In this document: piece after piece, positions 1 through 64,000 of the stretch
How positions within the stretch are numbered: the stretch's first letter is position 1
How the letters are laid out: each line of letters begins with the position of its first letter
Source of the DNA: Candidatus Kapaibacterium sp.
Lineage (GTDB): Bacteria > Bacteroidota > Ignavibacteria > Kapaibacteriales > UBA2268
Assembly: GCA_963664875.1 (NCBI GenBank)
Contig: OY761611.1
Coordinates: 2,336,001 to 2,400,000 of the forward strand
Direction of reading: 5' to 3'
DNA: 64,000 nt
Program-made: the position numbers and the translations under genes
Notes under the pieces: generated by a model
What the model was told of the DNA's origin: nothing
The model's input: only the letters and a program-made list of their open reading frames with translations
The model's database searches: none

Positions 1-2
1 TC

Positions 3-2366
3 TACGAAAGACCAATCAAAATAGCTTCTGATTTGCTAAGAGAGAGATCATGGTATCTTTATTTTGCCGGCATAGATCATCAGGTGGAAGTTTATTTTAA
101 TGATCAGTTTGTGGGCAGATATATAGGAGCTATGACTCCTTTCAAAGTTAGGATACCTGATAGAATGGTAGGGAAAAGTACGAATAGCATCAAACTTAAG
201 ATTTCCCCTGCAGAGTTCGCAGCGAAACAGGTCAAAGAGCAATTTTTAGATGCCAAGAAAATCTATACAGGTATGATTCGAGAATTGCTACTTGTTGGTA
301 CTCCAAAAATATGGGCAGATAATATCCATTACAAAATCAAATATGCTAAGAACGAAGCAATAGTAAACGCAAACGTAAATATTTCTGCTTCTAAATTTGA
401 AAATATCTTGAATGACAGACGATTTGTAGATTCTGCGGCTTCACCGGTCGCCGAAGCATCAAAAACTTCTGTATCCGTTCACCTTGCACTTGTAGATCAA
501 GCTACTGGCGATACTGTATTGCGATCAGACAAAAAGCAAATTGAGATAGAAAGAGAAAGAACTGTCGAAACAAAGTTCAAATTTTCTTATAATTCTGCAG
601 TGCTTTGGTCTCCTGAAAATCCATATCTTTACTCTCTTGTTGCCGTCGTCACAAAAAATGGCGGAATGATTGACAACTATGCTGTTGATCTCGGCTTTAG
701 AAATATCACAGGCTCTAAAGGCAAGTTGCTATTAAACGGCACTCCTATAGAAATAAAGGGTGTAAATTATATAGAAGATATTTATAAATATGCTGCCACG
801 ATTTCTCCGGAACAGATGGAAGCAGATATTAAAAATATCAAAACACTTGGAGCTAATACTATTAGGTTCAAATTCAACTCACCTCATCCTTATATGCTCA
901 AACTTTGTAATAAATATGGATTGATGGCTTTGATTGATTTGCCAATGTACGACGTACCGTCTTCTCTTGTAGGTGCCGGTGAAATCAGAGTTGACATGTC
1001 AAATAAAGCCAAACAATACATAAACCTGTATGATCAGAGTCCATCAGTGATTGCCTGGGGACTTTCCGAAGGAATTAGAGAAGGAGTTGCAGAGTCCCGC
1101 GAATACGAAGAAAAGGTAAGTTCAATATTTAGAGCCGGCTCAGATAAATTACTCTATAAAGTGGTGATGCTTGGAGCAGATACTTTAAATACAGATAATA
1201 TAGATTTTGTAGGATTTAAAGATTCAAAACAAAATGTAAGCATTGCAGAATCTGATGCGTTTTTAAAAGATGTGACAAAATATCTAAACAACAAACCGGC
1301 ATTCCTAACTTTTGGGGCTTATATTCAACCAAAAAATCACAACGGATATTCTGATAAACTATCTATTGAGCATCAGGCACATTACATAAGAAATATGTTC
1401 TATCTGAATAAAAATCACAAACTTTCGGGTGCTGTAGTTAACTCATACAATGATTATGCACTTGAGAATCCGTTACTAATTGCAGATAATGACAATCAAT
1501 ATTTAGGTTCTCTTGGATTGGTTGATAAAGGCAGACAAACCAGACTTAGCTATGAACTAATACAATCACTTTATAATAAAGAAAAAGAACCACTACTTGC
1601 AGAAGGAAGCTTTGCTCCTCAAACTCCTGTAAGTTTTCTGATAATTGGGCTAATTCTTGGCGTCTTGCTGATAGTACTTATCAATAGATTTAGACGATTT
1701 AGAGAGTATTTGTTCCGCTCATTACTGCGACCATACAATTTTTATGCTGATTTGCGAGACCAAAGGATAATGTCATCTGTGCAAACCTTCCTGCTCGGTT
1801 TGATAATTTCTATAACTATAGGTATATATTTTGCTTCAATACTTTATTTTTATAGAACAAATGAATTAGCTCAGTACGTATTAATGTTCCTTATACCATC
1901 CGAATCCTTGAAGGAAGTATTTTACAGACTTGCCTGGACTCCAATTCCGCTCATGCTATTTATTTCAGTCATAGCATTTGTGAAGCTATTTATTGTGTCG
2001 ATAATCATAAGAGCTTTTGCATTTTTTATGAGAGCGAGAATCTTTTTCGCCGATGCATTTACAATTGCTATATGGTCAGGAGTTCCGTTATTGGTTCTTC
2101 TTCCGGTTTCGGCTATACTCATTAGGATTTTAGTAGTGTCGCCGGACCTTATCGTGATGCTGTTGCTTGTATTTGCATTGATGATATTGTGGTTCGTAGG
2201 CAGAGTGCTACGTGCATCGTCAGTAATATTTGACAAAGTTGGACTAAAAGTATATACTGCCGGGCTTATTCTAATAGTAATATTAGTTGGCTTCCCTTTA
2301 GGATTCTACGAATACAATATGTCAATATTCGCCTTTGCAGAGTACTTTTTTAACGTATTACTGTAA
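3..2366 (+). CDS. GH2-like (beta-galactosidase/glucuronidase fold) protein with C-terminal multi-TM domain; 5'-partial
   Basis: Frame is open to the window edge. GH2 motifs LWSPENPYLY, GFRNI, LLLNG..IKGVN, IKTLGANTIR; about 6-7 hydrophobic helices in the last ~250 aa. Confidence 0.75.
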   Translation, partial: YERPIKIASDLLRERSWYLYFAGIDHQVEVYFNDQFVGRYIGAMTPFKVRIPDRMVGKSTNSIKLKISPAEFAAKQVKEQFLDAKKIYTGMIRELLLVGTPKIWADNIHYKIKYAKNEAIVNANVNISASKFENILNDRRFVDSAASPVAEASKTSVSVHLALVDQATGDTVLRSDKKQIEIERERTVETKFKFSYNSAVLWSPENPYLYSLVAVVTKNGGMIDNYAVDLGFRNITGSKGKLLLNGTPIEIKGVNYIEDIYKYAATISPEQMEADIKNIKTLGANTIRFKFNSPHPYMLKLCNKYGLMALIDLPMYDVPSSLVGAGEIRVDMSNKAKQYINLYDQSPSVIAWGLSEGIREGVAESREYEEKVSSIFRAGSDKLLYKVVMLGADTLNTDNIDFVGFKDSKQNVSIAESDAFLKDVTKYLNNKPAFLTFGAYIQPKNHNGYSDKLSIEHQAHYIRNMFYLNKNHKLSGAVVNSYNDYALENPLLIADNDNQYLGSLGLVDKGRQTRLSYELIQSLYNKEKEPLLAEGSFAPQTPVSFLIIGLILGVLLIVLINRFRRFREYLFRSLLRPYNFYADLRDQRIMSSVQTFLLGLIISITIGIYFASILYFYRTNELAQYVLMFLIPSESLKEVFYRLAWTPIPLMLFISVIAFVKLFIVSIIIRAFAFFMRARIFFADAFTIAIWSGVPLLVLLPVSAILIRILVVSPDLIVMLLLVFALMILWFVGRVLRASSVIFDKVGLKVYTAGLILIVILVGFPLGFYEYNMSIFAFAEYFFNVLL

Positions 2367-2396
2367 ATGAGTTCAAAATATTCCTTTGCTTATTTC

Positions 2397-2432
2397 ATGC
2401 CCAAGTCTTAACAGATTTGGGCATTTTTTTTT
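2397..2432 (+). terminator. Rho-independent terminator
   Basis: atgcccaagtct/agatttgggcat stem followed by a T run, just after the stop at 2366. Confidence 0.8.
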
Positions 2433-2839
2433 GGTTCTTCCAAAAATACTTCACTATGTGCTACAAAATATGTGTTTTGAGCATAAATTTTATGGTGTCA
2501 GATTTTTTGCATATATGAGGTACATAATTTATCGTTTAATTATATAGTAATATAATATAGGTTATTTGAGGTTGTTCATTTATTTTTCCTTTATCCTTGG
2601 TAATAGAATTACTCCCGTAACTTGGGCTCTGTTTTCTATTTACTTATAAATCACAAATTCGATAGCTAATCCTGCATTCATATTTGTTGACAAATATTCA
2701 AATCTCTTAGTGTCAGATTATTTACACAATGAACTTATATCATAAATTTTATAATTATTTTTGTATTTTTGTGAAACTTTTTCCTATTTCAGTTGTCATT
2801 ATAGATAGTAATGTAAATATTTTTAGAATAGAGGTACTC

Positions 2840-5620
2840 ATGAAGTCAATTCGTTTACTAATTTTATTACTTATGCTTAGTCCGATGATTCTAAAATCAG
2901 CACCGCAAATCAAAAAAGCTATTAAAGCCAATTTGATAAAATCAGGACAAGTAGCAAATTACCAAGACGGGAAGCATTATATAATTGCAATCCCACCTAA
3001 TGAAACAGAATCATTTGGCTGGAATGATTCAGCTATAGAAGTTTATATCGCGTCTGCATTTGATACAAACTTAGAAATTGACATCTTTGGAAACAAGAAA
3101 ACGGCATTTTTGAAAGCAAACGAAGTATATGTTTTAAATGAGCAAAATGGTCTCATGAAAGAAAATTGTGAATGTCGCCTACCGAATATTGCTTTACCGA
3201 AGACTATCGAAATCACCGCAGACCAGAATATTACAGTCCATGTTATCAATTCAAAGAGTACCACATCAGACGGATATATGGCAATTCCTGTTGAGTGGTG
3301 GGGCAATGAATATCTTCATTGTTCATATTATGACAACTACGAAAGCAATACAAACACATTTTCAGGTGGATTTTTAGTATTAGGATCCCAAGACAATACA
3401 AATGTGGAAGTAGAATTAAGAGGAATAGCAGATGACCCGGATGCAACTTTAAGAGGAAACACGTCAAAAAAAATCGGAGATGTTCTTACTTTCAAAGTTG
3501 ATAGAGCAGAAGTTTATCAAATAGATTCTGACGGCATGACTCGAGGTCAAATTGATTTATCTGGCTCTAAGATTACATCAGATAAACCAGTAGGAGTTAT
3601 ATCTTACCATCAACGTACAGTAATACCTATTTTTCTAAATAGTTCTCGTGATCACTTATCTTCTATGATGCAACCCACTCCGGCATTAAGTACTAATTAT
3701 GCTTCAATCTCATTAGAGAGAGGAGGAAAAAAGAAAGGTGACTTGTTTAGGATAGTTGCTGTAGAAGCTAATACAAACTATACAGCAACATGGTACGATT
3801 TCGAAACAAAACAAATTATAGATACTAAATCGGGACTAATCAGCAAAGCGGGCGAATTTGTTGATATTTCTGATGACTTATCAGGTAATCCTACGATATA
3901 CTCGATTACAGGAACTTCTGTATTTGAAGCCGATAAACCAATTCTTCTAATGCAGTATTCTTATTCAGGTGGTTGGGATGGCACAGAATATGACCCATTC
4001 ATGTGGAATGTAACCGGAATGGATCAATACACTAACAACGCAATAGTACAGGCTCCATACAATAAGACTTTTGGAGAAAACTATATAAATATTATTGCAA
4101 ATGAAATATCCGGTGACCCTACTTTGCCAGGCATAAAGTCTATTGAAATAGATAACATTAAAGTTGTTGACAGAGTTCCATCATTTACTACTAACAATAT
4201 TCCCGGAACTACTCTTTACTGGGCAAGAATTCGTATAGCCCCGGGCATTCATAGAATCTACAGCAATGGAGATGCTCTTTTTGGTGCTTATGTCTATGGC
4301 TATAAATCTGTAGATTCTTATGGTTGGCCTGCTGTCATGGCAAGCCATGAAACTTCATCTACAGACTCATTAGCCCCAAGTATTAGTTATGTACAGAATT
4401 CTATCCCATATCTATGGCAAGTTCTAATCGAAGATAATCGCCAAATGGATAGAGTCGGTAATGAGAAACAACAACTTGACTCGAAAATTGCGTATGGACC
4501 TATTACTCTTATTAAGAATCAGTATGGTCTTAATACTGAGAACTTCAAAGAGCCTTTGATTGACTTTGAATGGGGCGACGAATTACACGATAAATATATC
4601 GTTGATTTAGAAGTCGAAAACCCCTATGAGTATGCTAAAGCATATTTTTACGTAGCTGACATTGCAGGCAATGTCGCATTTGACTCTTTAGAATATCACC
4701 CTTTCAAATTGAACATGAACAATGTGGAAGAAGTTGATTTTGGTGGTGTATTGATAGAGCAAAGAAAAACAAAAACGTTTACTTTCGAAAACAAATCAAC
4801 TTTTGACTGCGAAATTAGTTCGATTTCTCTTTTCAAAGGAGAATTATTCAATATTATTTCGGATAATATACCAAGTTATCTAAATGTAGGCGAATCTCTT
4901 GAAATTGAGATTGAATATGCTCCAACCGAAATATCAGATAATGATACCGACTCTATAATTGTTACTGCCGCGAACTTAAGCTTTGCCTGGGAAATTAAAG
5001 GTTATGGCATTGACAATAAAGAACGTATAGAACTTAGTTCAAATGAGATCGACTTTGGAACAATTTATGTAAATGATGAAAAATCACAGACCTTATCAAT
5101 CAACAACACAGGTCAAGAGATTCTAAAAATCAATTCAATCGAATTAGCAAACGGCTCAATATTTGAGTTGCTAAACTCTAAACCATTCCCTATGACTTTA
5201 GGTTCCGGAAAGAGTCTTTACTTCGAGTTGGTATATAAGCCTACTGTAGCCTCTGACTTAGATATTGACACAGTTGTAGTTAAAACTGATACCAATACTT
5301 ATAAATGTGTCTTGAGAGCAAGTGCAGAACCAGACCTTGGAGTCTATGATAACGAAAATGTTGACGATATAATTAAACTTTCTCCGAATCCAATTAGTAC
5401 AGATGCAGATATTACTATTACAATGCCGGAGGCAGGTAATGTAAGAGTATCACTTTACACTAGTACCGGAAAATTGGTTAAAGAATTATATAACAGTTTC
5501 GCAGCTATAGGCGATTTCAGTTTTAGATTCAATTCGGAAGGAATTGCAGCAGGTAGCTACTCTTTAATTATTGAACAAGCTGATATGAAATATGTCAAGC
5601 AGATTGTTGTTTCAAAATAG
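2840..5620 (+). CDS. Secreted IgGFc-binding N-terminal-domain protein with choice-of-anchor D (ASH) domains and T9SS C-terminal sorting domain
   Basis: GAGG then ATG at 2840, with signal peptide MKSIRLLILLL. Motifs TSDGYMAIPVEWWGNEY, ITSDKPVGV, GAYVYG...SYGWP; two DFG..V Ig-like repeats; C-terminal SPNP...GSYSL. Confidence 0.75.
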   Translation: MKSIRLLILLLMLSPMILKSAPQIKKAIKANLIKSGQVANYQDGKHYIIAIPPNETESFGWNDSAIEVYIASAFDTNLEIDIFGNKKTAFLKANEVYVLNEQNGLMKENCECRLPNIALPKTIEITADQNITVHVINSKSTTSDGYMAIPVEWWGNEYLHCSYYDNYESNTNTFSGGFLVLGSQDNTNVEVELRGIADDPDATLRGNTSKKIGDVLTFKVDRAEVYQIDSDGMTRGQIDLSGSKITSDKPVGVISYHQRTVIPIFLNSSRDHLSSMMQPTPALSTNYASISLERGGKKKGDLFRIVAVEANTNYTATWYDFETKQIIDTKSGLISKAGEFVDISDDLSGNPTIYSITGTSVFEADKPILLMQYSYSGGWDGTEYDPFMWNVTGMDQYTNNAIVQAPYNKTFGENYINIIANEISGDPTLPGIKSIEIDNIKVVDRVPSFTTNNIPGTTLYWARIRIAPGIHRIYSNGDALFGAYVYGYKSVDSYGWPAVMASHETSSTDSLAPSISYVQNSIPYLWQVLIEDNRQMDRVGNEKQQLDSKIAYGPITLIKNQYGLNTENFKEPLIDFEWGDELHDKYIVDLEVENPYEYAKAYFYVADIAGNVAFDSLEYHPFKLNMNNVEEVDFGGVLIEQRKTKTFTFENKSTFDCEISSISLFKGELFNIISDNIPSYLNVGESLEIEIEYAPTEISDNDTDSIIVTAANLSFAWEIKGYGIDNKERIELSSNEIDFGTIYVNDEKSQTLSINNTGQEILKINSIELANGSIFELLNSKPFPMTLGSGKSLYFELVYKPTVASDLDIDTVVVKTDTNTYKCVLRASAEPDLGVYDNENVDDIIKLSPNPISTDADITITMPEAGNVRVSLYTSTGKLVKELYNSFAAIGDFSFRFNSEGIAAGSYSLIIEQADMKYVKQIVVSK

Positions 5621-5652
5621 TTTGAAATAGAAAATCTCATATTCAAGAAAAT

Positions 5653-5694
5653 AAGTACTGCTTGGTTAGACTGTTTGACCAAGCAGTACTTTTT
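5653..5694. terminator. Bidirectional terminator between convergent genes
   Basis: aagtactgcttggt/accaagcagtactt stem with A and T flanks. Confidence 0.8.
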
Positions 5695-5728
5695 ATTTGT
5701 GTGGATTTTTACACCTATTTATCTGGCT

Positions 5729-7147
5729 TTAAGCTAATTCCTCGGCTTCTTTCAGCAAGACAGCCAATTTTTCTCTGCTAAAAATATTCATTACAGTCGC
5801 TCTGAGATAAACTTTACCGTTTATTTTTGTATGCACTATGTAATAGTCTCCCTTTTCTAAGAGTTTATTGCGGATACGCAAATTGGTTTCATCTTGTTGA
5901 GAGTCTGTAAGATTTGGTGGTACATATCTGAAGCAGATAATATTTGATTCGGGCTCTGCAGCAAGTTCCCAATTGGCAGATGCTTTTACAATATCAGCAA
6001 ATTCTGAAGTCAAAGCTGCTGTTTTCTCGATGTATTCGCGTATTATATCTCCTCCATATAGTTTCAATATGGTATAGATTTTTAGACTAATCATTCTTTT
6101 TGTACATTCCATTGTAAACGCTGCAAGGTCGTAGCCAAGTTTTTCATCTGCATATAATAGATATTCTGCTTTTTGAGCAAAAGTTGCTCTTGCTTCTGCC
6201 CTATCTTTGAACAAAACCGCTGTTGCGAGTGCAGGCACTAACATCATTTTGTGAAAATCAATTACCACAGAATCAGCACGTTCCATTCCTTTGCAAAGGT
6301 GCTTATACTTGTTTGAGAACACAGCCGCTCCACCGTGAGCTGCATCAATATGAAACCATAATTGGTGTTCTTCACAGAAGTCTGCTATTTGATCCAAAGG
6401 ATCATAAGTACCGGTTCCGGTAGAACCTGCAACACCTACTACTATAATAGGTTTGAATCCTCGAGCTATTGCTTCTTCATATCTGTTCTTTAGACTATCT
6501 ATGTCAAGCTTGAATTTATCATCGCAAGCAACTTTGAATATCGCAGTTTCTCCTAATCCCATAATCTTAACTGCCCTATCTATACAATAATGGGCATATT
6601 CAGAAACAAATATTGCAAATTTACTGTCTTTATTGCCGAACTTCCAAATATCATAATCAGCTTTTGCCTGCCTTGCAGCAAGCAATGCAGTTAAGTTACC
6701 AATCGAACCACCTGAAGTAATTACCCCATCGGATGATAGCGGCATTCCAATTTGGTCTGCTAAATATCTGATTACAAACTTTTCCATTGCAGTACCGGAA
6801 GGCCCCATTTCATAAATAGCCATACCATTATTCAATAAATCTGATACTAAGCCGGCAAGTGCTGCTTCCGGTAGAGGTGGAACAACCTGATGCCCAATAT
6901 ATCCGGGATTGTGCAAGTGATTTGAATCTTCTATTACTTGCTCCATCAATCCGTCTAAAGATTGGGGTTGTAGATTAGAATATTTTTCCAAAAGTATCTG
7001 AGGCGGATTTGGCGGTAAAACATAATCCTGTTTTCCTTCGTAAGATTTTTCAAGGTAATCGGCAAGTAAGTCTATAATTTTGTATCCTTGTTTTCTAAAA
7101 TTATCAGAGCTATAAGCATTTTCTAAATTCATGGCAGTCCTATTCAT
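5729..7147 (-). CDS. PLP-dependent group II amino-acid decarboxylase (DABA/aromatic/glutamate decarboxylase family)
   Basis: SGGSIGN, HIDAAHGG, DFHK (PLP lysine). Start set to ATG 7147; 7132 is an alternative. Confidence 0.85.
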   Translation of the reverse strand: MNRTAMNLENAYSSDNFRKQGYKIIDLLADYLEKSYEGKQDYVLPPNPPQILLEKYSNLQPQSLDGLMEQVIEDSNHLHNPGYIGHQVVPPLPEAALAGLVSDLLNNGMAIYEMGPSGTAMEKFVIRYLADQIGMPLSSDGVITSGGSIGNLTALLAARQAKADYDIWKFGNKDSKFAIFVSEYAHYCIDRAVKIMGLGETAIFKVACDDKFKLDIDSLKNRYEEAIARGFKPIIVVGVAGSTGTGTYDPLDQIADFCEEHQLWFHIDAAHGGAAVFSNKYKHLCKGMERADSVVIDFHKMMLVPALATAVLFKDRAEARATFAQKAEYLLYADEKLGYDLAAFTMECTKRMISLKIYTILKLYGGDIIREYIEKTAALTSEFADIVKASANWELAAEPESNIICFRYVPPNLTDSQQDETNLRIRNKLLEKGDYYIVHTKINGKVYLRATVMNIFSREKLAVLLKEAEELA

Positions 7148-7345
7148 ATTTCCTATATCTATTAGCAATATAGATAATATTATTGTTTCCGAAATAATAT
7201 TTTTATAATATTCACTTTCAGAGGTTGTATATCTTTTCAAAGGAGCTGACAAATCAAGTATATGCAAAATCTTTTGTTATGAAATAAAATATTAGTATAT
7301 TCGGCTATATACTAACATAAGTGTATGTTCTAATTGTGGTTAGCT

Positions 7346-8098
7346 ATGCTTTCTAATGTTTCCCTAAGAGAATCAAATTATCTCAATCGAGGCCAAAGTA
7401 GCTCTCCTTCAGAGATAAACACACCTTCAGAAATGAAGGATGGCATTGCTATAAGCGGAAACAAAGAAAACAATAGGCAGAAAGACCGAAAAGAAATAAG
7501 TGAGGAATCTAAAGTAAAATCCAAAAATAACGCAGCATCTCAAGAGCTTACAGAAGACGAAGAAAAACAGGTAAAAGAACTTAAGCAAATTGATGCAGAG
7601 GTTCGAAGACATGAGCAGGCACATCTCGCTGCCGGAGGTTCACTTGTGAGGGGAGGAGCTTCTTTTGGCTACCAACGCGGACCTGACGGGAAGCAATACG
7701 CCGTTTCCGGTGAAGTTAATATAGAAATGGCACCGGTAGATGGCGACCCTGAAGCTACAATTCAAAAAATGCAACAAGTAAAGAGTGCAGCCCTTGCCCC
7801 TGCAGAACCTTCTGCCCAAGACAGATCAGTTGCCTCAAGAGCTTCTTCGATTGAAGCACAGGCTAGGGCTGAACTGCTCAGCGAACAGAGCAATAGCAGC
7901 TCTGTTGAAGCTGATTTCAATAAGTCCGATAAATCAGAAACAAATGCTATCGAAAAAAGTGAAGTTAGAGAAAATGATGGTGATTCTGATGACTCTGAGC
8001 AAAACAATGTATTTAGTACAGGAAGTACCATAGAAAGTCTCAAACAGGCATATCTTTTCTCCGATACCCCTCTCAATTTAGTAAATGCTTACGCTTGA
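7346..8098 (+). CDS. SprA-related family protein (putative metalloprotease)
   Basis: D.EVRRHEQAH, GPDGKQYAVSGEV, AALAPAEPSAQD motifs. Confidence 0.8.
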   Translation: MLSNVSLRESNYLNRGQSSSPSEINTPSEMKDGIAISGNKENNRQKDRKEISEESKVKSKNNAASQELTEDEEKQVKELKQIDAEVRRHEQAHLAAGGSLVRGGASFGYQRGPDGKQYAVSGEVNIEMAPVDGDPEATIQKMQQVKSAALAPAEPSAQDRSVASRASSIEAQARAELLSEQSNSSSVEADFNKSDKSETNAIEKSEVRENDGDSDDSEQNNVFSTGSTIESLKQAYLFSDTPLNLVNAYA

Positions 8099-8211
8099 GA
8101 GGTTTAATATCACACAATGAATCAAGATTAGTTTATTTTTAAGCAGTATTTATCAGAATATTTTCTTAAATTATACTGTCCCAATACTTTTAGTGCATAT
8201 TTGGTAAATTT

Positions 8212-8610
8212 ATGTTTCTCAAACGCTTTATAGTATTTTTGCTTGTGTTTAGCTATTCAATAGTGATAGCACATGATATAATACCACATCATTGCCATCC
8301 TGATCAAGGGATTGTCCGCCATGATGACTGTCTTGCGTCTGAGGATTGCACACTAAAAGGGACACATTGCGCGAATCCTTTGTGTGAAGTACTTCCCGAC
8401 CACGACTTCTCTGAGTATTATCAAAAAGCAAAAGGCAAAGTAAAACCAACAACGCAGATCATTGCTCTAATTGAAAAAATATTGCAAATAGAGCCCATAT
8501 ATACTATTCCTATAGAAGAGTTTGACCTTTCCAAACTCTCATTTCTTCTGCCTGAACGGCAATTCTATATACAACATCATAGAAGAGGACCACCCTCTTT
8601 CATCGCCTAA
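8212..8610 (+). CDS. Small His/Cys-rich exported protein ending RGPP (DUF2946/DUF6769-like leader of a metal-efflux operon)
   Basis: N-terminal hydrophobic helix, HDIIPHHCH, C-terminal RRGPPSFIA; lies upstream of the RND operon. Confidence 0.6.
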   Translation: MFLKRFIVFLLVFSYSIVIAHDIIPHHCHPDQGIVRHDDCLASEDCTLKGTHCANPLCEVLPDHDFSEYYQKAKGKVKPTTQIIALIEKILQIEPIYTIPIEEFDLSKLSFLLPERQFYIQHHRRGPPSFIA

Positions 8611-8940
8611 TTTATATCTTATATAGATAATTTAGGGATGCTTTTATTATAGTGCATGTTTATCGAAACTTGGCTTATTGTAGCCTGAGAGAGTGCATTT
8701 TCATCGCTATATGCAGAAGAATTATACTTCAAATCTATAAATTCTTTTGCAACAGTAATATGTCCCTGATGTACACAAATAGTATAACCTATAAAAAACT
8801 TCGGCTTATACTCTTTTTTGATTACAAGAGAAAGTCAAAGTTCAGCAATTTAGAATTTATGCATTATATCATTAAAAATATCTCTATATACAAACAATCT
8901 CGAAAAATTATACAAATTCAAAAATAAAAGGAATCAAACA

Positions 8941-10266
8941 ATGCTTAAAAAGCTATTATTTGTATTGCTGGCAGTTACTTACATCTCTTTTATGACTGCC
9001 TGCAACGAAGCTCAATCTAAGGAAGAGCACAATCATACGGAGCAATCCGAGGAACATTCTCATGAGCATGGAGAGGAAGCTCACAATCACGACCATTCGA
9101 CTGAAGCACATGATCATGACCATGAGCATGGAGAAGAGTGTGACCATTCGCATGAAGAGGATAAACATGCACATAATCACGAAGGTCATAGTCACGCGCA
9201 TAATGACCATGCCGGACATGAATCTGAGAATCCAAATGAAGTAGAGTTTTCTTTAGCAATGGCAAAAAAAGTGGGACTGCAAACCACAAAAATTAGACCT
9301 GTAAAGTTTTACGATGTTATCAAAACTTCCGGTGAAATACTCCCGGCACGAGGAGACGAATCAATTGTAGTGGCTTCTCATAGCGGTAAAATATTTTTTA
9401 GTGGAGATTTGCTTTTCGAAGGTACAAACATTCGGCAAAATCAGCAGCTGTTTTTGATTTCGAGTGAGTCTTTAGTAGATGATAACTACAAAAAGGAATT
9501 TATTGAAGCAAAAGCAGCATTCACAAAACAAAAAAGTGATTACGAACGTGCAAAAAAACTATACGAAGACAAAATAATTCCTGAAAAAGAATACTTGTCA
9601 GTCAAGTTAGACTATGAAAATGCAGAACTTGCTTTCAATCATGTCTCATCAAACTATGCGAGCGACGGATTAAAAATTAAGTCCCCAATTTCAGGCTATG
9701 TCAGTAAAGTCTATGTAGAAGCAGGACAGTACGTTGCAACCGGTCAACCTTTGATGAAAGTTTCAAAAAATATCAAACTTGTTATGAGAGCAGATTTGCC
9801 TCAACGCTATTATGAGCAAATTCCCAATATTACATCTGCTTCTTTTAAAACTACTTACTGCACTACGCCTCATGATATTAAAGACTTGAACGGCAGACTA
9901 ATATCCTACGGTAAATACACTGACGGTAGCTCATACTACACCCCAATATTTTTCGAATTAGATTCGAGAAGCCATATCATTCCGGGTGCTTATGTAGAGA
10001 TTTTTCTTCATTCTACTCCTATCGAAAATGCAATTGTAGTTCCGAAAGAAGCAATAATGGAAGAGCAGGGTTTACATTATGTATTTGTTAAACTTTCAGA
10101 TACCCATTACGAGAGACGATTTGTTGAAGTAGCCGGCGGAGATGGCATTAAAGCAAGGATAGCTTCAGGCTTAGATTTTGGAGATATAGTAGTCGGCAAA
10201 GGTGCCAATAATATAAAACTAGCGTCAAAAGCAAGCGGAGCAGTTCCACATTCGCACTCTCACTAA
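8941..10266 (+). CDS. RND efflux periplasmic adaptor (CzcB/CusB-like) with His-rich N-terminus
   Basis: Lipoprotein signal (TAC), long His/Glu/Asp tract, IKSPISGYV..V.V..GQYV, AIVVPKEA. Confidence 0.9.
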   Translation: MLKKLLFVLLAVTYISFMTACNEAQSKEEHNHTEQSEEHSHEHGEEAHNHDHSTEAHDHDHEHGEECDHSHEEDKHAHNHEGHSHAHNDHAGHESENPNEVEFSLAMAKKVGLQTTKIRPVKFYDVIKTSGEILPARGDESIVVASHSGKIFFSGDLLFEGTNIRQNQQLFLISSESLVDDNYKKEFIEAKAAFTKQKSDYERAKKLYEDKIIPEKEYLSVKLDYENAELAFNHVSSNYASDGLKIKSPISGYVSKVYVEAGQYVATGQPLMKVSKNIKLVMRADLPQRYYEQIPNITSASFKTTYCTTPHDIKDLNGRLISYGKYTDGSSYYTPIFFELDSRSHIIPGAYVEIFLHSTPIENAIVVPKEAIMEEQGLHYVFVKLSDTHYERRFVEVAGGDGIKARIASGLDFGDIVVGKGANNIKLASKASGAVPHSHSH

Positions 10267-10295
10267 TTTGTAAAATCTAAAGTTCGGATATAAAA

Positions 10296-13200
10296 ATGTT
10301 AAATCAAATAATAGATTATTCTTTGAAAAACAGACTCCCGGTGTTTATAGCTGTTATACTAATAGTAATTGCCGGTAGTTTTGTTGCTTCAGATATGGAA
10401 GTCGATGTATTTCCTGACCTTAATGCTCCCACAGTTGTTGTCATGACCGAAGCACACGGAATGGCTCCTGAGGAAGTTGAGAAACTCGTAACATTCCCTA
10501 TTGAAACTGCTGTAAACGGAGCAACAGGTATTCGCCGTGTTCGCTCTTCTTCTGCTATGGGTTTTTCTATCGTATGGGTTGAGTTTGAATGGGATATTGA
10601 TGTTTATGATGCAAGACAAACAGTAAGTGAAAAGCTACTAGAAGTCTCAGCAGATTTGCCTGACGGCGTAGGCAATCCTACAATCGCACCTCAGTCTTCA
10701 CTGCTCGGAGAAGTAATGATATTTGCCATGACTGCAAAAGAGACTACACCTATGAATCTGAGGACTTATGCTGAATGGAGCGTCAGACCTCGACTCTTAT
10801 CTGTCGGTGGTGTTGCTCAGGTACATTCTATAGGTGGAGATGTAATGGAATACCAAATACTTGCAGATCCACATAAAATGAAATACTACAATGTAAGCCT
10901 TGCTGATTTAATAGCAGCAGGTTCAGGCTTAAACGAAAACTCCCCCGGCGGTTTTCTAAACGAACACGGGAATGAGTACATTATCAGAGGTATAGCACGC
11001 ACTAAAGATATTGAAGAAATGGGGAACAACGTTATAAAAGTTGTGAACGGTTACCCGGTCAAAATACAAGATGTAGCAAATTTAAAGAAAGGAGCAGCTC
11101 CAAAAATCGGAGACGGTTCATATAGAGGCGAAAAGGCTGTAATTCTTACAGTAACCAAACAGCCGGGTATAAACACATTGAAGCTGCATGACAAAATCAT
11201 AGAATCCTTAGAGGAAATAAAAAAAACTTTACCTGATGATGTTGAATTTCATACTGACATTTTCACTCAAGCAAGTTTTATCGAAACAGCTGTAAGAAAC
11301 GTAAAAACTGCTTTAATCGAGGGCTCGGTACTTGTAATTGTGATACTTTTCGTTTTTCTGATGAATTACAGGACTACTTTAATATCTCTTCTTGCTATAC
11401 CGATTTCATTATTGGTAGCAATACTAACTTTGAAATGGCTTGGTATCACTATCAATACTATGACTCTCGGAGGGATGGCAATTGCCATAGGCTCTCTGGT
11501 AGATGATGCAATCATTGACGTAGAAAATGTTTTCAAAAGACTTAAAGAAAACCATAGAAAACCTATAGAAGAAAGAGAAAACAGCCTAACTGTAATTTTC
11601 AATGCTTCGAAGGAAATCAGAGCTTCTATATTAAATGCAACCTTGATTATTATAGTTGCTTTTATTCCTTTATTCTTCCTTTCCGGCATGGAAGGAAAGA
11701 TGCTTAAGCCATTAGGCATTGCATATATCGTATCTTTATTTGCTTCATTATTGGTAGCAATAACTATAACGCCTGTTTTGTGTAGTGTGCTTCTAACAGG
11801 TAAAAACCTTGAAGAAAGTAGTAAAAGTAATAAAGGCTTGGCTGCATTTCTCGCCGGTAAATACAAAATTGCCCTGACACGAGTTATGGACAACAAAAAA
11901 ACAGTCATGATTATTACAACTGTTATATCTCTTGCTGCAGTTGGTTTGATATTTACATTTGGCAGATCCTTTTTACCACCATTTAACGAAGGCTCTTTGA
12001 CTATAAATGTTTCTACTATGCCGGGTGTTTCTTTGGAAGAGTCAGATAAGCTGGGACTACTTGCAGAAAAAGAACTATTGGCTATCCCGGAAATCAACTC
12101 GGTATCCAGAAGAACAGGTAGAGCTGAGCTTGCAGAGCACTCCTTCGGAGGAAACGTTTCAGAGTTAGACGCACCTTATACAATAAAGGATAGGAGTAGG
12201 TCTGATTTTCTTCACGAAGTCAGAGAAAAACTTAACGAAGTTCCCGGTGTTGTAGTCGAGGTTGGTCAGCCAATAACACATCGCATGGATCACATGCTCT
12301 CAGGCTCAAAGGCAAATATTGCTCTCAAGCTTTTTGGCACAGACCTGAGTACTATGTACACTCTTGCTACTGATATCAAAAACAAAATTGCCGGTGTAGA
12401 AGGCATTGGTGATCTAAATGTCGAGCAGCAAGTTGATATACCTCAGATTTATATCAAACCACGCAGAGAACTCCTCGCAAAATACGGCATAACCATTAAA
12501 CAATTCAATGAGTTTGTTGATTACGCTTTTGCAGGCGAAAAAGTATCAGACGTTTTCGAAGGAGAAAGAAGATTCGACTTAGTACTTAGATATGATGACG
12601 AACACAGAGAAAATATTGAGGCACTTAAAAATGCAATGATAGACTGCTCCGAAGGCAAAAAAGTTCCTTTATTTTATGTTGCTGATATCTTTGTTGCCTC
12701 CGGTCCAAATACCATTAGTCGCGAAAATGTAAAAAGGAAAATAGTTATCTCAGTCAACGTTGCAGATAGAGACGTTGGAAGTGTAGTGTCAGATATTAAA
12801 AACATAGTAGATAGTGACATCAAGTTCCCGGAGAACTACTACCTTGAATACTCAGGTCAGTTCGAAAGTGAGCAAAGGGCATCGCGAATATTGATGTTTG
12901 CCTCACTCGGAGCTATTTTAATAATATTTATGCTTCTCTATCAGGAATTCAAAAGCGGAAAGACGGCAGGAATTATTCTGCTGAATTTGCCATTAGCTTT
13001 GATTGGTGGAGTTGCAGCAATTTATTTCACAAATGCTGTCATTTCTATTCCTGCTATAATTGGATTTATCACTCTATTTGGAATAGCTACAAGGAATGGT
13101 ATTTTGCTTGTTTCGAGATACAATCACATGATAGAAGAAGGCAATTCGCTTTACGACAGTATAATCCACGGTTCAGCCGACAGACTCAATCCTATTCTTA

Positions 13201-13388
13201 TGACTGCTCTGACTGCAGCGCTTGCTCTTGTGCCTCTTGCTATAGGTGGCGATCTGCCGGGTAATGAGATACAGAGCCCAATGGCTGTTGTTATTCTTGG
13301 TGGCTTGTTAACCTCTACCCTATTAAATGTATTTATAATTCCTATAGTTTATTATATAATGAATAAGAAGGAGTTTGGTAATGTATAA
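10296..13388 (+). CDS. Heavy-metal RND permease (CzcA/CusA family)
   Basis: DVFPDL, VTFPIE, AIAIGSLVDDAII, RLNPILMT; 1030 aa. Confidence 0.93.
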   Translation: MLNQIIDYSLKNRLPVFIAVILIVIAGSFVASDMEVDVFPDLNAPTVVVMTEAHGMAPEEVEKLVTFPIETAVNGATGIRRVRSSSAMGFSIVWVEFEWDIDVYDARQTVSEKLLEVSADLPDGVGNPTIAPQSSLLGEVMIFAMTAKETTPMNLRTYAEWSVRPRLLSVGGVAQVHSIGGDVMEYQILADPHKMKYYNVSLADLIAAGSGLNENSPGGFLNEHGNEYIIRGIARTKDIEEMGNNVIKVVNGYPVKIQDVANLKKGAAPKIGDGSYRGEKAVILTVTKQPGINTLKLHDKIIESLEEIKKTLPDDVEFHTDIFTQASFIETAVRNVKTALIEGSVLVIVILFVFLMNYRTTLISLLAIPISLLVAILTLKWLGITINTMTLGGMAIAIGSLVDDAIIDVENVFKRLKENHRKPIEERENSLTVIFNASKEIRASILNATLIIIVAFIPLFFLSGMEGKMLKPLGIAYIVSLFASLLVAITITPVLCSVLLTGKNLEESSKSNKGLAAFLAGKYKIALTRVMDNKKTVMIITTVISLAAVGLIFTFGRSFLPPFNEGSLTINVSTMPGVSLEESDKLGLLAEKELLAIPEINSVSRRTGRAELAEHSFGGNVSELDAPYTIKDRSRSDFLHEVREKLNEVPGVVVEVGQPITHRMDHMLSGSKANIALKLFGTDLSTMYTLATDIKNKIAGVEGIGDLNVEQQVDIPQIYIKPRRELLAKYGITIKQFNEFVDYAFAGEKVSDVFEGERRFDLVLRYDDEHRENIEALKNAMIDCSEGKKVPLFYVADIFVASGPNTISRENVKRKIVISVNVADRDVGSVVSDIKNIVDSDIKFPENYYLEYSGQFESEQRASRILMFASLGAILIIFMLLYQEFKSGKTAGIILLNLPLALIGGVAAIYFTNAVISIPAIIGFITLFGIATRNGILLVSRYNHMIEEGNSLYDSIIHGSADRLNPILMTALTAALALVPLAIGGDLPGNEIQSPMAVVILGGLLTSTLLNVFIIPIVYYIMNKKEFGNV

Positions 13389-14556
13389 ATTATGGATAGT
13401 AATCTTCTTCTCACTTTCGCTTATACCTTCTTATTCTATAGATATAGAAACGGCATTGAGAGATATAGAAACCAATAATAAAGAATTGAAAGCTGCCAGA
13501 CAACAAGCAGAGTCAAAAAAGTCTGCTGCCGGACAGAATTTACTTCTATCAGATCCTTCTGTTGAAGCAGGCTTTATGAATAGCACAGGTGATGAAGCAG
13601 TAAGCAAAAAAGACTTTAGCATTAAGCAGTCTTTTGAATTTCCCACCGTTTATTTCAAAAAGTCTAGTTTAGCTAACTTGCAAGAACAACTGGCTGAAGC
13701 CGAATATAAAGTGATCCGTAGGGAAATCCTTTTAGAAGCCAAGTTGATTTTGATGGATTACATTGTAAATATCAAAAAGTCTGAAGTTTTGAAGATTCGC
13801 TTTGAAAACTCAGGAAACATCTATCAATCATTCAAAAAAAGATTGGAATCAGGGGATATTGGAATTATTGATTATAATAAATCAAAAATGGAACTCCTGA
13901 CTGCTAAAACTCTTTTGCAAAAGACTACTATTGAACTTGATAATGCAACTGAGTCATTAAAAAGACTCAATGGTGGTATCAATTTACCTGCACTGGAGAT
14001 TGATAATTATAAAGCTGAACCTCTACCACAAACGGAATTGCTCAAAGATGATATGCTAAAGAAAGACCCGGATTTGCTGTTTTCACTTATGGAAATTGAT
14101 GCAGAAGAAAAAAATCTAAGTCTAAAAAAATGGTCAGCACTTCCAAAATTTGACATTGCATATAAATATGCCGATGAAGGTATAGAAAGTTTCTCGGGTA
14201 TCTCTTTGGGGATGAGTCTCCCGATCTTCGAAAGCAATAATACTATTAAAACAGCACGTGCCGAACTTGAATATAAAAAAGAACTTAGAGAAAGTATAAT
14301 CAATCGTAAGATACACGAAACGCAAGCAAAAATTGCACAACTTGAAACTATTGAGCTCAATCTAAAAGAATACAACGAACTTTTTGACAATGTTAAAACT
14401 TTAGAATTATTGGAAAAAGCTTTCAACCTTGGTGAGCTTTCAGCGGTGGAGTATTTCTATGAGATAAACTATTTCTATGAAATATACGACACGTACCTCG
14501 AACTTGAAGCAGAGAGCTTGAAGCTAAATACCGAAATTTTAAGCTTTCAATTATAA
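13381..14556 (+). CDS. TolC/CzcC-family outer-membrane efflux protein
   Basis: Signal peptide from ATG 13381 overlapping the permease stop; helical OEP pattern; operon context. Confidence 0.8.
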   Translation: MYKLWIVIFFSLSLIPSYSIDIETALRDIETNNKELKAARQQAESKKSAAGQNLLLSDPSVEAGFMNSTGDEAVSKKDFSIKQSFEFPTVYFKKSSLANLQEQLAEAEYKVIRREILLEAKLILMDYIVNIKKSEVLKIRFENSGNIYQSFKKRLESGDIGIIDYNKSKMELLTAKTLLQKTTIELDNATESLKRLNGGINLPALEIDNYKAEPLPQTELLKDDMLKKDPDLLFSLMEIDAEEKNLSLKKWSALPKFDIAYKYADEGIESFSGISLGMSLPIFESNNTIKTARAELEYKKELRESIINRKIHETQAKIAQLETIELNLKEYNELFDNVKTLELLEKAFNLGELSAVEYFYEINYFYEIYDTYLELEAESLKLNTEILSFQL

Positions 14557-14690
14557 AATATACATAATTTGGGATTGGAAAAGCAATACACGTTGTTAAC
14601 TTTTATATTGATGGGCCTGTTTCGTAAATGTTTATGGCTGTATCGTAAGTCAAAATTAGACTATTTTCTATATAAAACCTGTGATAATAA

Positions 14691-14754
14691 CCGCAAGCTA
14701 AGGCATGCGGTTTCACTTATGTAACTCTTTGCAACCGCATGCTTTAGCTTGCGG
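14691..14754. repeat. REP doublet (REPIN-like inverted pair)
   Basis: ccgcaagctaaggcatgcggtt (14691-14712) and aaccgcatgctttagcttgcgg (14733-14754) are reverse complements with 1 mismatch; each arm is itself an imperfect hairpin. Confidence 0.7.
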
Positions 14755-14908
14755 CAGAAGAAAATATAACGTTTGTTTTCCTCTACTTTTACTAAAGAGC
14801 ATGACAAAACTCAGACATATGAGACAAGCTCTTCAATGATTCAATATGTAAGTTACTACCAGTATTTTTTGAGTTCTAATGACAAAATATCTTATTAGAG
14901 ATTCCAAT

Positions 14909-14949
14909 AAAAAACCCGATTATCTTCAATCAAAAGATAGTCGGGTTTT
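14909..14949 (-). terminator. Terminator of atpDC
   Basis: aaaacccgattatctt/aagatagtcgggtttt stem. Confidence 0.75.
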
Positions 14950-14974
14950 ATAATATAGACGGAATTGAATAATC

Positions 14975-15391
14975 CTATTTCATTCTACCTGCTGCATCAA
15001 TGCACATAGAAGCAAATTTAGCATCTTTTTTGGCGTTGTTGCGTTCAGTTTCTCCTAATGCCTTGTTGCCAATGATATCCAAGCACTTATCGATATCTGC
15101 ACGGCATTTTGATGTTTCAATTTCGGTGCCAAGCAGAGCATTTTCTACAAGTATTGAGACTTTATTTTTACTTATCTCTGTAAATCCGGTAGAGCATGCA
15201 AACCACAAATTTTTACCACTGTCATCAAGTATTTTGATAAGTCCTACATCCAAAGAAGAAACTATCGGAGCGTGATTATACAATACCTGAAACGGAGATT
15301 TTGAACCCGGAAGCGATACAGATTCGGCTTTACCGCTGTATATTTTTGCTTGCGGAGTAACAATTTCTATTTCTAATAATTTTTCAGCCAT
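14975..15391 (-). CDS. atpC: ATP synthase F1 epsilon subunit
   Basis: EIVTP, V.LPG, NHAPIVSSL; downstream of atpD. Confidence 0.93.
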   Translation of the reverse strand: MAEKLLEIEIVTPQAKIYSGKAESVSLPGSKSPFQVLYNHAPIVSSLDVGLIKILDDSGKNLWFACSTGFTEISKNKVSILVENALLGTEIETSKCRADIDKCLDIIGNKALGETERNNAKKDAKFASMCIDAAGRMK

Positions 15392-15403
15392 TAGAGCAAT
15401 CTC

Positions 15404-16846
<1,443 letters not shown>

Positions 16847-17208
16847 CTAACTTTCAAATTATTCAATTTGCCTTTTTGATTTCTACGTTATCATAATTTG
16901 GCTAATTTTAGATAAAATAAGCAAAATAAGTAAGATAGACAAAACATTTAGTCAAAACAAAACATAGAACTCAAATTTAATAAGCTCTTACAGTGTTTAG
17001 TTTTCAAATTTGCTTATTAATTTAATAGCTGACTATCAAATTCATTTTATAAAAGGCAATTCCTAAGATAGTATAAAACGTATATGATTTATAATATTTT
17101 ACTTTTTTGACTTTATTCTTTACTACTCTGTAGTGCAGCCAACTTTAAACATTGAACTTTTAAGTTTTTAGATAAAATAACCTGATGCCATTGAGTACAA
17201 TATAAAGG

Positions 17209-18303
17209 CTATATTTTTTTTATTCTTTTTTCTAGTTCGTAAATGCTATACAGCACATCATTTGGCTGGATTGATGAAAGTGAGCCACTTTCTGTGGTTA
17301 GTGTAATGTGTTCGGAGTTATATGGAGTCCATGGCTTTCCGGCAAACTCTCTGCCGGATATTTCATACATACATATTGCAGGTATGTTGCGTGCAGCTGC
17401 TATATGAACTGCTGCAGTATCAGGAGTAAGAATCATATCAGCTGTGCTAATCATACATATCCATTCATGTATTGAAGACGCTGCCGGAGCTATCCTTGCG
17501 TATGTCCGTGCTGATATTGTTTCCAAATCTCTATAATATTCTGAAGTGCCAAAACAGACAACATCAAAATCAGGACGGGAAGCAGCCAATCTTTCAATAA
17601 GATAAATATGATTGCTCTGTCCCCAATATTTATTTGGAGTAGAGCCGGCTAAGTTAATACATAGTCTAAATTTTTCTTTTTTGCCAAGTCTTCCCTCTGC
17701 AAATGCGATATCTTCCTCCGACAAAGGATATGAGAGTTTCAAATCAGAACGCAATGGATTGATATTGAATGGCAGAAGAAGGTTAGCCAATCTGTCAGTG
17801 ATGTGATATTCCTGCTTATCAAGCAAAGGCACAAGGTGCGAATAAACATGTGCATTACTTTTCTCAATACCAAGCGAAAAAGTAGATCCGGATAGTTTGA
17901 CTATCAAAGAAGAAGTCGCGGATGCATTATCATACATATCAATTATTAAGTCATACTTATTATGACGTAATTTCCGTATGAGACTGAAATTTTCTTTGAA
18001 ATTTCTACCATAAACATAGAAATTATCAGCAAATCTTTCGAAAGCCCGTTTTGCACCCTGATTGCGGTGGCTTAACAAAATATCAATCTTTGCCTCAGGT
18101 AGTGCTTCTTTAATTTTTTCTACTATAGGTACTGATACAAGCACATCCCCTATTCTGTCTTGCCTTAGAAGCAGAACCTTTTTAATATTTTTGCCTGTAA
18201 ATACCGCAGTAGGTTCGCTAACTTCCTGCTGAAATGAATGGTAAGAAAGCGCTGAAGTAATCCTGCTACGCAGATAAAGTTCTATTTTTTTGAGTAATGC
18301 CAT
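17209..18303 (-). CDS. Glycosyltransferase family 9 (heptosyltransferase-like)
   Basis: DRIGDVL, YDLIID, TPDTAAVHIAAA. Start set to ATG 18303. Confidence 0.88.
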   Translation of the reverse strand: MALLKKIELYLRSRITSALSYHSFQQEVSEPTAVFTGKNIKKVLLLRQDRIGDVLVSVPIVEKIKEALPEAKIDILLSHRNQGAKRAFERFADNFYVYGRNFKENFSLIRKLRHNKYDLIIDMYDNASATSSLIVKLSGSTFSLGIEKSNAHVYSHLVPLLDKQEYHITDRLANLLLPFNINPLRSDLKLSYPLSEEDIAFAEGRLGKKEKFRLCINLAGSTPNKYWGQSNHIYLIERLAASRPDFDVVCFGTSEYYRDLETISARTYARIAPAASSIHEWICMISTADMILTPDTAAVHIAAARNIPAICMYEISGREFAGKPWTPYNSEHITLTTESGSLSSIQPNDVLYSIYELEKRIKKI

Positions 18304-18612
18304 AGACACAAAAATAAGAAATTGCAATCTCAAATCTTAGTACAAATTAGGCTTTGCTAAAGATTAGTTGTGGCTTAACACAATAGAAGAAATTGAAATC
18401 TTGTCAATATTTCGTATCAAATGATTGTACAAAATTAAAGATTTTCATCCTATATATAATATAATTATATTCAATTTACGATTGTATGGTATATTTGTAA
18501 CTAATATCATACTTAAGTGTTTTACAAATATAATTTCAAATTACGAATTACAAATTTTGGTGAGAGCCTGAAAGGCTCAAAGTAATAGTGTATTGTAGCA
18601 AAGTATAAAAAT

Positions 18613-18822
18613 TTCCCCTCTTGAGGGGTGCGTGAGCGAAGCGAGGGCGGGGTGGAAACAAACGAAGCACAAAGCCAAACAACATAAAAAATATAAATTA
18701 AATAGATAATCTTAGCGATAATATTTTCGGGGTAGTGATAAGATAAGGTTCTTATCCACCCCGTCTCACCTTCGGTGAGCCACCCTACTTCGGCAGGCTC
18801 AGCACATCGCTCAAGAGGGGAA
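18613..18822. repeat. ~210-bp REPIN/MITE-like element, copy 1
   Basis: Terminal IR ttcccctcttga/tcaagaggggaa, inner IR cggggtgga/tccaccccg, AT-rich ~100-bp interior. Confidence 0.85.
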
Positions 18823-18872
18823 TAATTAGGATTTTGAGTGAAAAACAAAATACACATATGGAAATTTACAAC

Positions 18873-20735
18873 ATGAAACAACTTATACTATTACTTTTAA
18901 TCGTGCCTGCGCTGCTTAGTGCCGAACTCTATGAAGGATCTGACTCATTAAAGCCAAAAAAGGAATATACATATAAAGCAAAAGGTGGTTTAGATATAGA
19001 CCCTAATCTGCTTAATGACGAAGTTCCTGATGACCCTCGTATTCGTTTTGCTACTTATTTTGGTGGAAGTGCAGCTGATGCAGTGCAAGATTTCAAGATT
19101 GATTCTAAGGGATATTTGTATGCTATTGGTAATACCTTTAGTAATGACTTTCCAATGGTTGGAAATTCCTTTGATTCTGAAAAAACTGAAGAAGATTATA
19201 TTGATGCTTTTATTGTCAAATTTGACACATTAGGCTTTCCTGTTTGGAGTACATACTTTGGTGGAACAGGAGAAGACAGAGGTACTAGATTAGAAATTGA
19301 TTCAGATGATAACATAATTATTGCAGGAGCTACTAATTCCCCAAATTTCCCATTAAAATGTGAATTTGATCAAGACAGTATAAAAGGCGAGGCAGATATG
19401 TATGTTGCTAAGTTTGATCAGAATGGCAATTTACTATGGTCAAGGTTGTTTGGCGGAACATATTTAGATCAGGCTTTTGGACTTGCCGTAGATGATGATG
19501 ATAATGTTTATTTGGCAGGTAACACTATGAGTACTGACATTGTAAGAAGTGATTGGACTTACCAACCTGAGTTTAGCCTGTTTTTAGATAAATGGCGAGA
19601 ATATTCAGATGGCGTATTTGCCAAATTTAGTCCTGAAGGTAAACATATATGGTCGAGCTACTTGGGTGCACAACGTGTCGAACATTTAGAAGACATTGAT
19701 GTTTATGGGGATGAGATAGCTATAGTTGGACGTTTAAATGCTCCCATTACAAAGACACATGAAAATATGTATCTCATAGGTACTGAAGATGCTATTCAGA
19801 AACTACCATGTGATACTATGCTGTACGAACATTACACACTTTTCGATCCATTTATTGCCAAATTTACAACTGACAGCTGTAAACTTAAATATTTTACTTA
19901 CTACTGTTCTCAAACTATAAAAAAAGAATTATCCGATAATAGATATTATTTCTCTGATTATGATTCCAAAGGAAATTATATTTTAATTATTGACACAGAA
20001 AATAATTCCATGGAGGTAAAAGGTTCTCCATTTCAAGATTATAGTCCTAATACTAACTACCCCGGCATGATGATGTTATCTCTTAGTCCCCAAAATACTG
20101 TCAATTGGGATTGGGATATCACAGCTGGTGAAAATTTCTCAGATAATGCATACACTATAGATAATCAAATATTATGGGGTGAAGTAACTACAGATAAAAA
20201 TTTGTTTCCCGAAGACAGTAATCATATTGCAAACAGAGACAATGGTTCTACCCGTACTTCTTTGTTAATGAGATTTGATTTAGAAAACTATTCTCAATGG
20301 TATTCTTACCATCCTCACTTCGATGCGGAAAATAGAATTGTTTGTAAAAATAATGATTTATACATGGTGTCCAAATCTCATCCATCACACTTACTCAAAA
20401 ATGCTTATTCTGAAGAATTCCATGAGTATGGCTTATATCTAATCAATTTTGATATGAGAGAGGATTTCGGATACTCTGCTATAGATACAGGAAGAAATGA
20501 TTTATCAAACATATATGTTTATCCATCAATAGCAACTCAATCTATAACTATATCTTCTGAAGATTCCATTAGACAACTACAAATCTATGATTTACTCGGC
20601 AAGCAATTATATTATAAAGAAATACAAATACCATTCCCATTAAACGAGTTAGAAATTAACATAGAGAACTATGCAGACGGGATGTATTTCATTCTTGTAA
20701 ACAATAATTACAGTCTTAAATTTATTAAGGAGTAA
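18873..20735 (+). CDS. SBBP (beta-propeller) repeat protein with T9SS CTD, paralog 1
   Basis: Signal peptide MKQLILLLL; repeats WSTYFGG..D, VYLAGNT.S.D, DAFIVKF; C-terminal IYDLLGK..GMYFI..KFIKE. Confidence 0.85.
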   Translation: MKQLILLLLIVPALLSAELYEGSDSLKPKKEYTYKAKGGLDIDPNLLNDEVPDDPRIRFATYFGGSAADAVQDFKIDSKGYLYAIGNTFSNDFPMVGNSFDSEKTEEDYIDAFIVKFDTLGFPVWSTYFGGTGEDRGTRLEIDSDDNIIIAGATNSPNFPLKCEFDQDSIKGEADMYVAKFDQNGNLLWSRLFGGTYLDQAFGLAVDDDDNVYLAGNTMSTDIVRSDWTYQPEFSLFLDKWREYSDGVFAKFSPEGKHIWSSYLGAQRVEHLEDIDVYGDEIAIVGRLNAPITKTHENMYLIGTEDAIQKLPCDTMLYEHYTLFDPFIAKFTTDSCKLKYFTYYCSQTIKKELSDNRYYFSDYDSKGNYILIIDTENNSMEVKGSPFQDYSPNTNYPGMMMLSLSPQNTVNWDWDITAGENFSDNAYTIDNQILWGEVTTDKNLFPEDSNHIANRDNGSTRTSLLMRFDLENYSQWYSYHPHFDAENRIVCKNNDLYMVSKSHPSHLLKNAYSEEFHEYGLYLINFDMREDFGYSAIDTGRNDLSNIYVYPSIATQSITISSEDSIRQLQIYDLLGKQLYYKEIQIPFPLNELEINIENYADGMYFILVNNNYSLKFIKE

Positions 20736-20738
20736 AAT

Positions 20739-20948
20739 TTCCCCTCTTGAGGGGTGCGTGAGCGAAGCGAGGGCGGGGTGGAAACAAACGAAGCACAAAG
20801 CCAAACAACATAAAAAATATAAATTAAATAGATAATCTTAGCGATAATATTTTCGGGGTAGTGATAAGATAAGGTTCTTATCCACCCCGTCTCACCTTCG
20901 GTGAGCCACCCTACTTCGGCAGGCTCAGCACATCGCTCAAGAGGGGAA
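20739..20948. repeat. ~210-bp REPIN/MITE-like element, copy 2
   Basis: Appears identical to 18613-18822 at an offset of 2126 bp. Confidence 0.85.
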
Positions 20949-20998
20949 TAATTAGGATTTTGAGTGAAAAACAAAATACACATATGGAAATTTACAAC

Positions 20999-22855
20999 AT
21001 GAAACAACTTATACTATTACTTTTAATCGTGCCTGCGCTGCTTAGTGCCGAACTCTATGAAGGATCTGACTCATTAAAGCCAAAAAAGGAATATACATAT
21101 AAAGCAAAAGGTGGTTTAGATATAGACCCTAATCTGCTTAATGACGAAGTTCCTGATGACCCTCGTATTCGTTTTGCTACTTATTTTGGTGGAAGTGCGG
21201 CTGATGCAGTGCAGGATTTCAAGATTGATTCTAAGGGTTATTTGTATGCTATTGGTAATACCTTTAGTAATGACTTTCCAATGGTTGGAAATTCCTTTGA
21301 CTCTGAAAAAACTGAAGAAGATTATATTGATGCTTTTATTGTCAAATTTGACACATTAGGTTTTCCTGTTTGGAGTACATACTTTGGTGGAAGAGGAGAA
21401 GACAGAGGTACTAGATTAGAAATAGATTCAGAAGATAACATAATTATTTCAGGAGCTACTAATTCCCCAAATTTCCCATTAAAAGGGGAATTTGACCAAG
21501 ACAGTATAAAAGGCGAAGCAGATATGTATGTCGCTAAGTTTGATCAGGACGGCAATCTTCTATGGTCAAGGTTATTTGGCGGAACATATTTAGATCAGGC
21601 TTTTGGTCTTGCCATAGATGCTGATGATAATATATATCTTGCCGGTAATACTATGAGTACTGATATAGTCAGAAGTGACTGGACTTATCAGCCTGAGTTC
21701 AGCTTGTTTATTGGTAAATGGCGAGACTTCTCTGATGGAGTATTTGCCAAATTTAGTCCGGAAGGTAAACATATATGGTCGAGCTACTTGGGTGCGCAAC
21801 GTGTCGAACATTTAGAAGACATTGATGTTTATGGGGATGAGATAGCTATAGTTGGACGTTTAAGTGCTCCTATTACAAAGACTCATGAAAATATGTATAT
21901 AATAGGAACTGAAGATGCTATTCAAAAATTCCCATGTGATACTATGCTGTACGAACATTACACACTTTACGATCCATTTATTGCCAAATTTACAACTGAC
22001 AACTGTAAACTTAAGTATTTTACTTACTACTGTTCGGAAGCCAGGCGTGCAAATTTAAGTGATAATTATTATTTTTTCTCAGATTATGATGCAGACGGAA
22101 ATTTTATTTTAATTATTGACACTGACGACAATTCTATGCAAGTCAAAGGTTCTCCGTTTCATAATTATAATGAAATTGGAGGGCATTTTGGCAGGATGAT
22201 TCTGTCTTTAAATTTAGAAAATAAAGTTAATTGGGATTATGATATGATGGGAGGCTTAGGCTTTTTTGATAATTCATATGTTCTGGATAATAAAGTTTTG
22301 TGGGGAGAAGTCAATGCTGAAAAAAACATATTTCCTGAAGATAGCAATCATATCATTAATCGAGATCACGGAACTACTCGAACATCATTATTGATGCGAT
22401 ATGATTTAGAAAATTATAAACAATGGTACTCTTACCACCCTCACTTAATCGCAGACCCAAATCTTCTAGTTAAAAACAATGATGTTTATATTGTTTCTAA
22501 AGCACATTCAGCACACTTACTAAAAAATGCTTATTCTGAAGAATTCCATGAGTATGGTTTATATCTAATTAATTTTGATTTGAGAGAGAACTTTGGGTAT
22601 TCGGCAATAGATACAGGAAGAAATGATTTATCAAACATATCTGTCTATCCATCAATTGCATCTCAATCCATAACTATATCTTCTGAAGATTCCATTAGAC
22701 AACTACAAATCTATGATTTACTCGGTAAACAATTATATTCAAAAGAAATACAAATTCCCTTAAACGAGTTAGAAATTAACATAGAGAACTATGCAGACGG
22801 GATGTATTTCATTCTTGTAAACAATAATTACAGTCTTAAATTTATTAAGGAGTAA
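20999..22855 (+). CDS. SBBP repeat protein with T9SS CTD, paralog 2 (tandem duplicate)
   Basis: Near-identical N- and C-termini to paralog 1, with a diverged middle. Confidence 0.85.
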   Translation: MKQLILLLLIVPALLSAELYEGSDSLKPKKEYTYKAKGGLDIDPNLLNDEVPDDPRIRFATYFGGSAADAVQDFKIDSKGYLYAIGNTFSNDFPMVGNSFDSEKTEEDYIDAFIVKFDTLGFPVWSTYFGGRGEDRGTRLEIDSEDNIIISGATNSPNFPLKGEFDQDSIKGEADMYVAKFDQDGNLLWSRLFGGTYLDQAFGLAIDADDNIYLAGNTMSTDIVRSDWTYQPEFSLFIGKWRDFSDGVFAKFSPEGKHIWSSYLGAQRVEHLEDIDVYGDEIAIVGRLSAPITKTHENMYIIGTEDAIQKFPCDTMLYEHYTLYDPFIAKFTTDNCKLKYFTYYCSEARRANLSDNYYFFSDYDADGNFILIIDTDDNSMQVKGSPFHNYNEIGGHFGRMILSLNLENKVNWDYDMMGGLGFFDNSYVLDNKVLWGEVNAEKNIFPEDSNHIINRDHGTTRTSLLMRYDLENYKQWYSYHPHLIADPNLLVKNNDVYIVSKAHSAHLLKNAYSEEFHEYGLYLINFDLRENFGYSAIDTGRNDLSNISVYPSIASQSITISSEDSIRQLQIYDLLGKQLYSKEIQIPLNELEINIENYADGMYFILVNNNYSLKFIKE

Positions 22856-22858
22856 AAA

Positions 22859-23067
22859 TTCCCCTCTTGAGGGGTGGCATGCGTAGCATGACGGGGTGGA
22901 AAAGAATCTTATTTCTATCACTACTCTAAAAAATATATCGCTAAAGTTATTTATTTAGAAAACATACTGCATACTCTGAAAATTTGTGCTTCGTGTGTTT
23001 CCACCCCGTCTCACCTTCGGTGAGCCACCCTACTTCGGCAGGCTCAGCACATCGCTCAAGAGGGGAA
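22859..23067. repeat. ~210-bp element, copy 3 (interior inverted)
   Basis: Same terminal IRs and same right arm; interior matches the reverse complement of copies 1 and 2. Confidence 0.8.
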
Positions 23068-23100
23068 TGGAGAGGGTTTTGGCTCAAAATATTAGAGAAA

Positions 23101-23225
23101 GAGCCTGAAAGGCTCAAAGCAAATAGCCCGGGGCAGCTAAGGTCACTGAGCGAGCGCAGCAAGTCGAAGTGCGGGAAAAGAAACGCCCACACCCTCGTTT
23201 TCCATAACCGAGCGGAGCGAGGTGA
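23101..23225. repeat. Pile of REP-like hairpins from different families
   Basis: gagcctgaaaggctc (also at ~18564, similar at 41670); aggtcactgagcgagcgcagcaagtcgaagtg at 23140-23171 (reverse-complement copy of array repeat A); accgagcggagcgaggt. Confidence 0.65.
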
Positions 23226-23321
23226 AGTATTTTCTTCTTTCTAAGTACAAGAATCAAAAAAATGTTTACATCTCTTAAATATTTTACTCTATCACTTAAA
23301 ATAAGGACTTATAGCGAGGGG

Positions 23322-23660
23322 TGTGGATTACCCGGATTGTATAATTATAGCTTATACATAGACTTATAATGCTTGCCGGAAATTATCAAATAATTGTCCA
23401 CAACTTTGATACAGAGCTGTTTTAAGAGGTGTTAGAAATTTGGAAAATATTGTGGATAACTTAGATTTTTGTCAACATCTCAAATTATTCCACTCCGAGT
23501 GTTGAAAACTATAAGTTATCCACACATTTATCCACAATACTTGATTATTAAAATTCCTTTACAATTTCCGATATTTCAAATACTTAGCTTTCCGAATTTT
23601 GGCTTTTCAACTTTTCTACACTAAGTACATATACATCATATTTATAAAAGAAAAAAAAGA
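23322..23660. promoter_or_regulatory. Probable oriC (DnaA-box cluster)
   Basis: Perfect TTATCCACA at 23516-23524 and 23528-23536; TGTGGATAA at 23451-23459; 1-mismatch boxes at 23322-23330 and 23394-23402; adjacent AT-rich tract; parS-like cluster within 5 kb. Confidence 0.75.
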
Positions 23661-23671
23661 ACTCTATGTTA

Positions 23672-24931
23672 TTATATTGTATCGAAGCCTGTATATCTTT
23701 GCAAGCACTCAGGTACTTTTACTGTTCCGTCTTCCTGTAGGTAAGTTTCGATTAGAGCAGCAAAAATTCTTGAAGTAGCTAATGCAGATCCGTTTAATGT
23801 ATGTACAAATTCCGGTTTAGCGTTAGGTTCTCTTTTGAATCTGATGTTTGCTCTTCTTGCCTGGAAGTCTTCAAAATTGGAACAGCTTGATACTTCTAAC
23901 CATTTTTCTTCGCCCGGAGCCCAAACTTCTAAATCGAATGTAGAAGCTGAAGAGAAACTTGTGTCACCTGAGCAAAGGTGAAGCAATCTATATTGTAATC
24001 CTAAGGCTTGTAAAAGGTCCTCAGCGTCTTTTATTAGGTTTTCCAACTCTGAGTATGACTCTTCCGGTTTAGTGAATTTGACAAGCTCTACTTTGTTGAA
24101 CTGGTGAACTCTAAGGAAACCGTGTACTTCTTTGCCATAGCTGCCTGCTTCTCTTCTGAAACAAGGAGAATAGCCGCATATTTTTATAGGAAGTTCTTCT
24201 CTGATAATTTCGTTGTTGTAGTAATTAGTAAGCGGAACTTCTGCAGTTGGGATAAGGTACATATTATCTTCTGTTGCATGGTACATATCTTCAGCCATTT
24301 TAGGAAGCTGACCTGTGCCACGCATAGAGCTTTCGTTTACAAGGAAAGGAGGCATCATTTCGTAGTATCCGTGTTTTTCCAAGTGAGTATTGAGGAAGAA
24401 ATTGATAAGAGCTCTTTCCAAAGCAGCACCTTTACCGGTATAAAAAGCAAAGCCTGCACCTGAAACTTTTGCACCTCTTTCGAAGTCAATAATTTTGCGG
24501 TCTTTAGCTATTTCGATATGGTCTTTTTTAACAGGCTGAGTAACTCTTTCGCCCCATTCTTTTACTACTTTGTTATCAGCTTCAGATTTTCCTATAGGTA
24601 CATCTTTGTGGCACATATTAGGAACTTTGCTCATAAGCTCAGCAATCTGATTTTCTACATCGCGAAGTTCGTCGTCCATATCTTTGATTTTATCAGAAAC
24701 ATCTTTCATTTCAGCGATTTTGTCGTCAGCATTTTCTTTATTTTTTTTAAGCTCGGCAATTTCTTTAGAAGCAACATTACGTTGATTTTTAAGATTTTCA
24801 ACTTCTGCTATTATAGTTCTTCTCTTTTCATCAAGCTGAGGAAGAGCAGTAACATCAGCAGATTCGTTTTTGTTTTTGATATTTTGTTGTACCAAATCAA
24901 TATTTTCGCGTACAAATTTCAAATCCAACAT
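23672..24931 (-). CDS. serS: Seryl-tRNA synthetase
   Basis: MLDLKFVREN, LIPTAEVP, FRREAGS, HQFNKVE, HTLNGS. Confidence 0.98.
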   Translation of the reverse strand: MLDLKFVRENIDLVQQNIKNKNESADVTALPQLDEKRRTIIAEVENLKNQRNVASKEIAELKKNKENADDKIAEMKDVSDKIKDMDDELRDVENQIAELMSKVPNMCHKDVPIGKSEADNKVVKEWGERVTQPVKKDHIEIAKDRKIIDFERGAKVSGAGFAFYTGKGAALERALINFFLNTHLEKHGYYEMMPPFLVNESSMRGTGQLPKMAEDMYHATEDNMYLIPTAEVPLTNYYNNEIIREELPIKICGYSPCFRREAGSYGKEVHGFLRVHQFNKVELVKFTKPEESYSELENLIKDAEDLLQALGLQYRLLHLCSGDTSFSSASTFDLEVWAPGEEKWLEVSSCSNFEDFQARRANIRFKREPNAKPEFVHTLNGSALATSRIFAALIETYLQEDGTVKVPECLQRYTGFDTI

Positions 24932-25096
24932 ATCGAAATCCTATTGTTTAGTGTATTAAATATAGTCTTTTTGATTCTACACGAAATTAGTTAATAATTG
25001 CTAAACCAAATAATTAAATTGTTGAGTAGATAGGTATATATTTAAAAGGATATATAGTGAGTGAAATGAGGTGGTAGGAAGAATATTCTTTTACAT

Positions 25097-25165
25097 CACT
25101 TCAGTTTACTGAGTTTGCTGAGTGAGATTAACAAGTTCATCGAGCGAGCAAAGGGAGTCGAGATG
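25097..25165. repeat. Degenerate A/B doublet of the GIY-YIG-associated repeat
   Basis: agttcatcgagcgagcaaagggagtcgagatg (25134-25165, B type) preceded by a decayed A copy. Confidence 0.65.
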
Positions 25166-25550
25166 TAGAAATTATTCTGATTTCCATATCCACTTGTCGT
25201 ATCTATTTACATAACCCCAGAATGTTTTACAATCACTGGTTGAGGTTATAATACATATCATGAGCTTCATATATTCCGTTTTATATCTCTTTTAGATATA
25301 GAAAATCTTTTTCAACAATTTGGCATCTACCTATATCGTAAATTATCAGAGTTTTTGAATTATTGTTATTATAGTTTTTGAATGGATTAGGTTTTGATTT
25401 ACAATTTTTAGAGATATATTTCTTTTTATACTTCCTATTACCGTTACTGTCAAGTACTACATTTTCACTATTTTGGAGTATCTTGATTCCATCTTTATAG
25501 GCAGATTTCCAGAAGTATGCTCAAAATCTATTATCTATAAAATTTAAATA

Positions 25551-26036
25551 TCATTCTTCAAACCCTCGATTATTTATTTTATATAATTTTTTAATTACAG
25601 ATATGGCTTTGCTACTTCTTTCTTCATCTAAGACATTTCTAAATATTTCAAATATTCTATCAGAATAGTCTTCAAAAGATATTCTAAAGAACAAATCAAT
25701 ATATTGTCCCTTCAAAATAGTTAAAGAAAATAGATTTCTTTTTGCTATATCTCTATTTAACGAATATTTAGTTCCACCTAATTTACTTAAACTATCTAAA
25801 AGTTTTTCTTTTTCGTCAATACTAATATCAATTCGATCATAAACGCTAAACCATTCAGATTGAAATGAAAATCCTATCGGTGATAATAACAAAGCAGGAT
25901 AATACCCACTTGCAGAGTCCCGATCTCTAATAATTATTACCAAATGCTCTCTATACAAATATATTGAAGAATTTTGATTATATAAATTTGTACAAAGTAG
26001 CAATACAAATACAGAATATTTAACTATTTTAAACAT
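25551..26036 (-). CDS. Hypothetical exported protein, possible immunity protein
   Basis: Very AT-rich ORF with N-terminal hydrophobic segment; starts about 10 bp after the stop of a toxin-tip-like fragment. Confidence 0.45.
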   Translation of the reverse strand: MFKIVKYSVFVLLLCTNLYNQNSSIYLYREHLVIIIRDRDSASGYYPALLLSPIGFSFQSEWFSVYDRIDISIDEKEKLLDSLSKLGGTKYSLNRDIAKRNLFSLTILKGQYIDLFFRISFEDYSDRIFEIFRNVLDEERSSKAISVIKKLYKINNRGFEE

Positions 26037-26045
26037 AATCTATCC

Positions 26046-26276
26046 TTAAGGTTTTCCGACAACTTGTGGTACATTAGATATCCACCTAATTTGACCTAAA
26101 TGGAATGGTACACTTTCTGGTGTTACTACAGTAGGTCCTATATAATTTATATTACGATTAGTATCAGTTGTATATCCCCATTGTACAGTCTTTAAGACGT
26201 CATGATTTTTAAATCCAATACTGTCCTCGCGAATACCAACAAGACTTGTTGTTGCAATAAAATCTTTATTTGCAAT
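26046..26276 (-). pseudogene. Start-less 76-aa C-terminal fragment resembling an RHS/polymorphic toxin tip
   Basis: Open frame IANKDFIATTSLVGIR...LKTVQWGYTTDTNRN...VVGKP*, with no start codon. The family assignment is inference. Confidence 0.35.
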
Positions 26277-26875
26277 TTATAGAAACCATACGAATTTTTA
26301 CAATCAAATAATGCAATATCATGGTTTATGTGATCTAATAGAAAAGGGAATTTCATGTCCTTACAAAAATCTTCATATAAAAGATCAAAATATCCATATT
26401 CAATAGGCAATATTGTATTCGTATTTATATCTACTAAACAATTTTTTTTATTTTTAGTATCAGATTCTTTTATTGTCACCACATAAACATCATCTTTCCA
26501 GTATAAATAAGCATCATAGCCAATATTATATATCTTCTTTTCTTTTGGTCTCAATACATACTGATAATCTGCTGAGTAATCGGTGCCATTGAATCTTATA
26601 GTATCAAAGCCTCTATTAAATACTAATCTACCGGTATTATCAATAATAAACTGCTTCCCTTTATAAGTAACAATACCAAATTCTTTATCAAACTGAGTAG
26701 CTTTATCAAATCTATAATCTACAATAAGCTTTCCATACTGATTTATATATCCCCAGCTTCCGTTATTCTCCACAGGCAATAGAATATTTTCAGGGATAGA
26801 ATAATGCAGCGGTTTATCGCAACTAGTAACTAAAAGTACAAAAATTATAATAATTAGAGAGCGCACTAAACGCAT
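26192..26875 (-). pseudogene. WG-repeat lipoprotein, probably truncated
   Basis: MRLVRSLIII..LLVTSC lipobox; NGSWGYINQYGKLIV..FD.A..F repeat; the tail after ~26280 reads through the unrelated fragment out of frame. Confidence 0.6.
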
Positions 26876-26939
26876 AAAAACCTCACTTTCGAAACACTCC
26901 ATATAAAATAGCAGATATTTTAAAAGAAAACAAAAGCTT

Positions 26940-26955
26940 TGTTTCATGTGAAACA
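26940..26955. promoter_or_regulatory. parS-like site 1
   Basis: TGTTTCATGTGAAACA, 1 mismatch to canonical TGTTTCACGTGAAACA. Confidence 0.8.
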
Positions 26956-27265
26956 AAAAAAGTACTTAGTGGTTTGCACTTCGACTCACTGAGATTGGGA
27001 TAATGTGCTACAATAATATTTAAGGTCATCGAGCGAGTACAATGAGTCGAGATGCAATACAGTCACTTTTACACTTCGACTCACTGCGTTCGCTCAGTGA
27101 CCTTAGTAAATAAGTACAATTATAAAATAAAAAGGACATCGAGCGACCAGAGGGAGTCGAGATGCAATACACCTTCTTCTTTCACATCGATTCATTTTAG
27201 TCACTCAGTGACCTTAAAGAATATAAGATATAAAATAAATAGAATTTAGATTTAAAACAGATAAG

Positions 27266-27281
27266 TGTTTCATGTGGAACA
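27266..27281. promoter_or_regulatory. parS-like site 2
   Basis: TGTTTCATGTGGAACA. Confidence 0.8.
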
Positions 27282-27601
27282 ATCTTTGTGAAGAGGTTGT
27301 GGCTTACACTTCGACTCACTATGTTCGCTCAGTGACCTTAAGAATAGACCAGATAATTCAAAAAGGTCATCGAGCGATTGGAGGGAGTCGAGATGTATGA
27401 CTTTTATTTTTACACTTCGACTCACTACCTTCGCTCAGTGAGCTTCGGGTATTTTTCTGTATTATAATATAGGTCATCGAGCGACCAGAGGGAGTCGAGA
27501 TGAAGAACTATCCTTTCTACACTTCGACTCACTGCGTTCGCTCAGTGAGCTTGAACAAATAAGGTATATAATATATGATAATAAGATTCAAAATAGATAA
27601 A

Positions 27602-27617
27602 TGTATCATGTGAAACA
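27602..27617. promoter_or_regulatory. parS-like site 3
   Basis: TGTATCATGTGAAACA. Confidence 0.65.
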
Positions 27618-27788
27618 GTCTTTGTATAAGAGCTTTTAGCTTACACTTCGACTCACTGCGTTCGCTCAGTGACCTATGTGTAAATATGTACGAATAATAC
27701 ATAAGGTCATCGAGCGACCAGAGGGAGTCGTGATGCAAAATTCATATCAATATCAAAATCGAACAATATCAGATATCTAAACACGTAC

Positions 27789-27804
27789 TGTTTCATGTGG
27801 AACA
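27789..27804. promoter_or_regulatory. parS-like site 4 (immediately upstream of the GIY-YIG start)
   Basis: TGTTTCATGTGGAACA. Confidence 0.8.
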
Positions 27805-27810
27805 AAATAG

Positions 27811-28113
27811 ATGCTTATGGCAAAAGCTTATACATATATCCTACTTTGTTGTGATGGTACTTATTACACAGGCAGTACTAAAGATTTGCATTTAAGAATG
27901 GTAGAACATTATTCCGGCGAAGGAGCAAATTATACATCGAAACGCCTCCCTGTTAAACTTATCTATGTAGAAGAATTCGATAGAATAGATCACGCCTTTG
28001 AAAGAGAAAAGCAAATACAAGGCTGGTCACACCGCAAAAAGAAAGCCCTCATAGAACGCAACTATGATAACTTAAAGAAATACTCCAAATCTTATCAGAT
28101 GTTAGAGAAGTAG
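27811..28113 (+). CDS. Stand-alone GIY-YIG endonuclease (YhbQ/UPF0213-like)
   Basis: YTYIL.C.DGTYYTGST.DL..R...H..G.GANYT..RLPVKLIYVE......A..REKQI.GW...KK.ALI. The start may be ATG 27817. Confidence 0.92.
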   Translation: MLMAKAYTYILLCCDGTYYTGSTKDLHLRMVEHYSGEGANYTSKRLPVKLIYVEEFDRIDHAFEREKQIQGWSHRKKKALIERNYDNLKKYSKSYQMLEK

Positions 28114-28120
28114 GTAGTGA

Positions 28121-28535
28121 CACTTCGACTCGCTGCGTTCGCTCAGTGACCTTAAAAAAGATATGCCGTGCTAATTCAAAAAGGTCATCGAGCGAGTGAA
28201 ACGAGTCGAGATGCAGAACAATTCCAATATGCACTTCGACTCACTGCGTTCGCTCAGTGAGCTTGAGATATTGTGTTGCAATAGTATTGAAGGTCATCGA
28301 GCGACCAGAGGGAGTCGAGATGTTGGACTGTAACATTTACACTTCGACTCACTGCGTTCACTCAGTGACATTGAGATATTTCTCTATTTTAGTATAAAGG
28401 GTCATCGAGCGAGTGAAACGAGTCGAGATGCAGAACAATTCCATTAAACACTTCGACTCACTACGTTCGCTCAGTGAGCTTATCTATAGAAAAATAATTA
28501 GAAAGGTCATCGAGCGAGTGTAACGAGTCGAGATG
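28121..28535. repeat. Downstream half of the A/B array (4 regular A-B units, period 108-111 bp)
   Basis: A at 28121, 28232, 28340, 28449; B at 28182, 28291, 28399, 28504. Confidence 0.95.
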
Positions 28536-28561
28536 CAAAATACAAATATCAAAACTCGTAT

Positions 28562-28577
28562 TGTTCCATGTGGAACA
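28562..28577. promoter_or_regulatory. parS-like site 5
   Basis: TGTTCCATGTGGAACA. Confidence 0.8.
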
Positions 28578-28583
28578 ATAGTA

Positions 28584-28937
28584 CTAGTAGCTCTCCCCTT
28601 TGTTTTCCAGTTCTATTCTTTTTATTTCGATTGCTTTAAGTTTTTTAGCCACTGCGGTTCCGAGTTGTATATTTCTTGCATTGCAGTAGTTCATAAGGGC
28701 TATAAATACATCGGCAGCTTCATCTTCGAACCTACTGTGTTCTATAGTTTTGCCTTTCCATTGTTTCTTTTCTATGTTAGCAAGTTCTCCTGCTTCTCCG
28801 TTTAGTTCAAGGCAGAAAAATTCGGGGCTTTTTGGTGTGAAATGTTTGTTTTGATACTTATCAAATTCTTCTTGTATTTGATTTATAGGCTCTTCGCAGT
28901 AATGAAGGAGTATAGGCATATCTATGTATTCAGACAT
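28584..28937 (-). CDS. MazG-like nucleotide pyrophosphohydrolase
   Basis: ExxE...ExxD motif: LNGEAGELAN...EDEAADVF. Confidence 0.75.
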   Translation of the reverse strand: MSEYIDMPILLHYCEEPINQIQEEFDKYQNKHFTPKSPEFFCLELNGEAGELANIEKKQWKGKTIEHSRFEDEAADVFIALMNYCNARNIQLGTAVAKKLKAIEIKRIELENKGESY

Positions 28938-28940
28938 TTT

Positions 28941-31130
28941 TTATTCCTCAAAATCTTTAAAATAAGTTCTAATTTTTCCTATTAGTAAATCTACAGCGTT
29001 GTTTTTTGCAGTCTTTTTACTATTCCCGGTCTGGGTAACTGATGCGGTAAAATCTTTGATTATTATTTCTGCTGTGCATTCGAATTCAGGTTCAGGAACT
29101 GATGAGATTTCTTTGAAAGTATAGATAGGCATGCGAGTGTCGAAATATTGGCAGATTAAGGATATTGCATTTGATTGCAAACCTTCTTCAATAAGTTTCC
29201 TGATTGCGTCGAGTCTATTATCTACTTTGGATACTGCGAAGTCTTGTAAATGGAGAAAAGCCATTTTAGCTGCCTTCTGTTTTGCAGTTTTCTTATTTTT
29301 CCCATTACCGTAAAATTCTAATACTTCTTCTTTATACTTTAATTCAAGTTTACATTTAAAACTTGTATTATTTTCCGGAAGAGGTTCTATGTAATAGCCA
29401 AGAAGTTTAATATCATTATTCTGCATGGTTAGTGTATTTATTAGACTTACCGAGTCTTCTATTGTAGATTCTTGAATATTTGAATGCTCAATGGTTTGAT
29501 CCTTATGTTGTGTATTCTCTTCTGTCTCTATATAATTTGTAGTGGGTTTTTCTGCTTCAATACAATTATTCTTAATAAAATCTACAAGTACTGCAGCACG
29601 CGAACTATTTATAGCTTCTTTTTTATTAGTGTTTGAAATTTTCAAAGTTGTAGTGTAGTATTTGTTGTCTGAAGTTTTGATATAAGTTCTGTTGTGAAAT
29701 ATATCTCCTTTTTTCTCAGTTTCCTCTTCTATTTCTGAAATCAAATTTTGTGACTGCATTAGATAAAGTATCTGTGAGCCTATACTTGGAATCTTAAGTA
29801 TATTATCGAGTATTGCATCTCTTATATCCGGTTCTGATTCTAACCAGTCAGATTCAAAAATAATATAATAAATTTCGATTGCAGTTATAGACATTGAATT
29901 TAGTCTATTTAGTATCTCTGTTTTTATTATTGGTTTTATCGCAGCTGAAGATCTCAGGTTTTTCAGGATGTTTTTAAAATCTCGTACTTCCATTTCAGAA
30001 AGCGCGTTGCTATTGATATTGATGAGACTTGCACTAATTTCTTGGTTGAAAATCTTTTTGAAATGTTCAGTCTTTTTTTCTCTTTCCTTTTCAAAAAAGT
30101 CATTTACAAAATTGCAATAATCTTCAATTTGTTCTATTGTAAATGGTATTGGTGAACCTGTTATGTGACTTCTGATAATAGTATGATTCAATAAATCAGG
30201 GAATCGTCTAATTGGCGAAGTAACATGTGCATAAGCCGGTAGGTTCAGAGCATAATGCCCTTTCAGTTTCGTTTCGTAAATAGCTCTGTTTTGCCATATA
30301 GACATTCTACTTATAAAAGTTGATAAGGTTGAAGGGTTGTTTATGGCGGTAAGCAGTTGATTGTGTACTTCTTCCCTGTCCGGAATATTTGATTTTACAG
30401 TATGATTTCTATATACAAACGGAATATCTTTCTCAGCAAAGTATCTTGCTGTTTCGGAATTAGTAAGTACCATCATTTCTTGAATAATCATATAGGCAAT
30501 TGCTACTTTTTTATTAGCAAATATCTTTACATTTCCTTCTTCATCTGTATATAAGCCCTTGTCTGGGTCAAAATATGAGAGTGCTCCCATTTGCTTTCTC
30601 TTATTGCTCAGTTTAATAGCAAGTTCGTAAGCATTTAAAAGCATTTTTTTGATTTCGGAATGATTTGTTTGATCAGTTAGAATATCCACTACATTTTCAT
30701 AAGTAAGTTTTGCGAGGCTCTTAATCTTCCTTTCTGAAATACTAAAGTCAACTACATCCAAAGAATCATCTAATTCGATATGGAAATTTATTGCAGGACG
30801 TTTAAATCCTTCTTTTAGACTCAATAATCGGAATGATAAAAAATTTGGCAGCATAGGAAGCGAAGATTCTTTTAAGTAAATTGTAGTTACAAGTTGAGAA
30901 GCATTTTCAAAGACAGGCGAATCAGCTTCTATATAAGCAGATGTGTCTGCAATTGCGATATCACAGATATACATATTATCTCTTTTTTCTACCCAAATAG
31001 TATCATCCATATCCTTTGTTTCAGCAGAGTCTATACTCAGACCATTAACTGATTCTCTGGATTTGAGATTTATATCTTTATTTTTTAAATTTTCTGCGTA
31101 CTCTATACATCTACCGGTAAATCTTGACAT
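28941..31130 (-). CDS. RNB-domain (RNase II/R family) ribonuclease with C-terminal dsRNA-binding motifs
   Basis: SIDSAETKDMDD, IAIAD, HYAL, YAHVTSPIRRFPDL; C-terminal GKNKKTAKQKAA and GNSKKTAKNNA dsRBD signatures. Confidence 0.85.
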   Translation of the reverse strand: MSRFTGRCIEYAENLKNKDINLKSRESVNGLSIDSAETKDMDDTIWVEKRDNMYICDIAIADTSAYIEADSPVFENASQLVTTIYLKESSLPMLPNFLSFRLLSLKEGFKRPAINFHIELDDSLDVVDFSISERKIKSLAKLTYENVVDILTDQTNHSEIKKMLLNAYELAIKLSNKRKQMGALSYFDPDKGLYTDEEGNVKIFANKKVAIAYMIIQEMMVLTNSETARYFAEKDIPFVYRNHTVKSNIPDREEVHNQLLTAINNPSTLSTFISRMSIWQNRAIYETKLKGHYALNLPAYAHVTSPIRRFPDLLNHTIIRSHITGSPIPFTIEQIEDYCNFVNDFFEKEREKKTEHFKKIFNQEISASLININSNALSEMEVRDFKNILKNLRSSAAIKPIIKTEILNRLNSMSITAIEIYYIIFESDWLESEPDIRDAILDNILKIPSIGSQILYLMQSQNLISEIEEETEKKGDIFHNRTYIKTSDNKYYTTTLKISNTNKKEAINSSRAAVLVDFIKNNCIEAEKPTTNYIETEENTQHKDQTIEHSNIQESTIEDSVSLINTLTMQNNDIKLLGYYIEPLPENNTSFKCKLELKYKEEVLEFYGNGKNKKTAKQKAAKMAFLHLQDFAVSKVDNRLDAIRKLIEEGLQSNAISLICQYFDTRMPIYTFKEISSVPEPEFECTAEIIIKDFTASVTQTGNSKKTAKNNAVDLLIGKIRTYFKDFEE

Positions 31131-31170
31131 GATATTGCGTTTATTACTTAAACAATTCCTTTAAAATAGT

Positions 31171-31209
31171 AAAAAAGCTGCCTTAGAAATAAATCCTTTT
31201 GGCAGCTTT
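31171..31209 (-). terminator. Terminator after the S8 peptidase gene
   Basis: aaagctgcc/ggcagcttt stem; T-tail on the minus strand. Confidence 0.65.
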
Positions 31210-31236
31210 AAAATAAATATTAAACATGACTACTTA

Positions 31237-34200
31237 TTATCTTGCTATAGTCATCATGTGTGTAAATCTTTGACCTTTGTATAGCATTTCAATAAAATAT
31301 GTTCCTATAGATAAATTTTCTGTAGAGAAGCTAACAGAATTTTTTCCTAAAGAACCTATGCTATTATAAATTGCTCCGACAAATCTACCGTGTGCATCAA
31401 AAATATTGAGAACGATAGGAGATGATTCAGGCAGAACAAAATCTATTGTAGTCATACCGGAAGCCGGATTCGGATAATTTGAAAGTTCCAATAAGCCGAA
31501 AGGAGAATCAAATACGGAGTTCGGATCATTTCCAATTCCGGTTAGAGTTACCTTTTGAACACCATTATCGGCATCGCTAACTATTGATAGCATTGCAGCT
31601 TTGCTTCCTTCACTCTTAGGACTAAATGAAATCTCTATGCTAGCAGAAGTAGAAGAATTCAAATCAAGTGGTAGATTGCTGTTATTAAAAGAGAAATTAT
31701 CTTTGTCCGAACCTACAAGTGATAAAGAAGTAATCTTCAAAGTAGTATTACCAAGATTTTGAACTGTAAGCTGAGCAGTGCTTGTTTCTCCAATATCAAC
31801 AGTCGGGAAAGCATAATTTGATTCGACTTCAAGTACTTTTGTAGTTGTAATGACTTCGGTACCTACACCGGTTACTGTAGCTTCAATCAAAGGAGTTTCA
31901 GCATCAGAGTATATTGATAATTTAGCCGATTTATTGCCTACTGTTACAGGAGCAAATTGAATTCTTATAGCAAGGTCTTTTCCTGCATCTATATATTGCT
32001 GTAAGTCAGAAGATAAAGAAAATTCTCCCTCTTCTCCTTCAGTCATTTCAACTTTAATGCTGTCAATTTTTACTGTGTAATTGCCAACAGATTTTAAAGT
32101 AAAAGTACGATTCTTTACTTTGCCGGTATCTATACTTCCATAGTCTATATTATCGTAATTCAAGTCTAATGCTCTTACAGCATCAGCAGGTTTGTATGCA
32201 AAATCTGTGGAAGTGATATAATTACCTACGCTCCATAATCTTGCTGAGTATGGACTTGAAACTAAAGTAGCTAATTCGCTTTGGTAAAATCTGCCGTTTA
32301 ATATTCTTGTAAAAGATTGTGCATAGTTTTCTGTAGCCATTATTTCGCCATTTTTCCCGAAAACAAGAATCTGGTTAGACTCAGCAGGCACTGCTACATC
32401 AATTGGTGTAATAGAATTAGCAGTTAGATTGTAAACTTGCTTATTCCATGTCTTGCCACCATCTAAAGTGCTTGCAATATAGTTCACATCAGAATCAGAT
32501 TTTTCACGATAGATAGCTATACCGGTATTTGGAGTGTCAAAAGCGAGGTAAGTTACAACTCCACCTGTATGTAATGTGTAGGCTAACCAATCGCGACCTT
32601 TGTTTTTGGAAACATAAACTCTACCTTTTGTAGTACCAAAATAACAGTTATCTCCATTTATATAAGTACACTGCACAAGTCCTGTCTCACCGTTAAGAGG
32701 AGTTGGAGAATTTCTATGTGTCCATGTATCTCCACCGTCTAATGTAGTTGCTATACCCCATGAGCCATTCTGCGGGTCACCAATAAATATACCATCATCA
32801 ACACTCCAGAAGTGAATTCCATTTATAAATGTAGAATGAGAAGTAACATTTTCCTCAGTCCAAGTGCTGCCTTTTGTTGATGTTTTATATATTTTGGTTG
32901 TACCGTTGCTTGCACTTGCTGCAAGATATGCCGTAGTAGATGAAGCTGCTGCCGCCGCATAAACAGGCGTAGATAACTGACCCGATTCCCAACCGCTATT
33001 GTTCGAACCTGATATAAAATAACCATAATAACCGTACAAAGAGCCTACGAGCCAAAATGACTGAGCATCAGCAGATGCTATGTCGTGCCATGTAGCAGTA
33101 GATTGCAAAGGAGTTGTAGTTACAACATTGAAGTTATGGTTAGATTCTATGTCTATTTGCAATTTAAGTAGTTGATAATTGATATAATTATCGGCTTCAA
33201 ATTTCACCAATAACTGTACAAAACCATCGAACCAAGGGTTTGACTTATCTAAAGTAATATTTGTAGATATTTCTTCTTCGAGATGAGGTCTAATGTCAGG
33301 TAAATTGAAAGTAGTTTGGCTTACACTTAGATAGTTTTCAAGAGGTATAAGTTCTACTTTTGTGTTAGTAGATTTTGCCAAATAGTTATGTATCTTGAAT
33401 GTAATTGGCTGAGTTTGCATATCTGTAAAAACAAAATCAGAGGAGTTTCCTTTGACTTCTGTAACTTCCAAACCAGGCATACGGTTTGGTCCGTCACTTA
33501 AACTTGGATTGGTAAGTAAAGCTTTTTCTGCATCAGCTAATCCGAAGAAAACGGATTGCAAATCAGGATTGATTACATTCGCAGATGTGCCTCTGATTTG
33601 ATGTATTATTTGCTTAGGTGTCCAATCAATATGCTGTGCTTTGATTAAACCGGCAAGCCCTGCTATTATAGGAGAAGCCATTGAGGTTCCGCTTTTTTTA
33701 GAGTAACCTCCACCTAACTGAGTTGCCAAAATATCATCACCAGGTGCATAAACAGTTACTTCTCTTCCGTAGTTAGTGAAAGATGCAACTTTTTTTCCTT
33801 GTCTTGTGGCACCAACATTAAGCACATTGTCGTAATTAGATGGGTATGTAGGGTTTAAATCAGTAAAAGTTGACTCATTACCTGATGCAACTACAACAAG
33901 AGAACCATTTTCAGTTGCAAAATTGATAACATCTTGTTCGTAGGCACTTCCACCAAGTCCACCCCAAGAGCAGTTGATTATGTCAGCATCTACTGATGCA
34001 GCATAAGCAATACCTTCATAACCTCTGTAAATACCACCACTTGAGTTATCTAATCCACATTTCACAGGAATTATAGCACAATTAAATCCCGGAGAAGCTA
34101 CACCAAGATCATTATTAGTGGCTGCTGCTGCACAGCCTGCCACGTGAGTGCCATGGTCATTACCTGTGGTTGGAGGAGTTGGGTTGTTATCTTCCTGCCA

Positions 34201-34968
34201 CTGGCCTGCATTCATTTGTTGAGAGGTAGTGTTGCCTACCAAATCCCAACCGTAAATATCATCAATTTTACCGTTATTGTCGTTGTCAAGACCGTCTCCT
34301 GCTATTTCGTTAGGATTAGTCCAGATTTTATCTGCGAGGTCTTCGTGGTGTCTTTCTGTGCCCGAATCAACTATTGCAATAGTTACACCCGCATCACCTT
34401 TCTGAATGTTCCATGCCGCTTCCAAATTCATCTCAGCGATTGCATATTGTTCGGAAATTCGGGGGTCGTTGGGAGTATAAAATACTTCACGTTTATAAAC
34501 AGGTGAAGCATATTCAATTTGCGGGTTATTCATGAGCTCTCTACATACATCAAACGGATCTATTGGTGCAGAGTAATATATTTCATGTATATTGGATACT
34601 TTGCTCTCGTTGCTTATAGATTTTGCAGCATAAGAGGCTATCGGAGAAGCAATATTGCTTATACTCAAATCCTGAATCGAAGTCTGAATCATACCGTCAG
34701 GAAATGATTTAGAACCGTCGAGTTTGCCGTAATCTGACTTTGTTTTGATGATAATCACATTTGATAAGTATTGGTCAGATTTTCGTTCGATTGTAAATGT
34801 TCTTGAAGGTAAAACAGTACCATCATTTAGTACAACTTTTTTACTTCGTATCATAAACTTTTCTGCTTCGCTATCAGCAGTTTTACCCGGCAAAACTGCT
34901 TGGGCAGTAGAAAAGCCGAAGATTAGCAGCAAGACTGCCAACCTTATATGGTGAAATAATTTCATCAC
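31237..34968 (-). CDS. S8 subtilisin-like peptidase with BNR/beta-propeller, choice-of-anchor D domains and T9SS CTD
   Basis: IAIVDSG, HGTHVAG, SGTSMASP triad; T.DGG.TW Asp-boxes; NYPNP...GTYF. Confidence 0.9.
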   Translation of the reverse strand: MMKLFHHIRLAVLLLIFGFSTAQAVLPGKTADSEAEKFMIRSKKVVLNDGTVLPSRTFTIERKSDQYLSNVIIIKTKSDYGKLDGSKSFPDGMIQTSIQDLSISNIASPIASYAAKSISNESKVSNIHEIYYSAPIDPFDVCRELMNNPQIEYASPVYKREVFYTPNDPRISEQYAIAEMNLEAAWNIQKGDAGVTIAIVDSGTERHHEDLADKIWTNPNEIAGDGLDNDNNGKIDDIYGWDLVGNTTSQQMNAGQWQEDNNPTPPTTGNDHGTHVAGCAAAATNNDLGVASPGFNCAIIPVKCGLDNSSGGIYRGYEGIAYAASVDADIINCSWGGLGGSAYEQDVINFATENGSLVVVASGNESTFTDLNPTYPSNYDNVLNVGATRQGKKVASFTNYGREVTVYAPGDDILATQLGGGYSKKSGTSMASPIIAGLAGLIKAQHIDWTPKQIIHQIRGTSANVINPDLQSVFFGLADAEKALLTNPSLSDGPNRMPGLEVTEVKGNSSDFVFTDMQTQPITFKIHNYLAKSTNTKVELIPLENYLSVSQTTFNLPDIRPHLEEEISTNITLDKSNPWFDGFVQLLVKFEADNYINYQLLKLQIDIESNHNFNVVTTTPLQSTATWHDIASADAQSFWLVGSLYGYYGYFISGSNNSGWESGQLSTPVYAAAAASSTTAYLAASASNGTTKIYKTSTKGSTWTEENVTSHSTFINGIHFWSVDDGIFIGDPQNGSWGIATTLDGGDTWTHRNSPTPLNGETGLVQCTYINGDNCYFGTTKGRVYVSKNKGRDWLAYTLHTGGVVTYLAFDTPNTGIAIYREKSDSDVNYIASTLDGGKTWNKQVYNLTANSITPIDVAVPAESNQILVFGKNGEIMATENYAQSFTRILNGRFYQSELATLVSSPYSARLWSVGNYITSTDFAYKPADAVRALDLNYDNIDYGSIDTGKVKNRTFTLKSVGNYTVKIDSIKVEMTEGEEGEFSLSSDLQQYIDAGKDLAIRIQFAPVTVGNKSAKLSIYSDAETPLIEATVTGVGTEVITTTKVLEVESNYAFPTVDIGETSTAQLTVQNLGNTTLKITSLSLVGSDKDNFSFNNSNLPLDLNSSTSASIEISFSPKSEGSKAAMLSIVSDADNGVQKVTLTGIGNDPNSVFDSPFGLLELSNYPNPASGMTTIDFVLPESSPIVLNIFDAHGRFVGAIYNSIGSLGKNSVSFSTENLSIGTYFIEMLYKGQRFTHMMTIAR

Positions 34969-35009
34969 GCACCCCTAAATATATACATATAAATACTTGT
35001 CTTAATATA

Positions 35010-37067
35010 CTAAAATTCTTGTATTATTATAATCTCGTAGCCTCTAAATTTATTGCCACATAAAATTATACTATGCGAAGTTCCGAGTGAAAACTTAATA
35101 TCATCTACCTGTTTGATTGGTTTGATAAAGTTTTCGTTTCTTGCTTCGTTAATCAGGTAATTTGTCATTTGGTCATAAAATCTGAAAACAAATGACTGAG
35201 GAATACTGTCAGTTTTGATTTTATCAGTTTGCTGATAATTTATATCTATAGCAAGGAAGTCAGTTTCACTTAGATCTTTTTCTATTTTGCTTACATCTGT
35301 TACTGACAAAGTCTCTATATCAGAAGCAGCATGGATAGCTCTAAGGTTAAATTTATCGTAACTTGTATCTATTTTGTTATATTCGAGACTGAAAATATCA
35401 ATATTGTCCTTATCGCCTGCTGCTAAAACTAAATAACGTTTTCCTGCTTGAACATCAAAATTGTAATCCTTCCCGGAAAAGCTGAAAGTATGTTTGCCGG
35501 ATTTGATTGATGTACCTATTGACCCAGTGTAATTCATCGGTGCATTGATTAGCTGGTTGTCAAGATTAACTGTAGTATTGCCGATTCCTGCACAGGCATG
35601 TATAAGTTGAACAAATGCACTTTCTTCTGCCGGGCTAAGTATTTTATTAGTTTCGCCTTGCTCTATTAAATACACAGCATTTGTTGATTCCGTTACAGGA
35701 ATAATTGCAATAATATATTCTTTATCTGCTTCAAGCTTCAAATTATTGATATTAAGGAGTTTAGCAGGCTCTGTCGGATAAAACACATTGATCGGTACGA
35801 CACCCGGCTTAATATAAACTCTTTTTGATAATTCTCCATATCTGAGTCTATCAGCAAGTACAGTACCTGATTCCATCTCGTAAATAGGGTTTCCACTTGC
35901 ATCTTGTTTTGTTATAAAAGAGACTGCACCCTGAGAAACTGTAATAATTTCTTTGTTGTAGTCTCCATTGATTACCCGGACAGCAGCACTACCCTCAAAT
36001 TTTGAATAATCATGGTCAGTAATCGGAGGAATAATTACATGATTGGATGCTATTTTATCTTTCGAATCAAGCACTGCAAATGAGTAATCTGAAAGAACTT
36101 CCAAAGATATATCTGTTTCTTCTGTCAAATTGCCGTTGAAATATGTTCCAAGAACATCATCGTCAAGTGAGTTACAAGCTGATACCGGAACATAGTCTCC
36201 TATATTTATCGATGCCAAATTGGAGGCAATTATCTCGTCAGGATTCTTTTGGAAAGAAATGCTTTCTCGAGAGAAGTTTATTGGTCTTAGATATGTAATT
36301 TTATCTTCAATTTTTTTAGGATAGCTCAGAGCACTCATCGAATGATCTAATTCGTCGAGCATCATTACAGCTTCTTCCCCATTTTCGCCATCTGTTATGT
36401 AAATAGTATATTGACCGCGAGCTTTCAGAGAGTCTAATTGATAAAGTCCAATAGTCTCTTCGTCTGACAGAACGGTTCGGATTACAGAAATCGCAATTGA
36501 ACCTGCCCTTACTCCCTTCATTGAGCTTATCTGTCTGTAATTTACATTGCTTACAATTTCACTTCCGTTAGGACATCCAAAACGCAAAGTGTATCTTCTT
36601 GTTGTATCGGGGTTAGCATTGAAAAGTCTTACATACGCCAAAGGGTCATTTGCAACTATGGTTTTTGAAGTATTATAAACAACGAGAGTATCAACTGCCT
36701 TTGAGACTGCTTCGCCCTTTTTAGTAGGCAATGCAACAAAATTGTATGTAAGATTACGCGAAAACTTATAGATTTTTTCCTTTTGAAGTTCAAAATTTCC
36801 ATTTAGTTTTACGCCCATAAAAGCAGAATCTTTAGGCGGATTTATTGCTTCGATAATCCCCTTATAATCAGCCGGCAGACTCTCTTCGTTGTCAAATGTA
36901 AGAGTTCTGGGCTGGCCGTCCGAAGCAAAATTGAAAAATCTGACATAGATTGTACCCACCTGCGAAGGTGGAGTAATCAAATCTGGGTCTTCTTTTGCAC
37001 AATTAGCTAAAAGAACTGCAAGCATAGCGAATAGAAATATTTTTAGAGTTTTCAAAGGTCTTACCAT
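35010..37067 (-). CDS. DUF4397-repeat lipoprotein
   Basis: Lipobox LLANC; repeated VRFFN / VRLFNA / VRVING / LRAIHA units. Confidence 0.65.
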   Translation of the reverse strand: MVRPLKTLKIFLFAMLAVLLANCAKEDPDLITPPSQVGTIYVRFFNFASDGQPRTLTFDNEESLPADYKGIIEAINPPKDSAFMGVKLNGNFELQKEKIYKFSRNLTYNFVALPTKKGEAVSKAVDTLVVYNTSKTIVANDPLAYVRLFNANPDTTRRYTLRFGCPNGSEIVSNVNYRQISSMKGVRAGSIAISVIRTVLSDEETIGLYQLDSLKARGQYTIYITDGENGEEAVMMLDELDHSMSALSYPKKIEDKITYLRPINFSRESISFQKNPDEIIASNLASINIGDYVPVSACNSLDDDVLGTYFNGNLTEETDISLEVLSDYSFAVLDSKDKIASNHVIIPPITDHDYSKFEGSAAVRVINGDYNKEIITVSQGAVSFITKQDASGNPIYEMESGTVLADRLRYGELSKRVYIKPGVVPINVFYPTEPAKLLNINNLKLEADKEYIIAIIPVTESTNAVYLIEQGETNKILSPAEESAFVQLIHACAGIGNTTVNLDNQLINAPMNYTGSIGTSIKSGKHTFSFSGKDYNFDVQAGKRYLVLAAGDKDNIDIFSLEYNKIDTSYDKFNLRAIHAASDIETLSVTDVSKIEKDLSETDFLAIDINYQQTDKIKTDSIPQSFVFRFYDQMTNYLINEARNENFIKPIKQVDDIKFSLGTSHSIILCGNKFRGYEIIIIQEF

Positions 37068-37230
37068 TTAATAAATCAAACAAAATTGCAAAAAGGCACT
37101 TTGCATAGAAGATAATATTAATCAAATTAAAAGAAAAATTCAAATAATATAATAGCAAATTATATTTATACTATTATTCTTTTTGCGTACCTTTGTACTT
37201 TGTTATAAAACACAGATTTGGATAAGTTCG

Positions 37231-38319
37231 ATGAGAGAGAAACTTAAATCAGTTCTTGAACGCTACGAAAAAGTTACTCAAATGCTAAATGACCCCGATG
37301 TGGTCAGCGATATGAAAAAAATGCGCGACACTTCGGTCGAATATAAACAGCTCACACCTGTGGCAGAAGCCGCAAAAAAATTCCTGAAAATGTGCGATGA
37401 TTATGATAACAATAAAGAGCTTATGCGTGATAGTTCTGTAGAAAAAGAACTGCGCGAAATGGCTGAAATGGAAAATCATGATCTTTCAGGCGATATTGAA
37501 AAAATGGAAGAAGAGTTACGTATCTTGCTCATACCTAAAGATCCTAACGATTTGAAAAACTGTATAGTCGAGCTTAGAGCCGGCACAGGTGGCGACGAAG
37601 CCGGAATATTTGCCGGAGACTTATTTAGGATGTACCAAAGATATGCAGACCAAAACGGATATAAAATCGATTTGATTGACTATCAGGAAAGCGAAAGAGG
37701 CGGATATAAAGAGGTAACTTTCTCTATAAACGGCGAATCTGTCTATGGTAATCTCAAATTTGAAAGTGGAGTCCACAGAGTTCAGCGTGTGCCTGAAACT
37801 GAAGCCAGCGGAAGAGTGCATACCTCTGCTGCTACTGTTGCTATTCTGCCGGAAGCCGAAGATATTGATGTTCAAATAAAAGACGAAGATTTGCAGATTG
37901 ATAGATTTAGAGCAGGTGGTGCAGGTGGTCAGAACGTAAATAAAGTAGAAACTGCAATCAGAATCACTCATATTCCTACAGGTACTGTAGTTGCTTGCCA
38001 GGACGAACGCTCTCAGTTGAAAAATCTTGAAAAAGCAATGAAAGTTCTTCGCTCAAGACTTTATGAAGTTGAGCTTGCTAAACAGCAGGAAGCTATTTCT
38101 TCTAACAGAAAATCTATGGTAAAAACAGGCGATCGTTCTGAAAAAATCAGGACTTATAACTATCCGCAAAATAGAGTAACTGACCACAGATTAGAAGGTG
38201 ATTCAAAAAATTATCCTTTACGTGAAATCATGGAAGGTGGTTTGAGAATTGTTATCGAAAACTTGCAGATAGCTGAGCGAACTGCTATGCTAAATCAGGG
38301 CATCGCTGATAAGAGCTAA
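37231..38319 (+). CDS. prfA: Peptide chain release factor 1
   Basis: GGQ motif, VPETE (PxT) anticodon loop, ELRAGTGGDEA. Confidence 0.97.
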   Translation: MREKLKSVLERYEKVTQMLNDPDVVSDMKKMRDTSVEYKQLTPVAEAAKKFLKMCDDYDNNKELMRDSSVEKELREMAEMENHDLSGDIEKMEEELRILLIPKDPNDLKNCIVELRAGTGGDEAGIFAGDLFRMYQRYADQNGYKIDLIDYQESERGGYKEVTFSINGESVYGNLKFESGVHRVQRVPETEASGRVHTSAATVAILPEAEDIDVQIKDEDLQIDRFRAGGAGGQNVNKVETAIRITHIPTGTVVACQDERSQLKNLEKAMKVLRSRLYEVELAKQQEAISSNRKSMVKTGDRSEKIRTYNYPQNRVTDHRLEGDSKNYPLREIMEGGLRIVIENLQIAERTAMLNQGIADKS

Positions 38320-38428
38320 TATGTCCTTAGCCTTGATATTCTAATAATATATTGCAATTATTTTTATTTATAATCGAATAGAGCTATATTAGTGCTTGTT
38401 ATCACTCAAATCTAAGATAGAACAAATT

Positions 38429-38869
38429 ATGAAAATATCAGTTGCCTCCGATCATGCCGGTTTTGAATTGAAAGAAACTATTTCAGCCTGGCTAAAAGAA
38501 TTAGAACATCAAGTATTAGATTTTGGTGCTTTTTCGACTGAATCTGTTGATTACCCGGATTATGCCTTCCCTGCTGCTGAAGCAGTTGCTGCAGGAGTTG
38601 CCGATTTTGGTATCATCATCTGCGGATCAGGGCAGGGTATGACGATGACTGCTAACAAAGTTACAGGCATAAGAGCTGCTCTTTGCTACAATACTGAGAT
38701 AGCTTCGCTTGCCCGTCAGCACAACAACGCTAATGTGCTAACTATGGGAGCACGTTTTACGGAGCCTGAGTTAGCTAAAGAAATCGTGCAAGTCTTCCTT
38801 GAAACAGAATTTGAAGGTGGCAGACACATGATTAGAGTTGAAAAAATTCACTCTCTAACCGGCTGGTAG
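38429..38869 (+). CDS. rpiB: Ribose-5-phosphate isomerase B
   Basis: SDHAG, VDYPDY, CGSGQG, HNNANVL, FEGGRH. Confidence 0.96.
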   Translation: MKISVASDHAGFELKETISAWLKELEHQVLDFGAFSTESVDYPDYAFPAAEAVAAGVADFGIIICGSGQGMTMTANKVTGIRAALCYNTEIASLARQHNNANVLTMGARFTEPELAKEIVQVFLETEFEGGRHMIRVEKIHSLTGW

Positions 38870-38900
38870 ATTCTTTAGATTATAAGACATATTTTTAAAT

Positions 38901-39037
38901 AAAAAACCTTTTCGGATATCAAACCTCGAAAAGGTTTTTTGCTTAATGCCGAGAATTATGATAACACATCAGTTGAGTTCCCTAAAACCTTGATATATGA
39001 AACAAAGGCATACACTTTTCCCAAATGTATGCCTTTG
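38901..39037. terminator. Two hairpins/terminators between convergent rpiB and hslU
   Basis: aaaaaacctttt/aaaaggtttttt at 38901-38940 and caaaggcatac/gtatgcctttg at 39003-39037. Confidence 0.7.
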
Positions 39038-39073
39038 ATTGTATCTATTATTTACATATATAGTACTTATATA

Positions 39074-40480
39074 TTATAAGATATATCTACTCATATCCTG
39101 ATTTTTGATGATTGTATTCAGATTGTCCCGAACAACTTCAGCATTGATTTTAACATCATTACTTTGAATGTTATCAGGTGCATTGAATAATGTTTCTTCG
39201 AGTAGAGTGGACATTATAGTGTGTAGCCTCCTGGCTCCGATATTTGTAATCTCTGCATTAACCTGAGCAGCAAGTTTTGCTATCTCTTTGATAGCTGACT
39301 CATCGAAATCAAGTTCGATATCTTCAGTTTTTGCCAAAGCCTGGTATTGTTTTATCAGTGCATTCTGAGGTATAGTAAGAATTTTAACAAAATCCTCTTC
39401 AGTCAGACTGTTTAGCTCAACACGAATCGGGAAGCGCCCCTGCAATTCCGGAACTAAGTCAGAAGGCTTAGAAACATGGAAAGCACCTGATGCAATAAAT
39501 AGAACGTGGTCAGTTTTCAAAGCACCATATTTGGTATTCACAGTAGAGCCTTCCACTATTGGAAGAAGATCTCTCTGCACACCTTCGCGAGAAACTTCCG
39601 GACCACTGCCTTTTGAGTTTTTTGAGGCTACTTTGTCTATCTCATCTATGAAGATAATGCCTGTATTTTCTGCTCTGCGGAGAGCTTCCTGCACTACAGC
39701 ATCCATATCAATAAGCTTTTCAGCTTCTTCTTTTTGTAGCACTTTCATAGCATCTTTTACTTTGAGCTTACGTTTTTTCTTTTTCTTAGGGATGATGCTG
39801 CCAAATAAATCCTGTAAATTCATCCCCATTTCGTCCATACCAATTGGACCAAGCACCTGCATATTCGGGCCACCATCTACGGTAACGTCCATTTCTATTT
39901 CTCTCTCGTCTAATACGCCGTTACGTATCATTTGTCTGAATTTATCGCGGGTACGGCTGTTTTCTTCTTCTTCGTTTTCGTCAGTATTGTCAAAAGAAGG
40001 AGATTTTTTAACAGGAGGTATCAAAATATCTAAAACTTTGTTTTCAGCAGCTTCCTTTGCCAATTCCCTTTTCTTCTCAGTTTCTTCTTCTTTTACGATA
40101 GCAACAGCCCTTTCGGCAAGATCACGAATCATAGACTCTACATCTCTACCTACATAACCAACTTCTGTGAACTTAGTTGCTTCCACTTTTACAAAAGGAG
40201 CATTTACTAATTTTGCCAGTCTTCTTGCTATTTCTGTTTTACCTACACCGGTTGGGCCTATCATAATGATATTATTTGGCATAATTTCATCTTTAATATC
40301 GCCTTCCACATTTTGGCGACGCCACCTATTTCTTAGAGCAATAGCTACAGCTTTTTTTGCTTCTTTCTGCCCTATAACATATTTATCTAACTCTGCAACA
40401 ATCTGACGAGGGGTAAGTCCGCCGTTTTTGTCAGATTTTGCAGGTAAATGATTTTCTTGTACTTTTATATCCTGTTCCAT
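39074..40480 (-). CDS. hslU: ATP-dependent protease ATPase subunit
   Basis: [33 protein letters not shown]. Confidence 0.98.
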
Positions 40481-40495
40481 AGCTTTCCTGTTTGA

Positions 40496-41047
40496 TTATA
40501 ATTCTTCTACAACAATATTCTGGTTAGTGTAGATGCAGATGTCCCCTGCGATTTTAAGTGATTCTTCCACAATCTCTTTAGCAGAAAGATTAGAATGTTT
40601 ATTTAATGCTCTGGCAGCAGACAAAGCGTAAGAGCCGCCCGAACCAATAGCGATGATATTATCATCAGGTTCGATGACGTCACCGGTTCCACTGATAAGA
40701 AGGGCAGTGTCTTTATCCATGACTACCATCATAGCTTCTAACTTACGCAAAAAGCGGTCAGTTCTCCAATCTTTCGCAAGATCGATAGATGCTCTGAGAA
40801 GATGTCCGTTATGAGATTCCAATTTCTCTTCAAATCTTTCGAGAAGTGTGAAAGCATCGGCAGTTGCACCTGCAAAGCCAACCATAATCCTGTCGTTGTA
40901 AAGTCTTCTGACTTTCTTAGTGCCGTGTTTCATAACGGTATGCCCGAAAGAAACCTGTCCGTCTGCCCCGAGAGCCGCCTTTCCGTCTTTAATCACGCCG
41001 ATAACAGTAGTCGAACGCACTTCAGGGTAATTTTTCTTTTTGCTCAT
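40496..41047 (-). CDS. hslV: ATP-dependent protease peptidase subunit
   Basis: TTV.., [17 protein letters not shown]. Confidence 0.97.
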
Positions 41048-41669
41048 TTTTCCTTATCCATTAATCTTAAAAAAAGCGAATACGTCTTCAATAACTTATA
41101 TGTGTGTTATATATTTTAGAGATAAATCATGCAGTTTCAAATACAAACATAGATAATCCAATCTGCTATACCTGCAATAAGATACAAATATAAAAAGATA
41201 GTACAATCTTACCTAATTTGCATTGCAAAAATATTCAACACGAATCATAGCATAAGATACGAGAAAATTTGTGAATAGTTATGTAGGCTGTTTAAGATGT
41301 GCATGATGCAATAGATAAACCCCGATTTGTCATTAGAACTCAAAAATACTTGCAACTTCCTCTTTTAGCAAGAAGAATTCAATTCGTAAATATAAGAAAA
41401 ACTTACAAATTGTATCTCTAAACAAGGGAAAGGTTGCTGAGCTGAGAGTTTATGCCGAGCAGAGTCGAGGCAAAGCATAACCCCTTGCCAAGAAACAAGA
41501 TAACTACATATATTGGTTTTCAAATGACATTTTCCATCTAACTAATTGTAAGGAAGTAGTTGTTAGAATGAAAGACAACGATATGAAGAAAATTTTATTA
41601 TTTTAAAACATATTGAGTTTATTAGTTGACGTTGTAGTCGAATAATGTAGGTTATTAAGAATATATTTT

Positions 41670-41753
41670 CAGCCTGAAAGGCTGATAGATAATAGCCCAT
41701 GGCAGCGCCATGGGAAGGTTGCAAGTATTGAGTAAACAGAGCCCTGTAAGGGC
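41670..41753. repeat. Composite hairpin REP-like element
   Basis: cagcctgaaaggctg + cccatggcagcgccatggg + gccctgtaagggc; related to 18564 and 23101. Confidence 0.6.
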
Positions 41754-42152
41754 GGCAAGACTTTTCTATACAGGTGATATAAATAAGAAAATGGTGTTAC
41801 ATTTTCCATTTCTTTTTCTTTTTTTGCGATAAAAAAGAAAAAGAAACGGAAACCAAAGAAAAAGAAAAAAGAACGCTTTGTCTCCTCACCTCATATAGTG
41901 TTTAAGCGTAAGATGCGTATCCAATTAAGGAATTACTGAAAACAAATGTCTATATTATGGAGTGCTGATGCAATATATAGGCAATACACGGACTATTTAC
42001 AATGATATCATATATATTTTTTCGACTAAATGATATTTATAAAGAAAAATATAGACAAACAGTTAGCTCCTTTTTGCCACAAACGCAAGTTTGTATTAGG
42101 GATTTGGGATAAAATCAAATTATGAACTATTTACGAGTAAGAAAATTCTATG

Positions 42153-42192
42153 AAAAAACAAAGGCTGTCGCTTTTGAGGAGACAGCCTTTGT
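42153..42192 (-). terminator. Terminator of the glgA operon
   Basis: acaaaggctgtc/gacagcctttgt stem; T-tail on the minus strand. Confidence 0.8.
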
Positions 42193-42221
42193 CGGAAAAT
42201 AAGTTATGTGCTTATAAAAGC

Positions 42222-43472
42222 TTAATACTCTCGCTTAAATGGCTTGAACCATGTCTCGCCTATGCTGAAATTGAAAGTAAGCTTGGTGAAGTATTCTTTG
42301 AGAAGAGCGTTGTCTGATGTACCTCGCATACCTGCTGTAACAGAAGCATCAATGACTGCGGTTCCGGGTAAAGGCAATTTCATACCATAAGAAGCATAAT
42401 ATTCTTTGATTGCATTGCCATTGATTTCATAGTATAAATCTTTGATTCCAACCCCAAACCTATAAGAAACTCTATCTAAGTAATCAGCAAGAATACTCTT
42501 ATTCCCTACTCTCTCTATACCAAAAGAAACTCTCCATGAGTTGTCATATTTGAAATCAAGATTGCCGGCTCTGTAAGTGAAATCAGTATAATTCTGCAAT
42601 TCAAAATCAGCACACATAATAAATTTGCCTGTAACGTAAGACAAACCAATGCCAAAGCGGTTAGGTACTACCGAAGTGTAAGACATTTTGTAAGTAGTGT
42701 CCAGATCCGAATCGCTAATAGTGACCGGAGTATAATCTTTAGTTTCATTATTGATGTCAAGTGTTGGATTTTTCTCAAAAAACGCACCTACATATAATGT
42801 GCGATTCCAGTTGAAAGCAGCACCAAATTTGAATCCGGCACCTTCAAAATCGTCTTTGGAGCCTCGCACTCTATAGTAAGTGTCCTCGTTAAAAAGGGTA
42901 GTGGTGTTTGTATAATCTGCCTTGCCAAACAGTGCAAAAGCCTGAGCACCAAGAGTGAGGTTGTCAGTAATGTGCATTGAATAGCCAAGATGTATTTTAG
43001 ACAAACCTCCTTTACCGTCAAAAATATTCTTTCCTTTGAGAGTGTCATCATCTATGGGATGAGCTATAGGAGAGGAAATAGAATAATTTATAGACGAATA
43101 TGGTTCTAAACCGAAAGTAAAAGCAGCACCAAGAGTTGTATCTATCATGAATAAACCATTCAAGCCGGTAATTTTACCGTTATTTTGATACTGAGTTTCC
43201 TGATTATCAGATTTGACAATATGCTGATTAAAATTGTAACCAATCTGCATTCTTGTAAGCTCCGAAAAGCTCCACATTGCCGGGTTAGTAGGGTTAATGC
43301 CATGACCGGATGGGAATGCTATTGAGGTTTGAGCCAAACCGTCGTAAACAGCACCATAAGTCTTATTTATATCTCCAAATCCAAACACGGAGTAATTAGA
43401 ACCACCTTGAGAGTAAAGCTCAGAAGAGGCGAGGAGAAGGCAGAAGAAAAATATAATTCTTAACTTAGTCAT
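42222..43472 (-). CDS. Outer-membrane beta-barrel protein (FadL/OmpP1-like)
   Basis: Signal peptide, YS.FGFGD, NPTNPA, GGLSK, C-terminal E.WF. Confidence 0.7.
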   Translation of the reverse strand: MTKLRIIFFFCLLLASSELYSQGGSNYSVFGFGDINKTYGAVYDGLAQTSIAFPSGHGINPTNPAMWSFSELTRMQIGYNFNQHIVKSDNQETQYQNNGKITGLNGLFMIDTTLGAAFTFGLEPYSSINYSISSPIAHPIDDDTLKGKNIFDGKGGLSKIHLGYSMHITDNLTLGAQAFALFGKADYTNTTTLFNEDTYYRVRGSKDDFEGAGFKFGAAFNWNRTLYVGAFFEKNPTLDINNETKDYTPVTISDSDLDTTYKMSYTSVVPNRFGIGLSYVTGKFIMCADFELQNYTDFTYRAGNLDFKYDNSWRVSFGIERVGNKSILADYLDRVSYRFGVGIKDLYYEINGNAIKEYYASYGMKLPLPGTAVIDASVTAGMRGTSDNALLKEYFTKLTFNFSIGETWFKPFKREY

Positions 43473-43477
43473 ATTTA

Positions 43478-44752
43478 TTATTTCCCGCCTTTATCTACAA
43501 TCATGGAATATACTATTTTAAATTTTGGTCGTTTTTCGGGATCTACAGCATCCGTTCCGTAAAATCTCAATCTGTCAAGCTTTATGCCTGCATTACCGGA
43601 GCGGTTAATAGCGAGTTCTATAGTACCCAATCCTCCTGCAGCTTTTATATTTTCTACAGCCTGTTGCATGAAATCAAGTTTAAATACTCCATTTTCATCA
43701 CTTGTGAAATAGTAGCTCAAAAGAGTAGAATCTTTCTTTCTAAAATTTGCAGCAATGATAGAGTCTTTAGGGAAATTTCCGAGATCTGAGTTTTCAAGAT
43801 CAAGAGTAAATTCAAGATATGATTTGTGAACTCCTGCTCTTTCAGGGATACTTCTTACATCTATTTCCATTTCTGCCAAGATTTCTGCATTTAGCATCAA
43901 AGAAAAGCCACTGTCTGATTTATCATCAATGTCAACCATCGAAGCATCAATATTAGATTTTGTTGTGATGGTGTCAAGTCTGCCGTCTTTGTGGTCGTAA
44001 ATAATTTCGAGTTCCGGATATCCGGTTATTTCATCATTACCAGTAAGCTGACCTGTAAAACTGCTGATATGGTTTGAATTGTCACCGGGTGCAAGCAAAA
44101 GCCCCCAATTTGTAAGGGTTTTAGTAGTGTCTCGATCATCTTCTGCGAGCCATCTAAGGTAGTCCTTTTTGAACTGATCAGTAGTAAGATCTATCTCTAT
44201 GCGAGCCATAGTGTCTTGTAAAGGAATATCTATCTCAGCAGTCTGAGTAATTTTTCCGTCAGAGTAATCTATTATCTGATTTCCTGTGAAAACAGAATCC
44301 CAGGTTAGATCAAATGTCCATAATTTATTCATTTGATAAACTTTGAAACTTTGCATTGTGTTAGCAGAGTCTCCAAAGACATATCTGTAAGGAGTCAGCT
44401 TTAGCTTGATGGAGTGAATGTCTTCTTCTTTGATAAAACTAAGCAAACTATCCGGTAAGCCCCCATCAAATCTAAGAATAGAAGCTGCTCTGACACCATT
44501 GGCTTTTCCTACAAAAAAAGCTTTGTTATTGACCTGTAAAGTAGGTTTGAAAACAGACTCTAATGATGCAAGGATACCGTCGGTCTCACTGCTGAGGTTG
44601 TGGAACGACAGCGTGTCGTTTACCAAAGAGTACCCAACCGGAGTTGGTTCATCATTGCATGAAAAAAGAAACAAAGACATAGCTGACAGAAGTGCAGCAG
44701 CTATAATTTTATGCGTTTTGCAGAAGATCATACTTTCGCCAAACCTTTTCAA
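43478..44752 (-). CDS. DUF4270-like lipoprotein
   Basis: Lipobox LFSC; C-terminal RPKFKIVYS; next to glycogen synthase. The exact start is uncertain. Confidence 0.55.
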   Translation of the reverse strand: MKRFGESMIFCKTHKIIAAALLSAMSLFLFSCNDEPTPVGYSLVNDTLSFHNLSSETDGILASLESVFKPTLQVNNKAFFVGKANGVRAASILRFDGGLPDSLLSFIKEEDIHSIKLKLTPYRYVFGDSANTMQSFKVYQMNKLWTFDLTWDSVFTGNQIIDYSDGKITQTAEIDIPLQDTMARIEIDLTTDQFKKDYLRWLAEDDRDTTKTLTNWGLLLAPGDNSNHISSFTGQLTGNDEITGYPELEIIYDHKDGRLDTITTKSNIDASMVDIDDKSDSGFSLMLNAEILAEMEIDVRSIPERAGVHKSYLEFTLDLENSDLGNFPKDSIIAANFRKKDSTLLSYYFTSDENGVFKLDFMQQAVENIKAAGGLGTIELAINRSGNAGIKLDRLRFYGTDAVDPEKRPKFKIVYSMIVDKGGK

Positions 44753-44756
44753 ATAA

Positions 44757-46226
44757 TTACATTAAAGATTGATATATTTCCACATACTTGTCTATGGACT
44801 TGTTCCAGGAATGATCCTGTTCCATACTTTTGCTGACAAGCTCACGGAATTTGTCTTTATCGGCAAACAATTCAGTTGCTCTTTTCACAGCTTCGACAAG
44901 GCTGTCTTTTGCATACGAATTAAATACGATTGAGTTACCTTTTTCGCTATCTTTATCAACATCAAAAGCTGTTTCTACTATGCCACCTACACCGTGAACG
45001 ATAGGCATAGTACCATACACGATGGAATACATTAAGTTCAGTCCGCATGGTTCAAACTTAGAAGGCATAAGATAAAAATCGCTGCCTGCCTCTACCATGT
45101 GAGCCATTTTTTCGTTGAATTCATCAACAAACTTCATTTTTTCAGGGTATTTTTCTGCAGCAGCTTTTACCAAATCTTTCAGATTGTCGTCGCCTTTGCC
45201 AAGTATCAGCAACTGAATATCCAATTGCATCAATTCATCTATAGATTCTAACAATAACGGAATACCCTTTTGCTCATCGATACGAGTAATCATACCAATC
45301 AGCGGAGTCTTTGGCTTATAGTCAAAATCGGCAAGGTTAATAAGCTCGGCTTTGTTATTTATTTTGTATTCAGCAAAATCATCTTCGTATCTTTTCGGAA
45401 TGCTTTTATCTTTTCTCGGATCCCATGTGCATTTGTCTATGCCATTGAGTATTCCGGTAAAGGCTTCGCCTTTGTCTTTTAGTACTTTATCCAATCCGTT
45501 ATTTAAAGATTTGTCTTTAAGCACTTCAGCTGCATAATTTTCACTAACTGTAGTTACACGGTCTGCAAAAACAATTCCACCTTTCATAAAATTGAATTTA
45601 TTTTTATGTTTGAAGTGGGTCTTGATTTCTTCGGGCATACCTGTTTTATTAAACACAGCTAAAGGTGACTCGCCTTGAGTGGCGAGATTGTGGATAGTAA
45701 AAACAGTTTTGGTATTGACAAATTTATCAGCAAAAACATGATTAACATAAGCAGGAATTAAAGCTGTTTGCCAGCCGTTGCAATGAATGATGTCAGGATA
45801 CCAACCAAGTAACATACAAGTTTCGACTACACTACGATTGAAGAAAATAAAACGTTCAGCATTGTCAGGGTACTCTTCCCAGGTAACCGGATCGTGGTAA
45901 ACGCCTTTTTTTGCATCAAAATAGTTGTAGTTTGTGGTGATATATGCTTGTACTTTATTTCTTGAATTTTGCACAGAAGAAGACTTAACTGTTGCCAGTT
46001 CTTCAACATCTCCCATGGGTATAGGCATATCTTTCAAACGGTTAATCTCGTGAATCCGATTTTTTCTTTCGGAAATTGTACCATACTTTGGCAGCATTAT
46101 TCGAACGTCGTGTCCCAATTCCTTCAAAGCCAGAGGCAGTGAGAAAGCAACATCTCCGATACCACTTTCTTTAGCAAAAGGATATACTTCGCTCGATACG
46201 AAAAGAATACTCAGTGATTTAGCCAT
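44757..46226 (-). CDS. glgA: Glycogen synthase (GT5)
   Basis: SEVYPFAK.SGIGDV, GILNGID, R..EQKG, PSKFEPCGL. Confidence 0.92.
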   Translation of the reverse strand: MAKSLSILFVSSEVYPFAKESGIGDVAFSLPLALKELGHDVRIMLPKYGTISERKNRIHEINRLKDMPIPMGDVEELATVKSSSVQNSRNKVQAYITTNYNYFDAKKGVYHDPVTWEEYPDNAERFIFFNRSVVETCMLLGWYPDIIHCNGWQTALIPAYVNHVFADKFVNTKTVFTIHNLATQGESPLAVFNKTGMPEEIKTHFKHKNKFNFMKGGIVFADRVTTVSENYAAEVLKDKSLNNGLDKVLKDKGEAFTGILNGIDKCTWDPRKDKSIPKRYEDDFAEYKINNKAELINLADFDYKPKTPLIGMITRIDEQKGIPLLLESIDELMQLDIQLLILGKGDDNLKDLVKAAAEKYPEKMKFVDEFNEKMAHMVEAGSDFYLMPSKFEPCGLNLMYSIVYGTMPIVHGVGGIVETAFDVDKDSEKGNSIVFNSYAKDSLVEAVKRATELFADKDKFRELVSKSMEQDHSWNKSIDKYVEIYQSLM

Positions 46227-46520
46227 ATTGTTTGTTTTGGTTGTTGTAAATTATAGTTACACAATTTGCAAAAATACGGAAAAACTCTTAAATAAGGAAA
46301 TAATACGGACAAATATTAAGTTTTAATTCCATAATTTTTGAAGTATTTAGAGATTTGAGATTTTGCAATTAGTCTTTTTGATTTTATATATTCAGCTAAT
46401 ACTAATTTTAAGCTTTATTCGATTTTATTTCTTATCTTTGGCAAATAGCTATAAAACTCTTAGTATCAGTCTTTTAGCTCGCATTTCGATGTGTCTTTTT
46501 TTAATAAAAGAGATTATCTT

Positions 46521-47606
46521 ATGAAAATAGGCAATACCAACTTTAGAACAATATGGGTAGAAAATAATTTTGATGTCAAAATTATCGACCAAAACTTTCT
46601 TCCATTTTCTTTTGTTATTAAAACTCTTTGCACCGGAGATGACGCATACATAGCCATTGCTGATATGGCTGTTCGTGGAGCTCCTCTTATAGGGGTAACG
46701 GCTGCTTATGGTGTATATCTTTACGCAAAAAGCTTTCTTGGAGCAAATGACTTTATGGAAAAATTGAGCGTTGCTGTCGCTCATCTACAAGAGGCAAGAC
46801 CCACTGCGGTCAATCTCAAATGGGCTGTCGAACGCCAAATAAAGTTATTTGATAATACAAAACCGCAAGAGTTTCTGGTAAGAGAGCTTTTGGCAAATGC
46901 TAATAAAATTGCAGAAGAAGACATAGAAACTAACCGAGCCATTGGTAGCATTGGTTTAGATCTTATCGAAAAGATATATGACGACAAGGGTATAGTCAAT
47001 ATACTAACGCACTGCAATGCAGGTTGGTTAGCCACTGTAGATTATGGCACTGCTACTGCACCAATATATATGGCAAAAGAGCAGGGATTTGATGTGAATG
47101 TTTGGGTAGATGAGACACGACCGAGAAATCAGGGAAGTCGCCTTACTGCTTATGAATTGCTGAACGAAGATATATCCCACTCGGTTATCGCTGATAACAC
47201 AGGTGGTCATTTGATGCAAACCGGAAAGGTAGATATGGTGATTGTCGGTTGTGATAGAGTTGCAGCTAACGGAGATGTTTGCAACAAAATTGGAACCTAT
47301 CTAAAAGCACTGGCAGCATTTGATAATAATATTCCGTTTTATGTGGCTGCTCCAACGAGCACGATTGATTTAAACATCAAATCCGGCAAGGATATTCCAA
47401 TAGAAGAAAGACATGAAGATGAAGTTAAATATGTCGCCGGCTTTTGCGGAAACAAAAATGTAGAAATTCTCGTTTCGCCAAAAGATTCGCCTGCTACTAA
47501 CTATGGATTTGATATTACTCCCGCAAGACTTATCACCGGCCTCATAACAGAAAAGGGTATAATCAGACCTAAGGAAGCAAGTATTTCACGAATAATGGGC
47601 AAATAA
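46521..47606 (+). CDS. mtnA: S-methyl-5-thioribose-1-phosphate isomerase
   Basis: MAVRGAPLIG, RPTAVNL, THCNAG, ETRP.NQG, NKIGT. Confidence 0.95.
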   Translation: MKIGNTNFRTIWVENNFDVKIIDQNFLPFSFVIKTLCTGDDAYIAIADMAVRGAPLIGVTAAYGVYLYAKSFLGANDFMEKLSVAVAHLQEARPTAVNLKWAVERQIKLFDNTKPQEFLVRELLANANKIAEEDIETNRAIGSIGLDLIEKIYDDKGIVNILTHCNAGWLATVDYGTATAPIYMAKEQGFDVNVWVDETRPRNQGSRLTAYELLNEDISHSVIADNTGGHLMQTGKVDMVIVGCDRVAANGDVCNKIGTYLKALAAFDNNIPFYVAAPTSTIDLNIKSGKDIPIEERHEDEVKYVAGFCGNKNVEILVSPKDSPATNYGFDITPARLITGLITEKGIIRPKEASISRIMGK

Positions 47607-48196
47607 TGGAGCAGGAATCATATATTAAATTTAATTGTGAACATCTGACTAAAGATATTCTGTTCCCTGACGATATAAATGACTTTATTGAACTTGGAAA
47701 AACGTTAAAAGCATTAGGACATATCGGAAAAATTGATGATACTATGGGGTATGGCAATATAAGCTACCGTAGCTCAGACGGCAATATTTATATATCAGCT
47801 TCTACCACGGGCACCTTTGCTAGTTACGAAAAGAAGCATTTTTGCCGCATATTAGATTTCGATATTGAAAGCAATTATTTAAAATCTGAGGGTTTTTTAC
47901 CTGCAAGCTCTGAAACTATGAGCCATATTGCCGCATATCAATCACTAAATGATATCCGCTTTGTTGTGCATATTCATTCAAAGCAGCTTTGGGAAAAGTA
48001 TCTAAATATCGAAATTACTTCCAATATAGGAGTAAAATATGGAACAAAAGAAATGTATTACGAGATAGTTCGTTTACTAAATAGCAATCCGGACAGTAAT
48101 ATGTTGGTTATGGGTGGTCATCAAGACGGTTTAATGTTTTGGCATAAAAATATAGATTCTTTAAAAACGACCTTATTTACATACAATGTTTTGTAA
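47606..48196 (+). CDS. Class II aldolase/adducin-family protein (MtnB-like)
   Basis: GNISYR, SSET.SH, H.HS, GH..G; coupled to mtnA through a TAATG overlap. Confidence 0.8.
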   Translation: MEQESYIKFNCEHLTKDILFPDDINDFIELGKTLKALGHIGKIDDTMGYGNISYRSSDGNIYISASTTGTFASYEKKHFCRILDFDIESNYLKSEGFLPASSETMSHIAAYQSLNDIRFVVHIHSKQLWEKYLNIEITSNIGVKYGTKEMYYEIVRLLNSNPDSNMLVMGGHQDGLMFWHKNIDSLKTTLFTYNVL

Positions 48197-48267
48197 GAGC
48201 AATATTATTAATTAAAATAGCTTGATTAATTTGCTATTTTTGATAATCCTAACTAAATTAATAGCAG

Positions 48268-51200
48268 ATGCAAAGTTACTCGGAACATATAGTCAAGATT
48301 TTAGTAGTAGAAGATGATCAAACCTTTTCTTTGCTCATACAGAGGCGTTTGGGTAAAGAAAAAAGTACTGTGGATATAGCAAATTCCGGAAAAGATGCTT
48401 TAAACTACCTACGAAAATCTACTCCTCAGCTCATGCTTTTAGATTTGAATCTTGGCGACATGACGGGCTACGATTTGGTACAAATACTAAAAAAAGAAGG
48501 TATTTGTCCAAATTTTGTTTGCATCACAAGCATCGATGACAGAAAGAAAACTGTAGAGATGATGCAGGAAGGTGCTATGGACTTTATTTTTAAAGACCAA
48601 ACATTCTTCGAATTGCTACCTGCAAAAGTTAATCATGCTCTCGAAAAAATAGCTTACAAGACTGAACTTAGCTCAGCAAAAGAGCAATTGGAACAAAGCC
48701 TTGTTAGCTATAAAAATTTGTTTTCTCAATCCCAGGACGCTATATATTTCACTAACCTCAAAGGAAATCTTCTTGATTTCAATGAGAGCTTCGAAAAGTT
48801 ATTCAAATATAGCCGACAAGAGTTGGAAAATATCCATGTAGAAAAACTCTATTACGACAAAGAAGACAGAACTACTTTTATAAAAGAAATCGAAAAAAAC
48901 GGCTCTTTGAAAGAGTACGAAGTAAAACTTGTCGATAAGTTCGGCAATTTGCTTTATTGCCTACTTACTGTTACCCAGCAGGTTCAGGGAGCAGAATATG
49001 TTTATCAGGGAATCATTCATGATATAACAGAAAGGAAAAAGGCTCAGGATGCTTTGGCAGAGTCTAAGCAAAAATATTTCTCTCTTTTTGATAACATGAA
49101 CGAAGGTGCTTCTCTGAATACCCTTGTAAGAGATGCCAATAACACTGTTACAGATTACTTGATTTCTGACGCTAATCCTGCATTTTGCAGCATTTTTGGT
49201 TTTAGGTGCAATGCTGGTTACACAATCAAAGCGAGTGCATTTTTCGGTACGGATAATCCGCCTTTCTTAGATAAATATCTGTCTTTATTCAATTCAGGAA
49301 CTTCTAGTATTTCGTTTGAGCATCACTTTACAAATATTGACCGCTATGTTAGAGTTTCTGCATATAAAACAAGGCAAGACGAATTTGCTGCTATTTTTTC
49401 TGATATTACTGAAAACAAAAAGGCTGAGCTTGCTTTAGCGCAAAGCGAAAACAAATTCAGAAGTATAGTGGAGCAGGCAACAGACGGTATTATTCTTATT
49501 GATGACAAAGGTACTGTGCTCGATTGGAATCAATCTCAGGAAAAGATTACCGGATTAGGCCTCACAACAGTGTTGGGTAATAATCTTTCCAATATCAATC
49601 GCGATTTAGATGAGCTCGCAAAGACAAGCGATGCTGATATTTATAAAAAAGAATTTGATAAAATTCTTGAAATGTACATTTCTAAGTTGAAGGCTGAAGA
49701 AGAACTGTTCTTTGAAGATCCAGATATCTTCCCTAAGTATATTAATGGCAGACATATCAATACAATTCTTTTTCCGGTAGAAACCAAGACGAGCTTGCTT
49801 TTTGGAATACTTACGCGCGACGTTACAGCAGAAAGGAATCTGCAAAACGAGCTATTATATTCTAAAAAACAGTGGGAAAAAAGTTTTGACGCAGTGCCGG
49901 ATCTTATGGCAACATTTACAAATAACTTCTGCATAGATAGGCTTAATCTCTCTATGGCTGACTATCTTGATATTGATATCAATCAGGCAAAAGGAAAGTG
50001 CATATTAAAAATAATTGAAGACAAATACGGTCAGGAAAATGTTCATTTCAAACTTATCAGCCGCATTAAAGATGAGAAAGATTATGTAGCTTCAAATGTG
50101 CGATTGGGCAATTATCTCATATCTACTTCACCATTGTACGACGCAGATAATAACTTTACAGGTTTTGTATATCTCGCCAGAGATATTAGCAGAATTATAC
50201 AAACCGAGCAAGCTTTAAGAAACAGTGAGCAGCGCTACCGTATGCTCATAGAGAATGCTTTCGATGGTATTTATCTTCTAAAAAATAATAAATTCCAATA
50301 TGTAAATAGTAGCTTCTGTACTATCACAGGTTTTACATCAGATGAGTTACTTGGTAGAGATTTCAGCATCTATAATTTGCTTACAGATGAATCTATAGAA
50401 ATCACAGAGCAACGTTTGCAAATGAGATTAGAAAATCTTAATGTATCTAATCCTTACTCTATGCCTCTAAAAAGAAAAGATGGTTCAATATTCCATGCAG
50501 AAATTAGCACAGTTGCCGTAAATAGTGAAGATAGGTTGAATGTGCTTGGCATAGTTAGAGACATTACCGAAAGGAAAAATCTTGAAGATAAAATGCTCAA
50601 TCTAAATAAAGAGCTCGAGCAGAGAGTTGAGGAAAGAACTTCACAGCTTCGTTCTACAATGATTGACTTACAAAATGAGATTGTTATACGTAAGCAAACA
50701 GAAGACAAACTCGTACAGGCAAAAAATGAAATAACCGGTGCTTTCCAACGTGAAAAAGAGCTCAACGATCTGAAAACAAGATTTATTGAAATGATTTCGC
50801 ATGAGTACCGCACACCGCTTACGGTGATACTCTCTTCAACTTATTTAATAGAGCGATATACCGAAAATATTGAAAATCAGGATTTGTTAAATAGCGTAAA
50901 CAGAATCAGAAAAGCTGTCAAAGCAATGACTGATTTACTTGAAAACGTTGTGCTTGTTGGTAAGTTCCAAGAACAAAATCCAAATCTTAATCTTGTTGAT
51001 GTCAATCTTGCAAATATAGCAGAGCAAGTTCGCAATGATGTAGTACTACTCGACAAAGACACTCACATTATAGAGTTCCATATAGAAGACAAGCATGAAT
51101 TTAGCAAATCAGAACCTGCAATGCTCAGACTCATAATGCTCAATCTTCTGACTAATGCTTTGAAATTTACTAAAGCCGGCAATAAAATTACTTTTAGCCT

Positions 51201-51441
51201 CAGAAGCACCAGTACTCAATACATGATAATCATCAAAGATGAAGGCATCGGTATCCCCGAAGATGAAATTGATAAAGTCTTCGAGCCATTTTATCGTGCC
51301 AAAAATGTAGGTGCTATCCAGGGTATCGGTCTGGGACTTTCAATAGTAAAGGGCTGCGTAGATGCACTCGGAGCACAGATGACTATCAGCTCTTCGCTTG
51401 ATAAGGGCACAGGAGTCATGGTTAGCTTTCCAAAAAATTAA
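48268..51441 (+). CDS. Cytoplasmic REC-multiPAS histidine kinase
   Basis: ILVVEDD/LLDL receiver; about 5 PAS domains (DITE.K); SHEYRTPL, NLLTNALKF, DEGIG, GIGLGL. Confidence 0.92.
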   Translation: MQSYSEHIVKILVVEDDQTFSLLIQRRLGKEKSTVDIANSGKDALNYLRKSTPQLMLLDLNLGDMTGYDLVQILKKEGICPNFVCITSIDDRKKTVEMMQEGAMDFIFKDQTFFELLPAKVNHALEKIAYKTELSSAKEQLEQSLVSYKNLFSQSQDAIYFTNLKGNLLDFNESFEKLFKYSRQELENIHVEKLYYDKEDRTTFIKEIEKNGSLKEYEVKLVDKFGNLLYCLLTVTQQVQGAEYVYQGIIHDITERKKAQDALAESKQKYFSLFDNMNEGASLNTLVRDANNTVTDYLISDANPAFCSIFGFRCNAGYTIKASAFFGTDNPPFLDKYLSLFNSGTSSISFEHHFTNIDRYVRVSAYKTRQDEFAAIFSDITENKKAELALAQSENKFRSIVEQATDGIILIDDKGTVLDWNQSQEKITGLGLTTVLGNNLSNINRDLDELAKTSDADIYKKEFDKILEMYISKLKAEEELFFEDPDIFPKYINGRHINTILFPVETKTSLLFGILTRDVTAERNLQNELLYSKKQWEKSFDAVPDLMATFTNNFCIDRLNLSMADYLDIDINQAKGKCILKIIEDKYGQENVHFKLISRIKDEKDYVASNVRLGNYLISTSPLYDADNNFTGFVYLARDISRIIQTEQALRNSEQRYRMLIENAFDGIYLLKNNKFQYVNSSFCTITGFTSDELLGRDFSIYNLLTDESIEITEQRLQMRLENLNVSNPYSMPLKRKDGSIFHAEISTVAVNSEDRLNVLGIVRDITERKNLEDKMLNLNKELEQRVEERTSQLRSTMIDLQNEIVIRKQTEDKLVQAKNEITGAFQREKELNDLKTRFIEMISHEYRTPLTVILSSTYLIERYTENIENQDLLNSVNRIRKAVKAMTDLLENVVLVGKFQEQNPNLNLVDVNLANIAEQVRNDVVLLDKDTHIIEFHIEDKHEFSKSEPAMLRLIMLNLLTNALKFTKAGNKITFSLRSTSTQYMIIIKDEGIGIPEDEIDKVFEPFYRAKNVGAIQGIGLGLSIVKGCVDALGAQMTISSSLDKGTGVMVSFPKN

Positions 51442-51572
51442 CCGCCGAATTTGAAAAATTTCCACAATTTACATTATTTAATTTTGACTTGAAAGATTTA
51501 TATGCTAATATTGAGGAAGCGATAAATCTATATAACAGCAATGTATTAACAAGTGCAAAATAAAATTAAGGT

Positions 51573-53123
51573 GTGTTTATGTACAATCCGCAAGAGCAAT
51601 TTGCTCTATCTAATCCGATTTCGATTATTACAGGGAAAGATCCTAAAGACTTTACCCGTGAGGACTTAATCAAAGTAATCATTGAGAAAAAAATTGAGCG
51701 TGTTGCTTTTCATTATACCGGAATTGACGGTAAAATCAAAGAATTGCGCATACCGATTACTAATCGTCAGCAAGCCGAATCAATACTTACAGACGGCGAA
51801 AGAGTAGATGGTTCATCTTTGTTCAAAGGAATTGTAGATGCAGGCAAATCTGACTTGTATGTTGTGCCTGTTTATAAAAGTGCTTTTTTCAATCCATTTG
51901 TCGAAGGATCTTTGGACTTTATTTGTCGTTTTGTTGATAAAGACGGACAATTAGCAAATTTTGCTCCCGACAATATTCTTCTCAATGCGGTTAATCTTTT
52001 CCGTAAAGAAACAGGAATGGATCTTAAAGCATTAGGTGAGTTGGAATTTTTCTTAATGTACGACAACGAGACAGACTTATTCCCTGCTCAAAAACAAAAA
52101 GGCTACCATGCAGCAGCTCCTTTTGTTAAAACAGGAAAAGTTCTTTCTGAAATGCTTCGCTACATAACTCAGCTTTGTGGTCATGTAAAATATGCTCACC
52201 ATGAAGTTGGCTATATGGACTATGTAGAAAGCGATTTCCCTGAAATTCGTGGCAAAAAAGCAGAACAGGTAGAAGTAGAATTTTTACCAATGCCTATAGA
52301 AGAAATGGCAGACGTTTTGGTTCTTTCTCGCTGGATTATCAGAAATGTAGCTTATCGCCATAATATGACTGCTACTTTTGTGCCTAAACTGGAAAATGGC
52401 CATGCAGGTAATGGTATGCACGTTCATATGTTAGCTTGCAAAGACGGCAAAAATGCTATGGTCGATGCAAACGGAGAACTTTCTGAAGTAGCTAAAACTA
52501 TGATTGGTGGGCTTTGTAACTATGCTCCGAGCATTACTGCTTTTGGAAATACTGTGTCAGCTTCTTACCTTCGTTTGGTGCCTCATCAGGAAGCACCAAC
52601 TAAAGTTTGCTGGTCTGCAATGAACAGAAGTGCACTTATCAGAGTACCTCTTGGCTGGACAAATGTAAATAATCTTGCATCATTGGTAAATCCTCAACAA
52701 GTCGAAAAATCAGAAAAATTTGACAGCAAACAAACTATCGAACTTCGTAGCCCTGACGGTAGCTGCAATACTCACCTGCTTATGGCTGCAATAGCTACTG
52801 CAGTAGAATGGGGATTCGAACATCAGAAAGAAGCTTTGGAACTTGCTGCTGCTTCTCATGTTAAAGTCAATATCCATGACACTAACACAGACGACCTTGC
52901 CGAATTGGCAACAAGCTGTGCAGAATCTGCAGAAATTCTGCTTAAATCACGTGATTTATACGAAAGAAAAGGCATTTTCCCGCCACAGGTTATTTCTAAT
53001 CAGGCTAAAATGTTGCAAAACGAAAACGATAGTGATTTGAATAAGAGACTTATGGCTTTGCCGGACGATGAAAAACTAAAAGAATCAAGAAGAGTAATGC
53101 ATAGAGATATACACAAACACTAA
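51573..53123 (+). CDS. glnA: Glutamine synthetase (type I-like)
   Basis: VDGSS, HHEVG, GNGMHVH, YLRLVPHQEAP, NRSALIRVP, ELRSPD. Confidence 0.9.
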   Translation: MFMYNPQEQFALSNPISIITGKDPKDFTREDLIKVIIEKKIERVAFHYTGIDGKIKELRIPITNRQQAESILTDGERVDGSSLFKGIVDAGKSDLYVVPVYKSAFFNPFVEGSLDFICRFVDKDGQLANFAPDNILLNAVNLFRKETGMDLKALGELEFFLMYDNETDLFPAQKQKGYHAAAPFVKTGKVLSEMLRYITQLCGHVKYAHHEVGYMDYVESDFPEIRGKKAEQVEVEFLPMPIEEMADVLVLSRWIIRNVAYRHNMTATFVPKLENGHAGNGMHVHMLACKDGKNAMVDANGELSEVAKTMIGGLCNYAPSITAFGNTVSASYLRLVPHQEAPTKVCWSAMNRSALIRVPLGWTNVNNLASLVNPQQVEKSEKFDSKQTIELRSPDGSCNTHLLMAAIATAVEWGFEHQKEALELAAASHVKVNIHDTNTDDLAELATSCAESAEILLKSRDLYERKGIFPPQVISNQAKMLQNENDSDLNKRLMALPDDEKLKESRRVMHRDIHKH

Positions 53124-53146
53124 GATATTTTACTGTTATTAAATTG

Positions 53147-53177
53147 TGGCTATTCGTAAATGAATAGCCGTTTTTTT
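53147..53177 (+). terminator. Terminator after glnA
   Basis: ggctattc/gaatagcc stem followed by T7. Confidence 0.75.
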
Positions 53178-53273
53178 ATTGTTTTTGAGATATTTTAAGA
53201 TATTTGTCAATAAAGTACTCCTTTTTCCGTTTCCTAATTTAAGAAACTGGTAGTATAATAAAAGAATATCACT

Positions 53274-53483
53274 ATGAATCACCTTACTACTCAAAGATAT
53301 TTAGAGCTTTTGGAGCTTTGCCACTCTTTCGAAAAAGACTTCGTAAAGTTCTATGAAAAAGGCAACAAGACTGCCGGCATTAGACTAAGAAAACATATGC
53401 AGACTCTTCGAACTTTCGCTGTGGGTATTCGCAACGAAGTGCAGGAAATGAACATAAAAGAAGAAGAGGAAAACAGCAAATAG
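53274..53483 (+). CDS. Histone H1-like (Hc1-family) small protein
   Basis: KFYEKGNKTAGIRLRK motif. Confidence 0.8.
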   Translation: MNHLTTQRYLELLELCHSFEKDFVKFYEKGNKTAGIRLRKHMQTLRTFAVGIRNEVQEMNIKEEEENSK

Positions 53484-53590
53484 TCTGTTGATAAAAATAT
53501 TTACACTTACATAAAAAGAGAAGCTATTTCTCTTTTTTTGTTTGTCTTAGACTATTACTCATTTAGTCGGATTTAGCCTCCACATCAATA

Positions 53591-54427
53591 CTAAAAGCTA
53601 ACTTTCCATAGGGGAATATATCCGGAGGTGCTTACTAATTTTTGCCCTTCAGGGCTGAGCACCCAGTCGATAAATTCTTTTATTTCGCCGCTTGGGCTTG
53701 CTATACTGAATAGCCTGAGATATCTGTTTATTGGGTAATTATCAGATATTACGTTTTCAGTTGTGGCTTCTATACCATCTATACTTAAGGCTCTTATGTT
53801 GTTATTGTTTACAGAAAAGCCACCGTAGCCTATTGCATACTTGCTGTCTGCTACCTTTTCAAGTAGTTTTTCCATAGTCGGAGAGTTGGTTACGTTATCG
53901 CAATAATCTAAACCTTTCAGAACATGATTTTTGAAATAGAAGAAAGTTCCTGAATTATTAGGTCTCCCCTGCAATTCAATGCTGTTATTATCTCCGCCGA
54001 GCTCCGACCAATTAGTAATTTCGCAACTATAAATCTTTTTAAGTTGCTCCATAGAAATATTCCGAACAGGATTTTCTTTGTTTACATATATACTCAACGC
54101 ATCTTTGGCTATTAATATGGAAACTCCGACTGTTTGAAATTTATCAGCCAAGCTTTTTACTTCTTCCGGTTTCAACTTATTAGAAGCCATACATAGTTGT
54201 GCTTCACTTTTTAATAATGCATCCACTCCGGCACCGGTGCCTCCTCCTTCAACATAAATGGCTACATGCGGATTGCTTTTCATGTACTCTTTAGCAAGGT
54301 GTTGCATCAAAAAAAGCATAGTGTCCGATCCCTTTATTTTGAATGCAACTGTTTTCTCAGTGAATGTACCACATGAGACACTTAGAAATAAAAAAAGAGC
54401 AAGTGCTGTGAAATATCTATATTTCAT
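53591..54427 (-). CDS. PstS-family phosphate-binding lipoprotein
   Basis: IKGSDT, GGGTGAG, SGT..YF, AIGY, YPI.R.L. Confidence 0.88.
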   Translation of the reverse strand: MKYRYFTALALFLFLSVSCGTFTEKTVAFKIKGSDTMLFLMQHLAKEYMKSNPHVAIYVEGGGTGAGVDALLKSEAQLCMASNKLKPEEVKSLADKFQTVGVSILIAKDALSIYVNKENPVRNISMEQLKKIYSCEITNWSELGGDNNSIELQGRPNNSGTFFYFKNHVLKGLDYCDNVTNSPTMEKLLEKVADSKYAIGYGGFSVNNNNIRALSIDGIEATTENVISDNYPINRYLRLFSIASPSGEIKEFIDWVLSPEGQKLVSTSGYIPLWKVSF

Positions 54428-56058
54428 TATCTTTTTTCCGCTTTTGTTCTCAAACGTTCGTATTGAAAGGGAACACCTTCATTCCATTTCGGAGTATCTT
54501 TTGCATTCGCAATTTCTTTTATTATCCTATAAATAGCTTCGATATGCTGAAAGCACGCATCATAGCTGATTTTCTGTGTCAAATCATCAAAAGGAGTGTG
54601 ATATCTGTTTTGTCCGTAATCATAAAGAACTTCGATTGCTTCTTCTTTCGATACAGATTTATAGTCAACACCATCCATAGTTAAAAAAGCAGGAATGCCT
54701 GCTGATGCAAAAGCCACCTGATCCGATCGTGTAAAGTTATCCTCAGTTAAAAATTCTTCGGGTACTTCGTCTATTCTCAGCCCCATTTGTCCGAGTGGCT
54801 GCTTTGCAAACTTTGCAATATCGGAAAGCTGTTCGCCTACAAGTACAATGCTGTTAAATTGATCAATAAAAGCAAGTCCGTCTATGTTCAAATTGGCAAC
54901 TGTTTTATAAAGTGGCTTAGCCGGATGGTCTATATAATATTTAGAACCTAAAAGCCCTTTTTCTTCTCCGGTAACAAGCATGAAAATAATAGATCTTTTG
55001 GGAGCAGGATTGAGCTGACTAAATGCTCGGGCAAGTTCTACAAGTGCAGCACAGCCTATGGCGTTATCCATTACTCCGTTGTAAATCGAATCTCCGTTGA
55101 TTGGCTCAGCAATCCCGAGGTGGTCGTAGTGGGCGGTAACTAATACATATTCATCTCTGAGTCTGTAATCACTTCCCTGAACCATGCCTATAATGTTGCT
55201 TGAAACAAAATCTCGCTCTTTGAAATATCCGTTGAAAGATATTTTTCCTGCAAGCTCAAAACTTTTCATACTGTTTTGATAGTGCATTTTGATTATATCT
55301 TCTATGGTATAGCCTGTACCAAGAAAGAGATTCATCCCCCATTGCCCCGGCATAAGGACACTAAATTTACTAGTAACAGAATAGGCAAGTTTTACATCTT
55401 CGAAGCCAAAGCTCTTTTTTACAATATTCAAATTTTGATATTTTTTGTCATCTGGTGCGGGTAAGAGAATAATACCTGCCGCACCGCGTGCGAGAGCAAG
55501 TTTTTCTTTAGCGTCAAAAAAACTGTAAAGAGTATTTGAGGAGCCTGCGAACCATTTATCGTCTTCTGAAAATGGCTCACCCGTAAGCATGACAACTATC
55601 TTTCCTTTTACATCGAGGTCTATATAATCATTGTAGTCATATTCCGGTGCGACTATACCATAGCCTGCGAAAACTAATCCAGTAGGTAAAGGAATATAGG
55701 ATTGCTCTCCGGAATTAAGCATAAAATAGTCCTCTCCGAGAATTAGCCTATGCTTGTCACCGTCGAAATAAAAATCCAACTCCGATTCGTCAAGAGTTTT
55801 AGAAGCGTGCATGGGAATATATTGATAGTATGTATCGTTATAACCGAGTGGTAACAGATTTAGAGCAGAAAGTTCTTCTGCCAGGTACTTTGCAGAAAGA
55901 TTAGCGCCGGTTGAGCCGGTGCCCCTACCTTCGAAGAGGTCGCTTCCCAGAAATTTCAGGTGTCTTTTAAACGAAGTCAGAGATATTGCAGGTTTGTCAT
56001 TTGCAATAACTGATACAGACAAAAATGTCAATAGATATATATAATATATGTATCTCAT
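54427..56058 (-). CDS. M28 family aminopeptidase with PA domain
   Basis: TAHYDH, DNAIG, GEEKGLLGS, RSDQ, YHTP.D. Confidence 0.9.
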   Translation of the reverse strand: MRYIYYIYLLTFLSVSVIANDKPAISLTSFKRHLKFLGSDLFEGRGTGSTGANLSAKYLAEELSALNLLPLGYNDTYYQYIPMHASKTLDESELDFYFDGDKHRLILGEDYFMLNSGEQSYIPLPTGLVFAGYGIVAPEYDYNDYIDLDVKGKIVVMLTGEPFSEDDKWFAGSSNTLYSFFDAKEKLALARGAAGIILLPAPDDKKYQNLNIVKKSFGFEDVKLAYSVTSKFSVLMPGQWGMNLFLGTGYTIEDIIKMHYQNSMKSFELAGKISFNGYFKERDFVSSNIIGMVQGSDYRLRDEYVLVTAHYDHLGIAEPINGDSIYNGVMDNAIGCAALVELARAFSQLNPAPKRSIIFMLVTGEEKGLLGSKYYIDHPAKPLYKTVANLNIDGLAFIDQFNSIVLVGEQLSDIAKFAKQPLGQMGLRIDEVPEEFLTEDNFTRSDQVAFASAGIPAFLTMDGVDYKSVSKEEAIEVLYDYGQNRYHTPFDDLTQKISYDACFQHIEAIYRIIKEIANAKDTPKWNEGVPFQYERLRTKAEKR

Positions 56059-56064
56059 AAGGGT

Positions 56065-56892
56065 CTAATTTAGTCCGGTCATTTTTATGCTCATTTCCCA
56101 TAAAGCCTTAGCCAGTTCTTTATCTTTGGAAAGTTTGGAAGATTTTGCAGGCTTCATTTTGTCAAAATATTCTCCTGTAAACTTATACGCATCTTCACTG
56201 CTTGCCAAATAGACAGAAGTCTCAGCTCCCTTTTCAGGAGATATCAGGAATATACGCATAATTTTTTGTAAAATAGGGTGAAAATTATCGAAAAGACCTG
56301 TATTGACTACTCCGGGCATAAGAGCATTAACTGTTGTGCCTGTGCCGGTAAGCATAGCAGCAAGGTAGCGAGTAAAGAGGACATTCGCCAGCTTGGAATT
56401 TGCATAAGCTTTATTGCCGTTGTAACTTTTAGCATCTTTTGGGTTAAAATCATAAGATCCGTTTAGGTGTAGTCTTGAAGATACATTTATAATTCTTGAG
56501 TTTTCCGTGTGTATTATCAAATCTAAAAGTAGATTAGTAAGCAGGAAATGTGATAAATGATTGACGGCAAAAGTGAGTTCAAAACCTTCTGCACTTTTTT
56601 GATAGTATTTTTCCCAAACTCCGGCATTATTTATTAGGACATCGAGTCTTGGCAAATCCGATTTGATTTGATTTGCAAAATTTCTTACTTCTGCTAAGGA
56701 AGATAAATCAACAAGGTAGTATTCTGCATCACATTCGGGAATAGTATTCCTAAATTCAAATAATGTACTTTCAGCTTTAGCCATGCTTCTTGCTGTAAAT
56801 ATAACACGATAGCCAAATTCAAGCAGCTTTTTTGCGGTTGCTTTACCTATCCCGTTAGTAGCGCCGGTGATTATGCAAATTTTTTTATCCAT
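56065..56892 (-). CDS. SDR oxidoreductase (retinol-dehydrogenase-like)
   Basis: TGATNGIG, NNAG, VNHL, YANSK. Confidence 0.92.
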   Translation of the reverse strand: MDKKICIITGATNGIGKATAKKLLEFGYRVIFTARSMAKAESTLFEFRNTIPECDAEYYLVDLSSLAEVRNFANQIKSDLPRLDVLINNAGVWEKYYQKSAEGFELTFAVNHLSHFLLTNLLLDLIIHTENSRIINVSSRLHLNGSYDFNPKDAKSYNGNKAYANSKLANVLFTRYLAAMLTGTGTTVNALMPGVVNTGLFDNFHPILQKIMRIFLISPEKGAETSVYLASSEDAYKFTGEYFDKMKPAKSSKLSKDKELAKALWEMSIKMTGLN

Positions 56893-57279
56893 TTCATTCC
56901 CCTCAAGTCTTAATCCGAACGACGATAAGTTTAAAAGTGAATTGTGTAATGTGTATAATCCAAAAGATAGAACATCAGATATTAAGCTACTTTGCTCTTT
57001 ATTTATGAAGAATATCCAAGCAAATAATTCAATTTTTATCTAAATATCAGTATGTAGGAGTACCTATCTTCCGAAGAAGCAAAAAATAAATTCCGCTTCT
57101 AACATATAATTTTTCTTACTAAATATTTATATTTTTGTATATTGCATTCGACATGGGTTATCATCTAATCAAATACTAATAAAGCATTTGGCATTAAAAT
57201 TGTTTTAGTCAATAATCGTATGACTATTATTTGCAAGATACATCATGTTTTTAAGTTTTCTTATACAAGGAGATTTCCA

Positions 57280-57864
57280 ATGAAAAAACTTTTTGCAGTA
57301 ATCATGGCTATCGTGATTATGTTCGGTGTTTCCGAATTGAAAGCACAAAAAGAAATGAGCAATCCGCAAACAATCGGCGGTCAGCTTGTATTTGCATTTC
57401 CAACCGGCTCATTAGGTGATGCGGTGAATATGGGTATTGGTGTCAATTTCCAATATACCTATTACTTTAGCCCGAAATTCGCGGCTTATGGCTTTGCGGG
57501 ATACCATAGCTATGGTGCCAAAGAATATGCTTGGGGCGATGGAACAAGCACAGGTATCGAATTATCAGCAAGTGTAATTCCTATAGGTGCAGGTGCCTTT
57601 TATCAGGTAGGTCAATGGGGCAAATTATTGCCAATCGTTGGCGGTGAACTTGGTTTGCACATGGGTGAAGTAGAAATGAGCGGTGCAGGTAATGGATATC
57701 TATACTCAGCAAGTGGTAGCCAAACTGATATAGCTTTGGCTTTCTTTGGTGGTGTGTTATATCCTGTGAACAGAGAACTTGCTATGAGAGGCGATTTGAA
57801 ATATACAGCAGCTTCTAACTTTGGCAATTTCAGTATCAACCTCGGTATCATGTACAAAATATAA
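57280..57864 (+). CDS. Small outer-membrane beta-barrel protein
   Basis: AGGAG RBS, signal peptide MKKLFAV, amphipathic strands, C-terminal GIMYKI. Confidence 0.75.
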   Translation: MKKLFAVIMAIVIMFGVSELKAQKEMSNPQTIGGQLVFAFPTGSLGDAVNMGIGVNFQYTYYFSPKFAAYGFAGYHSYGAKEYAWGDGTSTGIELSASVIPIGAGAFYQVGQWGKLLPIVGGELGLHMGEVEMSGAGNGYLYSASGSQTDIALAFFGGVLYPVNRELAMRGDLKYTAASNFGNFSINLGIMYKI

Positions 57865-57883
57865 TACCGAATAGTTCAATCTT

Positions 57884-57930
57884 AAAAAAGCCGCATTAGA
57901 TTATACAAAGTCTTTTGTGGCTTTTTGTTT
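57884..57930 (+). terminator. Probable terminator
   Basis: aaaaagccgca/tgtggcttttt stem. Confidence 0.6.
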
Positions 57931-58036
57931 TTCTTCTTTTGTATCTGCATATCACCAAATTCTCCCTCATCAATAATTAGTGATTACAAACGTGATTTTA
58001 AGAATATAATATATTCTATTTTACGGAGAGATTCAC

Positions 58037-58477
58037 ATGAAAATCAAAGACCTTTTAAAAAACAAAGGCCCTGAAGTATTTACTGTGGGCATTGATAAAT
58101 CTCTAAAAGATGCAATAGCTATCCTTGTTGCAAATAATATTGGCTCATTACTTGTCATCAATGCTGATGGCAAGATTGAAGGAATTTTGACTGAAAGAGA
58201 CATATTGCGTCAGAGTGCAAAAGATCCACACTCCTTCGGAGAAATATCTGTCCGGGAAAGTATGACATCCAATATCATTTTTATCGAAGATGAGGACACT
58301 TTGGAGTATGCTTCGAGTATCATCAGCAATAATAAAATCCGACATTTACCGGTACTAAACAAAAATAAAGTTCTGGTGGGTCTGATTTCCATCGGTGACA
58401 TCAATACTTCCCACGTCAAAATGGTGAAAGCTGAAAATAAATATCTACGTGATTACATCGAAGGTAATGTAAAATAA
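58037..58477 (+). CDS. CBS-domain protein
   Basis: GILTERD, IRHLPV, GLISIGD. Confidence 0.92.
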   Translation: MKIKDLLKNKGPEVFTVGIDKSLKDAIAILVANNIGSLLVINADGKIEGILTERDILRQSAKDPHSFGEISVRESMTSNIIFIEDEDTLEYASSIISNNKIRHLPVLNKNKVLVGLISIGDINTSHVKMVKAENKYLRDYIEGNVK

Positions 58478-58554
58478 CAATGCCCTTTTCCTTTGAAAAG
58501 ATAACTTACAAAGAGTAATTTCAAGAATTATTACACTGTACTTTGAGCATTTAT

Positions 58555-59079
58555 ATGAATGATATAATACTAAACATAAACAACAAAGAGTTTAAAGCAG
58601 AATTTGACCCTGACGATTACAGAATTATCCGAATAAACGGTAAGTCATTTGAAATTGAGCTATTAAAGAAATTTGGCAATAATCTATTTACCTTTGCTGT
58701 CAATCAGCAGCTGAAACAGGCTGAGCTTGCAATTGATAATAATAAAAAAGTAGAAATTATCTATGACGGGATGGTTTTCGAAGTTGATGTAAAAGATTCG
58801 ACACAAAAACTCTTAGAAAAATATATCCAAAATTCTTCGCATGGTGCATCTAATGGTCTTAGTAATCTGAAAGCTCCTATGCCGGGGCTTCTTGTGAAGT
58901 ATTTTGTTCACGTAGGAGATTTTGTAAACAAAGGAGATAAGCTTTGTGCTTTGGAAGCCATGAAGATGGAAAATATTATCAAATCCAACATCAGCGGCAC
59001 AGTCAGGAAGCTAAATATCAAAGAAGGCACTCCTATTGAAAAAAATGCGATAATAATGGAATTTGACATCAACGATTAG
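58555..59079 (+). CDS. Biotin carboxyl carrier protein
   Basis: APMPG, EAMKMEN. Confidence 0.9.
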   Translation: MNDIILNINNKEFKAEFDPDDYRIIRINGKSFEIELLKKFGNNLFTFAVNQQLKQAELAIDNNKKVEIIYDGMVFEVDVKDSTQKLLEKYIQNSSHGASNGLSNLKAPMPGLLVKYFVHVGDFVNKGDKLCALEAMKMENIIKSNISGTVRKLNIKEGTPIEKNAIIMEFDIND

Positions 59080-59088
59080 AGTTAAAAT

Positions 59089-60645
59089 ATGGATAAAGTT
59101 ATACTTCAGAAACTTCAATCTTTAGAAGAAATAAAAGAACTATCCTTGCTTGGGGGTGGTCAACAAAGAATAGATTCTCAGCATGCCAAAGGTAAACTCA
59201 CTGCAAGAGAAAGAATCGAATTGCTATGCGACCCCGGTACTTTTAGAGAGCTTGATGCTTTAGCTCACCACCATGCAATTGATTTCGGACAAGATAAAGA
59301 TGTACCGCTGGGCGACGGAGTTGTTACCGGACATGCAGAAATAGGTGGCAAAAAAGTTTATCTTTTCTCTCAGGATTTTACTGTACTTGGAGGCTCCCTA
59401 TCTGAGCAGCATGGAAAGAAGATTTGCAAAATAATGGATCTTGCCTTAAAAAGCGGGTATCCTGTTATTGGGATGAATGATTCCGGTGGAGCCAGAGTGC
59501 AGGAAGGAGTAATTTCGCTCGGTGCCTATGCTGATATATTTCTGAGAAACACATTAGCTTCCGGGGTTGTGCCTCAGATTTCTGTAATTATGGGACCTTG
59601 TGCCGGAGGGGCAGTTTATTCGCCGGCTATTACGGATTTTATTATAATGGTTCGCAAGACTTCGTATATGTTTGTTACCGGACCTAAAGTAGTCAAAACA
59701 GTAACTCACGAAGATTTAACAGCCGAAGAGCTTGGTGGAGCTGAAGTTCATTCAGAAAAAAGCGGAGTGGCTCACTTCATTGCAGAAAATGATATGACTG
59801 CAACCGAAATAGTAAGGAAACTGCTTAGGTTTATTCCGCAAAACAATGCAGAAGAGCCCCCATATATTTCTAATGATGACCCGGCTGACCGAGAAGATGA
59901 GAAATTGAATGGCATAATACCCCCGTCTGCCAATCAACCTTATGATATGAAAGAAATCATCCTCAGCTTGACTGATAATCTTGAATTTCTCGAAGTTCAT
60001 AAGGACTATGCTGCGAACATAATTGTAGGCTTTATGAGAATGGGTGGAAGATCTATCGGAGTTGTTGCCAATCAACCTATGGAAATGGCAGGCGTGCTTG
60101 ATATCAATTCTTCCAAAAAAGCCGGAAGATTTGTAAGGTTTTGTGATGCGTTTAATATTCCTATTTTAACATTGGTAGATGTTCCGGGTTTTATGCCGGG
60201 TGCGGATCAGGAGTGGAATGCTATAATCACTAACGGAGCAAAACTTTTATATGCTTATGCTGAAGCAACAGTGCCAAAGGTAACTCTTATCACACGAAAA
60301 GCTTACGGTGGTGCTTATGATGTAATGAGCAGCAAACACATAAGAGGAGATTTTAACTTCGCTTGGCCAACAGCGGAAATAGCTGTTATGGGAGCAAAAG
60401 GAGCTGTTGAGATAATTTTTAAAAAAGAAATTGAGGCATCTGACAGCCCTGCATCCAAAGAGCAGGAACTTATTGATATGTATAATAATAAGTTTGCAAA
60501 TCCCTACGTTGCTGCTTCCTATGGTTATCTCGATGATGTAATTGAGCCAAAATCTTCTCGGCGAAGATTGATAGAAGCATTTGCGGTTTTGGAAAACAAA
60601 GTAGATAAAAATCCACCTAAAAAACACGGCAATATCCCGCTTTAA
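59089..60645 (+). CDS. pccB: Acyl-CoA (propionyl/methylmalonyl-CoA) carboxyltransferase beta subunit
   Basis: [36 protein letters not shown]. Confidence 0.92.
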
Positions 60646-60692
60646 GCTTTGTGTTTATTAGAAGATAGCAAATTTATTGAAATCATACATAT

Positions 60693-60737
60693 AAAAAAGA
60701 ACAAGGAACTTACCTATATAAGTAAGCTCCTTGTTTT
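60693..60737. terminator. Bidirectional terminator
   Basis: aacaaggaacttac/gtaagctccttgtt stem between convergent genes. Confidence 0.75.
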
Positions 60738-60774
60738 GCTTTATAACCCGTTTAGGAATACATGAGTATAAAGA

Positions 60775-63465
60775 CTAAAGCAATTTTTCTATCGCAGTGA
60801 GTTCAAATTTGGCATCTTCGTAGCGTGGATCTATTCTAATTGCCCACTCAAACATTGTTTTTGCATCTTCCGGCATACCTGCCTTTTTGAAACACATACC
60901 TGCTCCAAAGCAAACTCTTGGGTTATTTGGATTATATTCCAAAGCAGTGGTATAAATTTGATTCGCACCGTCCAGGTCATCCATCTCTAACATAATATCT
61001 GCAGTATGGCAAAGCAAATCATCCAGATACAGCCCAGCAGAACTTAAGTATTTGCTGTCTTTCCAGCTTTCTAGGGCAGGTGTGATAGTTTCAAATGCCT
61101 CTACATATTTTTCATTTATCAGGAAAAGTTTTGACTGCAAATACAAAGTATCAGGATGAGTATTATCTATAGCAGCAGATTTATCGAGATATTCTGCTGT
61201 TTTCTCATATTCTTCATCTTGCATTGAGATAAAAGCAAGTCTGTTTAGCACATGAATTTTGTATTTGTCGCTCAAATCGTCATCTAAAACACTTTTATAT
61301 AGCTCGATTGCTTCGTCGATATTCTCATAATTCATTTCGTTTTCGGCAATACCAACTTTAATATATGAGTCTTCGAGGTCAAAAAGTCTGTTTTGAGCTT
61401 TTGAAGACATATCTGTACCGTATATTTTATCTAATCTGCTAAGCACTTTCAAAGATGCCCTTTTCCAAGTCCAATATTTTCTAGCGGTTGCCGAGGCAAT
61501 GATGCCTCTGCTGATTACCTCTGCCGGATCTTTATGTATTTTTTGCATTATCTCCATCAGGTGCTGTTTGCTTGGTTCTAATACAAAAGCCTCTTCGACT
61601 AAAGCTTGTCCCGCAAAGTTATCGCCCACGGAACGAGGCTCCGCATCGATTAGCCAAGCAAAAGTATCAGAAACGAAATCATCAGTTGCTCCTCCGTTTG
61701 TAACTATTACCGGCAAGCCACAAGCCATAGCTTCTAATGTAGGTAAAGAAAAACCTTCGCCTCTGTAAGGGCAGACAAAAACATTACAGGCTCGATAAAG
61801 CTCTGCTATTGCCGCTTCTGGCATCATTTCATCAATATATATTATTTCAGGAGCATTAGGGTTGTTTTGTAAATCTAAAATTTGCTGCTTAGCAGTCTGA
61901 CCTTTATAGAAAGAATCGCCACCCATGTCTTTAATAACAAGGCATACATCGTCATCAGCAGTAAAAGCTTTAACATAGCTTTCTATTAGTATATCAATGC
62001 CTTTTCGGAAGATAGTACCTCCGACAAAAAGGAATTTAAAATTTTTCTTTGTGTTTAATTTGTATGCTTTCCCCTCCGGTTTGAACAAACTCGGATCGAT
62101 TCCGTTGGGGATTACCTGAACTTTGTCAAAGCTAATTCCGGAATTTATAAACGCCTGACGCGAGTAGTTAGATGGAGTCCAAATTTCATTTGCAGACTTC
62201 ATCGTGTCTGCCATGTCTTTCCTAAGTGAAGTAAACTCCCAAGGTTGCATGATAATCCATTTGGCACCCTTTGGCGGTTCTTGTTTTAGAGGCCATTGAT
62301 GTCTTATCCATGCATACGGCAAATCAGAAACTGCCTTGCTGACTTCAGCTTTAATTCTTATATCATTTTTTGCCAATTTAATATATTTATCGTTCCCCTC
62401 TGGTGCGAACCTGTCATCTTCAAAAGGGATAATTGTGATATTAGCTACTTCTGCATCTATAAGGTTGTTGCAATGTTCTCGGTTAATCAGAGCTAACGAA
62501 TGATATACAAATTGCGAGCCCTCCCAAACAATGTTAAGCTCCAAATCTGTTTCTGCTTCGTCATCATTTACTACTATATCAAAAAGGGCATTGTTGGATT
62601 GTTCCTCTGCTTCTTCGGAGCTAATTTCATCAGATGCTTCTGCTATTTCTGTAATGTTTTCTGTCTGTTCCTCATTTTGATTTTCTTCATTTTCTACAAC
62701 CGTTGTTACAAAAGCTGTAGTTGCTATTGATTCAATTTTTGATAGTAAATCGTTAGCAGATGCAGGGATATTTGTTCCTTTTGGCTCGTCAATATCTAAA
62801 GAAAAATCAAAGTTGGATAATTCATTATTGTCAGCTGTGAGATCTAATTTGAAAGAAAAAGGCTGTTGTTCTTCTTCCTTTTTAGCTATTACAGTCATAT
62901 TTAGATTAATAAACCCCGAAGACTGTGGGAAGTCGTGATCTTCGATAGAAACAATCTCAAAACCTGCTTTTTTCAAATGATTTGTTATGGAGTCATGGTC
63001 GAAGCCTACACAGTGATAATCGCCCGGGTTAGTCTGCCCGCCGAAAATCATATAAGAGGCAATATCTGCATTCCAATCACCCCTAACATAAGCTGCAATC
63101 TGAAGTTTTAGATTAGGGCATCTCACAATCAGTTCGCCTCCCGGCCTCAGCACTCGTGCCCATTCCGATAGTAGTCTGTCCACTTCTCTATGCGAAAAGT
63201 GCTCTAAAATGTCAGAAGCAAGTATAGTATCTACGCTATTGTCGTCGAATTCCAAATTTCTTATATCCATATTGACCACATAAGGATTGTCAGAATAAAG
63301 GTCAATATTGATAAACCCATCTCGGAAGTCTTTGCCACAGCCTAAATTGAGACGTAGTGGATAAGGAAGTACCTTGGGAAGTTCACCGGTAGCCTTATGA
63401 TTTGAAAATCCACCCGGCAAGCTTTCGTCGAATTGCAACCTATTCATAGACATAGCTATACTCAC
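60775..63465 (-). CDS. Methyltransferase-like + GT4 glycosyltransferase + TPR fusion
   Basis: LNLGCG..ILEH..RVLRPGG; acidic linker; PNGID, RKGID, EGFSLPTLEAMACG; C-terminal TPRs. Confidence 0.85.
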   Translation of the reverse strand: MSIAMSMNRLQFDESLPGGFSNHKATGELPKVLPYPLRLNLGCGKDFRDGFINIDLYSDNPYVVNMDIRNLEFDDNSVDTILASDILEHFSHREVDRLLSEWARVLRPGGELIVRCPNLKLQIAAYVRGDWNADIASYMIFGGQTNPGDYHCVGFDHDSITNHLKKAGFEIVSIEDHDFPQSSGFINLNMTVIAKKEEEQQPFSFKLDLTADNNELSNFDFSLDIDEPKGTNIPASANDLLSKIESIATTAFVTTVVENEENQNEEQTENITEIAEASDEISSEEAEEQSNNALFDIVVNDDEAETDLELNIVWEGSQFVYHSLALINREHCNNLIDAEVANITIIPFEDDRFAPEGNDKYIKLAKNDIRIKAEVSKAVSDLPYAWIRHQWPLKQEPPKGAKWIIMQPWEFTSLRKDMADTMKSANEIWTPSNYSRQAFINSGISFDKVQVIPNGIDPSLFKPEGKAYKLNTKKNFKFLFVGGTIFRKGIDILIESYVKAFTADDDVCLVIKDMGGDSFYKGQTAKQQILDLQNNPNAPEIIYIDEMMPEAAIAELYRACNVFVCPYRGEGFSLPTLEAMACGLPVIVTNGGATDDFVSDTFAWLIDAEPRSVGDNFAGQALVEEAFVLEPSKQHLMEIMQKIHKDPAEVISRGIIASATARKYWTWKRASLKVLSRLDKIYGTDMSSKAQNRLFDLEDSYIKVGIAENEMNYENIDEAIELYKSVLDDDLSDKYKIHVLNRLAFISMQDEEYEKTAEYLDKSAAIDNTHPDTLYLQSKLFLINEKYVEAFETITPALESWKDSKYLSSAGLYLDDLLCHTADIMLEMDDLDGANQIYTTALEYNPNNPRVCFGAGMCFKKAGMPEDAKTMFEWAIRIDPRYEDAKFELTAIEKLL

Positions 63466-63652
63466 TATTATTTATACGTATTAGTATGAAGCTATCAACA
63501 ATAATGCCAATTAGACATATAAAAAACTCTGAGAGGAAATAAAAAAAGAAATGGTAAAACAAAACAACAGCCACGTTCCGCATATCTATTGTAACTATGC
63601 AGCAGCGCAGCTGTGTTTGCTCAGAAGCAAGTTAGAGGTATGTTACTGAGCT

Positions 63653-63745
63653 TTAGCTCTGTCGATGTTCTTCAAAGTAGAGGAACAAGTTTAACGAAAG
63701 AGCTAATGAGGCAATGACGCAAAAATATATTATAAAAATTTCCAT
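63653..63745 (-). CDS. Unannotated 30-aa single-TM peptide
   Basis: GGAGGG 5 nt before the ATG; MEIFIIYFCVIASLALSLNLFLYFEEHRQS*. Confidence 0.55.
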   Translation of the reverse strand: MEIFIIYFCVIASLALSLNLFLYFEEHRQS

Positions 63746-64000
63746 ATCGACCCTCCGTTTATGTCCTTACTTATATTGACACTAAGGGGGATAAAAAGTC
63801 TCATTGTTGCAGAAGAAAGCTCTTAAATAGTCAAACTTATAAGGATAAAGAATTGTATAAGTGATATTGTTCAAGATTATTTGGAAAAATATTAAGTAAA
63901 AAATAGATTTTATGTGCAAATGAGCAAAAATATCCTTAAATTTAATATTATATAACAGATAAAAAACAAATTGAGGTAAAAATGCGCAAAATATTATTGC

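Follow-up and report, generated by a model that had tools for sequence, protein, structure and literature searches.

The stretch of DNA analysed here (the window, 64,000 nucleotides) is part of a 3.83-Mb single-contig genome of Candidatus Kapaibacterium sp. (G000). It holds a gene for a small GIY-YIG nuclease with an array of 32-bp repeats on either side and, at the borders of the array and within it, five 16-bp palindromes that we take to be of the parS type; a predicted replication origin lies close by (Table 1). According to an earlier reading of the letters alone (the sequence-only reading), the window contains no cas, HUH, DDE or recombinase gene, and by Pfam none was found among 37 of its 42 ORFs of at least 130 aa, the five outside the scan being four antisense overlaps and one paralogue of a scanned gene. 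The ORFs of the window also include type IX secretion tails (Pfam), which suggest a Bacteroidota-related lineage.

Table 1. Features of the nuclease locus and its surroundings, in positions of the window.
Feature	Position	Strand	Basis or remark
Single-domain GIY-YIG nuclease gene, Slx1-like/UPF0213-like, between YhbQ/YazA and Ssn	27811..28113	+	ORF and PF01541
Upstream array, truncated A (32 bp units)	26977	.	Lies within 26977..27735
Upstream array, B copies	27023, 27133, 27364, 27471, 27704	+ (hairpin strand)	32 bp each
Upstream array, A copies	27072, 27183, 27307, 27413, 27520, 27644	- (hairpin strand)	32 bp each
Downstream array, (A-B)x4	28121..28535 (A at 28121, 28232, 28340, 28449; B at 28182, 28291, 28399, 28504)	.	
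Solo A-type hairpin	23140..23171	+	Belongs to the 27 long-form copies that lie elsewhere than at the nuclease gene
Decayed A and B-type copy, upstream of serS	25097..25165	.	Motif scan
parS-like palindrome 1 (CATGTG core)	26940..26955	.	Array left border
parS-like palindrome 2	27266..27281	.	Within upstream array, 25 nt before an A
parS-like palindrome 3	27602..27617	.	One mismatch to pattern, 26 nt before an A
parS-like palindrome 4	27789..27804	.	Followed after 6 nt by the nuclease ATG and after 12 nt by the second ATG
parS-like palindrome 5	28562..28577	.	Array right border
Three DnaA boxes by the 3' end of serS (predicted oriC, context only)	23451..23536	.	3.4 kb from array

The nuclease ORF encodes 100 aa (an alternative start at the ATG at 27817 is possible), with PF01541 as its sole domain (E 1.8e-16). 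The catalytic positions Y9, Y19-T-G21, R29, H33 and E66 are all there, which bears out the earlier description of a GIY-YIG gene of about 100 aa with intact Y/YTG/R/E. No other single-domain GIY-YIG protein was found in the genome; the other two PF01541 matches belong to larger ORFs (578 and 639 aa). A search of NCBIfam returned no family for it. The closest solved relatives in sequence searches are the UPF0213 proteins 1zg2 (E 1.6e-13) and 1ywl (E 1.4e-11), a type of protein that has been filed as prokaryotic Slx1-like (PMC1564403), and the N-terminal half carries a YazA-like GxGA-Y-T motif. AlphaFold, run on the single sequence, gave a poor model (pLDDT 67), with which Foldseek had no match at E <=0.001, the best being 1zg2, 1ywl and Slx1; the model is given no weight here. 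Among relatives the gene is patchy and occurs in tandem copies (two in the genome G004), although it is kept in all five genomes of the genus.

The array is composite, and its repeats come in two forms, A and B. The 11 A and 9 B copies counted earlier became, on recounting, ten full A, one truncated A and nine B; the distances also held, with 23-29 nt from A to B (30 nt for the truncated copy), 17-18 nt from B to A and 7 nt from the stop codon of the nuclease gene to the first downstream A, as did the solo and decayed copies at 23140 and about 25134. The description of B as approximately the reverse complement of A did not hold: the two share one hairpin with two variants of the stem, B differing by an outer stem that is altered on both sides (CATC/GATG versus CACT/AGTG). 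The alternation of A and B, which is one of orientation too, is interrupted by the parS-like palindromes, which had been missed.

On the strand that starts with GGTCA, the element reads N4-GAGCGA-N7-GAGYCGA-N4', and relatives within the genus have CGTT/AACG and CCCT/AGGG outer stems in addition to those of A and B. The stem covaries. Among 365 distinct elements from 94 homologue loci, which were selected by their fixed core and counted without regard to kinship, the Watson-Crick fractions of the outer stem are 0.87, 0.82, 0.80 and 0.77, against 0.64, 0.49, 0.32 and 0.35 with partners shuffled and 0.07-0.35 with partners slid; the inner two pairs form in 40 and 41 of 47 distinct N7 types, which none of 1000 shuffles reaches, and an R-N-A loop is found in 41 of the 47. 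On the GGTCA strand the repeat may fold, from the outside inwards, into a variable stem of 4 bp and a first tandem GA mismatch, then two G-C pairs around a bulged pyrimidine, another tandem GA, a stem of 2 bp and finally a triloop of the form R-N-A. Single-stranded DNA can form stable tandem GA pairs and stable GNA triloops. With ViennaRNA, single repeats fold no better than shuffles (z -1.7 to +1.0), and A-B pairs, folded as DNA, form long hairpins (z -2.8 and -2.4).

The repeat is not a product of chance, as the long form GAGCGA-N5-9-GAGYCGA has 44 exact matches in the genome and its reversed control none. Exact copies with N7 number 43, 16 of them within 2 kb of the nuclease gene; the shorter form has 42 matches. 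All 29 dispersed long copies examined are intergenic. Each of the five genomes of the genus, all with the nuclease, has 38-67 copies of the long form, and 56 other relatives have 0-6, which is the level of the control.

A comparable layout has been described for the Ssn proteins of cd10448, which consist of a GIY-YIG domain only. Hairpin repeats lie on the flanks of their genes, and the enzymes cut just one oriented strand of single-stranded DNA and neither dsDNA nor RNA (Chenal et al., 2025; PMC11893778). The authors liken this layout to RAYT/REP/BIME, and with the publication of Ssn/SRM in 2025 the view that such clusters belong only to a RAYT is outdated. The window locus resembles Ssn in several features: a single-domain GIY-YIG protein of about 100 aa (<150 aa) with Y/Y/E intact, oriented hairpins of its own that lie on either side of the gene and are also dispersed in the genome, a GTCA-like 5' tag on these hairpins, and a shared C-terminal REKxxKxW...K..LI-like pattern. 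Judging by their spacing and by alignment with Ssn-type proteins, not with the sequence of SsnA itself, Y9, Y19 and E66 would correspond to SsnA Y6, Y17 and E64, mutation of which abolished cutting (PMC11893778).

The repeat accompanies this nuclease in many lineages. In the 80 closest GTDB homologue loci (the best 80 of 558), a loose form of the motif lies within 1 kb of the gene in 52 and on both sides in 27, with 144 matches in total versus 4.5 in shuffles; the more distant flank has 27 matches in 273 kb, and the SRM pattern occurs in none of the 80. On a tree of 168 distinct proteins, the loose motif lies within 500 nt of 87 of the 139 genes of the window group (both sides in 49; the other 52 are without it), of none of the seven on the YhbQ/YazA side and of one of the 22 on the Ssn side, where six have SRMs. 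Enrichment in the flanks of homologues, relative to housekeeping YhbQ/YazA, is what had been proposed as a check on the idea that the GIY-YIG protein is the cognate enzyme of the repeat family, and the comparison supports that idea.

Despite the resemblance, the window protein falls outside the SRM-flanked clade of SsnA homologues (GIY-YIG_unchar_3). The Ssn side is set off by a long branch (FastTree 0.997, SH-aLRT 100). In AU tests on 65 proteins and 101 columns (LG+G4, 2000 replicates, quick constrained searches), placement of the genus proteins with the Ssn references, six proteins encoded next to NTS/SRM in IMG/VR viral contigs rather than SsnA itself, was rejected (AU p 0.006). Treating the whole repeat-flanked group as one clade gave an AU p of 0.067. 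The repeats differ as well, for that of the window is an imperfect GA-rich hairpin, and the SRM pattern is absent from the window array and from all 139 members of the group. By its layout the locus would work like Ssn, but by the tests run it is not an Ssn member. The peer-review file of Chenal et al. (PMC11893778) places Slx1-like proteins as the sister of Ssn. By analogy with SsnA, hairpin-specific cleavage of single-stranded DNA is the likely activity of the nuclease.

Other assignments of the gene and its repeats fare less well. UPF0213/YhbQ/YazA proteins share the same minimal domain and provide the closest solved structures and the GxGA-Y-T motif, so that the gene could be an ordinary YhbQ/YazA-type repair nuclease which by chance sits in a REP cluster. 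However, those proteins are the products of housekeeping genes bound to fixed operons, without repeats, and they form a separate clade on a long branch (SH-aLRT 100; six YhbQ/YazA-type references) in which placement of the genus proteins was rejected (AU p 0.002), whereas the window gene is patchy and duplicates; we regard this reading as extremely unlikely. A stronger case, though still a very improbable one, is that the repeats are those of a RAYT (HUH) transposase which acts in trans, with the GIY-YIG gene as no more than the sign of a hot spot where REPs insert. In RAYT-associated REP/BIME/REPIN clusters and CGTC-tagged REPs (PMC3733652), too, short palindromes form alternating inverted heterodimers around a nuclease gene, and the dispersed intergenic copies of the window family are REP-like as well, but the enzyme here is a GIY-YIG and not an HUH protein. 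CGTC-tagged REPs exist in Bacteroidetes and Chlorobi (Di Nocera et al., 2013; PMC3733652); the main text of that paper lacks the string GTCGA, and its consensus figures may include the window repeat. The genome has four Y1_Tnp/RAYT genes, none in the window, and related GA-rich hairpins lie near two of them (one short form at L087, two bulge-less forms at L086). Still, these genes are accompanied by other repeats, and none of the four has the long form within 2 kb, a distance within which the nuclease gene has 16 of the 43 exact copies; moreover, the repeat family tracks the nuclease group over many lineages.

The sequence-only reading had also offered structured RNAs, transcribed from the array, as partners of the nuclease; in a wider form of this idea such RNAs would guide it, and the spacers would be the variable part. 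The regular repeat-spacer period and the long folds of the A-B pairs would suit such a role. Against it, the orientation of the repeats alternates and the spacers are AT-rich and in some cases duplicated. The one-orientation direct repeats of CRISPR or RNA-guided arrays are lacking, as are an RNA-family match and, among the ORFs scanned, cas genes; Rfam over 18000-29000 gave three weak matches far below the gathering score, and sigma-70 promoter-like sites are at chance level (7 versus 6.0). SsnA does not bind RNA (PMC11893778), and a domain of 100 aa leaves little room for a guide. The RNA alternative has found no support and is hardly credible.

The palindromes in the array stand out by their likeness to parS. 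Four of the five are within two mismatches of the parS consensus TGTTNCACGTGAAACA (PMC7022226) and make up four of the six such sites genome-wide, and the fifth is an exact match to a degenerate parS pattern; when one mismatch to this pattern is allowed, five of the six sites of the genome sit in the array. Each of the 26 exact pattern sites of the genus (4, 8, 5, 4 and 5 in its five genomes) falls inside repeat arrays at the nuclease locus; a second array, on the far side of a umuC-type gene, accounts for two of them. L001 and L002, from the set of 80 GTDB loci, share this build and are counted with the genus. The sites of the main array all read CATGTG on the strand of the nuclease gene, and many lie 25-35 nt before a repeat; in addition, each of the six nuclease copies of the genus, both tandem copies of G004 included, has a site whose end is 5-12 nt upstream of its start codon. 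Between genomes, identity is 0.95 in the cores of the sites and 0.31-0.33 in the 16-nt flanks, and this conservation of cores next to drifting flanks points to selection on the sites. As orientation is shared and the spacing to the next repeat is nearly constant, the sites have been copied from one site together with the repeat units.

Without exception the genus sites have a CATGTG/CACATG core, never CACGTG, and a canonical parS site was found nowhere in the five genomes, although parAB is intact. The same cores occur in parS clusters of other lineages (L014, L257, L263 and G227). Avoidance of restriction as the cause of the variant core was rejected, CACGTG being just mildly low in the genome (observed/expected 0.77), and a co-evolved change in the helix-turn-helix of ParB was not seen among 30 ParB sequences. 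The searched literature, with subscription journals mostly outside it, yielded no occurrence of the variant strings and no paper joining GIY-YIG and REP in Bacteroid lineages or parS and REP arrays; the consulted sections of the Ssn paper do not mention parS, and in its supplements the letters turn up only within other words (PMC11893778).

The surroundings are those expected of a ParABS centromere in some respects and not in others. The palindromes are clustered near a predicted oriC, serS with its three DnaA boxes being about 2-3.4 kb from the array in G000. The GC-skew maximum is at 474,670 and its antipode 26 kb from the array; as the formal minimum, at 2,096,560 (266 kb from the array), belongs to a flat trough that extends to about 2.42 Mb, oriC is predicted only. 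A scan for dif sites with a loose pattern did not place the terminus. Both parA-parB and smc are intact but distant, parAB lying 1.3 Mb from the array, and dnaA is also far. It has been noted that oriC need not sit at dnaA, and parS sites have been called elsewhere with two mismatches allowed (PMC10197239). The ParB of the genus keeps the equivalents of R173, G201 and R204, defined as parS-specificity residues in PMC7383237. What sets the sites apart from usual parS is their CATGTG core, their single orientation and their position in repeated array units instead of beside mnmG.

In 14 of 16 parS loci examined from other genera, which were chosen from listed places and not randomly, the sites are beside mnmG and have CACGTG cores, without an array; DnaA boxes adjoin serS in two of these loci and in G003. 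The number of pattern sites is 4-8 per genome in the genus, 0-3 in 56 relatives from the other genera and 0-5 in a phylum sample of 300. In relatives, parS lies a few to 60 nt before the starts of mnmG, mnmE or rmlD. These three genes are scattered 450-600 kb away from the array in G000, with no site of at most two mismatches within 50 kb of mnmG, and in G001-G004 the array adjoins the FAD oxidoreductase gene that borders the mnmE-parS-mnmG block in other genera. Taken together, conservation and context make it very probable that the palindromes are a working centromere.

The link between nuclease and parS is largely confined to this genus. Among 134 other members of the group, with a mean of 6.8 kb of DNA per locus, parS lies near the nuclease gene in two, L014 and L031. 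Both come from unrelated Bacteroidales and have the element at parS sites just downstream of mnmG (in L031, repeats and nuclease directly follow mnmG-parS-parS), and in each genome all exact parS sites are at the nuclease locus. A rough estimate from window counts puts the expected chance cases at about 0.2-0.3, so that the two cases hint weakly at an excess. A third case, L010, was dropped, as its palindrome has two mismatches and is not the exact site of that genome. General targeting of parS by the nuclease group was largely rejected: beyond the two among 134, parS is absent from all 60 nuclease loci (each about +/-5 kb) that were taken from relatives and from the phylum sample, and a metagenome scan for parS next to a repeat tail gave at least 116 loci, of which, among those listed, one has a stem repeat and none the nuclease.

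We consider it probable that an Ssn-like element specific for hairpins in single-stranded DNA settled at the centromere, and that expansion of its array multiplied parS, which would be a selected passenger. The element would consist of a minimal GIY-YIG nuclease and its own REP-type family of hairpins; the nuclease would bind the hairpin in single-stranded DNA and cut beside it, as SsnA does, and cutting would promote recombination, amplification and dispersal of the repeat. In the ancestor of the genus, the element may have come to a parS locus near oriC, where duplications of array units copied one CATGTG-variant parS along with the hairpins. Subsequently the former neighbours mnmE, mnmG and rmlD would have moved off in genome rearrangements, as seen in G000, leaving the array with the only good parS candidates of the chromosome. 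These would be kept by selection for ParB loading, as their conservation suggests, and would not be needed by the nuclease. On this reading the locus is a new form of the Ssn-type nuclease-hairpin system which, in this genus alone, has become fused to the predicted chromosomal centromere.

Two other interpretations concern the palindromes. They might be operators, structural parts of the element or decayed parS, with a true centromere that is elsewhere or different. The non-canonical core of every site and the failure to find the variant strings in the literature would agree with this, as would data from P. aeruginosa, in which an intact CACGTG core is important for ParB (PMC4368675). Yet the five genomes with intact parAB offer no canonical site in their stead, the same cores recur in the parS clusters of other lineages, the sites lie beside the predicted oriC, and their absence from 132 of 134 other homologue loci argues against a general part of the element; we therefore hold a role other than centromere to be improbable. 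Somewhat less so, but still rather unlikely, is a functional coupling in which ParB, loaded at the parS that precedes the start codon, holds the nuclease down, and cuts at hairpins laid bare by origin replication renew and enlarge the parS cluster, host and element being mutually dependent in a domesticated centromere module. The constant position of this parS in all six nuclease copies, the retention of a patchy gene throughout the genus and the two independent landings at parS in L014 and L031 speak in favour, and ParB is known to repress genes adjoining parS3 and parS4 in P. aeruginosa (PMC7022226). On the other hand, parS also lies just before mnmG, mnmE or rmlD in relatives, so that its position need not mean regulation, most homologues have no parS, and the five genomes, being one lineage, count as one event.

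Bolder still is the idea of a selfish nuclease-hairpin element that has been domesticated as a bacterial centromere, with an array that carries and multiplies all parS sites, a nuclease restrained by ParB, and loss of the element equal to loss of the centromere. We see this as conceivable but doubtful. If true, it would be a bacterial counterpart of eukaryotic centromeres built of repeats and mobile elements and a new route by which a mobile element secures its vertical inheritance, and the two unrelated Bacteroidales landings next to parS would be earlier stages of the same route.

The locus is of interest in two ways. It points to a second large group of candidate site-specific nucleases for single-stranded DNA outside the defined Ssn family, and as natural variants have already mapped the variable and fixed positions of the hairpin, specificity can be tested with few oligonucleotides. 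A bacterial centromere is usually a handful of parS sites set among housekeeping genes; at this locus the sites look like repeated units of a mobile-type array that grows, is rearranged and takes up IS insertions. The origin, movement and changing number of parS clusters thereby become accessible to tests, as do the questions whether copy number compensates for the CATGTG core and whether possession of the centromere lets a mobile element persist.

Contigs from two sequencing runs (X1 and X3, possibly the source of the assembly itself) tile the array without differing letters among the matches listed, no single piece spanning it. Among the sequencing runs listed as containing the locus, none is of RNA, and small-share wastewater runs were left out of the reading of habitat. 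A contig of a further run (X6, depth 4.9) has parS and repeat units in another order next to an unchanged neighbour gene, which hints weakly at variation in the array.

A form of the array built from direct repeats is seen at L070, where a nuclease homologue is followed by 11 short-form hairpins placed head-to-tail with a period of 23-24 nt. The small GIY-YIG proteins of L344, L345, L347, L349, L350 and L351 form a distinct, well-supported group on the Ssn side of the tree; they come from one family of the phylum sample, with several copies per genome. Neither an SRM nor a hairpin repeat of the window type was found with this group, and a third type of repeat may accompany it. Elsewhere in the genome that holds the window, a Y1/RAYT gene (L086) is flanked by its own repeats and also by a form related to the GA hairpin but lacking its bulge (GAGC-RNA-RCGA), and this co-occurrence suggests that REP modules are shared or mosaic.

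The core of the hairpin repeat, GTCGAA or GTCGAG, differs by one base from GTCGAC. Across the same genome, GTCGAC and GTATAC are both almost missing (observed/expected 0.06 and 0.05, respectively), a shortage suggestive of a restriction system with GTMKAC as its site.

The ParB proteins of the genus (L088, L372, L375, L386, L388) have common substitutions in the N-terminal CTP-binding domain, immediately ahead of the ENVQR motif, such as M to S at residue 122 and E to Q at residue 124 (numbering of the ORF in G000, the window genome); these are missing in nearly all of the 25 other relatives compared. In three genomes of the genus a long-form solo repeat lies ~1.7-1.9 kb upstream of parB (G001:C16:894086, G002:C1:128820, G004:C1:985634); none was seen upstream of parB in G000.

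In the other four genomes of the genus (G001-G004; loci L245-L248), the array neighbours a gene for an umuC-type Y-family polymerase, with a parS ~65-85 nt upstream of the gene start; the umuC-type gene of G000 lies 287 kb from the array. The parS-flank segments on either side of the IS21 element in G001 are near-identical. To the right of the array in the window, the exoribonuclease gene is followed by one for a 117-aa protein without a Pfam match that looks MazG-like. Over the whole genome, the gene order of G000 appears heavily scrambled relative to its relatives: genes adjoining in G003 or in other genera are hundreds of kb apart, and such scrambling is visible even inside the genus.

Locations of features in the window and at related loci
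Feature	Location	Setting
Pair of beta-propeller genes in tandem, nearly identical, each with a type IX secretion tail	window 18834-20735 and 20960-22855	left of the array
Three DnaA boxes, inverted arrangement	window 23451-23536	adjoin serS
RNB-domain exoribonuclease gene, C-terminal dsRNA-binding motifs (span includes next gene)	window 28941-31130	immediately right of the array
IS21 element (IstA, IstB)	L248:4693-6727 (G001)	within parS-repeat array
Y1/RAYT gene	L086 (G000:C1:2424028-2427369)	between its own repeats

The DnaA boxes beside serS mark the predicted oriC, 485 kb from dnaA in G000, and serS-linked boxes are likewise present in L245, L250 and L256. The composite palindromic elements ahead of the two beta-propeller genes are identical, and a further copy lies at ~23000, beside a RAYT-type repeat and a solo A repeat.
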